Source: Trichoplax adhaerens
Taxonomy: Eukaryota > Animalia > Placozoa
Assembly: GCF_000150275.1 (NCBI RefSeq)
Contig: NW_002060948.1
Location: forward strand, 5,254,336 to 5,318,335
Direction of reading: 5' to 3'
DNA length: 64,000 nucleotides
Below, piece by piece: positions 1-64,000 of the stretch (within the stretch, counting starts at the first letter, position 1; each line of letters starts with the position of its first letter). The notes under the pieces are model-generated. The model was not told where the DNA came from and searched no databases. It saw only the letters and a list, made by a program, of their open reading frames with translations. The translations under genes were made by a program, and so were the position numbers.

Positions 1-3000
1 TTAAATTATCCATTACGTTAATGGTGTATCAGTACTCTTGCATTAAATTATTAACAAGATGATTGCCATTTCCTACTTCGAAATTCAGAGAAATTGTTAG
101 TCTCTATTGAAAATGAAAGCAATATGCCTATGTAGAATTTATAAATCGTAAGGGATTTACATAAAGATATAGAAGTTTAAGAGATAACGTCAATATTTCC
201 TAGGAATTGTGTAAATCAGAAGTAGTAATAGGTACCTAGTAGCAGTTATTCTATTTTTACGCAAGAAAATAATGCATAAGTAATGATATTTTAGATAAAA
301 AACTAACAAGTATATCTATTATTATATGATTATTTTAATTTTTGCTATGCTTATGACATAGATTTAATCCTGTATGATCATTTCCAATTAAAAATTATTA
401 AGGAGTCTATCGGATATTACGTTGATAATATATATGACGTGGATTAAATTAATAAATTATTTATCCTTGCAAACAACTAGTTAATATATTACTTGTAAGA
501 TCAACAAGGTTTATCGGAATTCTACGTATTAAGAAACGACGAGAAAGCAATGGGTTTCGGTAGTCTTAATAGACTTCTTTATTTTAATAATGATCATGTT
601 AATAATTATTGTATTAAATGTTAGATAAATCCAAGATGTTGCCAATAATACATACAATAACCCATCTATATCCTATTTAAAGGATATTTATAGTAAATTA
701 ATAATGAAATTCGGATATCGTTAATAGGCATTCCGTTTTATTAAAATCAGTTACATATATACTATAATATAAGCCTAAGAAGTAGCTTTTCGCATACTTG
801 TATAATACTACTACAGAAATATTTGCATCATAGCGATCACTATTATCGAAGTCATTTTATGTATTAAATTTATGCAACGATGGTCTATATAATTAATTGT
901 GATACTAAACTGCCAATTTCGGTGGTAGCTTAAAAATTTGGGCATAAATTTTGGTAATCATCTCTGTAAAGTCTTTACAGATCACACATCTTACGATTTC
1001 TTTTGTCAAATATGATGTAAATAATATCTGTCGGATAATAGGCGTAATGAATTATTTCATAAAGAAAATGTAATATACAGTACAATGGTGCTAATGTCTT
1101 AATAGGCGTATTTTATGTTGTAGCAGATCATTAAATTTAACTGATTATGGTTAGATAGTGCTTGTTATTGATTAAACGACAGATAGACATGATTACATCC
1201 TGTGCTTATCTATAAACGATATGGAAAGATTTTACCTTCAACGGCTCTTAGTATCCTCTACTTTTCTAAAGAGCACTAAATATGATCTTGAGCTTAGTCA
1301 ATATGCACAAAATCTAAATGATTTAATGATCATGATCCGATATTGATTACTAGAATGATTTATACTTAACTTTGTAAGATGCTACTTCTTGCATGCTCGT
1401 AGTACTATTATTATACAAGCCTTAATAAATGGCGCTTTAGAAGTCTTTTCAATTTCTACCCGCAATGAAATAATAGCTATAACGTCAAAATATATTAGTA
1501 TTTCTACAATACTACAAAAAAATTATTAAGGCTGCATCAGTTTTGATAGTTAATTAAATCCTATAAAGAGCGATATTTTCTAGAATTTTTCCTTGATGAT
1601 TTTTAAGTTGATCGATTAATTTACTCTCAATTTCTTCTACTTTCAGCATTAATTTTTTATTATTCTTTGTATAATCGCGATCTTGCTAACTTATGAGAGG
1701 CAATAATAGTCATAATTGTATCTTAGGCAAGATCACAGCATAAGATTAGCAGTCAATACAGTGAATTTTCCTAACACTTTGTGTGACTATAGCCATATAG
1801 AATGGCTATATCTATAACATCAATGTATAAGATCTTTGATCATTGATGCTGACATAATGTTATTTTCATTTATTGTATAACATACGATAAATTTATATGT
1901 ATGAAGAATCGAAGCGTGTACACTATATAATGATGGCAATTTGAAACATAAAAGAAAGACCTTTTATTCCTTTTAGCTGTAATCTATTATTAAGATTAAC
2001 AACTTACTTGTATTCTTAGTAGTTTTAAGTTAGTGAAGTATGGAACAATATTTCAATTTATATTTATAGCTATTGCTTTGATATGTAGATGGCGAATCTA
2101 ATTTTAGGGATAAGATATCGAGCTATACAAAAATTTGTGCCACTCTGGACGATTATTATTAAGGTTAATGGCATGGTCAGTTAAATTATCGCTAATTTCT
2201 AAATGTGATTGTAACTGTTTCTATATATATTATTTCTTAATGTTATTCAATTGGACAAAGTGATTCCAGAAATAAATAAATATAGTACTTGCGAACTAAT
2301 TGCCTGAATATTGCATAAATCATCAAAGTATCAAACAAACCAGCGGTTGTTATGAAAGAGGCATTATTCATTGCAAGGAAGAAATTGAAAATGCTTGAAG
2401 CATATCATGTTAAAATCTTAACTGAAAAATAATCAATAAATCAAGCGTAGTGAAAGCATTGTTATTGTGTCACTATGGTATCTACGACGTTTCAGAAATC
2501 TCCATCGGTTATGAATAATTTGTAAATCTCTTTAATTGAATATCGTTAATATTAATTTCATAGTTAAACGCGATTAATAAGTCTACCATATCCACCATAA
2601 ATAAATTCACCATGATTAATGTAGTTTTTCAGCAAATAAACAATTGATAATATCTTTTCGATCAAGTTAAAATTGCATGCAAATTATTTAAAAGTTTTCT
2701 GTTGCTGGAATTTTATTTGGATCGTTAACATATAGATTATCTCTGTTAATAATAATTAGTATCATATGTTATATTTTCCACTACGATAATAATAATAATC
2801 TGCTTTATCGTAGTCTATATACATGCTAAGATGCTTTTCAATCTTATAAGATTGTTACGAATGAAACTATGTTCTATATTGATATAGGTTAGCTTACGTC
2901 AGAATGATGTAAATATTATTTCATACGTAACAGAAAAGGGGTTAGTTTATGCTAACGCTAAGCTAAAAATAATACCCTATTGTACTCTATTGACCATTTA

Positions 3001-4275
3001 TACATAGACAGCAGTTACAGACTGCTAAAAGGAGGATTCGTCTACGTTCATTAATGACTCTATTTCGTATATTTTATTTAAAAATCACCGTTTTTGATTG
3101 ATTATTTATGAATAAATGATTAGCAGATGTAATTATTCTTAGTAAAAGGTTATTAATCCACGATGGACTGTAAAGATAATGAGATGATGTAAAAATTTAA
3201 TGTAGATAACTTAATACTTGTAATACTATCAATTTTAGCTTCAACTATTATGGGGTATTTCTTCAAGATAATTATTTTATTGACGTATTTATAGTTATAG
3301 GTTATTGGATAACTACTAGCAATAGGTGATAGAACCTGGTGTAAGTTGTACGCGTTAATATGATCAATGGTGGAGATTTCTACCTTATACACGAAATTAA
3401 CTAAGGAATAATATGTGGTCACCTTTTTCCTTCATATTACAGTAATATTAGCCAACAATGAAAATTTGAATAGTCTATATTATAGATGCCTAAGATATCG
3501 ATTTCCTGTATCTTAGATCTATCATTATAAATCTGTTGAAATGATCCATTGTTGAATATCATTATTGTAACTACAGTACTTCCACGTCTTATTTATTCTA
3601 TAATGTTATTCAACGTAGTGATGTTATTCTAGATGAATGTGGTCAAATTACTTTTGTGTACGTTGTTATCTTGTACTGTATATACAGTGCATTAACAAAT
3701 AATTAGTTCAAATGAAAAATAACTTTTACTAAATCTAAGATGATCATTAACGTGTGGTAGAAAAGAAATTTGAACCATAAATAAAAAAATTTCAATTTTA
3801 CGGTTTTTACAAATTTATTGCAAGAATAGATTTATGTAATGCTATCATGGTTAAATGGTTATTCGGTGCTAAAAAAATCGACTCAAACTGAACATCTGTG
3901 TCAATATATTCAACGTTAACAATATTTGAACAATTTTGATTTATAGTACTCAACTTTATACAGTTCAAATAATAACTATTGATAGTATATAAATTTTTCA
4001 AAATAGTTATGTAATTAGATAAGGAATACGGGAATGAATCAAGATATATTATGACTAAAAATGATGACGATATAGGAAGTTACTAATTTCAATGATAGCA
4101 GGTGCGTCGTAAATTGATCATTTATTTACACTAGAGTATTTAAAGAATGGAATCCAATCAACATTTATTCAAGCCCAACAGCAATTAATTAATAATTAAA
4201 AAGTTGGAAAAGGTTTATTAACTCCTGCAACCGCGTCCATCTAGTAGTTAGTTGTTCCCATCAGTAGAAATCAAG

Positions 4276-5142
4276 ATGAGACTAAGGGCAATAACTCTAA
4301 CATTTTGCCTGGTAATTTGTACCATATCGGCTGTTAAAGCTAACGGTAATAGTAGCTCTTAAACATAGAAATTATGTAATTTAAATTTTACTTAGACTCA
4401 AAATTTTGAATCTTGTCAATTGCTGTTCGAACTAGCTAGCCTAATATTTGCCCTGTCCTAGGATTTATCAATTTTTATAGCAATTTTTCTATCTGTTGAT
4501 AGATCTTGAAGATCGTCATGCCCATTCAACTCCAGCCTCTGGATTTAAAAAGTTGAAAAATTTGAAGTATTTAGTAAAATGGGCTCCAGTGAGTAGAATA
4601 TCCAATTAAACGTGTAGTCATCCAATATCAATGTTGTTGGCAACTAGATGTTCTCGATGTCTTATACTAATTTTATCGTTTTATTCTTTTCCTTTGCATT
4701 TTAGCCAACATGTAATGCCAATAAAGCTTGCCCAACTGGTCAATGTTGTTCCGTCTATCAACCTACTTTACATACACCTAGAAGAAGATATTGTAGGCCT
4801 AATCCATACCTTGGTAGCACTTGCCGCCTTGGCACCGGTCGCCGCTCTCTCTGCAGATGCGGCACTGGTCTACAGTGTGTACCAGCTTATAGACATTTGA
4901 CTATTTCTGGCCGAAGCGTTTACCGAAGTGTCCGCGGTGCTTATGATGACTTAGATGAAGAAATTGATATGGTACGTGAAACCTCTTCTTTTGCCGATGA
5001 TGACTACGAAGCCATTACATGGAATGATGTTGCAGAATTGCGTAGAGAAGCTGAGATGAGTACTGGTTCCACACGTAAGCGAGCCGCTAGTCGATTAGCC
5101 AATGTCGGTATTTGTGTCCGTGACAGTAATTACACTCCATAA
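4276..5142 (+). CDS. Secreted cysteine-rich colipase/prokineticin(MIT1)/Dickkopf-CRD2-fold precursor, 197 aa; exons 4276-4345, 4503-4588, 4705-5142
   Basis: GT-AG junctions keep frame (phases 1, 0). Signal-peptide-like start MRLRAITLTFCLVICTISAVKA. Exon 3 reads PTCNANKACPTGQCCSVYQPTLHTPRRRYCRPNPYLGSTCRLGTGRRSLCRCGTGLQC...VGICVRDSNYTP, giving C-x5-C-x4-CC...C-x-P...C...CxC-xx-GL-x-C...C, the 10-Cys colipase-fold pattern. ORF 4897..5142 is its 3' part. Confidence 0.85.
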
Positions 5143-6964
5143 GACATTTCAGCCTTATTGAGCCGTTCAATTTGTCATTCTATATTAGAATGATGATGAA
5201 AAACGAATCTGTATAACTAATACCGTACATAATTGAGAAGTTGATATTCCAACTATTGCTTCCTTGGACTATACTAGTACCATATCAATTACTGACAGGA
5301 ATATGTACTTAAACTACTTAGTTGTAATGAATAAGATGTATTTCAATAATTAATTAATTAAATCTAAACAACCATTGTGGATAGTACTGCTCTGCTTTTA
5401 ATATCAAATGTTGCCACCATAACTGTAATACATGACATTCAATGTAATCATCACCCTTCACATCTTATCTTAATCATTAATCTGCTTATTAAAACACGTG
5501 AAATAATGCAATAAAAGTAATATCGAACGAACTTATAAGTGTCATTTTAATGCAAATTCGTACCTATCGTAGTGTTTGTTATTCAATATTTTAAAATTAA
5601 AAAAACAAAATCTTCAAAATTATACAAGTGAATACGAAGTTAATTCAACTAGCTATTCTATGGACTATTACCGTAGTAGCCCATGGTTGCTCATATATTA
5701 GACTCATTACGGCAGTTCTAACGGATACAAATCTAGTCTTACGATATGCTTCTATTCCTCGTACTATAATAACTCTATCACAACTGGTACAAACAGATTT
5801 ATTCAGTACTTCAAGGCGAAGTTTGATAGACAACGTAATCTCAGAACGATTTACTGTATTACATCATATAAAATACTTAAAATCGCATTTTCTGTTTTTG
5901 TCAAATGAGACAGTCTCGCATAATTGCTTGAAGGAATTTTCTACCGTATGCTTGTACTATATAATCTCCAAGAAAAGGTTGGGAAAAATGAAAACGATTT
6001 CATTCTCTACGTCTTAGAGCTAGAAACTATCGCAATTACTGCAAACTTGGACACTGTAGATTATGCTTCAGAATTCGTAGCTATGAAATCTTTTGACATT
6101 ATTTACACTAATCTGAAATTGTATTTGTTTAAAGTATGTACAGGGCTACTATTTTACGCCATTATTACAGGCAGTAAGCTCGACGTCAGCAGATACAGTC
6201 TCTCAGCTATTGCAGTTAAGCTAATTTGAGAGTTCTTCATTTTCTGTATTTGACTACTTCTATTGAGTTTGTTATTTTGTGTCATCATATTTAATGTTAT
6301 GTAGCGATTATACTTGTAAATATAACGAAAAACAATCCTGCTAGTATGTTTATCAACTCAAAACGTGCGTGAGTATTCCTAGCATTAATTTTTTACTGTA
6401 ATATTCAATACTTTTGAACACGACTTGATATTTCTCATCGTTAAACTAGTTCAGCTATTGCATTGCAACTATAACTTACTAGCCAGTTTTTTCATCGTTC
6501 TAATATGGTGATATTTACATTTATTTACTGTTTATGTTCACGACACAACAATATGCAAAATTTTCATGGGCCATCCATGCTTAAATTTCGTATATGCAGT
6601 AACATATCAGTTCAGAAATCAGCTATTGTGAAAATAATAATTTATATATAGAACTGGTAGATAAGCAAAAGATCGAAAAGCCGTTAGGCAACATCGATAA
6701 TGATATCTAAGAATACGTTCTATTCATGAGTATATTTGGCTACTCAAATGTAAATAATGAGAATATAAATCCAGATTTCGTACAGTTCTTAGGCGAATCG
6801 AAGGACAGTTCTAAAGCAAAGCACAGAAGTAGTCCTCTTATATGCAGTATCTAGCTGATAAGATTTTCAAAGCGATGTCTATTAAAAATTTGATATGAAA
6901 TGGTGGAATCCCAATTGCGTCAAGCCTGAGCTGCTGTCTTTAACTGTACAAACAATCTCAGGAA

Positions 6965-7335
6965 TCACGTTCGCTTAACTTTAAATCTATCTCGTCTTCG
7001 CTTTTTCTTTAGCTTATGTAGTTTAATTTTCTTTCTTCTTTTTTTCATAACGCTGCCACATTCTAATTGTTCATTCGATTCTTCTGTAGTGGCTTGATCA
7101 CATGATATAATATTTTCCTGATTGAAGTACAGCCAAGATAGTGAATTAGTGTATCTAGTAAAGACTTGGCTTAGCATAGTATGACTTGTAATTGATTCCT
7201 TTCGTTCTTGTTTGCCAGATTGACTTTTGACATTTTTGTAAGACGTTAAGAATGCAGTTGGTAATTTGATATCTCGCAATTGAGGATCAGTGACCGCTAG
7301 AGATTTTTGTTGGAGATTTAGCAAAGCCAAGTTAT
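6965..7335 (-). CDS. AURKAIP1: Mitochondrial ribosomal protein mS38 (AURKAIP1/COX24 family), terminal exon; upstream exon(s), probably at ~7390-7620, unresolved
   Basis: C-terminal LECGSVMKKRRKKIKLHKLKKKRRRDRF matches the mS38/COX24 basic motif (S-V-x-K-x-RR-x-K-[MI]-x-x-HK-x-x-K). An AG acceptor lies at 7336-7337. Confidence 0.8.
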
Positions 7336-8174
7336 CTAGATAATGATAGATAAAGATTACTTGTAAGAGTGCTTCTAATATCTTCTTACTCAGAATATCG
7401 TCAGGTTATTCGTCGAGATGCGATTTTTTTATGATTTAACATCAACAACAGCACAAAATGATGGCCTACGATGCGCATACTGCTTGATGCTGCAATTAAT
7501 AGACATGGCTACATGATGTGTATTAATATACCGGTCTACAGATCCCTATATAACAATATAGCGAGTACTAAGTGCCTTATTCCGTTTAGGCAATAACAAG
7601 CATACCTACCGTACATTGTATAATAGTCTACATATGCGTATGAGGGAAAAATTAACACTTTCAATGAAATTATTCACAAGTATATCTCTATGGCGTTAGA
7701 AGTACTCTGAGTGTGTTTACGGATAGTGTATACTCGTACATCTAATGTACAGTATACGTCAGTTATCATAGTAAATTTTAACTCTCTACAGCTACACCTA
7801 TCGAGGTTCCAGTTTTAGGTTGAACCTGTTCATGTACGACTATGAAAACTATACTGCCTGAATCCTGTACGAGTAATATCCGGCCCCAACATGCTTTTGC
7901 ATCACTACTTGTCTGGAAAGTAGTAATAAGCATACTAACATTCAGCAGCTGTAAACTTCGAGCAATACGCTTTAATTGATAAGTTTATAAAGTGGAGTAT
8001 TCTAATATTATGTACAAAAGGTCGAATTCAGCTTCTACTTCATAATACCGACTACTCCTCTACGAATAATCAGGCATTATCATGTTATGGTGCAGACGGT
8101 TGGATTTAGCTTATTCTTGGTGCTACTGACCACCTCTCTACGAATAACGAAGAGTGAATTTATCTAACCACTCA

Positions 8175-8546
8175 TTACATCATGATACCTGAGGCCTTCT
8201 TGATGCGTGTATATTGACCACATGATAAATTATTGGATTTTGCAGCAGCAAACGGCCAGGTCATTTTCCAGGCCGAGCGAAATAAGGTTACAGTTTGCTT
8301 TAGGGCCATCTCTCGCTAAATGAATTCAATTTCAAGAACTAAATCGTCGTTCTTCTACGCGTCGACGAGCTGTAAAGTCTAGTCTACAATATCTTGCTCT
8401 ATGAAAATCTTATCCAATAAAATTTCATCTCTAGTCTCTCTTAAGCAGCTTCCATCTTCCCGAGATTGGATCTCGTCCAACACGAGTTGCGAATCGATGT
8501 CCAACTGTCCAGCCTCTGTAGTCTGTACCTTGCTTGCGCCAGACAT
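8175..8546 (-). pseudogene. Decayed reading frame of unknown origin with three in-frame TAG stops
   Basis: One frame reads MSGASKVQTTEAGQLDIDSQLVLDEIQSREDGSCLRETRDEILLDKIFIEQDIVD*TLQLVDA*KNDDLVLEIEFI*REMALKQTV... It is GC-richer than its flanks and helical/acidic in composition. Stops at 8379, 8355 and 8316. Confidence 0.3.
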
Positions 8547-8943
8547 ACCTTCTACGCATGACCAGTACTGTACGACGTGCAGTGGAAACTCATTTTGTTT
8601 AAAAATACTACTGTAGTGACTGTACAGTACTGTGTACTGACGGACAGACATTTCCGATTTTATTCTCATTAAACTATTGTGAGGACCACTTCATTATGAC
8701 TTACTGTACTGTACAGTATAAAGTACAGTACAGTAGTACTGTATGTACTGTACAGTACAGTACGGTCGATTCTGAATTGGCTGATTTTTTCTCAATCAAG
8801 TAATATTACATTGAATATTACGATCTATTCCTAAAGTTCTGCTTGGAAGCTGCAGTTATATAAGATCGTGAATGTTATTTAAATTAGTACCCGTGATTTA
8901 GAAAATAGATACGGAAGATCCATACCAAGTAGTCATTTTTCGG

Positions 8944-9615
8944 CATGAACGGCCTCACACTTGATCAAAAAGTCCGTCCATCCTACGTACTGTACACACT
9001 GAAACATGTACTGTACTTTGTTAATCCTTGACGTGCAATGTACTGTACAGTACAGTACTGTTTTAGTGTACTGTACTGTAGAACTGTACAGTACTGCGCA
9101 TGTTCAAAGCGTACTGTATGTACACTGTACAATACAGTACAGGGGAGTTCAGTATTACAGTCGTCCATGACATGAACGGCCTCGCACTTGATCAAAAAGT
9201 CCGTCCATCCTACATACACACTGAAACATTTTCCTACAGTACTTTGTTAATCATTAACGTGCGCTGTACTGTACTGTACTGTACTGTACACTGTGTACAG
9301 TACAGTACAGAGTGTCCAAAAATAATCCCAGCGCACAAATTTAAAATTAGTATTGCCAAATTGTGCAGTAATTTGCCAAAAAAATGTACCGAAATGTAGA
9401 GTAATACTGTAACCTATCATAATCTGAAAACACTGTACTGTAGGGTTACAATACACTACTGTAGTGTAGTGCGTACAGTACTGTACTGTACAGTACAGTC
9501 CTGTACTGTGTACAGTACTGCGCATATTCAAAGCGTACTGTACTGTACACTGTACAGTACTGTCCGTACGGTACAGTACAGTACAGCACAGTTCAGTATT
9601 ACAGTAGTCCATGAC
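8944..9615 (+). repeat. Tandem duplication: copy 1 at 8944-9170, copy 2 at 9171-9615 (copy 2 expanded)
   Basis: Both copies begin catgaacggcctc(a/g)cacttgatcaaaaagtccgtccatcctac. They share ordered anchors acactgaaaca, actttgttaatc, gtactgcgcat(g/a)ttcaaagcgtactgta and gttcagtattacagt(c/a)gtccatga. Confidence 0.9.
9308..9435. mobile_element. Possible degenerate Tc1/mariner-type MITE or TIR remnant
   Basis: A 128-bp segment present only in duplication copy 2 and flanked by TA on both sides. It begins CAGAGTGTCCAAAAA, resembling Tc1/mariner TIR starts, and ends GAAAACACTG (7/10 inverted match). Confidence 0.4.
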
Positions 9616-10773
9616 GGTACTATGTACTGTACACTGTGCACATTCGATTCCAATCATGACGTAATTGTAAGTAGAGCTGCCGATGTCCAGCGTTACATAA
9701 AATGCCCAAAACTCGGTATCAGCACTATAGTTCAGTATCACTGACTGCCAGTTAGGGTTAGCAGTGTGGAAGATGTAGATAGATTCAACTCGAAGAAAGT
9801 CCCCAACATTGGGCGCTGTTGAATTTGGTCAACTGTTCAATAAGCAGTTTCAAGGTAATAAGAGGTAAGTTAGCAGCCATTAAAAGAATGATGTAGATTA
9901 CAATCATTGGATTGCATCTATCTTGCGTTATCAAATGACGGATTAAATTGATATGACTACCATGGGCTTACTAGTTTATACAATATGTTTTAGAAGCATC
10001 ATATTTTGCTCTAAAACTGTTTGTCTTGAATGCACACGGAAAACTCTACTTTTTAAGCGCTTTGTTATGATCGCCGACAGTTGTTGTTAGTACTGTACAT
10101 GGACATACAGTGATTACTTTATTGTATAATAACGCCCAGTTAAACTTCTGTATTAATACGTTATAAACAGAGTAAAATTTATTTTAACAGTAGCTTTAAC
10201 TTTATAATGGCAGCTCGGATCAAATCCAACAGCTCCTTGTAATTATTAATTCCATCATGAGCCGTTTTTCGTTGTGCCGAGTAGTACTACGGATCAGCAA
10301 AACAGATGCGCATATACTTACTATACCCGTATATGTATACTAGTACAGAAAAAAGTCTTCGATACAAGTATTTAGAACGTTCTGTTGTACCATATCATCA
10401 CTAATAGAGAATTCTGATGTTGTGTAATTGAAAGATTAGATAGTTGCCTTTGTATCATTTACCTTGTATTGTGTTATATCAGTCTACCGTTTAGTTTGTT
10501 AGATAGAACAATTATGGACAATCAGGCCCAGTAATAGTAAATTAACTGTAAATTGAATCGTTACTCCATACAAATAAGTAGATGTTTATGTGTTACTACT
10601 CGTGTAGTTAATACTATATACGCGTACAATGTGGTATCAATTTGATGCTGGTGAATTTCTGTCATAAAAGAGATAATGAAGTTTCAATTTACATCGTTGA
10701 ATTGAATGCAATTCAACCTTTTGTAGCATATCTGTGAACGGACTCTGCCCCACTTGCGCTAAGATTTCGAAAC

Positions 10774-12938
10774 ATGTCTCAGAATCCACCCCTCAGCGTT
10801 TCCGGTGATTATCCTAATCAAAACTATCAACAGCCTCCACCCATTGGCGCTGCGTCTGGCTTCCCTCAGCATGGAGATACTTACAGCGAACCAAATCAGC
10901 AAACATGGCAGCAACAACAAACGCAGGGATTGCCATTTCGTATCCCCGTAGTACCATTGAAAGTAAGCTAATAATAAATTTCTTACTAAACGTGAAATGA
11001 CTATGCTGTAAGAGCCTACTGACATATCCTGTTCATGCTTTCACTACCAGTTTGATGTTATACTATAAACTACCATAAAACGTTTTCTAGCTATTATGCT
11101 GCTTACCACAGTAGTAACAGAACCGTCATATGAGTATAGATTAAATGGATGGCCTTTTTAACGGCGATCAAGTGAAGGCCTATACTATTTCTCTGCTTAT
11201 TTATTTATGCTTAGTACTCACTGTGTGGTAGTAAGCTTAGCAATTCTAACCCGATACAAAAATAGTCATAATTACAATCTACTCTACAAATTGCAGAACG
11301 GTGAATGCCGTACATTTCTCTCGGAATACAGAATATTTAAGTCAGTTGCCGTGATTATTAAAATTGAGGCAGACAAGTGCTGTATTGCAAGCATCTCTGA
11401 TTGCAACATACACGTTGAATTTTAATCGCTATCTTCGCAGTGCTGTTTGATATTTTATTGCAAGTAACTGTTGCATATGTTCGTTAAGAATTATAAAGTA
11501 ACTTCAAAATCTACTAGCGTAGCCATTAGGCCAACCGCGGTGGAAAAATAGGATCGATGAATATCATGATGTCCTTGCAATAAAAATCTTTCTAGCTTGT
11601 TTATTATGTTGGCCATCACGTGAATAACTAATGTAATGCAATGCCTAAAATTTCAGTCACCTATCTGATGTAAGTTGTATTTGTTTTTAAACATTCAATA
11701 TTAGGTTCTTATCCTCATCGACTTTCTCCTAGTTGTATGGTAAGTAAAACGATTATTATGTATTGCATTACTCGTAGATTGCTACTGCAATTTTATTACG
11801 GTTATATTGAGATATTACTTATCTGAGATACTATATGACAACCTGTTTACAAATTCATGAACCAACTTTTGGAATGAAATGACCTAATTTTGAATGTAAC
11901 ATTCTTGAATTAAATAGGGGTGCGGAATATCCTTGGCTACCAGCGTCTTATTTGTTTGGGAATTTTACGGTGATAGCTCTGGGAATATGGTCTATTATTG
12001 ACGAGAAAAATCCTGATGGGCCGCATATGGTAAATAGAATACCAGAATTTTCATTGGAAGGATAGCTTTATTATTTGTTAGGTTATTTTTAGGATAATAC
12101 TTAATTTGCTGTTCTTATTCCACAGATGTTATTGACACTTACAATTACAATCTTGCAAGACATAATTATGGTCGCTGTGCGATATCCTGTAATAGCCTAC
12201 AAAATTGGTGGTACTGCTGAATTTCGCTTTTCAGCAGGGTAAAAATATGAAATTCCATGTGATATAACTAGTTGCTCTTACTACACAAACCGGATTGAAA
12301 GTACCACTAACTAGTCCAAATTGATCTTATATTTACAGAATGGCAATTCTTAATATAATTTTGAAGGTATTTGCAATATTAATCTATGCTAATAGACTAA
12401 AAAATGTATTTGTCTAATCTAAAGAATTGTACTTGATATCTGCAAGTTAAATGTCCTTAAAGATGTACACTTTAAGTGTTCAATGATCTGATTGTAATCT
12501 TACGGCGTCTCTTTTAACTTGTGTATGTGTCTTTAGCGATGCATGTGCTACAACAAGTTTCTGTTACAACTGTTTAATACTATAATATTCTTAATTTTAG
12601 CCTTTCTATTGCTTTGTCATATACGGGCATCTAACTGCACGTGGTGGCAGTTTGTTAGCCTCATGTAAGTAATCAATCGATAGTGTTATTCGCATTATAG
12701 TTTCATTATAGTTGCTTTGGTAATAAAATTCATTATTCTTTCATGAGCAGTTCAACGCAAAAATTATGAATCAATAGACTCTCCACAACAACAACAAGCC
12801 TTTGGTGCTAACCCTCCGCCTCAAGATATTGCTGCTTCCGCATCCCCTTATCAGGACACTTACAGGCCATATTCGCAGCCGCAAGTAACACCAACACTGC
12901 CGGAATATCCCGTCGATACCAAACCTCCTGTTGCTTAA
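10774..12938 (+). CDS. AGTRAP: Type-1 angiotensin II receptor-associated protein homolog; exons 10774-10962, 11705-11739, 11918-12029, 12126-12238, 12339-12366, 12601-12664, 12751-12938
   Basis: Spliced product ...VVPLK|VLILIDFLLVVW|GAEYPWLPASYLFGNFTVIALGIWSIIDEKNPDGPHM|MLLTLTITILQDIIMVAVRYP...FRFSAG|MAILNIILK|PFYCFVIYGHLTARGGSLL...YESIDS parallels AGTRAP motifs (NFTILALGVW, GMAILSLLLKP, RGG, YQTIDS). All junctions are GT-AG and in phase. Confidence 0.9.
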
Positions 12939-13840
12939 ATAGTCACGACAACCGAGTTAACAATTCAATAGCCGCTGCTAACAGGAATTATAGTATTTCT
13001 CAAACTGACTGTCCCTAGCTTCTGATTTCTTTGGTTACTATGCGAGTAACTCGTAGATTTATAATAGTAGAATTCCTAAACGATTCATTGAGTAGGTACA
13101 GTAACATTACGAGATGTAAATTGTGTATTGTAGAAAGATTGAATATTGACACTTGAAAATTCATGAAATCATACCTTAATCTGTGTAAACGAAATAGGCT
13201 GCTGGCAGAAAAACATAAAGTAGTACTGTCAGTACCTAGGTGTATACAACTATGCTATACCGCAGGTATTAGTATGGCATATAAATTACTGCTACAGTAC
13301 ATATAAATTTCCTATGAGTATATTTACTTTATTGTATGGAAGTCCATTGCTATACCGTATGTATAAAGGTATTAGCTAATGTCGTAAATATAGTATAAGA
13401 TTTGATACTGTTGCTGTTATAAAAATTTAACCTTTTTACTTAACATTCTTAATTAAGGTATTTTCTTCGCTTACAAGCTAATATTCGCAAGTATCAATTA
13501 TATTGTTTCGCTGAATTCAAAATTTTAAGTTTTAATTGTTCTTAATTTGTTAGTGTTAGTTTTACTATGTCATAAAATCTTTCTAACTTGCGGAGGAAGT
13601 GAAAAAAATAGTGATATCATAGCCATAGTTGTGTATGCCTGCCAATACATGAAATTAAATATTCAAAATTCATATTTGCAATCAACCTTACGTATTAAAA
13701 ATATGGATTACAAGTAGGTATAAATTGTTGATATTCTTCTGTGCCGTATACATGAATTAGCAATTAAGTCTATCGTTCCTACACAAATCAGTAATATGAT
13801 AATTACGGTATCTTTCTACTCACAATTTAAAGTATTCGTA

Positions 13841-13890
13841 NNNNNNNNNNNNNNNNNNNNNNNNNNNNNNNNNNNNNNNNNNNNNNNNNN
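13841..13890. other. Assembly gap (50 N)
   Basis: Run of n characters. Confidence 1.
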
Positions 13891-14385
13891 TTACTAGGTA
13901 GTTAATGCATGAACTGCACCATGTTATTCTACGTATTTATATATATATATATGTATATATCTTAAAATATTAGCACTTTATCATGTCAATGGGCGTTGTG
14001 GTCGGATAATCTATTAATATCATTATTAAGGAGCCTTTCCATCTTGCTTGAAACAAGCCAGAAACTTACTTTTGCTGATCATTCCTGAAAGGCAGTACCG
14101 TAAAGGCTGTACCGATCGATCTGCATTACTCGAATTAAAAACTCATTATAACGATATTGGCTTCTACACTTAGAGTAGCTGATAATTTTTAGAAATTTGA
14201 CGATAGATTGGTCTCAGACACTCTCAGTAGACTCTATTACCTGGATGAAATGTTTATTTATGGAGAGAGATCTACTTTTATGGAATAGTATAGTACGGAA
14301 CTATAGTACTATCTACTGTACAGTACAGTAGATAATACGATAGGTTTGTACTGTACCCTCCCTATAGTCAGTAAGTCAAAATCAT

Positions 14386-14482
14386 GACTTGACAAATGTA
14401 CCAGTATGTAGACTTGACTACTGTACCAGTATGTAGACTTGACTACTGTACCAGTTTGTAGGCTTGACTACTGTACCAGTTA
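14386..14482 (+). repeat. 25-bp minisatellite (~3.5 copies) just upstream of TTC36
   Basis: Unit tgtaccagtatgtagacttgactac starts at 14397, 14422 and 14447, with partial copies on either side. Confidence 0.9.
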
Positions 14483-14527
14483 TGTAAAGGACAGTAAGTC
14501 GATAACTGATGTGATAAAAGGCCAAAA

Positions 14528-15091
14528 ATGGCCGAAGTAACTTGTTCCGACAAGGATAACGCTGTGTTAAATTGCATTTTCAATCCTCACCTGCCGCTAG
14601 GTGATGCCTCAGCGGCCACTGCAAAACCAAGTGATACTTTAATTGATAGTGAATATGATTCGCAGTTACTAGAACGAGCGAAGCAATTAGAAGTAGAAGG
14701 GATCAAGCATGCGGAAAGAGGAGACGTGGCTAGTGCAATCAACAAGTTTAGTGAATCGATTCAGCTTTTGCCTAGCAGACCGTCCGGTTATAATAATCGA
14801 GCGCAAGCACTTCGATTACATGGAGACATCGATGGTGCAATGGCAGATCTTGACAAAACCATTGAATTCAGTTCTGGGAAAGGATTGTCTGCATCACAAG
14901 CTTATACCCAACGAGCTTTGCTTAAGAAATTATCAGGTGATGACGACGCTGCGTTGGATGATTTTAAACGTGCGGCGGCGTTAGGAAACGACTTTGCAAA
15001 AGCACAAGTTGTCGAAATGAATCCTTATGCTGCTATGTGTAACCAAATGCTTAGTTCAGCTTTTAAGAAACTTAAAGGGGAAAATTCTTAA
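14528..15091 (+). CDS. TTC36: Tetratricopeptide repeat protein 36, single coding exon, 187 aa
   Basis: N-terminal D-x-AVLNCIFNPHLPLG, TPR motifs (SGYNNRAQALRL, QAYTQRALL) and C-terminal AAALGNDFAKAQVVEMNPYAAMCNQML, all typical of TTC36. Confidence 0.93.
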   Translation: MAEVTCSDKDNAVLNCIFNPHLPLGDASAATAKPSDTLIDSEYDSQLLERAKQLEVEGIKHAERGDVASAINKFSESIQLLPSRPSGYNNRAQALRLHGDIDGAMADLDKTIEFSSGKGLSASQAYTQRALLKKLSGDDDAALDDFKRAAALGNDFAKAQVVEMNPYAAMCNQMLSSAFKKLKGENS

Positions 15092-17283
15092 AAGTGGATC
15101 CGTGATGCTTACCAGTGAAGTTTTCCAACTCGATTGTAACTAGCCAAGGAAGATACTATTTTGCTATCTATGAAACATCCACACCAATTGGGAAGCTTTA
15201 TCAAGTGCAGTGTTGACCTGGAATCCCTCCTACTCTATAACAAATTAAGTTTCGTTATCATTTATAAAATAGTGCTTTGTAGCAGCCTTATTGTAAATGA
15301 TTGCAGCTGATATCACAATGATAGTACAGTAGATGCACAGTACGTAAGGTCGTAAGATATTTTTACGATTCTTTGGATATTCGTAACTTTTAAAAGAGTC
15401 AAAGATCACTAATACAAGTATAGTATACATCAATTTAATTTGGATAAATGAATGATATGCAGTAGTTAGTCTTTATGTCTACTCGAGTAGGTAGCTTTTA
15501 AAATTTGACAGTGGCATTGTGAAGTATACCTACCATGGTAAGCCTATCTAAAATAGACAAACAAAGGCATGTGTGCAGTTAACATTCATATGTGATACGA
15601 TATAAGACGTTGTAAATACTGTACAATGCAATGAGTACCAGAGATGTGACAAATTTTAATAGATTTTCCTATTATCATGCTATTTATTCATTTACATTTA
15701 TTCTTAGGCATAGCGATCTGAATTGGTTGTAAAGTCTTGATACCAACCAAAGGAGATCGATTGATTGCCACAATTTTAGACTAGTCGATGAGAAATGTAT
15801 GAGTACAACAGTGTCAGCAACGTACCGTATTGATTACTGTTGTAACCTCTCAAAGTCGCAATCGTTGCAATCTGTTTTTAGCTCTAAAAGTTCTAGCTCG
15901 AAATTGATGCAAAATATCATTGAATTTTATGTTAGAGGATTTCTTTGAAAGTTAGCTGGTTGCAGTTACAGTGATGTATTTTCTAGGCTTTGCTAAGCTT
16001 ACATTGAGTATGTTAATTAAATATAGCGCCTTGATAGTGAATTGATAACAATAACTAATAAAGAATATTCAAAACGAACTTCCAACGCAAGATGGTACTA
16101 CTTTCCATTTCAGAACTCCAACTTTACAGGAAAGAGCAAGTAACCTTCAATATCTACGTAGTAGAGAGGATTGTAGTATTCAGGATGCTAACGAGAGGCT
16201 TAGCTTTGCCATCCTTCCATCCCATAGTACGAGTGCTGTAGGTGTATTATACAGTATACCTTACGGCTATCAAATTGAAAGTACGACTTATTGATATTAC
16301 ATGTTTCTTTCATACTATTCTACCTCATGTATCGTTAATGATGATGATAGCTACGGCTACTGGCCTCTAGATGTGACAAATGAAATTAATATAAACGAAA
16401 TAAGAGAATCTCCAATCTATATTTGATATGAATTCCATTTAATTTTATTTATTATTGAAAATTATTTAAATGAAATTACTGTTAACAGCGGTTCAAAGTT
16501 GTAATTATAGCTAGTATTTCAAAATTATAATTATTCACATTATCGTAAACTATAGAAAAGTATTTTTGCTATTGGTATTAATGGTCAGCGTACATAATCG
16601 TTATTAATTTACTAATTTAAACGAGTATTCGAATACTGCATCAAAGCAGATTCTGATCATGGTACTTGAGGAAGTGTGTACCACTTTTCGATTCTTAAAT
16701 GATTGTCGAGTAAAATGTTTACCTGAATGGCTACCTACTTACAAGTTATAATGCAATGATAGCGTAGTAGAGAATAAATACGCCTGTATGATGTAGTAAA
16801 GTCGATGCAAATTTGATGCAATACTATTGTAATCGCTAAACAGAGAAGAACTCATGGCTGAATTACTCACCATATAAGAAATTATCATCGTATCGATTAC
16901 ACTAGTAGATATAGAAACGTCGATTTGAGATTACTTATAAATATTTGTACATTTTGTAGGTAAGATTATAACATTACTTTTACAGACTTATCGCCCGTTC
17001 GAATCAAACTTACTTCAATATTATAAATTTTTAACTCCTAAGTTGTCGAAGATTTACTATACTCTATAAGAATCATAAAATTTCTAAATATATCCTATTT
17101 CTAATATTCTCCTATTATAATCGAAAGAATTTTTACTAGATATCCATAGTCCTTGATTTACACAACTCACATCGTTATTAGCTACTGGTAATCCTTTTTA
17201 AAGAGTGTCTATCATCTTGCCTACCAGTTTATGACATAAACGCAAAATCCAGTAATCCAATCGCGAATTTGACAATTTGAATA

Positions 17284-18695
17284 TTACATTTTTGCTACAA
17301 CATCAGATAATATAGCGGAATAATTTACATTTTCTGTGAGGACAGGTAAATCGATTGTAGTGAAACTATTAACGTCCATTTTCATGATCGCTAGGGCTGG
17401 AGGATTTAAATCTTTCTTCGATTCATGAAGTGATAAACTTGGGAAATTAACACTCAAGTAAGGATCTTCTTCATAATCAGGAGCATTCATAAGCCTGGAC
17501 TTTCTGGACGGCCTGATCATAATATGAATAAAAGCCTTATTTAGTATCATACTGAGATGTTAATTTGTAACTGTTAATGAATATATAGACTCATAGCTGA
17601 ATGTCTATAACACTGAAATCGAATACAATTTACGTCAAGACTATAAAAATTTGGCAATCTTCCATTCAGACAATTATAAAGTTTCTATATTCTCTTTAAG
17701 GTATTTAAATTAAGTATAAATCTGAATTCTATCAGGCATACAGTATATAAATAAGATTGTTTACCTTCCACGTTTAGTGGTTGGTGTAGACTTCTTATTC
17801 TGATCTTGTGCGCCATCAAATAAGCGAAATAAGAGATGCGGATCTCCATGAGTAATTTTTTTAAACTTTGCTGGGCGCGGTAAGATTTTTTCTCCGGGAG
17901 GAGTAACTGGTCTGGTGGATGCTATATCTTCGTAGCTGTCATGTACAAATAGTGGAGGTAATGATGTTGGTAGAGGCTGGCGCGATGTTTCCGAAGTTTC
18001 TAGCTCCTGCCAAAACGATTGGGGTAGGGCTCTTTGCCTCATTGGTAATGGCTCTGCATAAATAAGGATCACTTTATTATAGCAATTTACATAATTGAGC
18101 ACTGTAACATCCATATAAACTACCGAGATCAGTCTGTGTTACATATTTATATTGTCTATTAGAATACTGTAGAAAGCTTCAATAAACCAATTTGTCGATC
18201 AATTTGATTGTGTAGCAAATAGAATGTATTAATATAGTAATAATTTAGTCATCACACCGTTACAGTATGAAATACACGTGATAATATTTGATTTCTAAGT
18301 CTGTTTGAAAAAATGCTGTACTGGACAGTAAAATTTAAAAAATTTTAGAAAATTGATTTCATTTAGTTTGCAATAATGTCAAAATTCACCCGATCAAACG
18401 AGACTTATATTTATTACCAGTTTCATTTGTAAGGTCTACTACCCTATGCTAAATAATAGTGATATTATTAGTGTGCCGTACCTTTCATTCGTCGAATTCT
18501 AAGAGAGTGCTCTCGGCATTTCTTTCCTAAGGTCGACGGCGGTTTTTCAATTTCAGATTGTTTCTTCTTAATTTTATCTATGCGCGGAAGTTTGATGTAT
18601 TCTAAATCCGTATTAATGTCAAATTGAACGGGTTCAGACTTGCTGTTATTTCTCCTATTACTATTACTTGGGTTTGAGAGTAGTTTTAGCGACAT
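17284..18695 (-). CDS. Uncharacterised 243-aa protein with a YAP/FAM181-type TEAD-binding omega-loop motif and an AT-hook-like motif; exons 18695-18482, 18053-17765, 17512-17284
   Basis: Three ORF-track segments join via GT-AG in phase (1, 2), giving ...RIRRMKEPLPMRQRALPQSFWQE...DPHLLFRLFDG...KRGRPSRKSR...EEDPYL...NYSAILSDVVAKM*. Confidence 0.8.
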
Positions 18696-20230
18696 TCTCG
18701 TCTAATTGACAACGTTGACTTCTTTTTTGCTTTCAAAAGATGATATAAAGATGATCTGCAAGCTGAATTAAGATGATAGAATCAGGCCAATAGTCAATGT
18801 CTCTTAGCGTAAAATGATAGTAACTTTGCATCAAATGTTTTTAATGAACACGTAGAATGGTTAATTATAAAATTTTTTATTGTTTTTGTATATCATCAAG
18901 TATCTATCCAGTTAGGATAATATAACAGCTTGAGGCATATCTTACCAGAATATTTCTATAGCAGTCAATTAATATGATCGATAGGAAAGAAGATTTTAAA
19001 GCTGAAATGTTGATGGCATTCGGCAAAATCAGTAGTAATCGACGCCTACAGGGAGCAAAAATATCATTAAATGGCCACAATGTACGTTACTATTTATGTT
19101 GCAAATATGCAGCGGATGTCATTATAATTATCATTTCTTACCTTTAATTTCCCGGCAAAACACGTCTTAGTCTATTGCGTTTTCAACTTTCAGCTGTATC
19201 AAACACTACTATATTTCAGTATAGCCTTTCGAAGATGACTCATAGTCAATTCATTTCAATTACAGTATTATTATAGTGCCTTAGCCAATGATATTCACGG
19301 CATAGAAAGAGTGTGCTATAGCCTGACAAAGAAATTGTTTAGGCGTTGCCATTACAACGAATAGCAGTTAGATGATGTAATTGCTATATTAGGGCTGCTT
19401 GCACTATATCTGCGCAATCGCCATCACCTTTATCTTAGATGATTTTATTAGTATTAGTCATATATTTAAAGGGATTTAATGAATGTTGCATGTTAAAAGT
19501 CAAGAATTGTGGGATAGCTTTGTGGGTTAATGTAGATATTAGTTACTTATGCAATAGTTTGGTATAAGCTCGATAAAGAACATTGCAATTATTCAAATCT
19601 ATCTACTAGTACTACGCTAACATCAGGTACAATATACTAGATGCTTCAAATCGTATGAATTTGCTCGAGACGATCTATTCTACTTTTATTCCATTTAGAC
19701 GTTATAAATATATTTTTACTAAATTGTACGTATCTATTTCAAGTAGCGATAGAGTCATATAAATAATGCAAGTGAATTAGATAGACGTATAAAATACTAA
19801 TGCTTTTATTGTAGGATAATGTCACGGTATGAACCTCCGTGAAGGGCAAATGATTAAATTTAGTGGTTAGCATTTATATACGGAGATAATTAATAATGAC
19901 TTACAATAAGAATTACAGTTGTTATTATTTTGTTGCAGAAAACTATGCTGTACTATATTAAAAGCTCTTATACGGTAACTAATGTTAATTGATTATAGTG
20001 TTATGTCTTGTAACACTTATGATGAATATCCTGAAGATATTTAATTATAGATGATGCTATAAATAATTCTTTGCATGGACATACTATAATCTAGTTGTCT
20101 AGAATCGTTCAGTACATGTCTAAGATTATGAATGATTTCTGTATTAATTTAGCTATCCAATACGAACTAAATTTCATGAACTGTTATCGCTCATACAAGA
20201 TAACAGCTACCGAAGGGTATTGAAGCTCGG

Positions 20231-20385
20231 CAGATAGTTGAATAAAAGAAGAGTTCTATAGTTGTTTAACGTTGAAGCAAAGGCGTCTAAATTCTTGTAA
20301 GATAGCTAAGGGATGCTAAATCCCAGAGACTATAGTAATTTAGAGATTTATTTTACGTTAGCTTTGTTACGAAGCTGGTTTGCGA
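20231..20385 (+). repeat. Dispersed ~155-bp repeat, copy A
   Basis: Shares cagatagttgaataaa, cgtctaaattcttgt, gagactatagtaatttagagattt and acgaagctggtttg in the same order with 26964-27124. Confidence 0.9.
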
Positions 20386-21563
20386 TAGATAGGCAATATA
20401 TTTTATATAGAAAATGATATGTTTGTTTATCATTCTACTAAATTAATCATTCAACTATTCTACCTGGGGTCAAATAAGCTAGTTTTATGTGATAATATAT
20501 ATTTTTTCTTTATTGCTATCCGTAATAAGCGCACGTCGTCATTAAATAGTTGCATATACATAGTAGGTTGCGATTTGAAGTAACATACTTAATTATAGAT
20601 TGTATACTTGTATATTTTGCGTATTTGTAGAATAATTGCAAAGTATATGCTCTCAATATTGCTGTACTTGTTTACTATACCTGACAATACTACTACTTTT
20701 ATTAAATGCAGATAAAAAGAATTAGAAGCCCATAGTTATCATTATAGAACAAGAATGAATTTTTAAATCATGACGTAACAGAAATATAATTACAGTAATG
20801 CTTGGTATTTTCATATAGAATAAATCTAAGTAAAGCTAATAGTCAATCGTGACCCGATCGAAATTTACCGTACTTCATTCGCTATATATTTTGGTCAAAG
20901 TTCTATATAGCGTTACAAACTGCGATCAAGGTATGCTAAAATTTTTATTGACTTTCGGGCTAATCAATAATCTGACTTCAAACTTATACGCTATAATTTG
21001 TTATTATCCCAACTTAGTAGTAAGTAATATGTAATACCTAAAACCAGTCGTATGTCAATAACTTAAATCTTACTTTACTTTAGTACTATTATTTAGCCTC
21101 AAGAAGTTTCATTAAATTCCAGAAAATTTAAGAAAAATGACGTGCTAATTTAATATGTCGAATACAAAGAAGTGAAGCATTATAAATGAAGTTGTTATAA
21201 AATCGTGAATATCAGAAATTAATCTACCATTCTTTGCAATATATTTACGGTGATACTTACTTACGCTGGAATTTAAATGATTTGTACATAGTTATCTACT
21301 AATTGCCGCATTGATAATGAAATTTCAAAAATTTTCCCATTTCTTAAGCTCAAAATACTGCTAATTGATTACGAAATTTAGATAATAAAAATGAATATAA
21401 GGCTGCCAAAATGTCATGTGTGAAACGTATAGGGCGGATTTCACGGCAGGCTTTTCATATTTATTTTCAAACCTAACTGTTCAACTAGGCACTTGATAAA
21501 AGCTAGTTCCTACTGCGGCTATTTAAATAGTAGCGGTAATTTATAATGTTAACATATTAAGGA

Positions 21564-23657
21564 CTAGTTTGAAAACATGCAAGTTTTCTGCATGATTATC
21601 ATAAATTCGTCTTTACTAATCTGACCATCTCCATCGCAGTCAGCTACATCAATCATATTCTGTAATTCGTGATCAGATAATTTCATTCCACATTCTCTTT
21701 CAGCTCGCTTTAGATTATCTAAAGTTATTTTTCCACTTTTATCTAGTATTTAACATATTAATGGCAATTTTATTACGTAAATTTATAACTTCAGCCGCCT
21801 ATCTAAGCAAGGTATTAGAAACTATATTTTAAAAGTGGCAAAACATGATTGTATCTACTTTTCAATTACAGGAAATTAAATTAAATTGTACAATATCAGC
21901 ACTCATTACATACCATAGTCAAATAAGTCGAATGCCTAAAAAATTAAAATATAAAATTAAAATTGCTTTCTAAAATTAATGGTAATAAATTTTACAGCTT
22001 TTAATTGGGCTTGATAAGTATTTCATGTGGCCAAAATATAGTTACTAGGCGAGGAACATGAACTATTGGTAACTACAAGTCTTCAACGTGAATATACAGA
22101 ATGCTGCTCGAGAATCGAGACATGTACTATCTTTGAGTATACCTGAGAAATTTCATCGAAAGTTCCTCTATCATTAACGCCTTGATCACTAATGAACTCC
22201 AGAAAGTCATTGAATGAAAATTGACTATAATCGAAAGCATTTCAATTTCATTAAATTTCCTAAATAATACCGATATCTTTGCGGTAAATGACACTCACTA
22301 GTACTTTATAATTAGTTGCAATACCATTTGCTTTACCGATATATTTATATACCTTTGCAATTTTAAATTAATGCATAATTATTGATTCGGTGATGTACGT
22401 AAAGATTACAGACAATTTATTTAACCGAAAGAAGGTATTGAAACATTTTATAATATTAATAGTTTATGATTATGCAAAGGTTTTGAATTTATCTGTGCAG
22501 CTAGTGTGAAGCTACCGCATACTTAAATTACGTAATCATTAATTTTCTGTGCATTCACTTTTACTACAGAACTTACAAAATCATTTACTCTACCTTGAAT
22601 TATTCACGCTCAGTTCTTATGTCGTAATGATGACATGGAACATTATTTATGCAGACAAACGCGAAATTAGTATGTTACAAAAGCTACGATAAATTAAATC
22701 AATATGCAATACGAACCTAGCGGAACATTTCGCCACTTAAAAGACAATTTTAAATGTAATGATTCCGTAAAAAACTACTGAGCTAATTTTATCATTAGAC
22801 TAGATCGAGACACAGAACTTACCCTGAACAGCGTCTAATTTTAACCTGTAGCCTAGCACTCTTAATGCTCGTTGCATTTCATGACATTCCAATGATCTAT
22901 AAGAAGAGATCGAATTGTAAAAATATTTTTTTATTAATTTGATATCTTAAAATTTTTAGTTTATTCCATTAGTACTGAATTGCATCACCCTATAAATTTA
23001 ATATCATAAAGATATCACTAAGAGAATGTTCTAATAGAAAATAATGTTTCTAATAAAGATGGGTTTAATACAATATTCGAATGTATAATTGTAGAGTTAC
23101 GAGATGTAATAGATACAACAATTCAAATCGCAAAATGCTTCAAACAAGCCACAGGTCTTTTGTAGAATTTTTAAATTATTATCATTATCTAATAGCTAAC
23201 AATTGCCAAAAGATTAGTCACAAATATAACCGCATAATGAAGATATGACTATCAGATGTTGATGATTAATGATCATTTAGAAATAGAATAAGTTTAACAA
23301 ATGCGATAAGCAGGCAATTAATGAAGGAAATAATATTACCTATCTTCATCGATATCAAATGCGTCAAAAACTAATTTGAGGTCTATAATTTCTTGGTAGC
23401 TTAAACGACTAACAACATGGTTTGAAAGTTTTGAAGCTATAGTGTGCAATATAATAATATGATATTAGTACATAAAATCACTTAATCAACATTTCCAAGA
23501 TTTATTAGGATTAGATATCAGAAAGATGAGTAATGTATCGTCGAAATTATTGATATGAATTCGTACAAAGTTCACCTGTTATTGTCTCTAACTGCTTTAA
23601 AAACATCTCTTGGCTCCATTTACCTTTATGGTTATCAACTTTGATAGATTCTATTTC
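21564..23657 (-). CDS. Centrin/caltractin-like EF-hand protein, 5'-partial; exons 23657-23576, 23436-23340, 22896-22823, [one small exon unresolved], 22224-22143, 21935-21914, 21742-21564
   Basis: Product includes LSYQEIIDLKLVFDAFDIDEDRSLECHEMQRALRVLGY, FSFNDFLEFI, DEISQAFDLFDYDKSGKITLDNLKRAERECGMKLSDHELQNMIDVADCDGDGQISKDEFMIIMQKTCMFSN*. N at position 12 of EF3 and the IMxKT tail are centrin-like. Confidence 0.85.
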
Positions 23658-26600
23658 CTAAAGATAAAAAATGCCAGTTTATCAATTGAAATTATATCAG
23701 ATTTCGTCAAATGGTCTACCAAAGGTACAAATTGCCAAGAATAAATTAGAAGCAAATGGCATTTATTTGATACGAAATGTTTCAGATACAACACAGTAAT
23801 TTTAAATATTTCAGCCAAAACATTACTAAATCTGCAGCTATGGACTCTTTATGCCGCAGAATTAGTCATTTATTAATTAGCCACGATGGAAATGGTTGAA
23901 AGTGGAATAGTAATTTTTTAGTTATTCACGTAATTAGATATATTGATGGATATCTATTCTACTAAGATATTAAATTTTAGTTTCAGACATTCAAAGATAA
24001 AAATAATCTCTCGACTCCACTGATAAGAATCAATCAAATATAATCAGTATAGTAAAGCTTATTAATTTATGGATGCTAGTATCCAAAATAGGGTTTGGAA
24101 TCATGTAGTCAATTCATGATCTGGTCGTATAGTCCAATTTAATACGTTAAATTAAGCGAGAAGTTAATCTCAGGCTGTGGAAACGATAAATATATTTAAC
24201 GATCGTAAGCTAGACCATCAATTATGGTGAATAAATGTTGTTTGAAATAGCAAAGTATCTGCAGCGGCTACATACAGTCAATAACAAAAATGACCTAGGT
24301 GAATATGTAACGGATAAACATGATATGACAACGTTCTGTTAGTAAAGCGTTCTTTATGAGTTGATTTACTTTAAAGGAAAATTTCGAAATAGATTAAGCA
24401 GACCTCGAAAATAAATATGTTCCTGATTAATAGTATCAGAATAGATGAATTAGACTGGTAGTAACTCATCACTTCTATCAAAATTATTGCTGTCATGTAA
24501 TCGATCGCTGAGACATAGTAAGCGATATTAATTGCCGTTATCGCATAGCAAAATACAGATTAAGCGTAAAATCAAGCAATAGATACTCTATTTTACCACT
24601 TTTATCTTTGAATTCTCCATTTAAATATTAGTATTTATGAGCAAATTCGATGAAGCTTTATGTCCTCCAACGTCTGATAATTTGTGATGATGTGACAAAA
24701 GAATATAAAAATAAACGTAACGGTAATAGACATTAGAAATCACTGACTGAGAAAAGCTAAAGGATAGAAAAGATAATTTACATGATTTGTATTCAATAAG
24801 ATTCATTCAACTACTATGCGAACTATAGTTGTAGTAAAAATACGTCAGATAAAGCACAATACAAATCTTATTTCTTTATTTTTTACCCCCAACATAGAAT
24901 CGGCCTGCCTACCAGACTTCTTTTATTGCTAATAATAGACATTATTCTAAACGATATTGACTTTCTAGTTAAGGCCTTACAAGGATATTGTTTCAATTCA
25001 GTGTTGATATATTATTATTTCAGGTGGTAAATTTCCATAACAACCCTTGAAAACTGTATTTATTGATACGGTTTCAATAACTATCGGCTTAGAGCAAGGA
25101 TAGAAACTAATCCGAGGCAAGAAACGTTACTCATGCCCTTTAATTTTAATGGTGAGCACATGCATCGATATTAGCTTTGAATTAACTATATCATCTATAT
25201 TCCAGTATTATGACCACAAACAAAGCATTAAATAATAACCAACCATTCATGCAAAGAACAAAATTTGGTTTTATAGCTAAATGTTTTGAAATTTTCTACC
25301 GCCAATTGCAGTATAGTTTCATATTTGGTTAAAAAACAATGTAGCATATCGCTATACCAACTATTAATGCTATTAGTTTTTCGAAGTTCATTAGAGTTGA
25401 TTTCTGTCACAAAACAGCTTTGCAACAAGATAACGTAATCTACGATCAATAAGTCAATTCCTTGAACTACGTATCAAGGAACGATATCTGCACTATCACG
25501 AGCACTTTTGCTCTACTAGCAGACTACACAAAGACTTAAACGCCTCGTATTTTACGTTAAACACTAAGTTGGACAATTCTCTTTATTTCACGATATACTG
25601 CATTTATATACTATTCCTCAATAGTTCATGAGTCATAGTTAATACAATTAACATTAGAATCATTTACTGAATTGGATATTAATTTTAGCTACTGCTCTCT
25701 TAATGCAGACAACAGTATTTACGAACATAGACATGTAATAACTAATACAGAATAGTCAGATTACGATATGTCCTATCACGGAACATTTCCATGATAATTT
25801 ACAGTCTATCATAAGTAAATTACAATCACAATGATTCGAACTGTAAGCAGATGATTTGCATTCCCTATTATAACTATTATAATTTCAGTATGTGTATAAG
25901 TGTCACTGTCATAAAAGTCAGTGCTATATTAAAATACAGTATATCCAAATTAGAAGTTAACTAAATAAGGATAGTCTAACAGAATTATCCTAACATAGTT
26001 ATTTCTACTGTAATACAGTATTTAACACTGTAACAATTTCGCTGTTGGTTTTCAGTTGAAAAGTGTAATATAACTTATGATTTACAAACTATGTTATGTA
26101 GCTTCTAAGTTAGTGTTGAATTAATAAGGCTTAATTTAAAGAATGGAAATTTTTCTAATTTCGATAATCAACGTTTTTACTTGCATACCTTATAGTAAGT
26201 TGATTTTGCAAAGCATTTATTACATAAAAGTGGTATGGTTATTGCATAAGTAAGCTACTAATTTGAATATCTGCCTTCGGGAACCTCAAAGCCTTGAAAA
26301 TGTTAGAAATTACTTTATTCTCAAGGTCATAAACAAACATTAATTATTAATGCACTGAAATTTAAAAATTGTGCATATGTATTGTCTTCATCGTAAAAAA
26401 GTAGGAAATAGCATTTACGATTTTAGCATGTGCTAACCTTAAAAGTAACCAGTAGTGTATCATAGCCTTTATCCAGGAATTGATAGTATTAGTACAGGCA
26501 AAGATGGTTACTAGACATACTACTATCTGTTAATGCGATAAATTATATCATTGTACCGGTTTCATTATACATTTACACCACGCGAATACAATATGGCAAA

Positions 26601-26963
26601 AATATTATATTAATACTATGCCATGCTCTGTAAGGAAAACGTTTTTAAAGGATAAAAATTTTAATATGCTCGTATAAGCTATCAGTATTAGAAACGAATA
26701 TTATATCGTACTGTCACGGTACGAACTACCGTGAAGAAATAGCTATCTAAATTTGGTTAAGATAATATAGTGATATTATATTACAACTAGTTACTTACAA
26801 TAGGAATTACTCTAATTATAAATTTGTTACAGTGAATTTAATGCTGTGCTGTAATGTGTACTGAAATGATTCTGTGAATGGACATATTGTATTGCGACTG
26901 TGAAAAATTAGTTAGTAGATAACTCGTGAATGTTAGCTGCTGTAGCAGGGTATATAAGCCCTT

Positions 26964-27124
26964 CAGATAGTTGAATAAAGTAGTTCTCAATTGTCTAGTT
27001 GAGTTTAACGTAGAATCAAAGACGTCTAAATTCTTGTGAGGTAGTTAAGGGATACTGAATCCCGGAGACTATAGTAATTTAGAGATTTGTTTTACGTTAT
27101 CCTTGTCACGAAGCTGGTTTGTGA
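26964..27124 (+). repeat. Dispersed ~160-bp repeat, copy B
   Basis: Diverged direct copy of 20231-20385. Confidence 0.9.
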
Positions 27125-30100
27125 CACGTACTTATTCTATTACCTAGAATTTATACTCTATACGGGTGATAATAAAATAAGACTTTAAATTTAATCGTGT
27201 GAAAGTTCAGTTAAATATATTCAGATTATCTGTATGTTAATAATATCGGAACCTGTATTTCATTAGTAATTGCATTCTTGATGAAATAAAAACAGTAAAG
27301 GTAAACGCGTAAATTTAAAGTCAATTTCGTGATGAGCGTAGCTGCCGAATAAATTTAACAGTTTCTTGACGTAATATCGATGAGAAAATTTACTAGTATT
27401 AAAATAAAGCTGAAAAATATAATTTCATATCTCATTCTTCAATATTTCATAATTGTAACGTTACCTTTTCTGTATTTTACCATCAATGATTTCTATCGAC
27501 AAGAAATAGTTCATAAATCTGTCGTTAATTAATTATTATAAAGCATAAAGTGACGGAAGAATTGATAATATCGTTCGATCGACCGTAATTTAGATCCCAC
27601 TCATAGTAGTTCTCGCTTCACGGAATACCACTAAAGCAATATCTACTCTCTAACTCTCATTTAATTCAATAGGGATAAATATTTTAATACCATCTATTAT
27701 AAATCCATCTATATTTATTGCCCTCATTAGGATTACCACTAATCAAAATGGTTAGAATGTCAATGGAGATTGCTCAACCCAGACAGCTATCGTAGTCAAG
27801 TTTGTAGATGTAGTATAGTATGATGTGCTCGAATATCGGTAGCGAGGACGTCAACAGAAAATGCTAGGTAATCTAGTAGATTCCTACGAAGCATAATAAA
27901 TGCAAAATTCTAGGAAATATCGTACTTTCCTTACACGTCGGTAAAATAAATAAAAAGTGATGAATACTACGATAGTACATATTTAAAATTAACACCATTA
28001 ATCAATTTCATACCATTTCGTGAGATTCCATATCGAACCATCTCTGCTGGATATACAATATTGAAAATTTTTACTATTTACAAATCTACGATTGATGTAC
28101 TTGAATTCTGAAGATTTTCTTAACTTTCTGTTCAACATTGCATTTGTTTTCATTTAGATAGATTAAAAATATTAAGGTGGCAATTATGCCCATTACCGCG
28201 ATTAAAACTTATATTCTTAGCTATCAACTAGATTAGAAATGAATAATTCTTATTAAAATTCGTGTCACTTCAACGAGATAAGCGGATATTTCTATGACTC
28301 CAATCAGCTTGTTCGGAAACCATTCTATGTTAAATTTAGACTCAATAAGGCTTACGCCTGACTAGATATCGATAGAAATTCAAATTTGGCTTAGATACAG
28401 CAGGCAAAGTCGTCTGTATAGGCACAACGACGATAGAACCACACAGATGCCAATACACAATCAAAAATTTTGATTTGTTAAATATCAATAAACATCCAAT
28501 CTAGCAATTGCTTTACGATTAATAGCTGTATTCTTTCCAATAGCTTCTCTAATAAAGCATCATTTAAAATTCTTAGTAACAGACGCTGTATCAGATTGAT
28601 TGTAAATACATTGTGTCAAATTTTCCCTAACACTGCGTATCGAAGGTGCCATATAATAATTTTAAATCTCCGGAGTGGCTTAGTATAGTATGTAAAATTG
28701 AATTACAGTATTTTTACCTCCATCTCTTTTAAATCATTCATTATATTTAAGACACCAGTAAAACCTACGTATACCAGCAACTAACTAATCTAACTGAAAT
28801 CTTATAACTGGTACTAGAGTAAACTGCATAATTAGCCTCTAGGTAAGTTATTTGCTTTTCATATGTATGTCTTCTATGATAGCTTTCAATATTGTCTGTT
28901 CGCAATGACATAATTCCCCAATAATAATAATAAGAAATATCGTAGCGTATTTTGAGTTTACCTATTAAATTGCAATTATTTTTTGGGCAAAATACCATTC
29001 TAGCTTAGATTGCCAGTACATTTCTAATTTTGGCCGCAATTTTAATGACAAGGCGAAATCTACCGAATACTTACATTCATCCAAATTCATGAAATCTTGA
29101 AGAAATATTCAATACTGGAGTGATTCTATAAGGTATCTTATTAGCATTTCAAGCCTTAAACTAAAATCTATCTTCTTTTCCTTGTATTAAGGAAACAGAT
29201 CAATGTTAGCCATTAATAATAATACGATAAGTCGGCGAAAATCATTAACGACTAATCGATCATAATAATTAATACTATTATAGCCTTTCATAAATGTGAC
29301 TAATTGTATAGCTTTAACGATACTAAAGCAACGCATGATTAGTGATAAATTACTGTCAAATCGATGTTAAAATATAAAAGTACAAAAATTTCATACCAAT
29401 TGCTTAAAATTAAATATTTTTCTTTATTCTCGTAATGAGCAGCTTCAGTAAAGTACAAACTATTATTATAAGATACCATCTACTCTCACATGTAAAGTAT
29501 TAGTTTACGCTAACGCTTTCCGATTTTGTTCGCGTTATTTTTCAAATCATGTGATCTTATTTTCGAGCGCAAAAATCACTCTATCAATGAATTTCTTTAG
29601 TTTACAGACTATCTTACTACCATCTATAAAAAATTTCAACTTCAAACCGGTATCGTCAAAATCGAATTATGTAGGCAATTAAACTATAAAATTTGACAAT
29701 ATCTACAATATCAAGATATATTTTGCTAACTATGACATAATATTTTCATTGATCGCTTCCTGCATCATTTCATTTTTTGTAATATATGATAAAGTGATTA
29801 ATAAGAAATCTTGGAGAAAAACAACGATAATTCGACAAAGAATTGTTAGTCATCCGTTAAGCCTTGTCATCGTCTTAAAATTCTTACGTGATTACGTTTA
29901 CTTCCGTAATTTTTCTGTCCATAGACTATAAATATTCTTAAATATTACAATTACTATAAGTATTTCCGTAAGATTTATCTTGTCATTATTTAGTAGTTCA
30001 TCCCACGGATGCTATGTACGCAAATATGCTATTTTATTACTAGCTGAACTTAGGATGTGACGTGAAAACTAAACTTTATACATTGAATCAGTGATTTTGC

Positions 30101-33100
30101 GTTGCAAAGAATGATAAAAAAGAAGCTGCATGTTTTGCGTTTGAAACTACATCAACTTTCATGTTCTTATTGTCCGAACTAACTAAGCATTTCCTGTAAA
30201 CATGAGCAATGTTATAATGTAATATTACATGAAGATATGGCGCAATCCTTTAGATAAATTTAGTTTTAATATGGAGTCACGGTATACTTTTATTTAGGTT
30301 ATCATATTTCTTGATTGTCCTATCCATTACGAAGAAGTAAAACAAACTGTAGATTTAGTTAATTAGAGCGAAGAATGATTTATGCTTAACCCTATTTATC
30401 ATTGATAATAAACTAGTTTGCGTGATAAATATAAAAACAGATATTATTGCTTTATTAGTTAAATTATCAAATTTTAATTTTTCCTATTTATGTATTACAT
30501 TATATGCATTATATCAATATAATAAGGTAATCCATCCGCAAACATTTCAGGCCTCGACTCCTCTTAGGAATGTGTAGAATCATTTGTATGTTTGCAGATA
30601 GTATGTTCCAAATCCACTACTTATTTGCTAAAGCAAATAGACTGCATTACTTTAAAGTATTAATCGATTAAACCTCTATGGTTTACAGATGAAATCAAAT
30701 TTTAGAATCACTTTGATCGGTACCGATACTTTCGCTAAAAGTAATGAAGAATAGCTTCCGGTATCAATTTTACTTGAATTGGTTTTACCGCTTTTTCTAA
30801 ACCCTTTTATTATCTAACTTTAGCAAATTAAAAATAATTTATGAACCTGAAATGATCATCTTCATACACTGAACAATTATAGAATATAAACTTTGAACAA
30901 GTGCTATATTCAAATAATTTATACAATCTAAAACCCGAGATAAGATAACACGAAAACTTAAAATAGATAATTCGTAAATATTAAACAAAATATTGTAGTT
31001 TATTTTATCTTCAATTACTAATGGGTCTTTATAATGCTGAACGTTATGCTACGTTGGAAAAGATATTTATAAGTGTAGACGAAATAAGGTACAATGATTA
31101 AAATCTGCCAACTTTTTATCGCGTCAAGCAATGTTGGAAGTAAAACTTACATAAAATATTTGTGCGCTATGATAAATTGTTGGAGAGATTATGCTTTAAG
31201 TTATATTAACTTATGAGAAAGTTTTTTATCGTGACTGCTAAGGATTTATTGTTAGCATTTAGGATAAGATGAATATCTAAGTATTACTTTTAAAATACGA
31301 TCGACGAATATTTGTAGGTGCATAGAAAGTATTATCATCCTTCCCAGCTTTTCCGGAATGATTCTTAATCTAAAGATAATAGAAATCACTTAATAGCGGT
31401 AAAATGCCATTTTTTATTCCAATTCAATGGATAAATGCCAACTATAGTCGTAAGTACGATTATCAAATTTTCTGTGAACATCCATAGCTGGATATCCGCA
31501 TTTTATGTAGAATTTCGTAAAATCATATCTTACACTACGTTAATGCTATTATATTAAGATCGTGCTATTACTGTCCTAGTTGGAAGGAAATTACAATTGA
31601 ATAGTTGCGATATCCTTGAAAGAACAACAATAATGGCTTCTAACAGAAAGTTAATCATGCTAATCGATCTTTTTCTCTACAATTTGCTTAATTGTACTGC
31701 GCACTATCATTTTCGGGAGAAGGAAGGATTACCATATTGCATTTATCTTCGATTTAAAAGAAAAAAGAGAACAAGTATAGTAATAAATCACTACGCAAAG
31801 AAACTTTTCCCGAAAGTAGATATCATGTTTAATGCTAACTCTGCTAGAAGATACAAGATAATTATCTTTGTAAAGCAATTCCCTTAGAATTTAATTCATA
31901 AATCTACGATAGGATTAAAAATCGTAATTTAATCAATAAATGTATTTTTAGCTCTAATCATCTAACGCGAGATTATAGATATCGATCAGAATATGGCTTG
32001 TAGGATATAACAGGCACAGTTGTACCTGCAAATCAAACTAGAACTAGTATTAAAAGGTACGTTCAATTTATTGTGGGCTACAAGGTAGATTTGCTAGCTG
32101 ATACTGATTAAAGTATAACAGGTACATCAGATTACCTACTATGTCAAAATCTCGGTCGTAAGTTAATTGTAAATCTTTAAAATTAGATTTACTTAATGAA
32201 CTTAGATTTGATAACTATAAATCGCAATCATTTTAAATATTTGAATAGATGTAAATTTTCCTTCCATTTTCAGGCATCTTTCCTAATAGATTATTTGAAA
32301 CACTTATAATAATTGGATTATTTAATACATAAAAATTAAACCTGCTTTGTTCTAGATACGTTCACTTCTTTCAATGTGGGAAAAGAAATAATATTTTAGT
32401 AAAATTTATGATGAAATTGCTTATTATTAAATATTGCATATGCTGGGTTTTTCTACCAGCAGACATATTATAGAACTGCTAAATAGCAGCACGAATATTA
32501 TTTCATGATTCTTCCAAATAAATTCATTCATATGTTTGATCAAGTATTGCAAAATCTTTTATTTCAACATGCCAGCAATTTTACAGACCGTGATAAAATC
32601 ATTGTCTAAATTTTGGCATTCTTTTAAGAAGATTTCTTCTTGTCGTCAATAAAAGGACATATCATGATAGGTAGCTAATTCTTTGTATATTAAATGTTAC
32701 TGTCTAGAATCATCCTTCTGTTTCCTTCATGAAAATTTTAAATTCGTCAAAAATATTGCAGCTTATGATTAAGATAAAATTTAAAGTAAATGCTATTAAT
32801 GCAATATTTGAAGCTAAGAAGCGGGTTACCAAGTTAAGCAGAAAGTTCAACATAGTATTATATAGCAACATTAGACATAACGTATCGATTATATTTCACA
32901 GCATAGCTGCCACTGTTGCGCATTCTTTCTATCGGAGCATATTGTATTGCTAGTACTATGCAGCATGATTTTAGCTCCTATTTGTCAATTAATGATAGTT
33001 AGCAACTTAATTAACCAAATGATGTGAAACGCAGGAATTCGACCAGACAATACACGGAACTTCTGTTAGAACGTCTATTAATGTGTATGAGTTCATAGAC

Positions 33101-36100
33101 AGAGAAAAAATTAAATCTGTGCAATATTATGCCTAAAAGCCTAGCATAAAAATATTAGCGACAAAACATACAGTAACATCAAATTTCCAGATACAATAAC
33201 AGGAAATAATTTACTAAGACAGTAACATCAATGTAGAATAGTAATGCTGGGCTTCTGGGGGTTGATAATATAGAGAGAATAAATCGGAAAAAGTTAAAAT
33301 ATCTACATTTATTTGACTGAACTGTAAATTGTGGTTACACTTATCTTCAATGAAATAGTATAGTATGAATAACAGGAAATAAAGGTTAAGCGTGATATAG
33401 ATCTGAACGATAAAAAATAAAGACAAGTGCTTATAGATAATTTATTCTAATCATGAAAGTTATTGTTAATAAAATGAAGACCGTAGAAAGGGATATTGAA
33501 ATTGATCCTGTAGCCATTGATATTAAAAGCCATTACTTAGCTAGATCTCAATTTATAAACGGGTAAGTTTATGGCATGATTATTAATTTTGACATCATAT
33601 CTGTTACTGGTATATTTCAATCTAATTTTAAATTAAAATTAAGAACTTAGCAACAGTAAATATGCTATTAATGGTCTGAAAGGTTGTGGGAAATAGGAAG
33701 TAATAAATATGCTTCAATCCAAGTTGTTATCACTTTCTTGACAACATAACTTCTCACTTGTAATAAATCTAGATTTTGGTGAATTGCTACAATGCAATTT
33801 ATGGAAGGATTGAATTAGGTTGATCAGATCTAGATTTAGATAGAATGAAAGGAAAATAGATCGATAAGAAATCGAGACAGTAAATGTGAAAGTATCAATC
33901 CAGCTGAAAAGCAATAGATAATGAATAGATGATTGAATTATCTTTCAATTCGAATGGTAGGCAAAAACATTGACTGGCAATAAACAGTTGCGCCAACTAT
34001 GACATAATAAACTTGTAATAAAATTGTTCACTTTCTACCCAATAAAATCTAAACGGATATCTTTATTTCAAAATAAAGTAGAACAGTGGTCCTAATTCGA
34101 TAGATAAATAATCGTGTAAAATCATGCATGCGTAAATAGCATTATCCTTCGATGAATTCCGTTTTGGTAGTCTAACCTGAGGATAAGGAAGGAGATATGT
34201 AATCTTACTCATATTATATAAACTATTGCGCAATTTATAAGGAATATTATCTAAAGCTGATAATGGTAACTTCTTGGATTTGATTTCATATTTTTTACGA
34301 TCTAATTTCATTTCCTGGTCGTTGTTTATAATCAATAGCATCGTCAATGATTGCAATGTCAATATCACACTCACTTCTCCTCTTACTAACTTGAATAATT
34401 GCTGCATTGCCATAGGCATCGTTACCAATAGCCACTTGCAGATGTTTCTTTCATGGTTAAATTAATTTTGTTTTGAAATCGGTGATTGTATCATAATAAT
34501 ATTTTAATCGCAAGACAAACTTTAGACCTGAGATTTAATTTTTTACCTGATTACTACTTATTATCTTTGTTGTCTGATTATTTTATTGTTATTGCTAGCC
34601 ATAATACTATAGCTTACTGTTAAATTATTTCTACGTTTTGAAATTGTTACCAGACTTACACTGCTTGCAATTAACGTTATAATGAAAACGATTTAATGAC
34701 ATAAGTATTTTCTGGACAACTTCAAATTACGAAACTTATCTAAGCAGATTAACTAGACAATATGCTGATGTAAACACAAATCATTTTACTTATGGTAATT
34801 TATTTTAAGTGGCTGCCTGAGAGAAGGAGAGAAAGCACTTGAAATAATACGTGTATTAACAATGTAGTTTTAACTCCGGATTTGAAATCTTTCGTCATCA
34901 TTCCTCTTATTATTTCCAATCTTCCCTACTCATTTAATTTATAGTAGAAACAACATGCTGTACCTGACGCCGTCAATACTGTTTTAAGAAATTTCTAAGG
35001 ATATAATAATCCCAAGTGTGTTCAAAGTGCTGTCAGTATTATCCTTAGAATAAATATGAGCTTAAAGAATGTTTAAGAGTGTAGAAATGAGAATTCTTTG
35101 CGGATATAACATTTTAGAGTGTGTAGTAAACTCTTCTTTCTTTATGTAATTAATAATTTGCGGATATCGTTTTTCGATATTGATCTGAATTAACAAAATG
35201 ATATTTTAATTATAATTTTTGTATCCTAACCATAGATTTAGTTATAGGTAAAAGTCGATTATAATACTATAATACGCAATAATTCCAACCTGAGATACTG
35301 CCGTTAAGGTAAGATACGAATCTAAGATAGCTTCACCATCAAAAATTACTCATTATTGACTATTTGATTAATTGATTAATCCTTTTAGGAAGTAAAATAT
35401 TTACATTTTTTTAGGGAGAAAGGGGGGAGTTTGGAGAGGGGAGAAGATCATTAATTGAATAAGGAATTTACTGTATCAAGTATAGCGTAAATTATTTTCC
35501 GTTTATAGATAAGTTATGAAATGGTCAGGATCGTATTTCTCTCCAGCGAAAAATGCGATTTCAGAGGAGAGAGACAAAAATGAAAGTACGAAAGAAGAAA
35601 AATAAAATTCAATCAGGGTATCAAGCTATCAGTATTATTCCATATTTGCCCTGTATATAAATGAGGTTTCAATTAATAGGTTAATTTCAATTTTAAATCT
35701 ACCTTAAGGCAGATTAAGATTAAAGCATAACACCCACGAAATAATTTGTTGTCGCTTTCCAATCGATGTGAAAAGAATCAGACAATTTTTGCGCCATATG
35801 TGAAAGCAAAGTCCATTTCAATAGGCATAGATTGCAATTTGTATGGCAGGGGAATAATACGATATTATTCAAATCGATTCGATTTCTGCAATCAGTCAGA
35901 ATAATATCGATTTGTCAAGTTAACTACCTATCTAGACCGTTTGTTCATAGTTCATGGCCTTTAGGCGAAGGAAAAGAATTTCAGTGACTCCCACGCAACT
36001 CCCACAGATGCAATAAATTATGCAATTTTAGCCATTTTGATGTTAGATTGCAATTAAGGTACAGCTCCATGATGAAGGTCAGTTTAACGACCAAGTAGAA

Positions 36101-37397
36101 GCATCAAAGAGATGGCTACAAATTGAGTCTATAGCTGCCACTTTTTGAAACAATTCCCTTCATCGTTTTACATTGTTAGTTTATGCATGAAATACAAGCT
36201 ATAATGATATAATTCAATGTATAAGTTCAAATTATGCACGCCTATGATTGATTAATAGTATATCGGAAAGATGTTGAATAGTTGTTGTTATTGCTTATGT
36301 TGTGCAACTTGTGATTCCATTGATTTACCACTTGACAACTGTGAATCAGGAAATAGTTGATTCATTGAAATATATTTGATTTACATTTTGATGAATATCA
36401 CTGATTTGTCTGGCCATAGTTATGGAAGAAAATAATAAAAGTAAAGTATGTAGAAATGGCCAATAAGCGTTGCAAAATATTGCCAATAATAATTCTTTCC
36501 TTACAAAAGGGGCAGATAGAAAAACAAAAGAAAATGTTAGTCTTTGATAACCGATTAGCTAAATTAATATGACATTTATGAGATAGCTTGGTCTACAGTA
36601 ATTATCGAATTTCTTTGGTGGAAGAAGCAAAAACAATTTTTATAATTCTAAACTTATTACTGGTGATACTCTACATCTATTTGCTCCAGTATCCTCTTCA
36701 CTGCTAAGCATCATCGATGTAATCTATTTTATAGTCTTATTTTATAAGTGCTAGTTAACAAACACAATTACCATCAAATTATGCAGATAACCTGAATAGT
36801 CATGATTCGCCTATTTTAGCTATGTGGACAAAAATTAGATGGTACTACAGTTGTACCTAATCATGGATGGAATTGAAGATATCTCTTTATTTTATTTTTT
36901 ATTTCAACTTTTATTTTGATTTAACGATTGATTTTATCGTCTGTTGTTACTGGTTGGTATTCAATATAAAGGCTACTTTCAAATCCATTGATTGTACTCA
37001 TATTGTGTAGAACAATATCATATCGCTTATAAATTTATATTTAAAGGTGGATGATGCCTACCAATTCAATTAACTTGGCCAATTTCTACATGTGAATGAT
37101 TAAATCAATGATGGTGATGTCGATTGTTAACGATAAGTATTGTCTTGTTATTACAGACAAGATTCAAATTAGAATAGGTAAAAGACTTCGTTACATGAAT
37201 AAAGAGTCTGGAGGGATGATGATAGTTGTTGTTTTTATAAACCTCCCCTTGATATTGTTATCATTGTCGGAGGATGAACTTGACCACATAGCATTAGATC
37301 TACACCCACTTGGATACTATAACCTTATTAATATCAGCCGCAGGCAATCTATTGGGACACATTAACAACGTCTCTCGTCAAGGTAGGAAAGTGAAAG

Positions 37398-37457
37398 AGA
37401 AAGAAAGAAAGAAAGACACGTATAAAGTGTGCGAGAGAAGAGTCAAGTACTTATAAA
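37398..37457 (+). promoter_or_regulatory. Candidate core promoter: (GAAA)n tract and two TATAAA boxes
   Basis: TATAAA at 37421 and 37452, 65-96 bp upstream of the ATG at 37517. Motif match only, in an AT-rich background. Confidence 0.35.
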
Positions 37458-37516
37458 CCCTGCCAACAATTTATGCGGCATTATTTCTATTCATACATAC
37501 ATTTGATAATATTGAA

Positions 37517-38374
37517 ATGAAAATGTTAATGATGTACCAATTTGTTAATAATAACGATCCCAATATTACAAATTACTTACCATCATCAGCACCACCTCAA
37601 CCAACGATGACATCATCGGCAATATCAGCAAATGCAACTACATCCAATTATCCAGCCCATCGCTGTACCAAACGTCGTCGTAGTTCCTATACTATCGAAT
37701 TTAAAGTCCATGTAGTGGAAGCTTTTCGCCATTCCAATCAGCAAAATGTATCTAAAATTGCAACAGAATTTGGCATCGATCGTAAACGTGTACGTGAATG
37801 GAATTACACCTATGATAAATTGAAAAAAATGAGTGGTGATCTGCAAAAACGACGGCGAAAAGTTGAATTTTCAAGACAAGTTCGCTCTCGAGAAATTGAA
37901 GAAGGTGTGCTCAATTATTATTATCAGCAACGATCTGCTGGTCAAAGAGTCAAGAATAAAGACTTACAACAAATTGCATTATATATTGCACATAAAACGG
38001 GTATACCCGATTTTAAAGCTTCCAATATGTGGCTTTATCGTTGGAAAAAAAGGCATCATTTGCTGAATAAACCATCATCTGCAACAGCAGCTTTAGTTCG
38101 TGGTTATCAATCAACAGATCGTGTCCAAACTGCAGTACAGCAGCAACAGCAACAACAAGATCAACCACATCAACACCTTAAACATCAAGACCGGTTCTTC
38201 TATCAGGACAACGACGATGATGTAGATGATTATTACTATGATGATGAAGATGATGAAGACGATGAAAATGATGAAGATGATGAAGACGATGAAGATGATG
38301 AAGATGATAATGATGAAAATGATAATGATAACGAAAATGATGATAATGAGGAAGATGACGAGGATGATTATTAA
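37517..38374 (+). CDS. Pogo/Tigger-derived DNA-binding protein: Brinker/psq-type HTH + CENP-B(Tc5)-type HTH + Q-rich linker + acidic tail, with no DDE domain
   Basis: RRSSYTIEFKVHVVE...NVSKIATEFGIDRKRVREW is BrkDBD-like. EIEEGVLNYYYQQRSAGQRVKNKDLQQIALYIAHKTGIPDFKASNMWLYRWKKRH is an HTH CENP-B type with the FKAS-x-x-W-L-x-R-[WF]-K-x-R-H signature. Uninterrupted 285-aa ORF. Confidence 0.88.
   Translation: MKMLMMYQFVNNNDPNITNYLPSSAPPQPTMTSSAISANATTSNYPAHRCTKRRRSSYTIEFKVHVVEAFRHSNQQNVSKIATEFGIDRKRVREWNYTYDKLKKMSGDLQKRRRKVEFSRQVRSREIEEGVLNYYYQQRSAGQRVKNKDLQQIALYIAHKTGIPDFKASNMWLYRWKKRHHLLNKPSSATAALVRGYQSTDRVQTAVQQQQQQQDQPHQHLKHQDRFFYQDNDDDVDDYYYDDEDDEDDENDEDDEDDEDDEDDNDENDNDNENDDNEEDDEDDY
38207..38368 (+). 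repeat. Coding GAT/GAA/GAC/AAT trinucleotide-type repeat encoding the poly-D/E tail
   Basis: gatgatgaagatgatgaagacgatgaaaat..., with a recurring 9/18-bp period. Confidence 0.9.
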
Positions 38375-41300
38375 AATTTAAAATATATTCTAGCTAAAGT
38401 AAATAATGCTTACCTCGATCCAACCCTATTGTTTACTATAGCAAGGATGGCAATCTAACTCTTTCATCATCTCACAATCTACTCTTACTCTATATCAAAT
38501 TGTTCGCAGTACAGTAATACTACCAGTAATATTTCTACATTATTGAATAATGACTCAAAGCGGAACATGGTAGAATGAAAATGTCAAATTAAATTCCTTA
38601 AAGTCATTATAATATATTGTTTACTTAATTTTCCTTCTTTATCATCAGTTTCAATTTTAATATTCGTATAACTGACTCCATTTCGATATCACCATTTTCA
38701 TATTAATCTTAAATATTACTTACTTAATCACCAAGCCTTATACCATGTTATTCCTATGATTGGTATTCTCAAAAACACTCATTTATAACTCTATTAATCC
38801 TACGTTCGGATCAGCTATTCGGAATTTTATTTAGCTGTCATACGTAGTAGCAGCTTCGTAGAAACAGAAATCCAACTGAGGAGCTACGATTACATCTAGA
38901 ACTGATTATTTTATAATGATTACTAATGTCAAAAATGGTGGAAAAAAATTGCCTTTCGGTAAATAGCTATGTTTTTAAATTAGCGCTTAGATATAAACGT
39001 AACTGTATTTATAAGAAAGGATTTTGCTATGCAAACAACTGTCAATGCCCATTCCATTTGAGCATTTAAGATCAAGTTACACAATAAATCGATTCTGAAT
39101 TTCAAGCCTAAAACGACGTTGTTTTGCAATATTTATTAACTAAAGATCGATAAATTATCCTTACTTCATGTAATTTGGTAATATACGCCTATATTTTGCA
39201 TTGCATTAAAATTGTTAGTATCGCAACTTAAATCATACATGCATACCTAAATAGCAAGATTACCTCAGTAATAGCTAATAGTAATTTCTTATTATTAACT
39301 AGTCAAATAGTTCTGATAGTTAATTGATCCTGAAGCATAACGTTACGCATTGATATCAAGCATAAAATACAGTGAAAACTGTAAAATTGTGATTATATCA
39401 TTTTAGCATTTAATTTTGTTATAGTAATATGTTCACGCATGAATAAGCCAAGTATTGTATATCAATTAAAGCGTAAAATATCTATCTTATTAGCCCATAC
39501 CAATATCGCTCCCAATTTCAATTGTAATTTCTTAAGTTACGCAAACTTAAAATTAAATACTCCTAGAAAATGCATCAAAACGTATGAAAATTTACAAGTG
39601 ATCATTACATCTCTATTATACGTAAACGTCCTAGAGGTGCCAAGTATCTTCAGGTTATTTGCTTAAGTCATGATAGCTGGATATAGAACCTCTTTGATGA
39701 TGATCTTAAGGTATGATTAATTCAGTGCGAGAAAAAGTTACTTTTTTGGACGAACGAAGATAATTGATGAATTCGATAGGAAGAGTTAATGTCACCAGAA
39801 TGAGAAAGAACTCATACAAAATTTTGACTGTATTCAATTCGGCTACTCGATAACGCTATATAAGCGTATTTTTTTTTTAAATTAGCTTATACTCTATCAA
39901 ATTTTGAAATCAATTACTATGCAATGGCTAAAATACTCGCATTATTCAATTTTTTTATCAGATCAAACTAGTTATTGCAAGACTTCAGATTTTCATGCTT
40001 CATAATATATACGCAATTTCTTATTAATGCAGAAGATAAATTTGCTATAATATAATTAGAAACAAGTCCGAGTGATACAGGTCAAGTAATGTCATTTTTT
40101 AATATATTAAGTGGTGCGAAACTACCGAATATATTAAATTACAGCCTAAGCTTAAAATAATTAATGAAATATAATCTTTAAATTATTATTTATAATCATT
40201 TAATTTTAAATTAAGCATAAAATTTTGTTAGCATTTCAGCTGGTATACCTAAAGATCTCACTTAACAATTTTCTCAGGTGCTATTACATTCATGGCATTT
40301 AGTCAATACATACATAAGGTAAATACGTTTATATTAAATATTCTTAATATTCTTTTGCCAGTAGCATAATTCTTTAAAAACGTTGCTACTGTTAAGATTA
40401 CTTAACGTTGCACTAGATAGTTAAAGAACCTTAAATACCTTATCCATAATTTTAAAATAATATCCTTTTTAATTCTTGTTGGTAATTTAATCTTGTGACA
40501 TATAAATTATATTAATTTAAAATAAAACACAGTAATATAATTTTAGATGAAGTAATAATGAATAATAATGATAAATATATGCGTATTTGAGCATATAAAT
40601 TTTTGAATTTCATTATTATCGTTGGTACTGTGATTAATAAAGTTGGTGTTAATTAATATCATTCGATCAAAAAGATGCAACCTTTTATTAAAGATTAATA
40701 AGGAATACTCGTGCGTCAATCTATTGCGAAAGTGAGGTAAATGAGAGGTTACCTAGCGATGTAAAAATATTGACAGCATTAAAATCGCTGGGGTTTAGAT
40801 AGAAATAAGTATACTTTTATTAAACCGTTTTCTCGTCTATACCTATCAGTAATATTACAAGCTGGGCGTACGCTGGTTAATTTAATTGTAATGTAAATGA
40901 ATGCCTTCTTTTGCATTTGGATGCTATAACGGAGAATGTGAAGGTCAAGAGAAGGTGTGCAGCAATTCATAGCTACTGAATTAAAATTACATTACGATAT
41001 CTACTGTATATATCTATAAAATCTAACGTATCATTTAAGAACATTTCGCAGCATAATCTATGATTCTAGACATAACCTTCATAAAATCTTGAAGACTGCA
41101 GTGGAAGTTTAAGTGTTTTAATCTAGTGAATGGACTATATCTAATTGACAACATACCAAGTAGAGCGTCCAACATAAACTAATACCCATATTCAATAATA
41201 TGCGAAAAATAGGACCTAAAGGTTCAACCTATGCTAGCAGACATGATTACTTTAAAATATATTGAAGGTATAAAGTACTTATAATGTAAATTTAAGATAT

Positions 41301-41420
41301 TTGTACGATTTTTAAAATTTTAATATCTCATGTTTAGCTGTTGCTGTAGCTTATTTTGCAGAATTAACTTTAAAAAATTGAGAAAAGTACTACATATCTG
41401 AGCAGATATTGAAGTTATAC

Positions 41421-43333
41421 CTCGTGCATAATTGATGCCATAATAGTATTTTGCAACTAGAATACATCAGGAATCTTATTCAAAATTGAGTATTCGTATA
41501 AGGGAAGAAATTGCTATCCTGTAATAACCAAAATGCTTCATAGTAAATATAATACAAGTGTATCTATCCAAATGAGTAACATTTCATTGATTCTATGTAA
41601 GATTTTGCTTTATATTAATGACATTGCCGATTGCCTGTGCATCAAATGCTAGCTTCAAAAATGTCAACTACTACAACATTTATCCTAGCAACTATTGATA
41701 ACATCCTGTATAGATAAATATATACCATTATCATGTAGCTAGAAGACATTATTACAGCACTAACAACTCAATAGTCGTAAGAGAAAGGAAATTTTATTTC
41801 ATAAGATAATGCTCATTGAATATGTGTAAGACAGATATAATATATTAATACTGTTAATATTGCCCTTTCATTTGCACATATTTATAAGAAAAACTTGAAT
41901 AAAATGGTTCTGTTGCTTTTGAAGCTATGTTCATGGTCTTGATTTTAGACCATCTATCCTTGTAAATAATTTCCAACCATTTTATCACCTTGACCTAAAA
42001 AGAAGCTTTCTATACTATTAAATTCTCATCTACGTGTTTTTCTATTACAGATTTCTTCAAATGACCTATTTTTACGGCAAGATTACCAGCTTATTTATGA
42101 CTAGTGAGTAGTGAAATTCCCTTTATCATTATACTACAAGAAGGAGATTTTTAATCAGCAACATATGATTCGTATACCTAGAAAAAAGAAAAGAAAAATA
42201 GGATAGAAAGACGATTTGATATAAAATTATCATCTGTAGAATTTACATTCTCAAAGGTTACACAGTTCAACCAATCTACTTTTATTTTCATGGCTATTGA
42301 TAGTGTATCTATACTTTTTAGTCACGTTATTGCTTTGTTCTTTCTAAAATAGATTTATCAATTTAAAAAATTTCCAAATTAACAATCTACAAATGATATC
42401 AATCCATCTGCTTAAGATGATGCAAATTAAAATTTACATCTTTCCCTAAAGTCTGTTGATATAATTTTAGTCCATTCGTTTAGAATGTCTGCTGTGATTA
42501 CTGTTGTTAGGGTACTTCCTGATATTATAGCTGAAGTTATCAGAAGATTAATCTAAGGCAATATTGGAAGCAATCAAGACTTAGTTAATTGTTGATAGTA
42601 TTAATGTTCGGCTAGAGTAAGCAAACAATTTTACATTTTATCTTTTTTACTTTATTCGTTAGTAATGGACAGCAACAGCAGTAACCATTCCACTTTACTC
42701 TGATTGGATGGAATCAAATAAAGGGAATCAATTTATACTTTCGATTATTATTGTCTCCCATTGCAAAGAATCCATTAGTGGCGTGATTTCTACCTATTGA
42801 TAAAAATAATAGGCATATCATTAAAACAACCCCTTTTTACATTGTTGGTGCTATAAATTCCATGTTCAAAATTTTAAATATTGATTACGAATTGTTTAAT
42901 TAGTCTTGTTTTTCCATAAAGCTTTAATATAATGCAATGCATTGATCTACCTATTATAAAATGAGTGAATTGCAATTGTTACTGCGTGATCACTTCAATA
43001 TTTTATATATTCACCCAACTGTAACTTATTAGGTAGGTAAACTTGATTAATTATTAATGGACTTTAATTTCTACATTTTGATCTAGGGTAGTAGACTTTC
43101 TGGAGACATAACAGGTAAGATAACATACTATGTTAATATTCTATCGTACGCGATAGGTTATACAATAATTAGCTATAGCTATATTAAATTTCTAATTCTA
43201 ATAGTATGATACTCATGCAAATTTTTTCCCTTCTTCAATTTCTGCATAACCATAGATTTGTTATTCAGCATGTTTGACATTCCGAATGAGCTGTCTATCG
43301 TTATGATAAAAGAAACGGGAAGAAAATTATCAT
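41421..43333 (-). pseudogene. Decayed multi-exon gene relic, possibly containing a vWA domain
   Basis: A series of pyrimidine-AG acceptors (near 43334, 42951, 42794, 42554, 42178, 41995, 41707, 41519) is followed by protein-like but stop/frameshift-broken frames: DDNFLPVSFIITIDSSFGMS (vWA beta1/DxSxS-like), EIEEGKKFA, INALHYIKALW, SGMVTAVAV, INLLITSAIISGSTLTTVITADILNEWTKIISTDFRER. Confidence 0.3.
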
Positions 43334-46300
43334 CTAGGAAATGAAAAATTGTTTACCGTTAGCAATTTTAGCACCTTGTCAATAAGAGATTCTAATGTAA
43401 AGGTAAATGTTGTCATAAGAATATTTTATTCATGATTTTTTTGGAATTCGAAGAGTCTAGAAATTTTAATATTAGCTATATTTACTTAAATATTAATCAA
43501 GCCATAGCTTAGATAATTCGTAACATCGAAGAAACTATTACTCTTCTGTCAAGATCGAGTATCGAGAAGTTTTCTCTCATGCAGTAGATAAATGCCGTGA
43601 TGAATTCATGAACATACCTAACTGCACTGATGTTGGCCATGGAAAAGTTAATAAGCTAATATAACCTTCAATCATATTGTACTACAGAAAAATTTTTAAA
43701 ATATATACATTAAGATATGCTACATTAACTAAGGTTTTGCCAATATTTCTTGCATAGAAAGAAAAATTCTTTCATTCAAAACATGATTACCATTAATGTT
43801 GGATTTAGATTAACGTGTAATAAATGCATATTAGATAATAACTAACAAAAAGCATTACATTCATTTTGAACTGTTATAAATAGAAAATACTTCCATTTCA
43901 TGGCCTTTAATTGAATAAAAAAACAATTAATACTTGTGATTTACTGTAGAAATTAGACTTCGTAGAAGGCAACAATTAAAGCCTTATCTTATTAAATTGT
44001 TAAGTAATTTTTATAGGACCGCCGAATTTTAAATATCGGTCACCAAAATTTTATTACCTTGAAATAGACTATATCTCAATACTGTTGCAATATCGCCATT
44101 TCTAATAAAAAAAACTGTATAGATCATCTCAAATGCCATATTTGTAATTCATGCATTATTTGAAAGAAATAAAATCCTATCGATGATATAAAGCATACGA
44201 CTTCAGCAAATCCAATATATTTTAGACCTACCATTTCTATTCTAGCAAGTCTAACGGACAAAACATTCGTTTTAGAAACTATGTTCAATTAACCCTTTTT
44301 ACCACATTATTAGAATATAACAAAGGAAAGTATTGTTATTCAATCGGAATAGTGTCTTTGATAGAAAATAATTCATACCTAGAAACTAATGGTTGTATTT
44401 AGTATGCAAGTTTGATGGTCTCTATTTAGTCAGCTATTTCCATCGTGTAGATTTCAATTATAAATCTTTACAAACAAAGACTATTTAGCGGCTGGTATCT
44501 TAGATCGCTGACTATACGTCCAATAGTTTACTTTAATGCCGGTTTAGTTAGCATGAATGGTATGAAATTGAAATGGTTTATTTTGAACCGATCAATATAT
44601 CAATAAATTGAGTTGAATGTTCGATAAGTGTAACTGCACTTTGACATCTTAAGATGGATGAGTCATTACATGTCATCGACATTTCAATAATTCTAAATAA
44701 TGTCTGTTCTTATAAATTTAATCTATTTCCGCTCACTAGCAAACTGCAATTAGACTTTCTTACTAGAAATACAGTATATTTCTATGTGATAAAATCAATA
44801 CCATTTGATTTCTTGTACTTGCAGAACGAGTTATATTCATATTTACAAGAATAACAATATTACAGTTATTTAGCTGAGTTGCACGTATTTTTCTATCATG
44901 TATTTTATCCAGGAATTTCTAGTCAAAATTTGTTTTGTCAGCTAATAGTAAGATAAAATGGAAGAATACTATATTTTCAAATTAGCGCTAAAGATATTAA
45001 ATGTTAGAAGGCATCAAACGGGAAATTGAAAGATTATATATTGCTACTTAACGCAGGAATGCAGACATTATATAAAGTCTAGTAAATATTCAGTCTGTCA
45101 TTATTGACTTAATAATCATGGAAATATCAATAGTACTAATCAGTTATAATAACCGATTTCCAGTAAATGTTGTTGTGATTTCAATCTATTGATCAGTAGA
45201 GATTTTTTGAAACGTTGACTAGCTAAGGACAATACATGTATAGGAGAAAGTATCTGAGGCTATCAATTGTTTTACGAGCTATTTTTAACAGTTACCTAGC
45301 TTTGGTTTATGAGATAATTTTCTGTTGATATGTCAGAAATAATAGTTCAAAATGTGGTATTAGAACGGTTAATACGACAACATGATCCTCTTATCTAGAT
45401 GCATGCCTGATAGAGTAGTTATAATGCAATATTCATCATCGATACAACTTAAATATTACATGTATTGATATTACATAGTCTGCTATATCGCGCAGAGTTG
45501 ATTGTTTCCTGAGAATATTGAACTATTGCTCAATTTTAATACAGAGCTTTTGTCTTGCACTGAAGAAATATATAATTTTAGATAACAGGTGTATCATGAA
45601 TTATATTTTTATTTTATCCCAGACTTATATCAATACTACTTGCCATCTAAAGCTTTTAATTGATGATACTTTCATAATGAATAGTCTTTAAGTTCTTATA
45701 TACCTTACTGGATCGCGGATGATACTATCTGTTACGTAAATTTATGCGGGTAGATTGCTTATGCTATATCAAAAATACATTTATGTTAATTCTTATACAT
45801 ATATGAATATGAAACTAATACTTCTGTATATCCAAAAGAGTACGTGATTAATTTTATCATTTAAGAGAAAAAATCTCTCCATAAGGTAAAGTACAATCCG
45901 GTTCTATTCAACTACTTTATGCTTTTATTAATCTATTATAAAAACCTGCTTGGAAATAGCACTAATATCCTTAGCTAAAATATTTTAGCATTGGAACTAT
46001 TTCATTCGCAAATATATCGAAAGTAATGAAGTAGAGCTGTATTGTTCAGCAAAAAAATAACTTTTACAGAATAGCAAAGCAATACATTTTTTGTAAACTT
46101 GCAGAGTCATGATTTAAAAAATTATCGCTTGAACAGAGATTTTCAGACATAAACTTTTCATTGACGTTTAAAGCTGCAATAATTTTTCGTAGCATACTTT
46201 CTACCAGTAGCCTCCAAATTATCTACTTAAAATTTAAAATCTTTGAATGATTATTTTGATATCTTTGATATCTTGCATATAATCAAGCAGAAAGAACTGC

Positions 46301-48534
46301 AAAGACTAATAATCGAATTAAACATCTAACTAGAAAATTGATTTACGTGCTTATGACGATACTTTGCCACTGCAATTCATCTAATTCACAGTAACTTCCT
46401 TACACAGAAAGCTTTTTATACATACAAGAAACCAAGAAATCTTCATAAAAGATCATGTCGTAATCCTAATTACATCCGAGAGCGCAAAAAGCTATTGATA
46501 GCTGTCTTTCAACATATCATAGGCAATGAACATTAATGCAATGAATTGTTCTGGCTATAAACAGAATATAAAATCATTTCTACAAAGAAGTCATAATTTC
46601 TTTCTTTTTATTATATTTTTATCGCATAGCGATGAGGTCTAAAATGTAATTAATTTCATTGAAATCCGCATAATTTGTAACATAATATGAAGATAATATA
46701 ATTTTGATAGCTTTGATAATCAGAGTATCGTATCATGTTATGTATTTGTATACATGTATAAACTTTGTATGAATGCTTCTTAGCTGAAATTTTTCACAAT
46801 GCAATCACTTATTATTTCAATTATTATTTTGGAAAAATGTCTATCCGTAAACTATTAAACAAAATTTTGTCTTGGTAATATTTATGCCGAGTTACCATGG
46901 CACCTATAAAGTAGTCACATACTATTGTCTTACTCTATTTACTGTAAGTGATTGAATTCACGTACCTAGTAAGCTTATAGATTGTCTATATCTTCCGATG
47001 TTATTAATGAGCAATTCAGGCACAGATATCAATTTTGTCTCAATTAGCTTAATTGTATTCCTTTCCGTATGAGTGATCACGCAAATTAGGGTACCCTCAC
47101 GTATTGAAATATGATTGCGCTATAGCATTTATCTTAGTTACGCTTTTGTTGTAATACCATGGATCTAATATCACAATGGTAAGTTAGTTCATTATAATCT
47201 ATTTCATTATTTAAACCTGTAAAAAGTTTGCAAAATAATATTGGGCAACAGTAATGATATTCTTATGATATACACGTACAGTAAAATGTTTTTACATTTA
47301 GTTATATGGTACTTGTATAACCCATTTCTGATTTACTGTAGCAATTCCATTAATAGTAATAATTTGCCGGCCTGTAAGGCTATATCATGTTTACAATATG
47401 ATTATATAATATTCTTTAAAGCTAAAGTTATACTCTATGATATATCTATACACATGCATATACGTATATATGTAGTTATTTATATTTGAATAGTGACAGT
47501 AGACTGAATCTACTATTGCAACAATTATAAAACGTTATAATATCGATTCTATTGTTGTAGACACTCCTTTAGTTCCTTGGCGCTTCAAAGTCTATGCATT
47601 TGCTATACTTTGAATAGTTCTCTCATGTACAAAAATCCCAATAGTAATTCTAGAATGCCTATTCTTTATTGAATAATACATAATTCTCACGTTGAACCAT
47701 TAAACGATCTCGCATAACTATCCTGGACTCATGATAAAAGTAACGTTGGCATTCTCGATAGAGGTATCCTTTACCCAGAAAAAACCTTCTGACCAATGTC
47801 AGTATCACAACCTACGATGCTTTTAATATGTATATTTCACCCGCGAATATTAAAGTAAAAGATTAAAAGATAGGGCTACGTACAAAAATTCGAATTTATC
47901 CGGGATACAAAATAATATTTGCTGAATCAATTACTAAGAATTATTTCTTATTTATTAGTTCGCTGCTACTACTAAAGGAATTGAAAATTATGATTGCCAT
48001 AACAGAAGTAATGTAGTTCCTCATCAGTCATAGCAGAGAAACTGATGTAAATCTATATCAGTGAATACAATAAACCGGTTTCACTTTCCTTCTTTTTAAA
48101 TATTTTATTGGACAAGTAAGCACAATAACTATTGTCAAAGGTGACAGTAAACAGTCCAACCTATGCTCTATAGGATACCACACATATAGATGATTCTTTT
48201 GATCCTAATGATTGGGCAAATACATTTCGCTACGGTTGTGATTTAGCCCTGAATCGTAGAGAATATATATATTACTTCGCCATAGTATTTATACTTTGCA
48301 TTATACAATTACGGATACACTTTCTATTTCAGGATAATAATACTGATTGCATAAATGATTGAATTATGATTTTTAATAATTAAACACTCTTGGAAATCAA
48401 ATCATGAATTGCATACTGGTATTGCTATTAAGACTAAATCATAAATTGAAGGCAAAAACAGATTTATCTTTATTAATAATGTAACTGTTTAATTCACCTT
48501 AAAGTTACAATAGTTAGTTTTATTAGAAGTAATT

Positions 48535-48547
48535 GGGGGGGGGGGGG
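48535..48547 (+). repeat. G13 homopolymer
   Basis: aatt(g)13aatt in an AT-rich background. Confidence 0.9.
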
Positions 48548-51500
48548 AATTGAATTTTCTAGTTGTGTAAACTTTTCGTTAATTGAAAGCGCTCAGTAAA
48601 CGAAATGATAGCTATCAATGGAACACTCGATATAATGGTGTAAATTGATAGTCTTCATTACCGCGTATTGAATATGCAATAAAAACTTTTCTATTTAATT
48701 TCTTGATAGTTAAAGAGCTGTAACTATGCAAAAATAGTTGACTAACTTTATAATAAACAGGTTCATAAAATAAAATGTCTTTCATAATCTGCAGTATATC
48801 GACTAGGCAAGACCTTTATACGTACGCATCAACTGTCAAGGAAACCGAAGCATTCTATTTCGACTAATCCTGAATTATCTTAAGTTTTTGTTAATGTTGT
48901 ATATCATACAACATTTACAAATATTACTATCCTAAAGAACTTTTTAGCCTATTTTTCAGTTGAAAACCAGATCTTATCATTGAAATATAAAAATTTCTTT
49001 GCGACCAGAGATAATTGTAATATAATACGCTATTTTTTTGATATAACACTAGCTATTATCGGTTACATGTAGTTATTAGTTTTATTGCATATTCATTTGT
49101 GTATCGTTAAAACAGCAATCTATGAGATATCAGAATGATTCAATATATTATTGCACAAGCAATTCCAAAACAGCCGAAATGTTCTAGAGAATAATCATTG
49201 GCTACATTGATAAGTTTTTTCTCTCTGCTAAACAATGAAAATATTACTTTACATTTAGCCATCTCTGTGGATATGGAAAAGATTTTAAAATTGGTTGTTA
49301 GATTTGTCAATAAACAGTCAAGTAGCAAAGACTCATAGCCGAGTTTTGTTTTATTGTTTAGGATGTGCTAGGAAACTTAATTTTACTTTTAGAATATAAT
49401 ATCTTCATAGTTAAGAAAAAGATCAAAAATTGGATGCTATTAATAGAAAATATCTTTGTAATGAATCAACGAAATATAACATGAGATGAAATTTCGACAG
49501 CTACTCATAAGTTACTTCCTATGATAGTCATTCAGGCTATCAAACAATCGTAAAAGTAAATAAGCCATCGTTAATGTGTTTTCATACGGAGGAGAATATT
49601 TCAATTCTTTTACATATATTAATAGTAAAAATAATATTACTTGGCTTTGTTATCGTAAAGAATGAGCCGTGATTTTAAATACCAACAGTGTGCCAATTAG
49701 GAATTTCTTGAATGAAAATTCGTTTCGTATTGTCCATACAAGTAAATTATAATAATTTTAATTCCAGATTTAGTTTCAATGAAAAAACAAATCGAAGAAG
49801 CTATCAACTATATTCTTTTAGATAAGATAAATATAACCCGTTATTTTACTTCATTGATTTTATTCAGGTAACTATTGAACTATCCCTTAAGTCTACTAAG
49901 AATCCATGATTCAAATTTGTATAACTGCTGCAGGTAAAATATCAATTAAAGTTTATCGGATAAGATCATTATGATGGCAAAGTTGGATTATTCGACATCA
50001 TGTTTATTAAATGCATTCGAAGATTGGCCAATTTCATGAAATCAACACTGGTGCAACCGTTTTTAATAGTTTTAATTGGTTACTGTTACTCATTGAATTC
50101 AAAACTTTACAATCCGATTTAGTATGGATGATTAACAAAATTTAGCTCATACTGTACATAACGTAAGTAATGATGCGAATTGATAGTGGTCATAAAGATT
50201 CTCAACCGCATCTTGTTAGGATTTAACGATCATATAGAAGCTGTAATGCGGCATCAATTACAATTTTGCAGTCACCGGAAAGAGGCTCTTAAAATTATCA
50301 TCGTAGATAAGTAGCAATATGATTTAAATAATAATTGATATTCAAATTAAATTATAATACTATTATTCCATTCAAAGGTACCGCCTGTCTGCTACGAAGT
50401 AAAAAAATATTCAAAAAACTGTTATAATTATTTCAATTCTACCAGACAGACTCCATTATTGTAGATTATTCAATTGTTAGTTTATAATTATTGTAAAATA
50501 AATTGCTTTAAAATTATAATACCGATGATATTTGTAAACACACAGTAAGTCTAGGTTTTTTAGGATTGAATAGATGGCCAGACTCCTTGTAAACAAGGAT
50601 CAAACGAAGAATATTAATTTAAAAAGCTAGATTTTATTGCCGTAAACCGACAATGAACTTACCAGTCAATTTTGTAATGGGCTATTCTGCAATATGTTAG
50701 GAAGTATTAGAGAGTTTTATAAAGTAAAATATATTGTATTTTAACAAGCAACATATTTCGTGTAAGATGACCAAATTATGCATGATTGTGGCATTATGCA
50801 TATCTAAGTGCTGTATTTACGAAATTATAAAATTTTTCGACGAAGCTACTGATGTTCGATTTTTGGTGTCGATAATAGAAATGCTGTAATAAAAATATCG
50901 AAAGTACACACTAATTGTAATTGAAAGACATCTATAGTTCCGTTTGTTTTGCTATATCTTTATTAAATTATTATAATTAAATAGTAAGATAATTTTATAA
51001 ATCTGATACACAGTATGAATCCAATAAATTACTTTCACTCAGGATATTCTAATTTAAATTCATATCTTAGATCATTATATTTTAAAAATTTCCAAGTAAG
51101 CTTAAGAGAATATTTCTTACTAACTAAATCAATATGGAATGGTTAGTCTAATTTTATATGGCCGAGGGAACTTTGCATCTTCGGATTTCTATTAACTTAC
51201 CTAAATTAATGATAAGCTACATAGAATAAAATATCTTATTCTGTACAGCTTTGGGCGTAGATTTATAATTGGAACAATAATAACAATTTAGCCAAATTCT
51301 TTATTATAGTTGCGTGTACAGTATGAGTACACCATTGAGATATCTGCATGCTACTATAGTGAGTCATAGTGAGCACTGAGTTATATATATGCGTGCAGAA
51401 TTTAATCTCTACTTCTCTTCAGCTAAATATGTTTGCAATTACTCCTGATGAAATGTGTCCGAAATATTATTATTTACTGATAATACGCGTAGAATGCTAA

Positions 51501-52581
51501 TCAGAACCTCCGCAAAATCTGCTTAGCAATGTTGTCTATAATCATAATCGATGAACCAGAATTTCCAATTTTCAGCAATCAATTTCATATGAAAATACTA
51601 CCTTCTGACATTCTCATCTCAATTTATTAAGTGAAAGAATCTACTGGGTAACAATATCTGCTAAATAGAGAAAGCGATATTTGCAAGCTGACTGTACGAC
51701 GTATGTTTACATAAATTAAAATTAATGTAAATTAACACTAATGAGATAATGTCATTATAGGTACTAGAAAATCTTGATCTTACTTAATCGATATTTATAA
51801 TATGGATTACTTTCTATTGAACAATAAAGCTACCATCAATTTCCCTAGGTTGAAAGAGGCAGCATCGATTATATCTAAGATCTTTAAGCCCATATACACT
51901 TTGTATTCATACTACAGTGCTTCATAGTTAAATTGATTATTCTTCACCTTTTGCTCTAGAGGATTTTGACTTAGGTTATGGTGCTTTAAATAAATAAATT
52001 AAAATGGAGAAGTAGTTATCTTATTCTTGAAATATATTTATTCCATGAATATTGATATTCAAGAGATGCTTCATCATAATTAAAACTTGAACAAAGATTG
52101 AGAGTTTTTCAACGGTTTCGCGTATAAATAAATAATATGAATGGATGCATAATGCTAGTTGATATCTTTTAAAATTTGCTTCATTTACATAGATATATGA
52201 TATTTTTCTGTGGCAACTACCGATTATCTTTAAAAGTATAAGGCACAAGTTTAAGCGAGGTATATAAGTATGTAGTAAATATGTCCTTCCAAAATTCTTC
52301 TTGAATGAATATATTCCAGATAGAGCAAAGATAGTTCAACTAATGAATAAATGCTATACGAATATTCACAGTATTATATAGATTTGAAAATATTAAATAA
52401 AATCAGAAATGCGTAAGCCGAATCATTTATCAGTAATCGGTAAAGCAATAGCTATTAATGGAATAGATTGAAATGTTCATATTTTATAGACGGATAGATG
52501 AGTAGATCATGCAGATTATAAGTTTTAATTATTGGGAATAGTGATGCATGCGTCGATGAGCCAATAGGAATGCTAACTGGT

Positions 52582-55500
52582 TTAAAATTCAAGTAAAATA
52601 GCTAAATCATGATAATGGAGTTTTTTAAGCACTACGAAGAAACTTTCCATAGTAGCTTCCCTTCCTAGTAACATTTTCCATCGTTTTAAGACTTCTATGC
52701 CCTTTTCGGCATTTTTAATATCCAAGTTATCGATTTCATTGCGTTCTTTCTTATGTAAACCAAGTTCACATGCAAGCTCTTCCCAGCGATCAGCTAATTT
52801 ATCGCCCATGATATTAGTAATAGTGAGCATCTGTGAAGACCCTAAGAAATATACATTGGACCAATTTAACAAATCCGAATATACTCTGAATATTTCTGTT
52901 ATCATACGATAAAGAGAATATAAAATATTCTAATATCATCTCTCAATCAATATTACTTTAATTATCTTTCTCATGATATTTAGCTAATATGAGAACTGGC
53001 CTTTATATAATGTCGATCAACGCTATCTTATACTTATTACATAGTTACCTACTTTGCAGCAAGTGCTATGAATTATACTGTTATCTTACAAAGCTCTAAA
53101 TGATGTTGCTTTTCGTTACCAATATACATACTTTTTAGTTGATCAATTGCCTTGGATGCTGGTGAAAATTCCTTCGGCTAAGTGGCAAAAAATGAAAAAA
53201 ATTATTTAAATTAAAAGCATTATTTATATGACACATACGATGATAAACGAAGCAAAAATTTATATTTATCACGATTACAATTTTAATTGTTATTTTTTAA
53301 TAATTCTAAAGCACGTAATCTCCGTTACTTTAGGGGTTGAAATATGGAGCCTCCTTAGCAGTGGAAATGGCAACCTTGCCACCCTTCAAGGGTAAGCTAT
53401 AAAGTTTATTAGCTTTAATATCGCATTGATAAAGTTTCAGTTTTCCGTAAATTTTTGAGCCCTAGTCTCATGTTTGTAAACTTCAAAAATTAGCTACTGT
53501 AAAGAAATTTATTATAGCAGCATATTTCTGATACGAAATTTTACTATGGTAGAGCTTTAATAATCTACGAAAACATTTATCGGCAGTGTTATGAGCTAAA
53601 CAACTAGCAGGATACATTAACACAATTATCTTAAATATTACGCAAGGACTACTTTAAATATATATATAAGATTTGGAGATAGATTCACATGGGCCACTGT
53701 TAAAATTAATTGGCTATGATGTAAGGTTTCTCTAGCAAATTCTGAACTGAATTGAAGTCATAAACTGCCGATAGTAATACTATAAATGCTTTAATTTCAA
53801 TAATTCACTACCGTATTTATCACAATATACTTTCGTGCTGTTTTTAACCTAAGCTCAATATACTCATGTTCCAGCAATTAAGGTTCTTCAGCAATGAGCT
53901 TCCATACCAAGCCAATTTGAAATAGCTTAATATAATAAATCACTATAACGTTGCATATGATGGTATTGTAGCATTTTATAGCTATCGTATCTATTAGGGA
54001 TCCATTCCTGTGAACGGATATTTTCGATTTATTATATCTTACGTTGCTATTTAAACTTCGCAATATGCGGTTATTTCTCAATAGAATTGTAATACATTTG
54101 ATAAATTTATAAGTCAAGTAGACCTTTGAACGGCTATATCTACATTATTGAAAAAGTAATCTAACCTCAAGCATATGAACCATAAATTCTCCTGTCTTTG
54201 TTATAACTGTATGTCGAATATTAACTACACCAAAGTAGGCTGGAATCGACGGACAATTTTCATCTAACTGACAAGCAAATTGAATAAAAACATTTCGCCC
54301 ATGAAAGCGCATCTCTCGAACCATTTTTTTCTCTCCCATTTTAGATGATGGCGAAAATTTACCTTTTATTTCTAGTTTATAATTACCAGTAGGTAGCAAT
54401 AATCTTCGATAAATTCCGACCATGGTAGTATAGCTTTCAAGGATTTGCAAATTTTGATTGTAGTTAGTAATTAATGCTACGATAATTGAAAATTCTGGAG
54501 AACTTCGTTGGCTACTGGTCATTAAAATTAAGCAGTCAGCATAAATAAATTGTGGTGGATACCATCGCATCGGGCCCAGCGATAATTTCGTAATGATTGC
54601 ATTAGGAAAAGGATAAAATACGGTAAAAAGGGAAAATTTTTCAACTGCAAACACCACATAAGCCTTCTTATCGTTTAAAATGCGAATTTCGTAATCAATA
54701 TAATGTCTTCTCCATCGCGGCTCCTGATCAAGAGTCGTATCACTCGAGCAAATAATTAAGGGTGGCGGATTTTTAAGATCGTAAATCGCGTTATCTTCCA
54801 CTAAACAACTATTGATGTTATCCAGAATATCGCAAAAATCAAATAATGGCAACTGTAATATTGGTTTTCGGATTGGATTTGTTAATGATTGATTGGGCAG
54901 ATCGAAATTACTTTTATCGTAGTTAAGAGTAAAATCATAAGGTTGTAGCATGACTGATGTAGTAGCATGAGTTAAATACTGAGAATCATCAGTAGCAGAA
55001 TAAAAATAGGGTGGATCAGCATACAGACATGTTATAATAATTTCTGTCCAGCTTTCTATTGGATTTGCTTGAACCGATAATTCAATTCCTTGTAAACGAT
55101 CTAATGATAATCTATAATTTCCGCCACCTAAGCTGGGATAGGTTTCAATTGCTTTGTCAAATGGTGGAAGGCGAAATATTGACTGCGGATAACGATTACT
55201 TAACAATTTTGCTGAAGTAGATGGTAGATAAACGTCTTGATCCAAAGAAGAATGATTAATGCTATTCTGAGGTGCTGAATAGGGCTGACTGTTAACGGAT
55301 TCATTTTGTAACCTTGATGCCCCTTTAATACTGATCCGATTGATATTTGCCCTGGAGCTTTCAGTACTTGAATTGTTTTCTATCTTGATATCATTGGCAA
55401 AAGATACTTTATTAATTGCATCCGATAGTGCATGATCTTCAACTAATGGATTTGATTTTTTCCTCTTGGAATTCTAATAAAGTTAACGGTGAATTTGTGA

Positions 55501-56946
55501 ATACAGAATGTTTGCAACATTTAAAATTGCATTTATAGATTTTCAGTTTCAACCTGAACACGATTTTGCCAGTTTCCTTAGGTTATACTCGTATTGATTT
55601 AATTTGACATTTATAATATCTAGTACTAGTAGATTCTCTTTGCATATCTACTATTCATTCTTAAATTGTACACTAAATATCGACTAGCACTACAGAAATA
55701 TACAAAACGTTACAGCCGTTCGATAGTCTATTAATTAATACAGATCGTAATCATTTTATAAGCCAACGATTTAACTGATAGTGGGATAAAGTGAGCAGAT
55801 ATATCGTCCAAATATAGTTGCAATTTCTTGAGACAAAATATTTGTGTAGCCGAGTAAAGTAGTATTGCCATATTTCTTAAGAGTATTAATTTCCTAAATA
55901 TTATCACTCTTCTAAAGATACAATGATCGCTAAAAGTAACACCTACTGCTAAAGGTTAATGTATAGTATTACGACTTTTAAATAGCTGTTGCTCTTCTTA
56001 TTTAACAACACTGAAAATTCTTGACTGCTAAGGATAATGTGCTGTAACTATAACTTTTAAGTAGCTGTTATCTTAATTAAGTGGAAACTTAACCTAAAAT
56101 TTAACTCTAACCTGATGGCTCTCTGTTTTAGCAAAAGTGGGGATAGAAGCCAAACTAGCCAGTCTTTCCATGCCATGATTGTTATTTGCTACTTGCGGAA
56201 TCTTTTCTAGCGTAGCTAAACTTTCACTTTTCTAAACATTGAACAAGCAATACTATCTAAGTAAGTTTTATGGTTTCTTTATTTAACTTCCCCATCTCGT
56301 AGCTATTATTACTAGTTCTCTAGCAAATTAAATTTAGAATCACCTAAATAAAAATAAATGGACTAAATTGCCTCACATGAATGAATACTTCTCCGAAATT
56401 TATTAATACTCACGTTGACTCAAGACAAGATTATTTTAGGGTTTTCACGCATTACTTTAGAATAGTATTAGCAGTACTAATAAATTTGTACAAGTTGAGA
56501 AGATTAAGTCCGATAGCTATCTTAATGTAGCTTAATACTTAATAACTCTATAAATTTAGTTATTAGGTAAATTAAGCAAAGCATTGTATGCTTTTAAAAA
56601 GATCTTTTAGCGAACCATTATTGGCGCTATCGTAAATATCAGCACTGTTACTTTGATATTCATTTTATACTGATATCAATTTTTTAACTTACTCTAACTC
56701 TTATTTTTTTCTTCTCCTTTTTTGTTCCATAACCTTTAATTAGCAAAGACCTTCGAAGTCCGCGAATTTGATCATTCTTTAAACCAACTTTCTGGTAATC
56801 ATTATCTGACAGTTTTAATAAGTCTTCGGCATTATGTACTTTATAATTTTCCTTTAGTAAGCTGTTATATTTTTCCAGATAATTCTCAAAGAGTACCAAG
56901 TAGACATCGTTAAATCCTTCATTAACAACAAATCGTTTTTCTGTAT
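52582..56946 (-). CDS. SAM - linker - ZU5/UPA-like - Death domain protein, >=660 aa, 5'-partial; exons 56946-56693, 56231-56112, 55473-54166, 53177-53132, 52841-52582
   Basis: All four introns are GT-AG and in phase (0, 0, 0, 1). SAM-like: LEKYNSLLKENYKVHNAEDLLKLSDNDYQKVGLKNDQIRGLRRSL. ZU5-like: GGGNYRLSL...GIELSVQANPI, SVMLQP, LTNPIRKPILQLP, VVFAVEKFSLFTV. Death domain: LADRWEELACELGL...GIEVLKRWKMLLGREATMESFFVVLKKLHYHDLA. Confidence 0.8.
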
Positions 56947-57349
56947 CTAAATCATATTATTCATGCGAAGTAGAATGAGTAAACAACATGTATACAATAA
57001 TGCTTTACTTCCTACTGCTATTATTAATAGCTGAGAATGCAATATAATGAAATAAATTTTTATTTCACACATGTACCTGTAAACTGTAACAGAAATCCTC
57101 AATGAAATTAATAAAATCTCAGTTGGATTAAATTGTTATCGCTAAATATCACAGTTTATAGCCATTTTCATTCTACTGTATTTCTAGATAGCAGACCAAT
57201 TTCTAAATACTATAAACAAACGACTAACGTAGCAACTATTGTATTGTTTTCTGATACGATATAGTATGACTAAAAAATGAAAGGATTTCTCCTGTAAATT
57301 ATTAATACAGAGACTAAATAAACCATAAATTAGAGACATCTAATAAGAA

Positions 57350-57830
57350 ATTGGTGAATAATAAATCAACTAGGATAGAACATATCGCCTTCAAGAGAAA
57401 TGAAGCATCTTATGCAAGTAGCAACTACTTTCTTATTTTATTGGATTTACCGACTATAGCTTTCTTGACTAAAAGAGTGATGAAATGTAAATTTTCATCA
57501 GGATTTCAATCTACTTATGGAAAATATTTAAACTTGTATACAGGTAAAATCATTTCCTCTGCAATACAGAAGATATCCATGCTCTAGAAGCACTTTCTTA
57601 CCCATGTCGAAAACATGACGCTGTAGTCGGAAGCCAGTGAGTTCAATTTGATCTGGATGTAACAAGTAGAGAAAGGCAAGCAAATAGGTCGCCAATGATA
57701 AAAACAAAGCCTATAAAATATTAATGGTGGATAATCAAATTCATGAACATAAAGTCCTTGTTCCGCAATAAAAATCATCCTCGTCAACATCTACATACCC
57801 AGAGGCGAAATTCGAATCATTAACCAATTA
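57350..57830 (-). pseudogene. Stop-interrupted reading frame upstream of the SAM exon
   Basis: ORF 57790-57584 continues in frame past its stop as *SMDIFCIAEEMILPVYKFKYFP*VD*NPDENFTFHHSFSQESYSR*. No family recognised. Confidence 0.25.
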
Positions 57831-60719
57831 TTTGTTTCCTTCATTATATTCTTACAGTTTTCATCACTCAATCGATTTTATAACAAAAAGAGATGAATAT
57901 AACAAAGTAATCCTTTAAGCATAGTCAATAAAAGAAACTAAGGCATATTGAATTAAGTATCCCTAATTTGTTAAGATAATCGATGAATGGACAACAAATT
58001 TATTTATTCTATGTATTCTATCATGTCTACGATACACATACATATATATAATGCTTGATGTAGATAGTCGTCGCTGATATTCTTCAATATTTCAGATTTG
58101 GAGATATTTAATAAAAGAGCTCTCTACGAATAGAAATCACTGCGTGTCGTAATTTGTATAGAGATCCTATTTAATGGAAAGATTTACTATCCTCAACTAA
58201 TCAACAGAAAGAATCTTTTGATGCTATTCCTGTTAGCTTCCGATGAAGAAACTGATAGAATCAACACTCTAGGCAATATGTTTATAGTTTAACTGCTTAT
58301 AGAAATCTACTCCGTATTGTAGTTATAATAAAACAATAAATAAGTACGGAAAGACTATGAATTTGTTATACAAGAGTAGCTGCAGTAGAAAATACTCTCA
58401 ACAAATCTATAGCAGTAAAGTCGTATCGATAGTATCTACAATAAAATTCTAATCTAACTAGGTCTGATGAAGATAAATTTTGTATACTGTATTACAGTCA
58501 ATCTTGAACTGTCAGTGTATCTATAGGATATCAATAGGAATTACTGACCTACTTGACTCATCAGTTTATGTAGTTTAGTGTATAAACTACGAAATCGCAA
58601 TAGTAACAGTAACATCATTATTACGATTAATACTCATTTACTATTGCTGGCATGAACATGTTACTGTAAACATAAAAGTTGAAATAGCATATCCTAGCCC
58701 CACACAGACAAGTAATGGCATCTGCTCCATAATTACCCCACTCTAATCTCGCAACTATATTAGCAATTTCAGGTACTAAATAGGAATTAATTTTAATGCT
58801 TAATTCACTATACTATATCTATAAAATATCGCAGTTGATTCTAGCTTAAGAGATTTGTAATATCTCTTTGAAAGACTAAGATTAGATCATGTCCTCCTAA
58901 ATACTGTAGACCTCAACATTTGCTGTATGGCGGACCGACTAAAATTTAGTATAACTTTGAGCATGCATAGTAAAGGTAAAGTTAATTATTTACAGATCAC
59001 CAATTTGATTTCTCGGTAATTTCAAAGTTAACTCTCTACAAATGTTTATTGTCTGAAATGCTAGACCATTTATGCTTTGATAGGACATAAGCATCCTTTA
59101 GCAATGAAACTGATCATATCTAGACACTAAAGCTGACTTTAGTACTGAAACACTCAATTTGCATCTGTATAATTTAGAATAGCGATCATCAACAGCTAAT
59201 CTGGCCTGTAATGAATCATTCTATAACCTTTACCATTTCCTAGATTAGGTTAATCACTATCTCATTTTATTTTAGCAAGGATAAAATTGACTTCCATAGA
59301 GCCTTGTACTTACTAACACAGTACTCTGTATTTCATAATACAAAATGGAAATTAAAAAAATTGTTTAGAACTTCTTAATTCAAGCTAGCCGTTGCATAGC
59401 GAATGGGCTAATAATTAATAGACCACTATTTCTGGGGCGTTGTGAGCTCTCTATACTGGTTGAAAGCTGTTTAGCATAGTACGGCGGCTTATTAGATCTT
59501 TTAAATTTTCAAGGCATTTACATTAAATTTGGCTCAGATTCTACATAAACAGAATGTTACAACCTTGAACCATTGGCTCTTGATATTTCTATTCATTTTT
59601 ACTGCAGTATTAAGTTACTTTATTTCTTTAAAACTCTAATGCAAACCAATTGTCACTGGTACATGTACGGTCGGGTTCAACCAACATACAAATCACGCCG
59701 TAACAGTGGCCTATAGCAATGTTCAGCCTCTGCTATATCATTCTTAACCTAGTGATATCACTGATTTAAACACCTTCCATTCAAATGGAAAGGACTTGAT
59801 AACAGATTATGTTACTGCAATAAAGTTGCAAGACCTAAAGTCTTATTTTAATGCCCATCATTTAAAATATTAATTCATCACCAACTTAAGATTTTCATAC
59901 TAGTAATAATTCATAAATCTTGTACCGTCTTATTCAGTCATAAATACTTCAGAACAATTCACAGTAACTGCTTTAACTAGATAGCTACATCGTTGGTTAT
60001 AGATATTTGTTGCTATTTGCAGCATGATATCAGATTCTATTCTATGCTAATGATTATTGCATACGGTAGTACTTCATAATCACTAATCAGTCCGTTACGA
60101 TGAATATAATTTAATTAATAATTCAATAATATATACGATGTTCTTTAATAACCTTAGTAAATATATTTTTATATGTGGGGGAATGGCATAGTGAGCCATT
60201 CATTAGGTTGTATTAAATATCGCAATATAGACACTTATAATAATGAAATAAAAAAATCCTATTGACGAGGCTTACTTCTTTAAAGTAATTAAGAAAATTA
60301 TTTTTTTAAATAGAGCTTTAAAATAAAGAATATAAATGGACTATACATGCACGAATAGGTCAATTTTTCATAGTGGCAATTTTATTATGCAATTTTTGGA
60401 AGAGCTGAAGGTAATTGTTTAAGTCATTAACTACCGTTAAGTATACGAAGTTACTGTTTTATCCTCTTCTTTGACTTTTTATTGTACCTTAGTTCTAAAA
60501 CGCAAGGGAATAAGGTAATTACGGGAAAGAAAGTCCTGAACAAAAGATTTAAATTTAATTCAACGTAAGATCCACCCGGTTTACGTCAAAGCTCGTCACT
60601 ATAGAACAGAAAGATTGTTACAAGAAGACATTACTAGTATACCATCTTACTTCTAATCAATTGGCTTTAATTAACCAAGCCATCATTATTGCTATTGAAA
60701 TCTCGGAGTAGCATTAGCA

Positions 60720-63700
60720 ATGGCGACCAAAACTGACCAGGAGAAACCAATGATGGAGAATCATCAACATCAAAATCACGACAGTGCTACCCAGGTATAA
60801 AATTAGTCTTCCTTCTGATGCAAATAAATACGTGGGTGCAGCATGTATTTTAATTAAAGTATCAGTTACCAGGAGCTGATACCTATGTTACTTTGTAGCT
60901 ATCTAAATGGGATAGGCTAATTATTTAAGCATCAAGATAAAAGGTCTTAATAATTTAACTTGTTGCTACCGATATCCACTTCATCGACTTTGTTGAATCT
61001 TATGCACCTATTTAACGCGTTATTTTAACATTGTACTCACTTATTATGTCTATCATTTTTATTCTATCATTTCAATATATTGAACTCATGATTTAGGATG
61101 ATAAGAAAAGCGCTGGTTAGTACCTAATGTTGATACAATATTAAGTGATAAATGATAATCATTAATGATGGTAAACTTGGCTTAAACTTGTAAATAAGAT
61201 TAAACCATTTGAATCACTTTCTTTTAGTGGTCTATAAACTTCATGAAGTTCCTCCATTTCTGTATACTATTGCTCTAGGACTACAAGTAATGACTTCGAG
61301 TTATATTTCATCGGTTTTGCATCTACGGTAGCAATAGGACTAATTCTTTTCACTAGATTGATTTCGTTTTCACTCAATATTTTTTAATATAATTCACGTC
61401 AAGTGCCAGCGTTATCACACCATAATGAATTGATTGCCGATACTAATTGCTCCCACTATTTCTGTAGCATTACTTAACGATGTTTGGGAGCACTGTTTCT
61501 TTACCATTTGTCCTCGCCGCACCGCTTTGCATCGGTAATAATAATCCATTAGCCATAAGTCAGTTGATTTCCACCATTTTTTTCATGTCTGGCCTTGCTA
61601 CGTTATTGCAATCAACATTTGGCGTCAGGTTTGTCTAAATAGGTCATTTTTATAATGTTTATAACTTACATTTCTATAATTTAATTCAAAAGCGGATGGA
61701 GCTCTACACTGAATTAGAGTAGAGAGTATAATTTTTTTTTTTTTCATTTTACCGTAAGTCCTTCGGCTGCACGAATGAACAAACATTAGCCATGAAATTC
61801 GTACTATACTGAGAGGCAACTTTCTCATGATTCGCTGGCATCTTATTTCAGTAAATGGTCATCTTGGACCGTTTCATTTACCATTGAATTCCGTGCTAGC
61901 AATGATTATTAGATTATTTAAATAGTTCATATAATTAATTCCGATTTAAAATCATATCATTAATGCAGAGCTAATATATGTGGTAGACGGTAACTACTTC
62001 CGAAGGAAAAACTATTTGTTCCATATTTATTTATGTTAATCACTTGATCTGGGACAATTTTAGTAAGACAACCACCAAAAAATAGAGCTTATAGAAAGTT
62101 TTATTCACAGATAATTACTCTTTAATATCAGTTGTGCTAGATCTCTTAAGTTGGTCCATTTGTGTCCTTTAACATGCATATTACACAGTCCTTTTGGCAT
62201 TGTTTACCAAACTATAGTTTGTCTTTTAATGAATACAACAAGTGATTAATAAACCAAATTTATAGGCTACCAATCGTACAGGGAGGATCCTTTGCCTTTA
62301 TAGCTCCAACTATTGCTATTATGTCACTGGATAAATGGAAAAGCACTTGCAGACCAAATATTTTACCCTGGGCAAGTACGTGATTGTATAGAATACTGTA
62401 GTACTATCTTCTTCATTGCAGGCTTTACCATTTCTATACTTAACTAAATCAAGTATTAAATTGTACTATATGTACTTGCATACATTCTTTCTCATCATCT
62501 GAAATTTGCCATAGTATTCTTAGCCACCAGAAATAAAATAGAAGACTGAGTAATGCAGAGAGAATTATTAAATAAATATTACTTGGCTTTTTGATTGTTT
62601 AGATCTTACAATGGATGAGCAAGTAAATCAAACAGAAATGTGGCAAGTTCGGATGCGAGAGGTAATTTATCCTTGTCGAAGTCGAGAATTATAGGTAGTA
62701 ATAAGTTAGTAGCTACAACGCGGTGAATTCGTTTCTAATTTCACATAAATGAAATTATGCTTCTTAGTGAGTCCAACTCGAATAAACGAGTATTCCTAAA
62801 TATATTTTGCTTACCGGTAACTAATTTATATTTTAACTATACTGAAACTGGTAATAATAACGTTATATTTATTAAAAGATCCAAGGAGCTATCATGCTAT
62901 CATCCCTATTTCAAATATTCATTGGTTTTTCTGGTATAATTGGACTTTGCCTACGATTTATTGGACCAATTACCATCGCTCCGACGATTACTTTAATTGG
63001 GTTATCGATAATTAGTGCGGCTACATTTTATTCATGTATGAAAATGATAAATATTTAAAGTTAATAATCAGTCAATAGAGTTATAATTGTATAGAAATAT
63101 GTGATCAAATATCTAGTCATAATAAAGTAATTTTGATAAATTTTACATGCTAAATTCTTAATATTAACTCTGGGTATCTATTTTTGATTATAGCTTCCCA
63201 CTGGGGCATAGCGATATTGTAAGTATAAGTTATATTATGATGAAGTGTTAAATTAAATGAATTTAAATGTTAGAATAAGAAGTCCTGTATAATTTGCTCT
63301 CGTACATCATTATAATTTGTTAGGACGGTATTCTTTATCGCCCTTTTCTCACAAGTTCTGGAGAGATTTCCTGTTCCAATGCCCGCTTTTCAGAGAGGGA
63401 AAGGCTGTTATGTTACTAGAGTGCACATATTCAGGCTCTTCCCGGTACGATAATCGTTGATGATAATTAAATACTTTACGATATATCTGTTCTATTAATG
63501 ATTATAACAGTTTATCATTTACCCCGAGTAAATCTTATCGTTATATCGAAGTGATAAACAAATTGTAAAATAAAAAAATACTAAAAATATTTGGGTATAG
63601 AAAATACTCGTAAGTAACAATATAATAAAAACTACAGAAAATAGTAAATCTGAGCAGCCTTTGTAATTTACTCTCGAATTGGTCTATATACGCGTATGAT

Positions 63701-63916
63701 GTAAAAATGATGTCTGGAATCCGAAATATTAACACTCTAATGACTTTTTCTAAATTTAGGTATTGATTGCTGTCATAACATCATGGGTATTATCGGCTAT
63801 CCTTACATCTGCTGGTGCTTTCACCTCAAATCGAGCTAATCCAACCTATTTTGCCAGAACTGATGCTAGAATCTCTGTATTACAAACATCACCTTGGTTT
63901 CGATTTCCATATCCTT
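60720..63916 (+). CDS. SLC23 family nucleobase-ascorbate transporter (SLC23A1/A2-like), 3'-partial; exons 60720-60794, 61097-61115, 61228-61286, 61468-61628, 62266-62375, 62603-62661, 62879-63035, 63194-63218, 63324-63444, 63760-63916
   Basis: Product includes VYKLHEVPPFLYTIALGLQHYLTMFGSTVSLP (NAT QH motif), STIFFMSGLATLLQSTFGVRLPIVQGGSFAF, WQVRMREIQGAIM, LRFIGPITIAPTITLIGLS, HWGIA, IFRLFPVLIA, ARTDAR and SPWFRFPYP. The gene runs off the window end. Confidence 0.95.
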
Positions 63917-64000
63917 GTATGATAAATGCATTAACAAATCACTTTAACTCCTAATGTAAAATATGAATGCAAATTAATTATAATTATACTTTAATCGTTT

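What the first reader, a model, noticed from the sequence alone, without database searches (positions are those of the whole stretch)
17284..18695. Candidate new TEAD cofactor: YAP-type omega-loop followed, rather than preceded, by an LxxLF helix, plus an AT-hook
Seen: PLPMRQRALPQSFWQE (~18010-18051), then DPHLLFRLFDG about 59 aa later (~17818-17835), and KRGRPSRK formed across the exon 2/3 junction. Known: YAP binds TEAD through an LxxLF helix (LEALF) followed by the omega-loop PMRLRKLPDSFF. FAM181 and PERCC1 carry the same loop with an SFW ending. RGRP is the AT-hook core. All key loop positions (M, R, L, P, S, F, aromatic) match here. Inference: this WW-less protein is not YAP. It may be a TEAD partner or YAP competitor with a permuted binding module and its own minor-groove DNA anchor, i.e. 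an unrecognised branch of Hippo output in an early-branching animal.
Basis: partly seen in the sequence, partly recalled or inferred. Interest (0 to 1): 0.8.

Follow-up and report, generated by a model that had tools for sequence, protein, structure and literature searches.

The report
Placozoan omega-loop TEAD cofactor, permuted motifs
This is a real three-exon Trichoplax gene for a small disordered protein from a widely conserved but unstudied invertebrate family; it carries the loop that YAP uses to grip the transcription factor TEAD, followed rather than preceded by an invariant LxxLF helix and a basic KRGRP cluster, so it is probably a second, WW-less Hippo-pathway partner of TEAD.

Summary
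A three-exon gene on the minus strand (18695-17284, about 243 aa) opens exon 2 with PLPMRQRALPQSFWQE. This matches Pfam TEADIR3 at 31.7 bits (cut-off 26). It scores above the species' own YAP loop (24.3 bits).

The genome is Trichoplax adhaerens. It holds only two such loops, YAP and this one, and a single TEAD.

The gene is not an orphan. Exons 2 and 3 match a conserved, uncharacterised family found in Placozoa, Cnidaria, lophotrochozoans, chelicerates, crustaceans, basal insects, echinoderms, amphioxus and tunicates. No vertebrate member was found.
- In 93 full-length members, a non-proline LxxLF lies 50-179 aa after the loop in 90 and before it in none.
- RGRP is present in 76.
- A coral ortholog has the same three exons, with introns at the same positions and phases.
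- A second placozoan gives dN/dS of about 0.09.
- AlphaFold predicts a disordered protein with short helices at the motifs.

TEAD binding, interface-2 use of the helix and DNA binding by KRGRP are inferred, not tested. No complex was predicted, because TEAD is split over small exons. All described relatives (YAP/TAZ, FAM181B, PERCC1) put LxxLF before the loop. I therefore rate this a new variant of a known kind. It is not specific to early-branching animals.

The parts
17284..18695 (-). Whole coding region of the three-exon gene, about 243 aa. It corresponds to G000:C1409:5271619-5273030.
   Evidence: Sequence and ORFs. The family HMM hits exons 2 and 3. A coral ortholog has the same three-exon structure.
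18482..18695 (-). Exon 1 (inferred), 71 codons plus one base, MSLKLL...RIRRMK. It is Lys/Arg-rich and lacks the N-terminal modules of bilaterian homologs.
   Evidence: The ATG has an in-frame TAG three codons upstream. The donor is AAAG|GTACGG in phase 1. Its last G plus AG of exon 2 gives the conserved Glu before PLPM. The Orbicella exon 1 ends the same way (CGAG|GTACGT, phase 1). There is no homology support: the family HMM does not hit it.
18054..18481 (-). Intron 1 (428 nt), GT..AG, phase 1
   Evidence: same position and phase in the coral.
17765..18053 (-). Exon 2, the conserved core: omega loop, LPPLF, RPVTPPGE, strand-helix module, KRG.
   Evidence: Family HMM E 1.2e-29. 41 hits in 1.84 billion representatives, aligned over nearly the whole exon. 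72% identity to a second placozoan, dN/dS 0.09.
18004..18051 (-). Omega loop PLPMRQRALPQSFWQE (TEAD interface-3 motif)
   Evidence: Pfam TEADIR3 31.7 bits, cut-off 26. PDB 6l9f_C FAM181A peptide, 11 of 15 identical. The family profile hits YAP1, FAM181A and Vg loops from solved TEAD complexes. P, M, R, A, P, S, F are invariant across the family.
17947..17961 (-). LPPLF motif, 15 aa after the loop
   Evidence: LPP[LVI] occurs within 35 aa of the loop in 95 of 95 members. Function unknown.
17896..17913 (-). RPVTPP(GE), a conserved proline-directed Thr motif
   Evidence: RPx[TS]P occurs in 84 of 95 members. The TP..E pattern occurs in 56 of 95, against 3.6% of shuffled segments. Reading it as a phosphosite or degron is an inference from the pattern only.
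17812..17862 (-). Strand-plus-helix module KKITHGDPHLLFRLFDG. The LxxLF core (LFRLF) is at 17832-17818.
   Evidence: L, L and F are invariant. The motif is present downstream of the loop in 90 of 93 members and upstream in 0 of 93, with a gap of 50-179 aa (median 65). AlphaFold places a helix on DLLFKLF in the Lingula ortholog. Docking on TEAD interface 1/2 is inferred.
17765..17775 (-). First part of the basic cluster: K-R-G plus the first two bases of the split Arg codon
   Evidence: The intron sits at the same place in a second placozoan and in Orbicella.
17513..17764 (-). Intron 2 (252 nt), GT..AG, phase 2, inside the second Arg codon of RGR
17500..17512 (-). Second part of the basic cluster: the last base of Arg, then P-S-R-K. 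Together the two parts read KRGRPSRK.
   Evidence: RGRP occurs in 76 of 93 members. Typical forms are KRGRPKK and RRGRPRK. Fifteen of the other 17 members keep a different basic cluster. AT-hook or NLS function is inferred.
17284..17512 (-). Exon 3, including the TAA stop at 17284-17286
   Evidence: Family HMM E 9.5e-7. dN/dS 0.10 against the second placozoan.
17428..17469 (-). EDPYLSVNFPSLSL, conserved motif pair (DP[YFC] and [FLV]PxL)
   Evidence: Present in 94 of 95 and 95 of 95 members. AlphaFold places short helices here in the Lingula ortholog. Partner unknown.
17287..17349 (-). C-terminal motif LPVLTENVNYSAILSDVVAKM-COOH
   Evidence: It aligns to the family's LPSLxVEQNYSQMLSELVxxΦ-COOH. 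AlphaFold predicts a terminal helix. Partner unknown.

Best explanation
The locus is an expressed-type, selectively constrained gene. It encodes the placozoan ortholog of an ancient family of small, intrinsically disordered nuclear proteins. The family is found in Placozoa, Cnidaria and Bilateria.

Its only recognised element is the TEAD-binding omega loop. This places it in the YAP/TAZ/FAM181/PERCC1 group, Pfam TEADIR3.

Proposed mechanism:
1. The loop (M, R, L, P, S, F, W) inserts into interface 3 of the YAP-binding domain of the single Trichoplax TEAD. It therefore competes with YAP for TEAD.
2. The invariant strand-plus-LxxLF helix 50-180 residues downstream most likely adds affinity by occupying TEAD interface 1/2. 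This would be a circularly permuted YAP-type TEAD-binding domain joined by a long flexible Pro-rich linker.
3. The KRGRP(K/R)(K/R) cluster takes the protein into the nucleus and may touch AT-rich minor groove DNA beside the TEAD site.
4. The conserved C-terminal motifs (DPY...FPxLSL and LPxL..NYSxxLSELV-COOH) recruit an unknown effector. That effector would decide whether the complex activates or represses.

Shown here: the gene model for exons 2 and 3, family membership, motif conservation and order, purifying selection, and disorder.

Inferred: TEAD binding, use of interface 2, DNA contact, exon 1, and the transcriptional outcome.
For: - The loop scores 31.7 bits on Pfam TEADIR3 (cut-off 26). 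The species' own YAP scores 24.3. The YAP TEAD-binding peptide binds human TEAD with IC50 880 nM (PMC7784741).
- The loop is 11 of 15 identical to the FAM181A peptide crystallised on TEAD. The family profile finds YAP1, FAM181A and Vg loops of solved TEAD complexes at E about 1e-3.
- The genome has one TEAD YBD and only two TEADIR3 loci.
- The family includes 41 representatives and 117 profile hits. They come from corals, a jellyfish, molluscs, annelids, nemerteans, a brachiopod, chelicerates, crustaceans, basal insects, echinoderms, amphioxus and tunicates.
- The loop residues, LPP, and the L, L and F of the helix are invariant or nearly so.
- LxxLF is downstream in 90 of 93 members and upstream in 0 of 93. 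RGRP is present in 76 of 93.
- Intron positions and phases are identical in Orbicella and in a second placozoan.
- dN/dS is 0.09 over 170 codons.
- AlphaFold gives mean pLDDT 52, with helices only at DLLFKLF, the DPY region and the C-terminus. This is the pattern of a protein that works through short linear motifs, as YAP's TEAD-binding domain does.
Against: - There is no binding test of any kind. No complex was predicted, because the TEAD YBD is split over at least four small exons and no TEAD protein id could be obtained.
- FAM181A binds TEAD through the loop alone, and only weakly by published accounts. A loop does not prove a strong or physiological partner.
- The helix module alone finds no YAP, TAZ or VGLL chain in the PDB.
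- With L, L and F masked, the module's flanks resemble the Trichoplax YAP helix only marginally (p about 0.05).
- RGRP is lost in 17 of 93 members, and Pfam AT_hook is not reported.
- Exon 1 has no homology support.
- No expression data were available.
Confidence: 0.6

Rival explanations
1. It is simply the placozoan ortholog of FAM181 or PERCC1 with their known architecture, so there is nothing new beyond a new species.
For: - The loop is closest to FAM181A and has Trp at the YAP-F96 position, as in FAM181A.
- PF15238 was originally the FAM181 family.
- Sanchez-Pulido et al. 2022 list invertebrate FAM181 and PERCC1 members in Lingula, Crassostrea, Lottia, Mizuhopecten, Biomphalaria, Branchiostoma and sea urchin. 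They find none in Drosophila or C. elegans. This spread resembles the family found here.
Against: - Described FAM181B and PERCC1 have LxxLF (I2) before the loop and a conserved N-terminal alpha-helix. Here LxxLF is upstream in 0 of 93 members.
- The conserved bilaterian N-terminal element is a Pro/Gly-rich SSTASGPxYVRPPGFxHH. AlphaFold models it as coil. Trichoplax lacks it altogether.
- None of the 117 profile hits is named FAM181 or PERCC1, and none is vertebrate.
- No paper in the held library mentions the downstream helix, the KRGRP cluster or the C-terminal motif.
- Caveat: I could not fetch vertebrate FAM181 or PERCC1 sequences, so no profile-profile comparison was made.
Confidence: 0.2
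2. The loop does bind TEAD, but the downstream motifs do other jobs. On this reading LxxLF binds a different partner or is an intramolecular or regulatory element, and KRGRPxK is only a nuclear localisation signal. There would then be no permuted TEAD-binding domain and no DNA anchor.
For: - FAM181A and FAM181B bind TEAD at interface 3 only.
- RGRP is replaced by other basic clusters in gastropods and others.
- Pfam AT_hook is not reported.
- The flanks of the helix are not significantly YAP-like.
- Short hydrophobic helices are common ligands for many domains.
Against: - L, L and F are as invariant as the loop itself.
- The motif is exactly the YAP/TAZ interface-2 consensus. It is preceded by a strand-like [VI]-[TS]-V and by T-D, and followed by D/E-x-V. 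This resembles YAP and TAZ, though that comparison rests on my own knowledge of YAP/TAZ and on the Trichoplax YAP sequence.
- The minimum 50-residue Pro-rich linker is ample to span the roughly 18 Å plus helix length between interfaces 3 and 2 (for the distance).
Confidence: 0.3
3. The omega-loop-like motif serves a partner other than TEAD, and the protein has nothing to do with Hippo output.
For: There are no experimental data for any family member. The motif is only 16 residues long.
Against: - The hit is above the Pfam gathering score.
- Every YAP hot-spot position is kept and invariant over more than 600 My of divergence.
- Only YAP shares the motif in this genome.
- Solved complexes show that this motif class binds TEAD in YAP, TAZ, FAM181A/B and Vg.
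Confidence: 0.08
4. It is a chance ORF combination or a pseudogene, not a functional gene.
For: Exon 1 is unsupported by homology. No annotated Trichoplax protein was recovered in the searches.
Against: - dN/dS is 0.09 against a second placozoan, with saturated dS.
- The exon structure is the same in a coral.
- Reading frames are intact, and all family motifs are kept through to the C-terminal residue.
Confidence: 0.01

Closest known systems
FAM181A / FAM181B (vertebrate TEAD interactors; PDB 6SEN, 6l9f)
   Same: WW-less, largely disordered proteins with a YAP-type omega loop ending in SFW. The FAM181A loop VPMRKRQLPASFWEE is 11 of 15 identical to the Trichoplax loop. Both carry the same Pfam model, PF15238.
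   Different: FAM181B has its LxxLF 54 aa before the loop, and FAM181A has none. The family has a conserved N-terminal helix. The present family has LxxLF after the loop, a KRGRP cluster, DPY/FPxLSL and a C-terminal NYSxxLSELV motif. None of these is described for FAM181. No FAM181-named protein appeared among the hits.
PERCC1 (Sanchez-Pulido et al. 2022, PMC9710580)
   Same: A small Pro/Glu-rich protein predicted to bind TEAD through I2 and I3. It is reported in echinoderms, molluscs, annelids and chelicerates but not in Drosophila or C. elegans. It keeps the Ser equivalent to YAP S94.
   Different: In human PERCC1, I2 and I3 are consecutive and I2 comes first (residues 173-222 of 275). It also has an N-terminal helix homologous to that of FAM181. 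Here no upstream LxxLF exists and about 180 conserved residues follow the loop. A direct sequence comparison could not be run.
YAP / TAZ TEAD-binding domain
   Same: The omega-loop hot spots match: M86, R87, R89, L91, P92, S94, F95 and an aromatic at 96. An LxxLF helix is preceded by a short strand-like segment. The region is intrinsically disordered.
   Different: The order is reversed: I3 then I1/I2-like, instead of I1-I2-I3. The linker is 50-179 aa instead of about 12. There are no WW domains, coiled coil, activation domain or -TWL PDZ motif. Trichoplax YAP is a separate gene (L002).
Vestigial / VGLL (Tondu) cofactors
   Same: WW-less TEAD cofactors that compete with YAP. Drosophila Vg and VGLL2 also carry an omega loop.
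   Different: The Tondu helix is VxxHF and lies before the loop. No Tondu motif is present here.
AT-hook (HMGA-type RGRP core)
   Same: K-R-G-R-P-(K/R)-(K/R) equals the core plus basic flanks of HMGA hooks. This comparison rests on my own knowledge.
   Different: There is a single copy. It is not reported by Pfam AT_hook. It is lost in 17 of 93 family members, and 15 of those keep another basic cluster. It may act only as an NLS.

Membership tests
TEADIR3 / YAP-TAZ-FAM181-PERCC1 omega-loop group | Omega loop matching Pfam PF15238 above the gathering score | tested here: met
   31.7 bits against a cut-off of 26 for exon 2. 34.1 bits in the genome scan. Homologs score 26-32 bits.
TEADIR3 / YAP-TAZ-FAM181-PERCC1 omega-loop group | YAP hot-spot residues M86, R89, L91, S94, F95 and an aromatic at 96 | tested here: met
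   In PLPMRQRALPQSFWQE, M, R, L, S, F and W occupy the corresponding positions. They are invariant in 95 members. The hot-spot list is from PMC7784741.
TEADIR3 / YAP-TAZ-FAM181-PERCC1 omega-loop group | Physical binding to the TEAD YAP-binding domain | not testable with these tools
   The TEAD YBD exists in the genome but is split over at least four exons, and no TEAD protein id was obtainable.
YAP/TAZ | WW domain(s) | tested here: not met
   Pfam finds only TEADIR3 in the three exons and in 10 homologs.
YAP/TAZ | LxxLF helix (I2) N-terminal to the omega loop with a short linker | tested here: not met
   Upstream LxxLF in 0 of 93 members and downstream in 90 of 93, at a median gap of 65 aa.
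FAM181 | Conserved N-terminal alpha-helical region (Nt-F) | tested here: inconclusive
   AlphaFold predicts no helix in residues 1-160 of the Lingula ortholog. The family HMM N-terminal half finds nothing in the window. No direct comparison with an Nt-F profile was possible.
FAM181 | Sequence similarity to named FAM181 proteins beyond the loop | tested here: not met
   No FAM181-named or vertebrate protein among the 117 profile hits or in the region searches. The PDB match to FAM181A covers the loop only. These searches are limited by length and shared words.
PERCC1 | Consecutive I2 (LxxLF) then I3 within about 50 residues | tested here: not met
   No LxxLF upstream in any member. Only a lophotrochozoan L-x-[ED]-G-[FL]-KKR element lies 25-30 aa upstream.
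PERCC1 | PERCC1 N-terminal helix and C-terminal conserved region | not testable with these tools
   No PERCC1 sequence could be fetched. The paper's alignments are figures and are not held as text.
Vestigial/VGLL | Tondu motif (VxxHF helix) | tested here: not met
   No such motif in the translated exons. The only match to Vg is the loop.
AT-hook proteins | R-G-R-P core flanked by basic residues | tested here: met
   KRGRPSRK in Trichoplax. Present in 76 of 93 members, typically as KRGRPKK or RRGRPRK.
AT-hook proteins | Match to the Pfam AT_hook model; minor-groove binding | tested here: inconclusive
   Not reported at E up to 10, but HMMER filters drop very short motifs. DNA binding cannot be tested here.

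The most novel reading that the evidence does not exclude
The family is a fourth, ancient omega-loop lineage of TEAD cofactors, dating at least to the placozoan-cnidarian-bilaterian ancestor. In this reading its TEAD-binding domain is circularly permuted: interface 3 comes first, then a long linker, then an interface-1/2-like strand plus LxxLF helix. It is fused to an AT-hook that contacts DNA beside the TEAD site and to a C-terminal effector-recruiting motif. It would have been overlooked because it was not detected in vertebrates, Drosophila or C. elegans. In Trichoplax it would be the only competitor of YAP for the single TEAD.
Probability: 0.3. Interest if true: 0.75.

Novelty: new variant of a known kind. 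Interest (0 to 1): 0.6.

Why it matters
Hippo signalling ends at TEAD. Which cofactor occupies TEAD decides growth against arrest. Outside YAP/TAZ and the Vestigial-like proteins, very few TEAD partners are known.

This family is conserved, unstudied and present in most invertebrate phyla. It carries a loop that fits the TEAD model better than Trichoplax YAP's own loop. In organisms used for regeneration and evo-devo work (corals, molluscs, annelids, sea urchins, amphioxus, Ciona) it could be a default competitor or alternative output of the pathway.

Placing the LxxLF helix after the loop would be a natural test of whether the three TEAD interfaces can be engaged in any chain order. That question bears on the design of TEAD-blocking peptides.

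Trichoplax has one TEAD, one YAP and this protein. It is therefore the simplest system in which to test the idea.

Tried and rejected
- The spliced 243-aa model was never joined or submitted to any tool.

**Attempts to reach vertebrate FAM181 or PERCC1, or longer relatives**
The rerun gave only 8 candidates, all from this family.
- A region search with the 744-aa Styela member found only tunicates.
- The PERCC1 paper's supplement holds legends only, not sequences or accessions.
- Accession and LOC searches of the literature found nothing.

**ESM Atlas lead**
- The nearest clusters were NEXMIF/DUF4683, at scores of 0.79-0.82. That is chance level by the tool's own calibration.
- Pfam DUF4683 hits neither the homologs nor the Trichoplax genome, so I rejected the lead.
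- The structure rows had TM of 0.30 or less and are meaningless for a disordered model.

**Other checks that led nowhere**
- The third weak TEADIR3 locus (L003, 17.8 bits) holds no plausible ORF.
- The helix module alone against the PDB gave only chance-level hits: OspA, DNAJB1, and the yeast Cac1 winged-helix segment ITDPMDLLRLFDGVQDS at E 2.2. There was no YAP, TAZ or VGLL hit.
- A PSSM of the helix flanks against the Trichoplax YAP helix gave p about 0.05, which is not convincing.
- Pfam AT_hook was not reported.
- By eye, the helix does not fit the common spacing classes of a classical nuclear export signal, or an eh1 motif. I considered both and dropped them.
- No N-terminal family modules (GGKRxPS...SDEE; SSTASGPxYVRPPGF) exist anywhere in the 64-kb window.
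Full report
**What is at the locus**

Between 18695 and 17284 the minus strand carries three open stretches that join through canonical GT..AG introns, in frame.
- Exon 1 is 18695-18482. Its ATG is preceded by an in-frame TAG three codons upstream. The donor is AAAG|GTACGG, in phase 1.
- Exon 2 is 18053-17765. The acceptor is tatgcag|AG and the donor is GGAAG|gtaaac, in phase 2.
- Exon 3 is 17512-17284. The acceptor is atcag|G and the stop is TAA.
- The product would be about 243 aa.

All searches used the exons separately, by reference.

- PLPMRQRALPQSFWQE opens exon 2 (18051-18004).
- DPHLLFRLFDG lies at 17844-17812.
- KRGRPSRK is built across the exon 2/3 junction, with the second Arg codon split AG|G.

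**Organism and genomic background**

The assembly has 105.6 Mb in 1414 contigs. A second locus, L002, encodes MDQKPQPVVHERHDSKEELERLFNVLNSQNNPTVPMRDRRLPYSFFQGP. That sequence contains, letter for letter, the Trichoplax adhaerens YAP peptide 15-49 of XP_002108065.1 printed in PMC7784741. The genome is therefore Trichoplax adhaerens or something indistinguishable from it.

A six-frame scan with Pfam TEADIR3 finds only two loci above the curated cut-off in the whole genome: this gene (34.1 bits, E 7e-6) and YAP (27.8 bits). A third weak match, L003, has no credible ORF. The genome has one TEAD YAP-binding domain, spread over at least four small exons.

**The loop**

Exon 2 hits PF15238 'Omega loop, TEAD interacting region 3' at 31.7 bits, against a gathering score of 26. 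The first exon of Trichoplax YAP scores 24.3. The YAP TEAD-binding peptide binds human TEAD with an IC50 of 880 nM.

The only PDB sequence match of exon 2 is the FAM181A peptide crystallised on TEAD. VPMRKRQLPASFWEE aligns to LPMRQRALPQSFWQE with 11 of 15 identical. All positions that PMC7784741 lists as important in YAP are kept: M86, R87, R89, L91, S94, F95 and an aromatic at 96, which is Trp in FAM181A.

**The gene belongs to a conserved family**

A full HMMER pass of exon 2 over 1.84 billion representatives gave 41 hits. Most aligned over nearly the whole exon, not just the loop. A profile of 24 members then found 117 proteins.

Named members are all 'uncharacterized' or carry misleading low-complexity names. 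They come from:
- corals (Orbicella, Pocillopora, Desmophyllum) and a scyphozoan (Sanderia);
- molluscs, annelids (Owenia, Lamellibrachia), nemerteans and Lingula;
- scorpions, horseshoe crab and ticks;
- barnacles, decapods and a copepod;
- termite, stick insects, locusts and a mayfly;
- crinoids and sea urchins;
- amphioxus and the tunicates Styela and Ciona.

No vertebrate, Drosophila or nematode protein appeared. These searches are limited by length and shared words, so this is absence of evidence only.

The family consensus runs in this order:
- in bilaterians only, GGKRxPS..SDEE and SSTASGPxYVRPPGFxHH;
- a Lys-rich stretch;
- (K/R)(E/D)PLPM(K/R)LRALPQSFWQQP;
- LPPL;
- (V/I)RP(V/I)TPPEE;
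- RK(V/I)(T/S)VxNTDLLFKLF(D/E)GVEEE;
- KRGRP(K/R)(K/R);
- (E/D)DP(Y/F/C);
- LFPxLSLE;
- GDKxxxLPSLxVEQNYSQMLSELVxxΦ at the very C-terminus.

**How the Trichoplax gene fits the family**

Run against a six-frame translation of the window, the family HMM hits exon 2 (E 1.2e-29) and exon 3 (E 9.5e-7) and nothing else. The Trichoplax protein therefore has every module from the loop to the C-terminal residue but lacks the bilaterian N-terminal modules. Exon 1 has no homology support.

Exon 1 is supported indirectly. Its phase-1 end supplies the G of the Glu codon that precedes PLPM, where the family has E or D. The Orbicella ortholog has exactly the same arrangement.
- Orbicella exon 1 ends CGAG|GTACGT in phase 1, one codon before PLPM.
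- Orbicella exon 2 ends GGAAG|gtgaga.
- Orbicella exon 3 starts ag|ACCA, which splits the same Arg of RGR|P.

Genomic contigs of a second placozoan (Logan SRR30664516 and SRR30664517) show the same exon 2, the same intron, and exon 3 reading KRG|R|PSRKSRL. Over 170 codons, Nei-Gojobori dN/dS is 0.09. dS is about 1.7 and so is saturated, which makes the ratio approximate. The gene is real and under purifying selection.

**Motif order and conservation**

Among 93 members that have both the loop and the C-terminal tail:
- a non-proline LxxLF lies downstream of the loop in 90, at a gap of 50-179 aa (median 65), and upstream in none;
- the three exceptions carry near-variants (WIFQLF, FLFKRLF);
- from composition, about 0.03 such motifs are expected per 180 residues;
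- RGRP is present in 76;
- of the 17 members without RGRP, which include gastropods and some others, 15 keep a different basic cluster.

A later count covered 95 members, after the tunicate proteins had been fetched:
- LPP[LVI] after the loop occurs in 95 of 95;
- DP[YFC] occurs in 94 of 95;
- [FLV]PxL occurs in 95 of 95;
- RPx[TS]P occurs in 84 of 95.

AlphaFold on the Lingula member with the family alignment gives mean pLDDT 52. It finds no fold, and short helices exactly at DLLFKLF (230-236), after DPF (278-284, 290-293) and at the C-terminus (330-340). This is a disordered protein that works through short linear motifs.

**How it most likely works**

Shown: the loop belongs to the motif class that binds interface 3 of TEAD in solved complexes of YAP, FAM181A and Vg. 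The family profile recovers exactly those chains.

Inferred:
- The protein binds the single Trichoplax TEAD and competes with YAP.
- The invariant LxxLF helix is preceded by a strand-like [VI]-[TS]-V and by T-D, and followed by D/E-x-V. It looks like YAP/TAZ interfaces 1-2 placed after interface 3.
- The review read puts the interface-3 pocket about 18 Å from the C-terminal end of the interface-2 helix. A linker of 50 or more Pro-rich residues could easily connect them in reverse order.

The helix inference is weak on sequence grounds. The module alone does not retrieve YAP, TAZ or VGLL from the PDB. With the three defining residues masked, its flanks match the Trichoplax YAP helix only at p about 0.05.

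KRGRP(K/R)(K/R) equals an HMGA-type AT-hook core, by my own knowledge. However, Pfam AT_hook does not report it, and several lineages replace it with another basic cluster. A nuclear localisation signal is therefore the safer reading, and minor-groove contact is a possibility.

The C-terminal motifs must bind something unknown, and that partner would set the sign of the transcriptional effect.

**Comparison with what is known**

Sanchez-Pulido et al. 2022 (PMC9710580) define the YAP/TAZ/FAM181/PERCC1 group by consecutive I2 (LxxLF) and I3 (loop) motifs. They describe an N-terminal helix shared by FAM181 and PERCC1. PMC7784741 states that in FAM181B the LxxLF lies 54 residues from the loop, on the N-terminal side. 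FAM181A and FAM181B are described as binding interface 3 only.

The present family meets the loop criterion but fails the 'I2 before I3' criterion. It shows no N-terminal helix and no WW domain. It has four further conserved elements that I did not find in any paper I searched or read.

I could not obtain vertebrate FAM181 or PERCC1 sequences, nor the accession lists behind that paper's figures. I therefore cannot exclude that its invertebrate 'FAM181' rows are this very family under the old Pfam name. If they are, the family is known by label, and the downstream helix, the KRGRP cluster and the C-terminal motif are the new part.

**Verdict**

The conserved, reversed motif order is a genuine and apparently undescribed feature.
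- The protein is a probable WW-less TEAD partner, not YAP.
- It is not peculiar to early-branching animals.
- The DNA-anchor and interface-2 claims remain hypotheses.

I class it as a new variant of a known kind, with interest 0.6.

**Leads that failed**

The ESM Atlas neighbours were NEXMIF/DUF4683 at 0.79-0.82, which is chance level. DUF4683 is absent from the homologs and from the genome. Region-restricted protein searches returned only family members.

Noticed in passing
window 17896-17913 (-) and the aligned column block in A1/A2: The conserved (V/I)RP(V/I)TPP(E/D)E element fits a proline-directed kinase site (PxTP). It also fits the ELM-style FBW7 degron pattern [LIVMP].{0,2}TP..E. That pattern occurs in 56 of 95 members, against 3.6% of shuffled segments. 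Trichoplax has RPVTPPGE. This may point to phosphorylation-controlled stability, but it rests on the pattern only.
   Followed up: partly
Homologs P0005, P0012, P0113 and others (not in the window): Bilaterian members carry an N-terminal SSTASGPxYVRPPGFxHH motif, whose PPGF core resembles a GYF-domain ligand, and a GGKRxPS...SDEE motif. Trichoplax lacks both, and corals largely lack them too.
   Followed up: no
L002:1402-1866 (+), G000:C1414 around 7771449: The first coding exon of Trichoplax YAP has LERLF only 4 residues' linker before PMRDRRLPYSFF. It scores 24.3 bits on Pfam TEADIR3 by hmmscan, just under the gathering score of 26, although the peptide binds human TEAD.
   Followed up: yes
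window 14528-15091 (+): An intron-less 187-aa ORF about 2.2 kb from the 3' end of the gene encodes a small TPR-repeat protein (TPR_2 36.5 bits, TPR_1 33.9 bits). No link to the finding is evident.
   Followed up: partly
P0160 (EukProt 'Digyalum oweni' GHVL01029080): A family fragment filed under a gregarine parasite clusters at 90% identity with Littorina saxatilis proteins. It is almost certainly host contamination in the parasite transcriptome.
   Followed up: partly
P0017, P0018, P0039, P0088 (database names): Several family members carry misleading automatic names, apparently from low-complexity N-terminal regions: 'CARMIL C-terminal domain-containing', 'serine/threonine-protein kinase phg2-like', 'nucleolar and coiled-body phosphoprotein 1-like' and 'DDB_G0271670'.
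   Followed up: no
window 8980-9750, both strands: Overlapping ORFs on both strands are full of repeated CTVQYSTV/TVLYCTV peptides, which indicates a short tandem DNA repeat.
   Followed up: no
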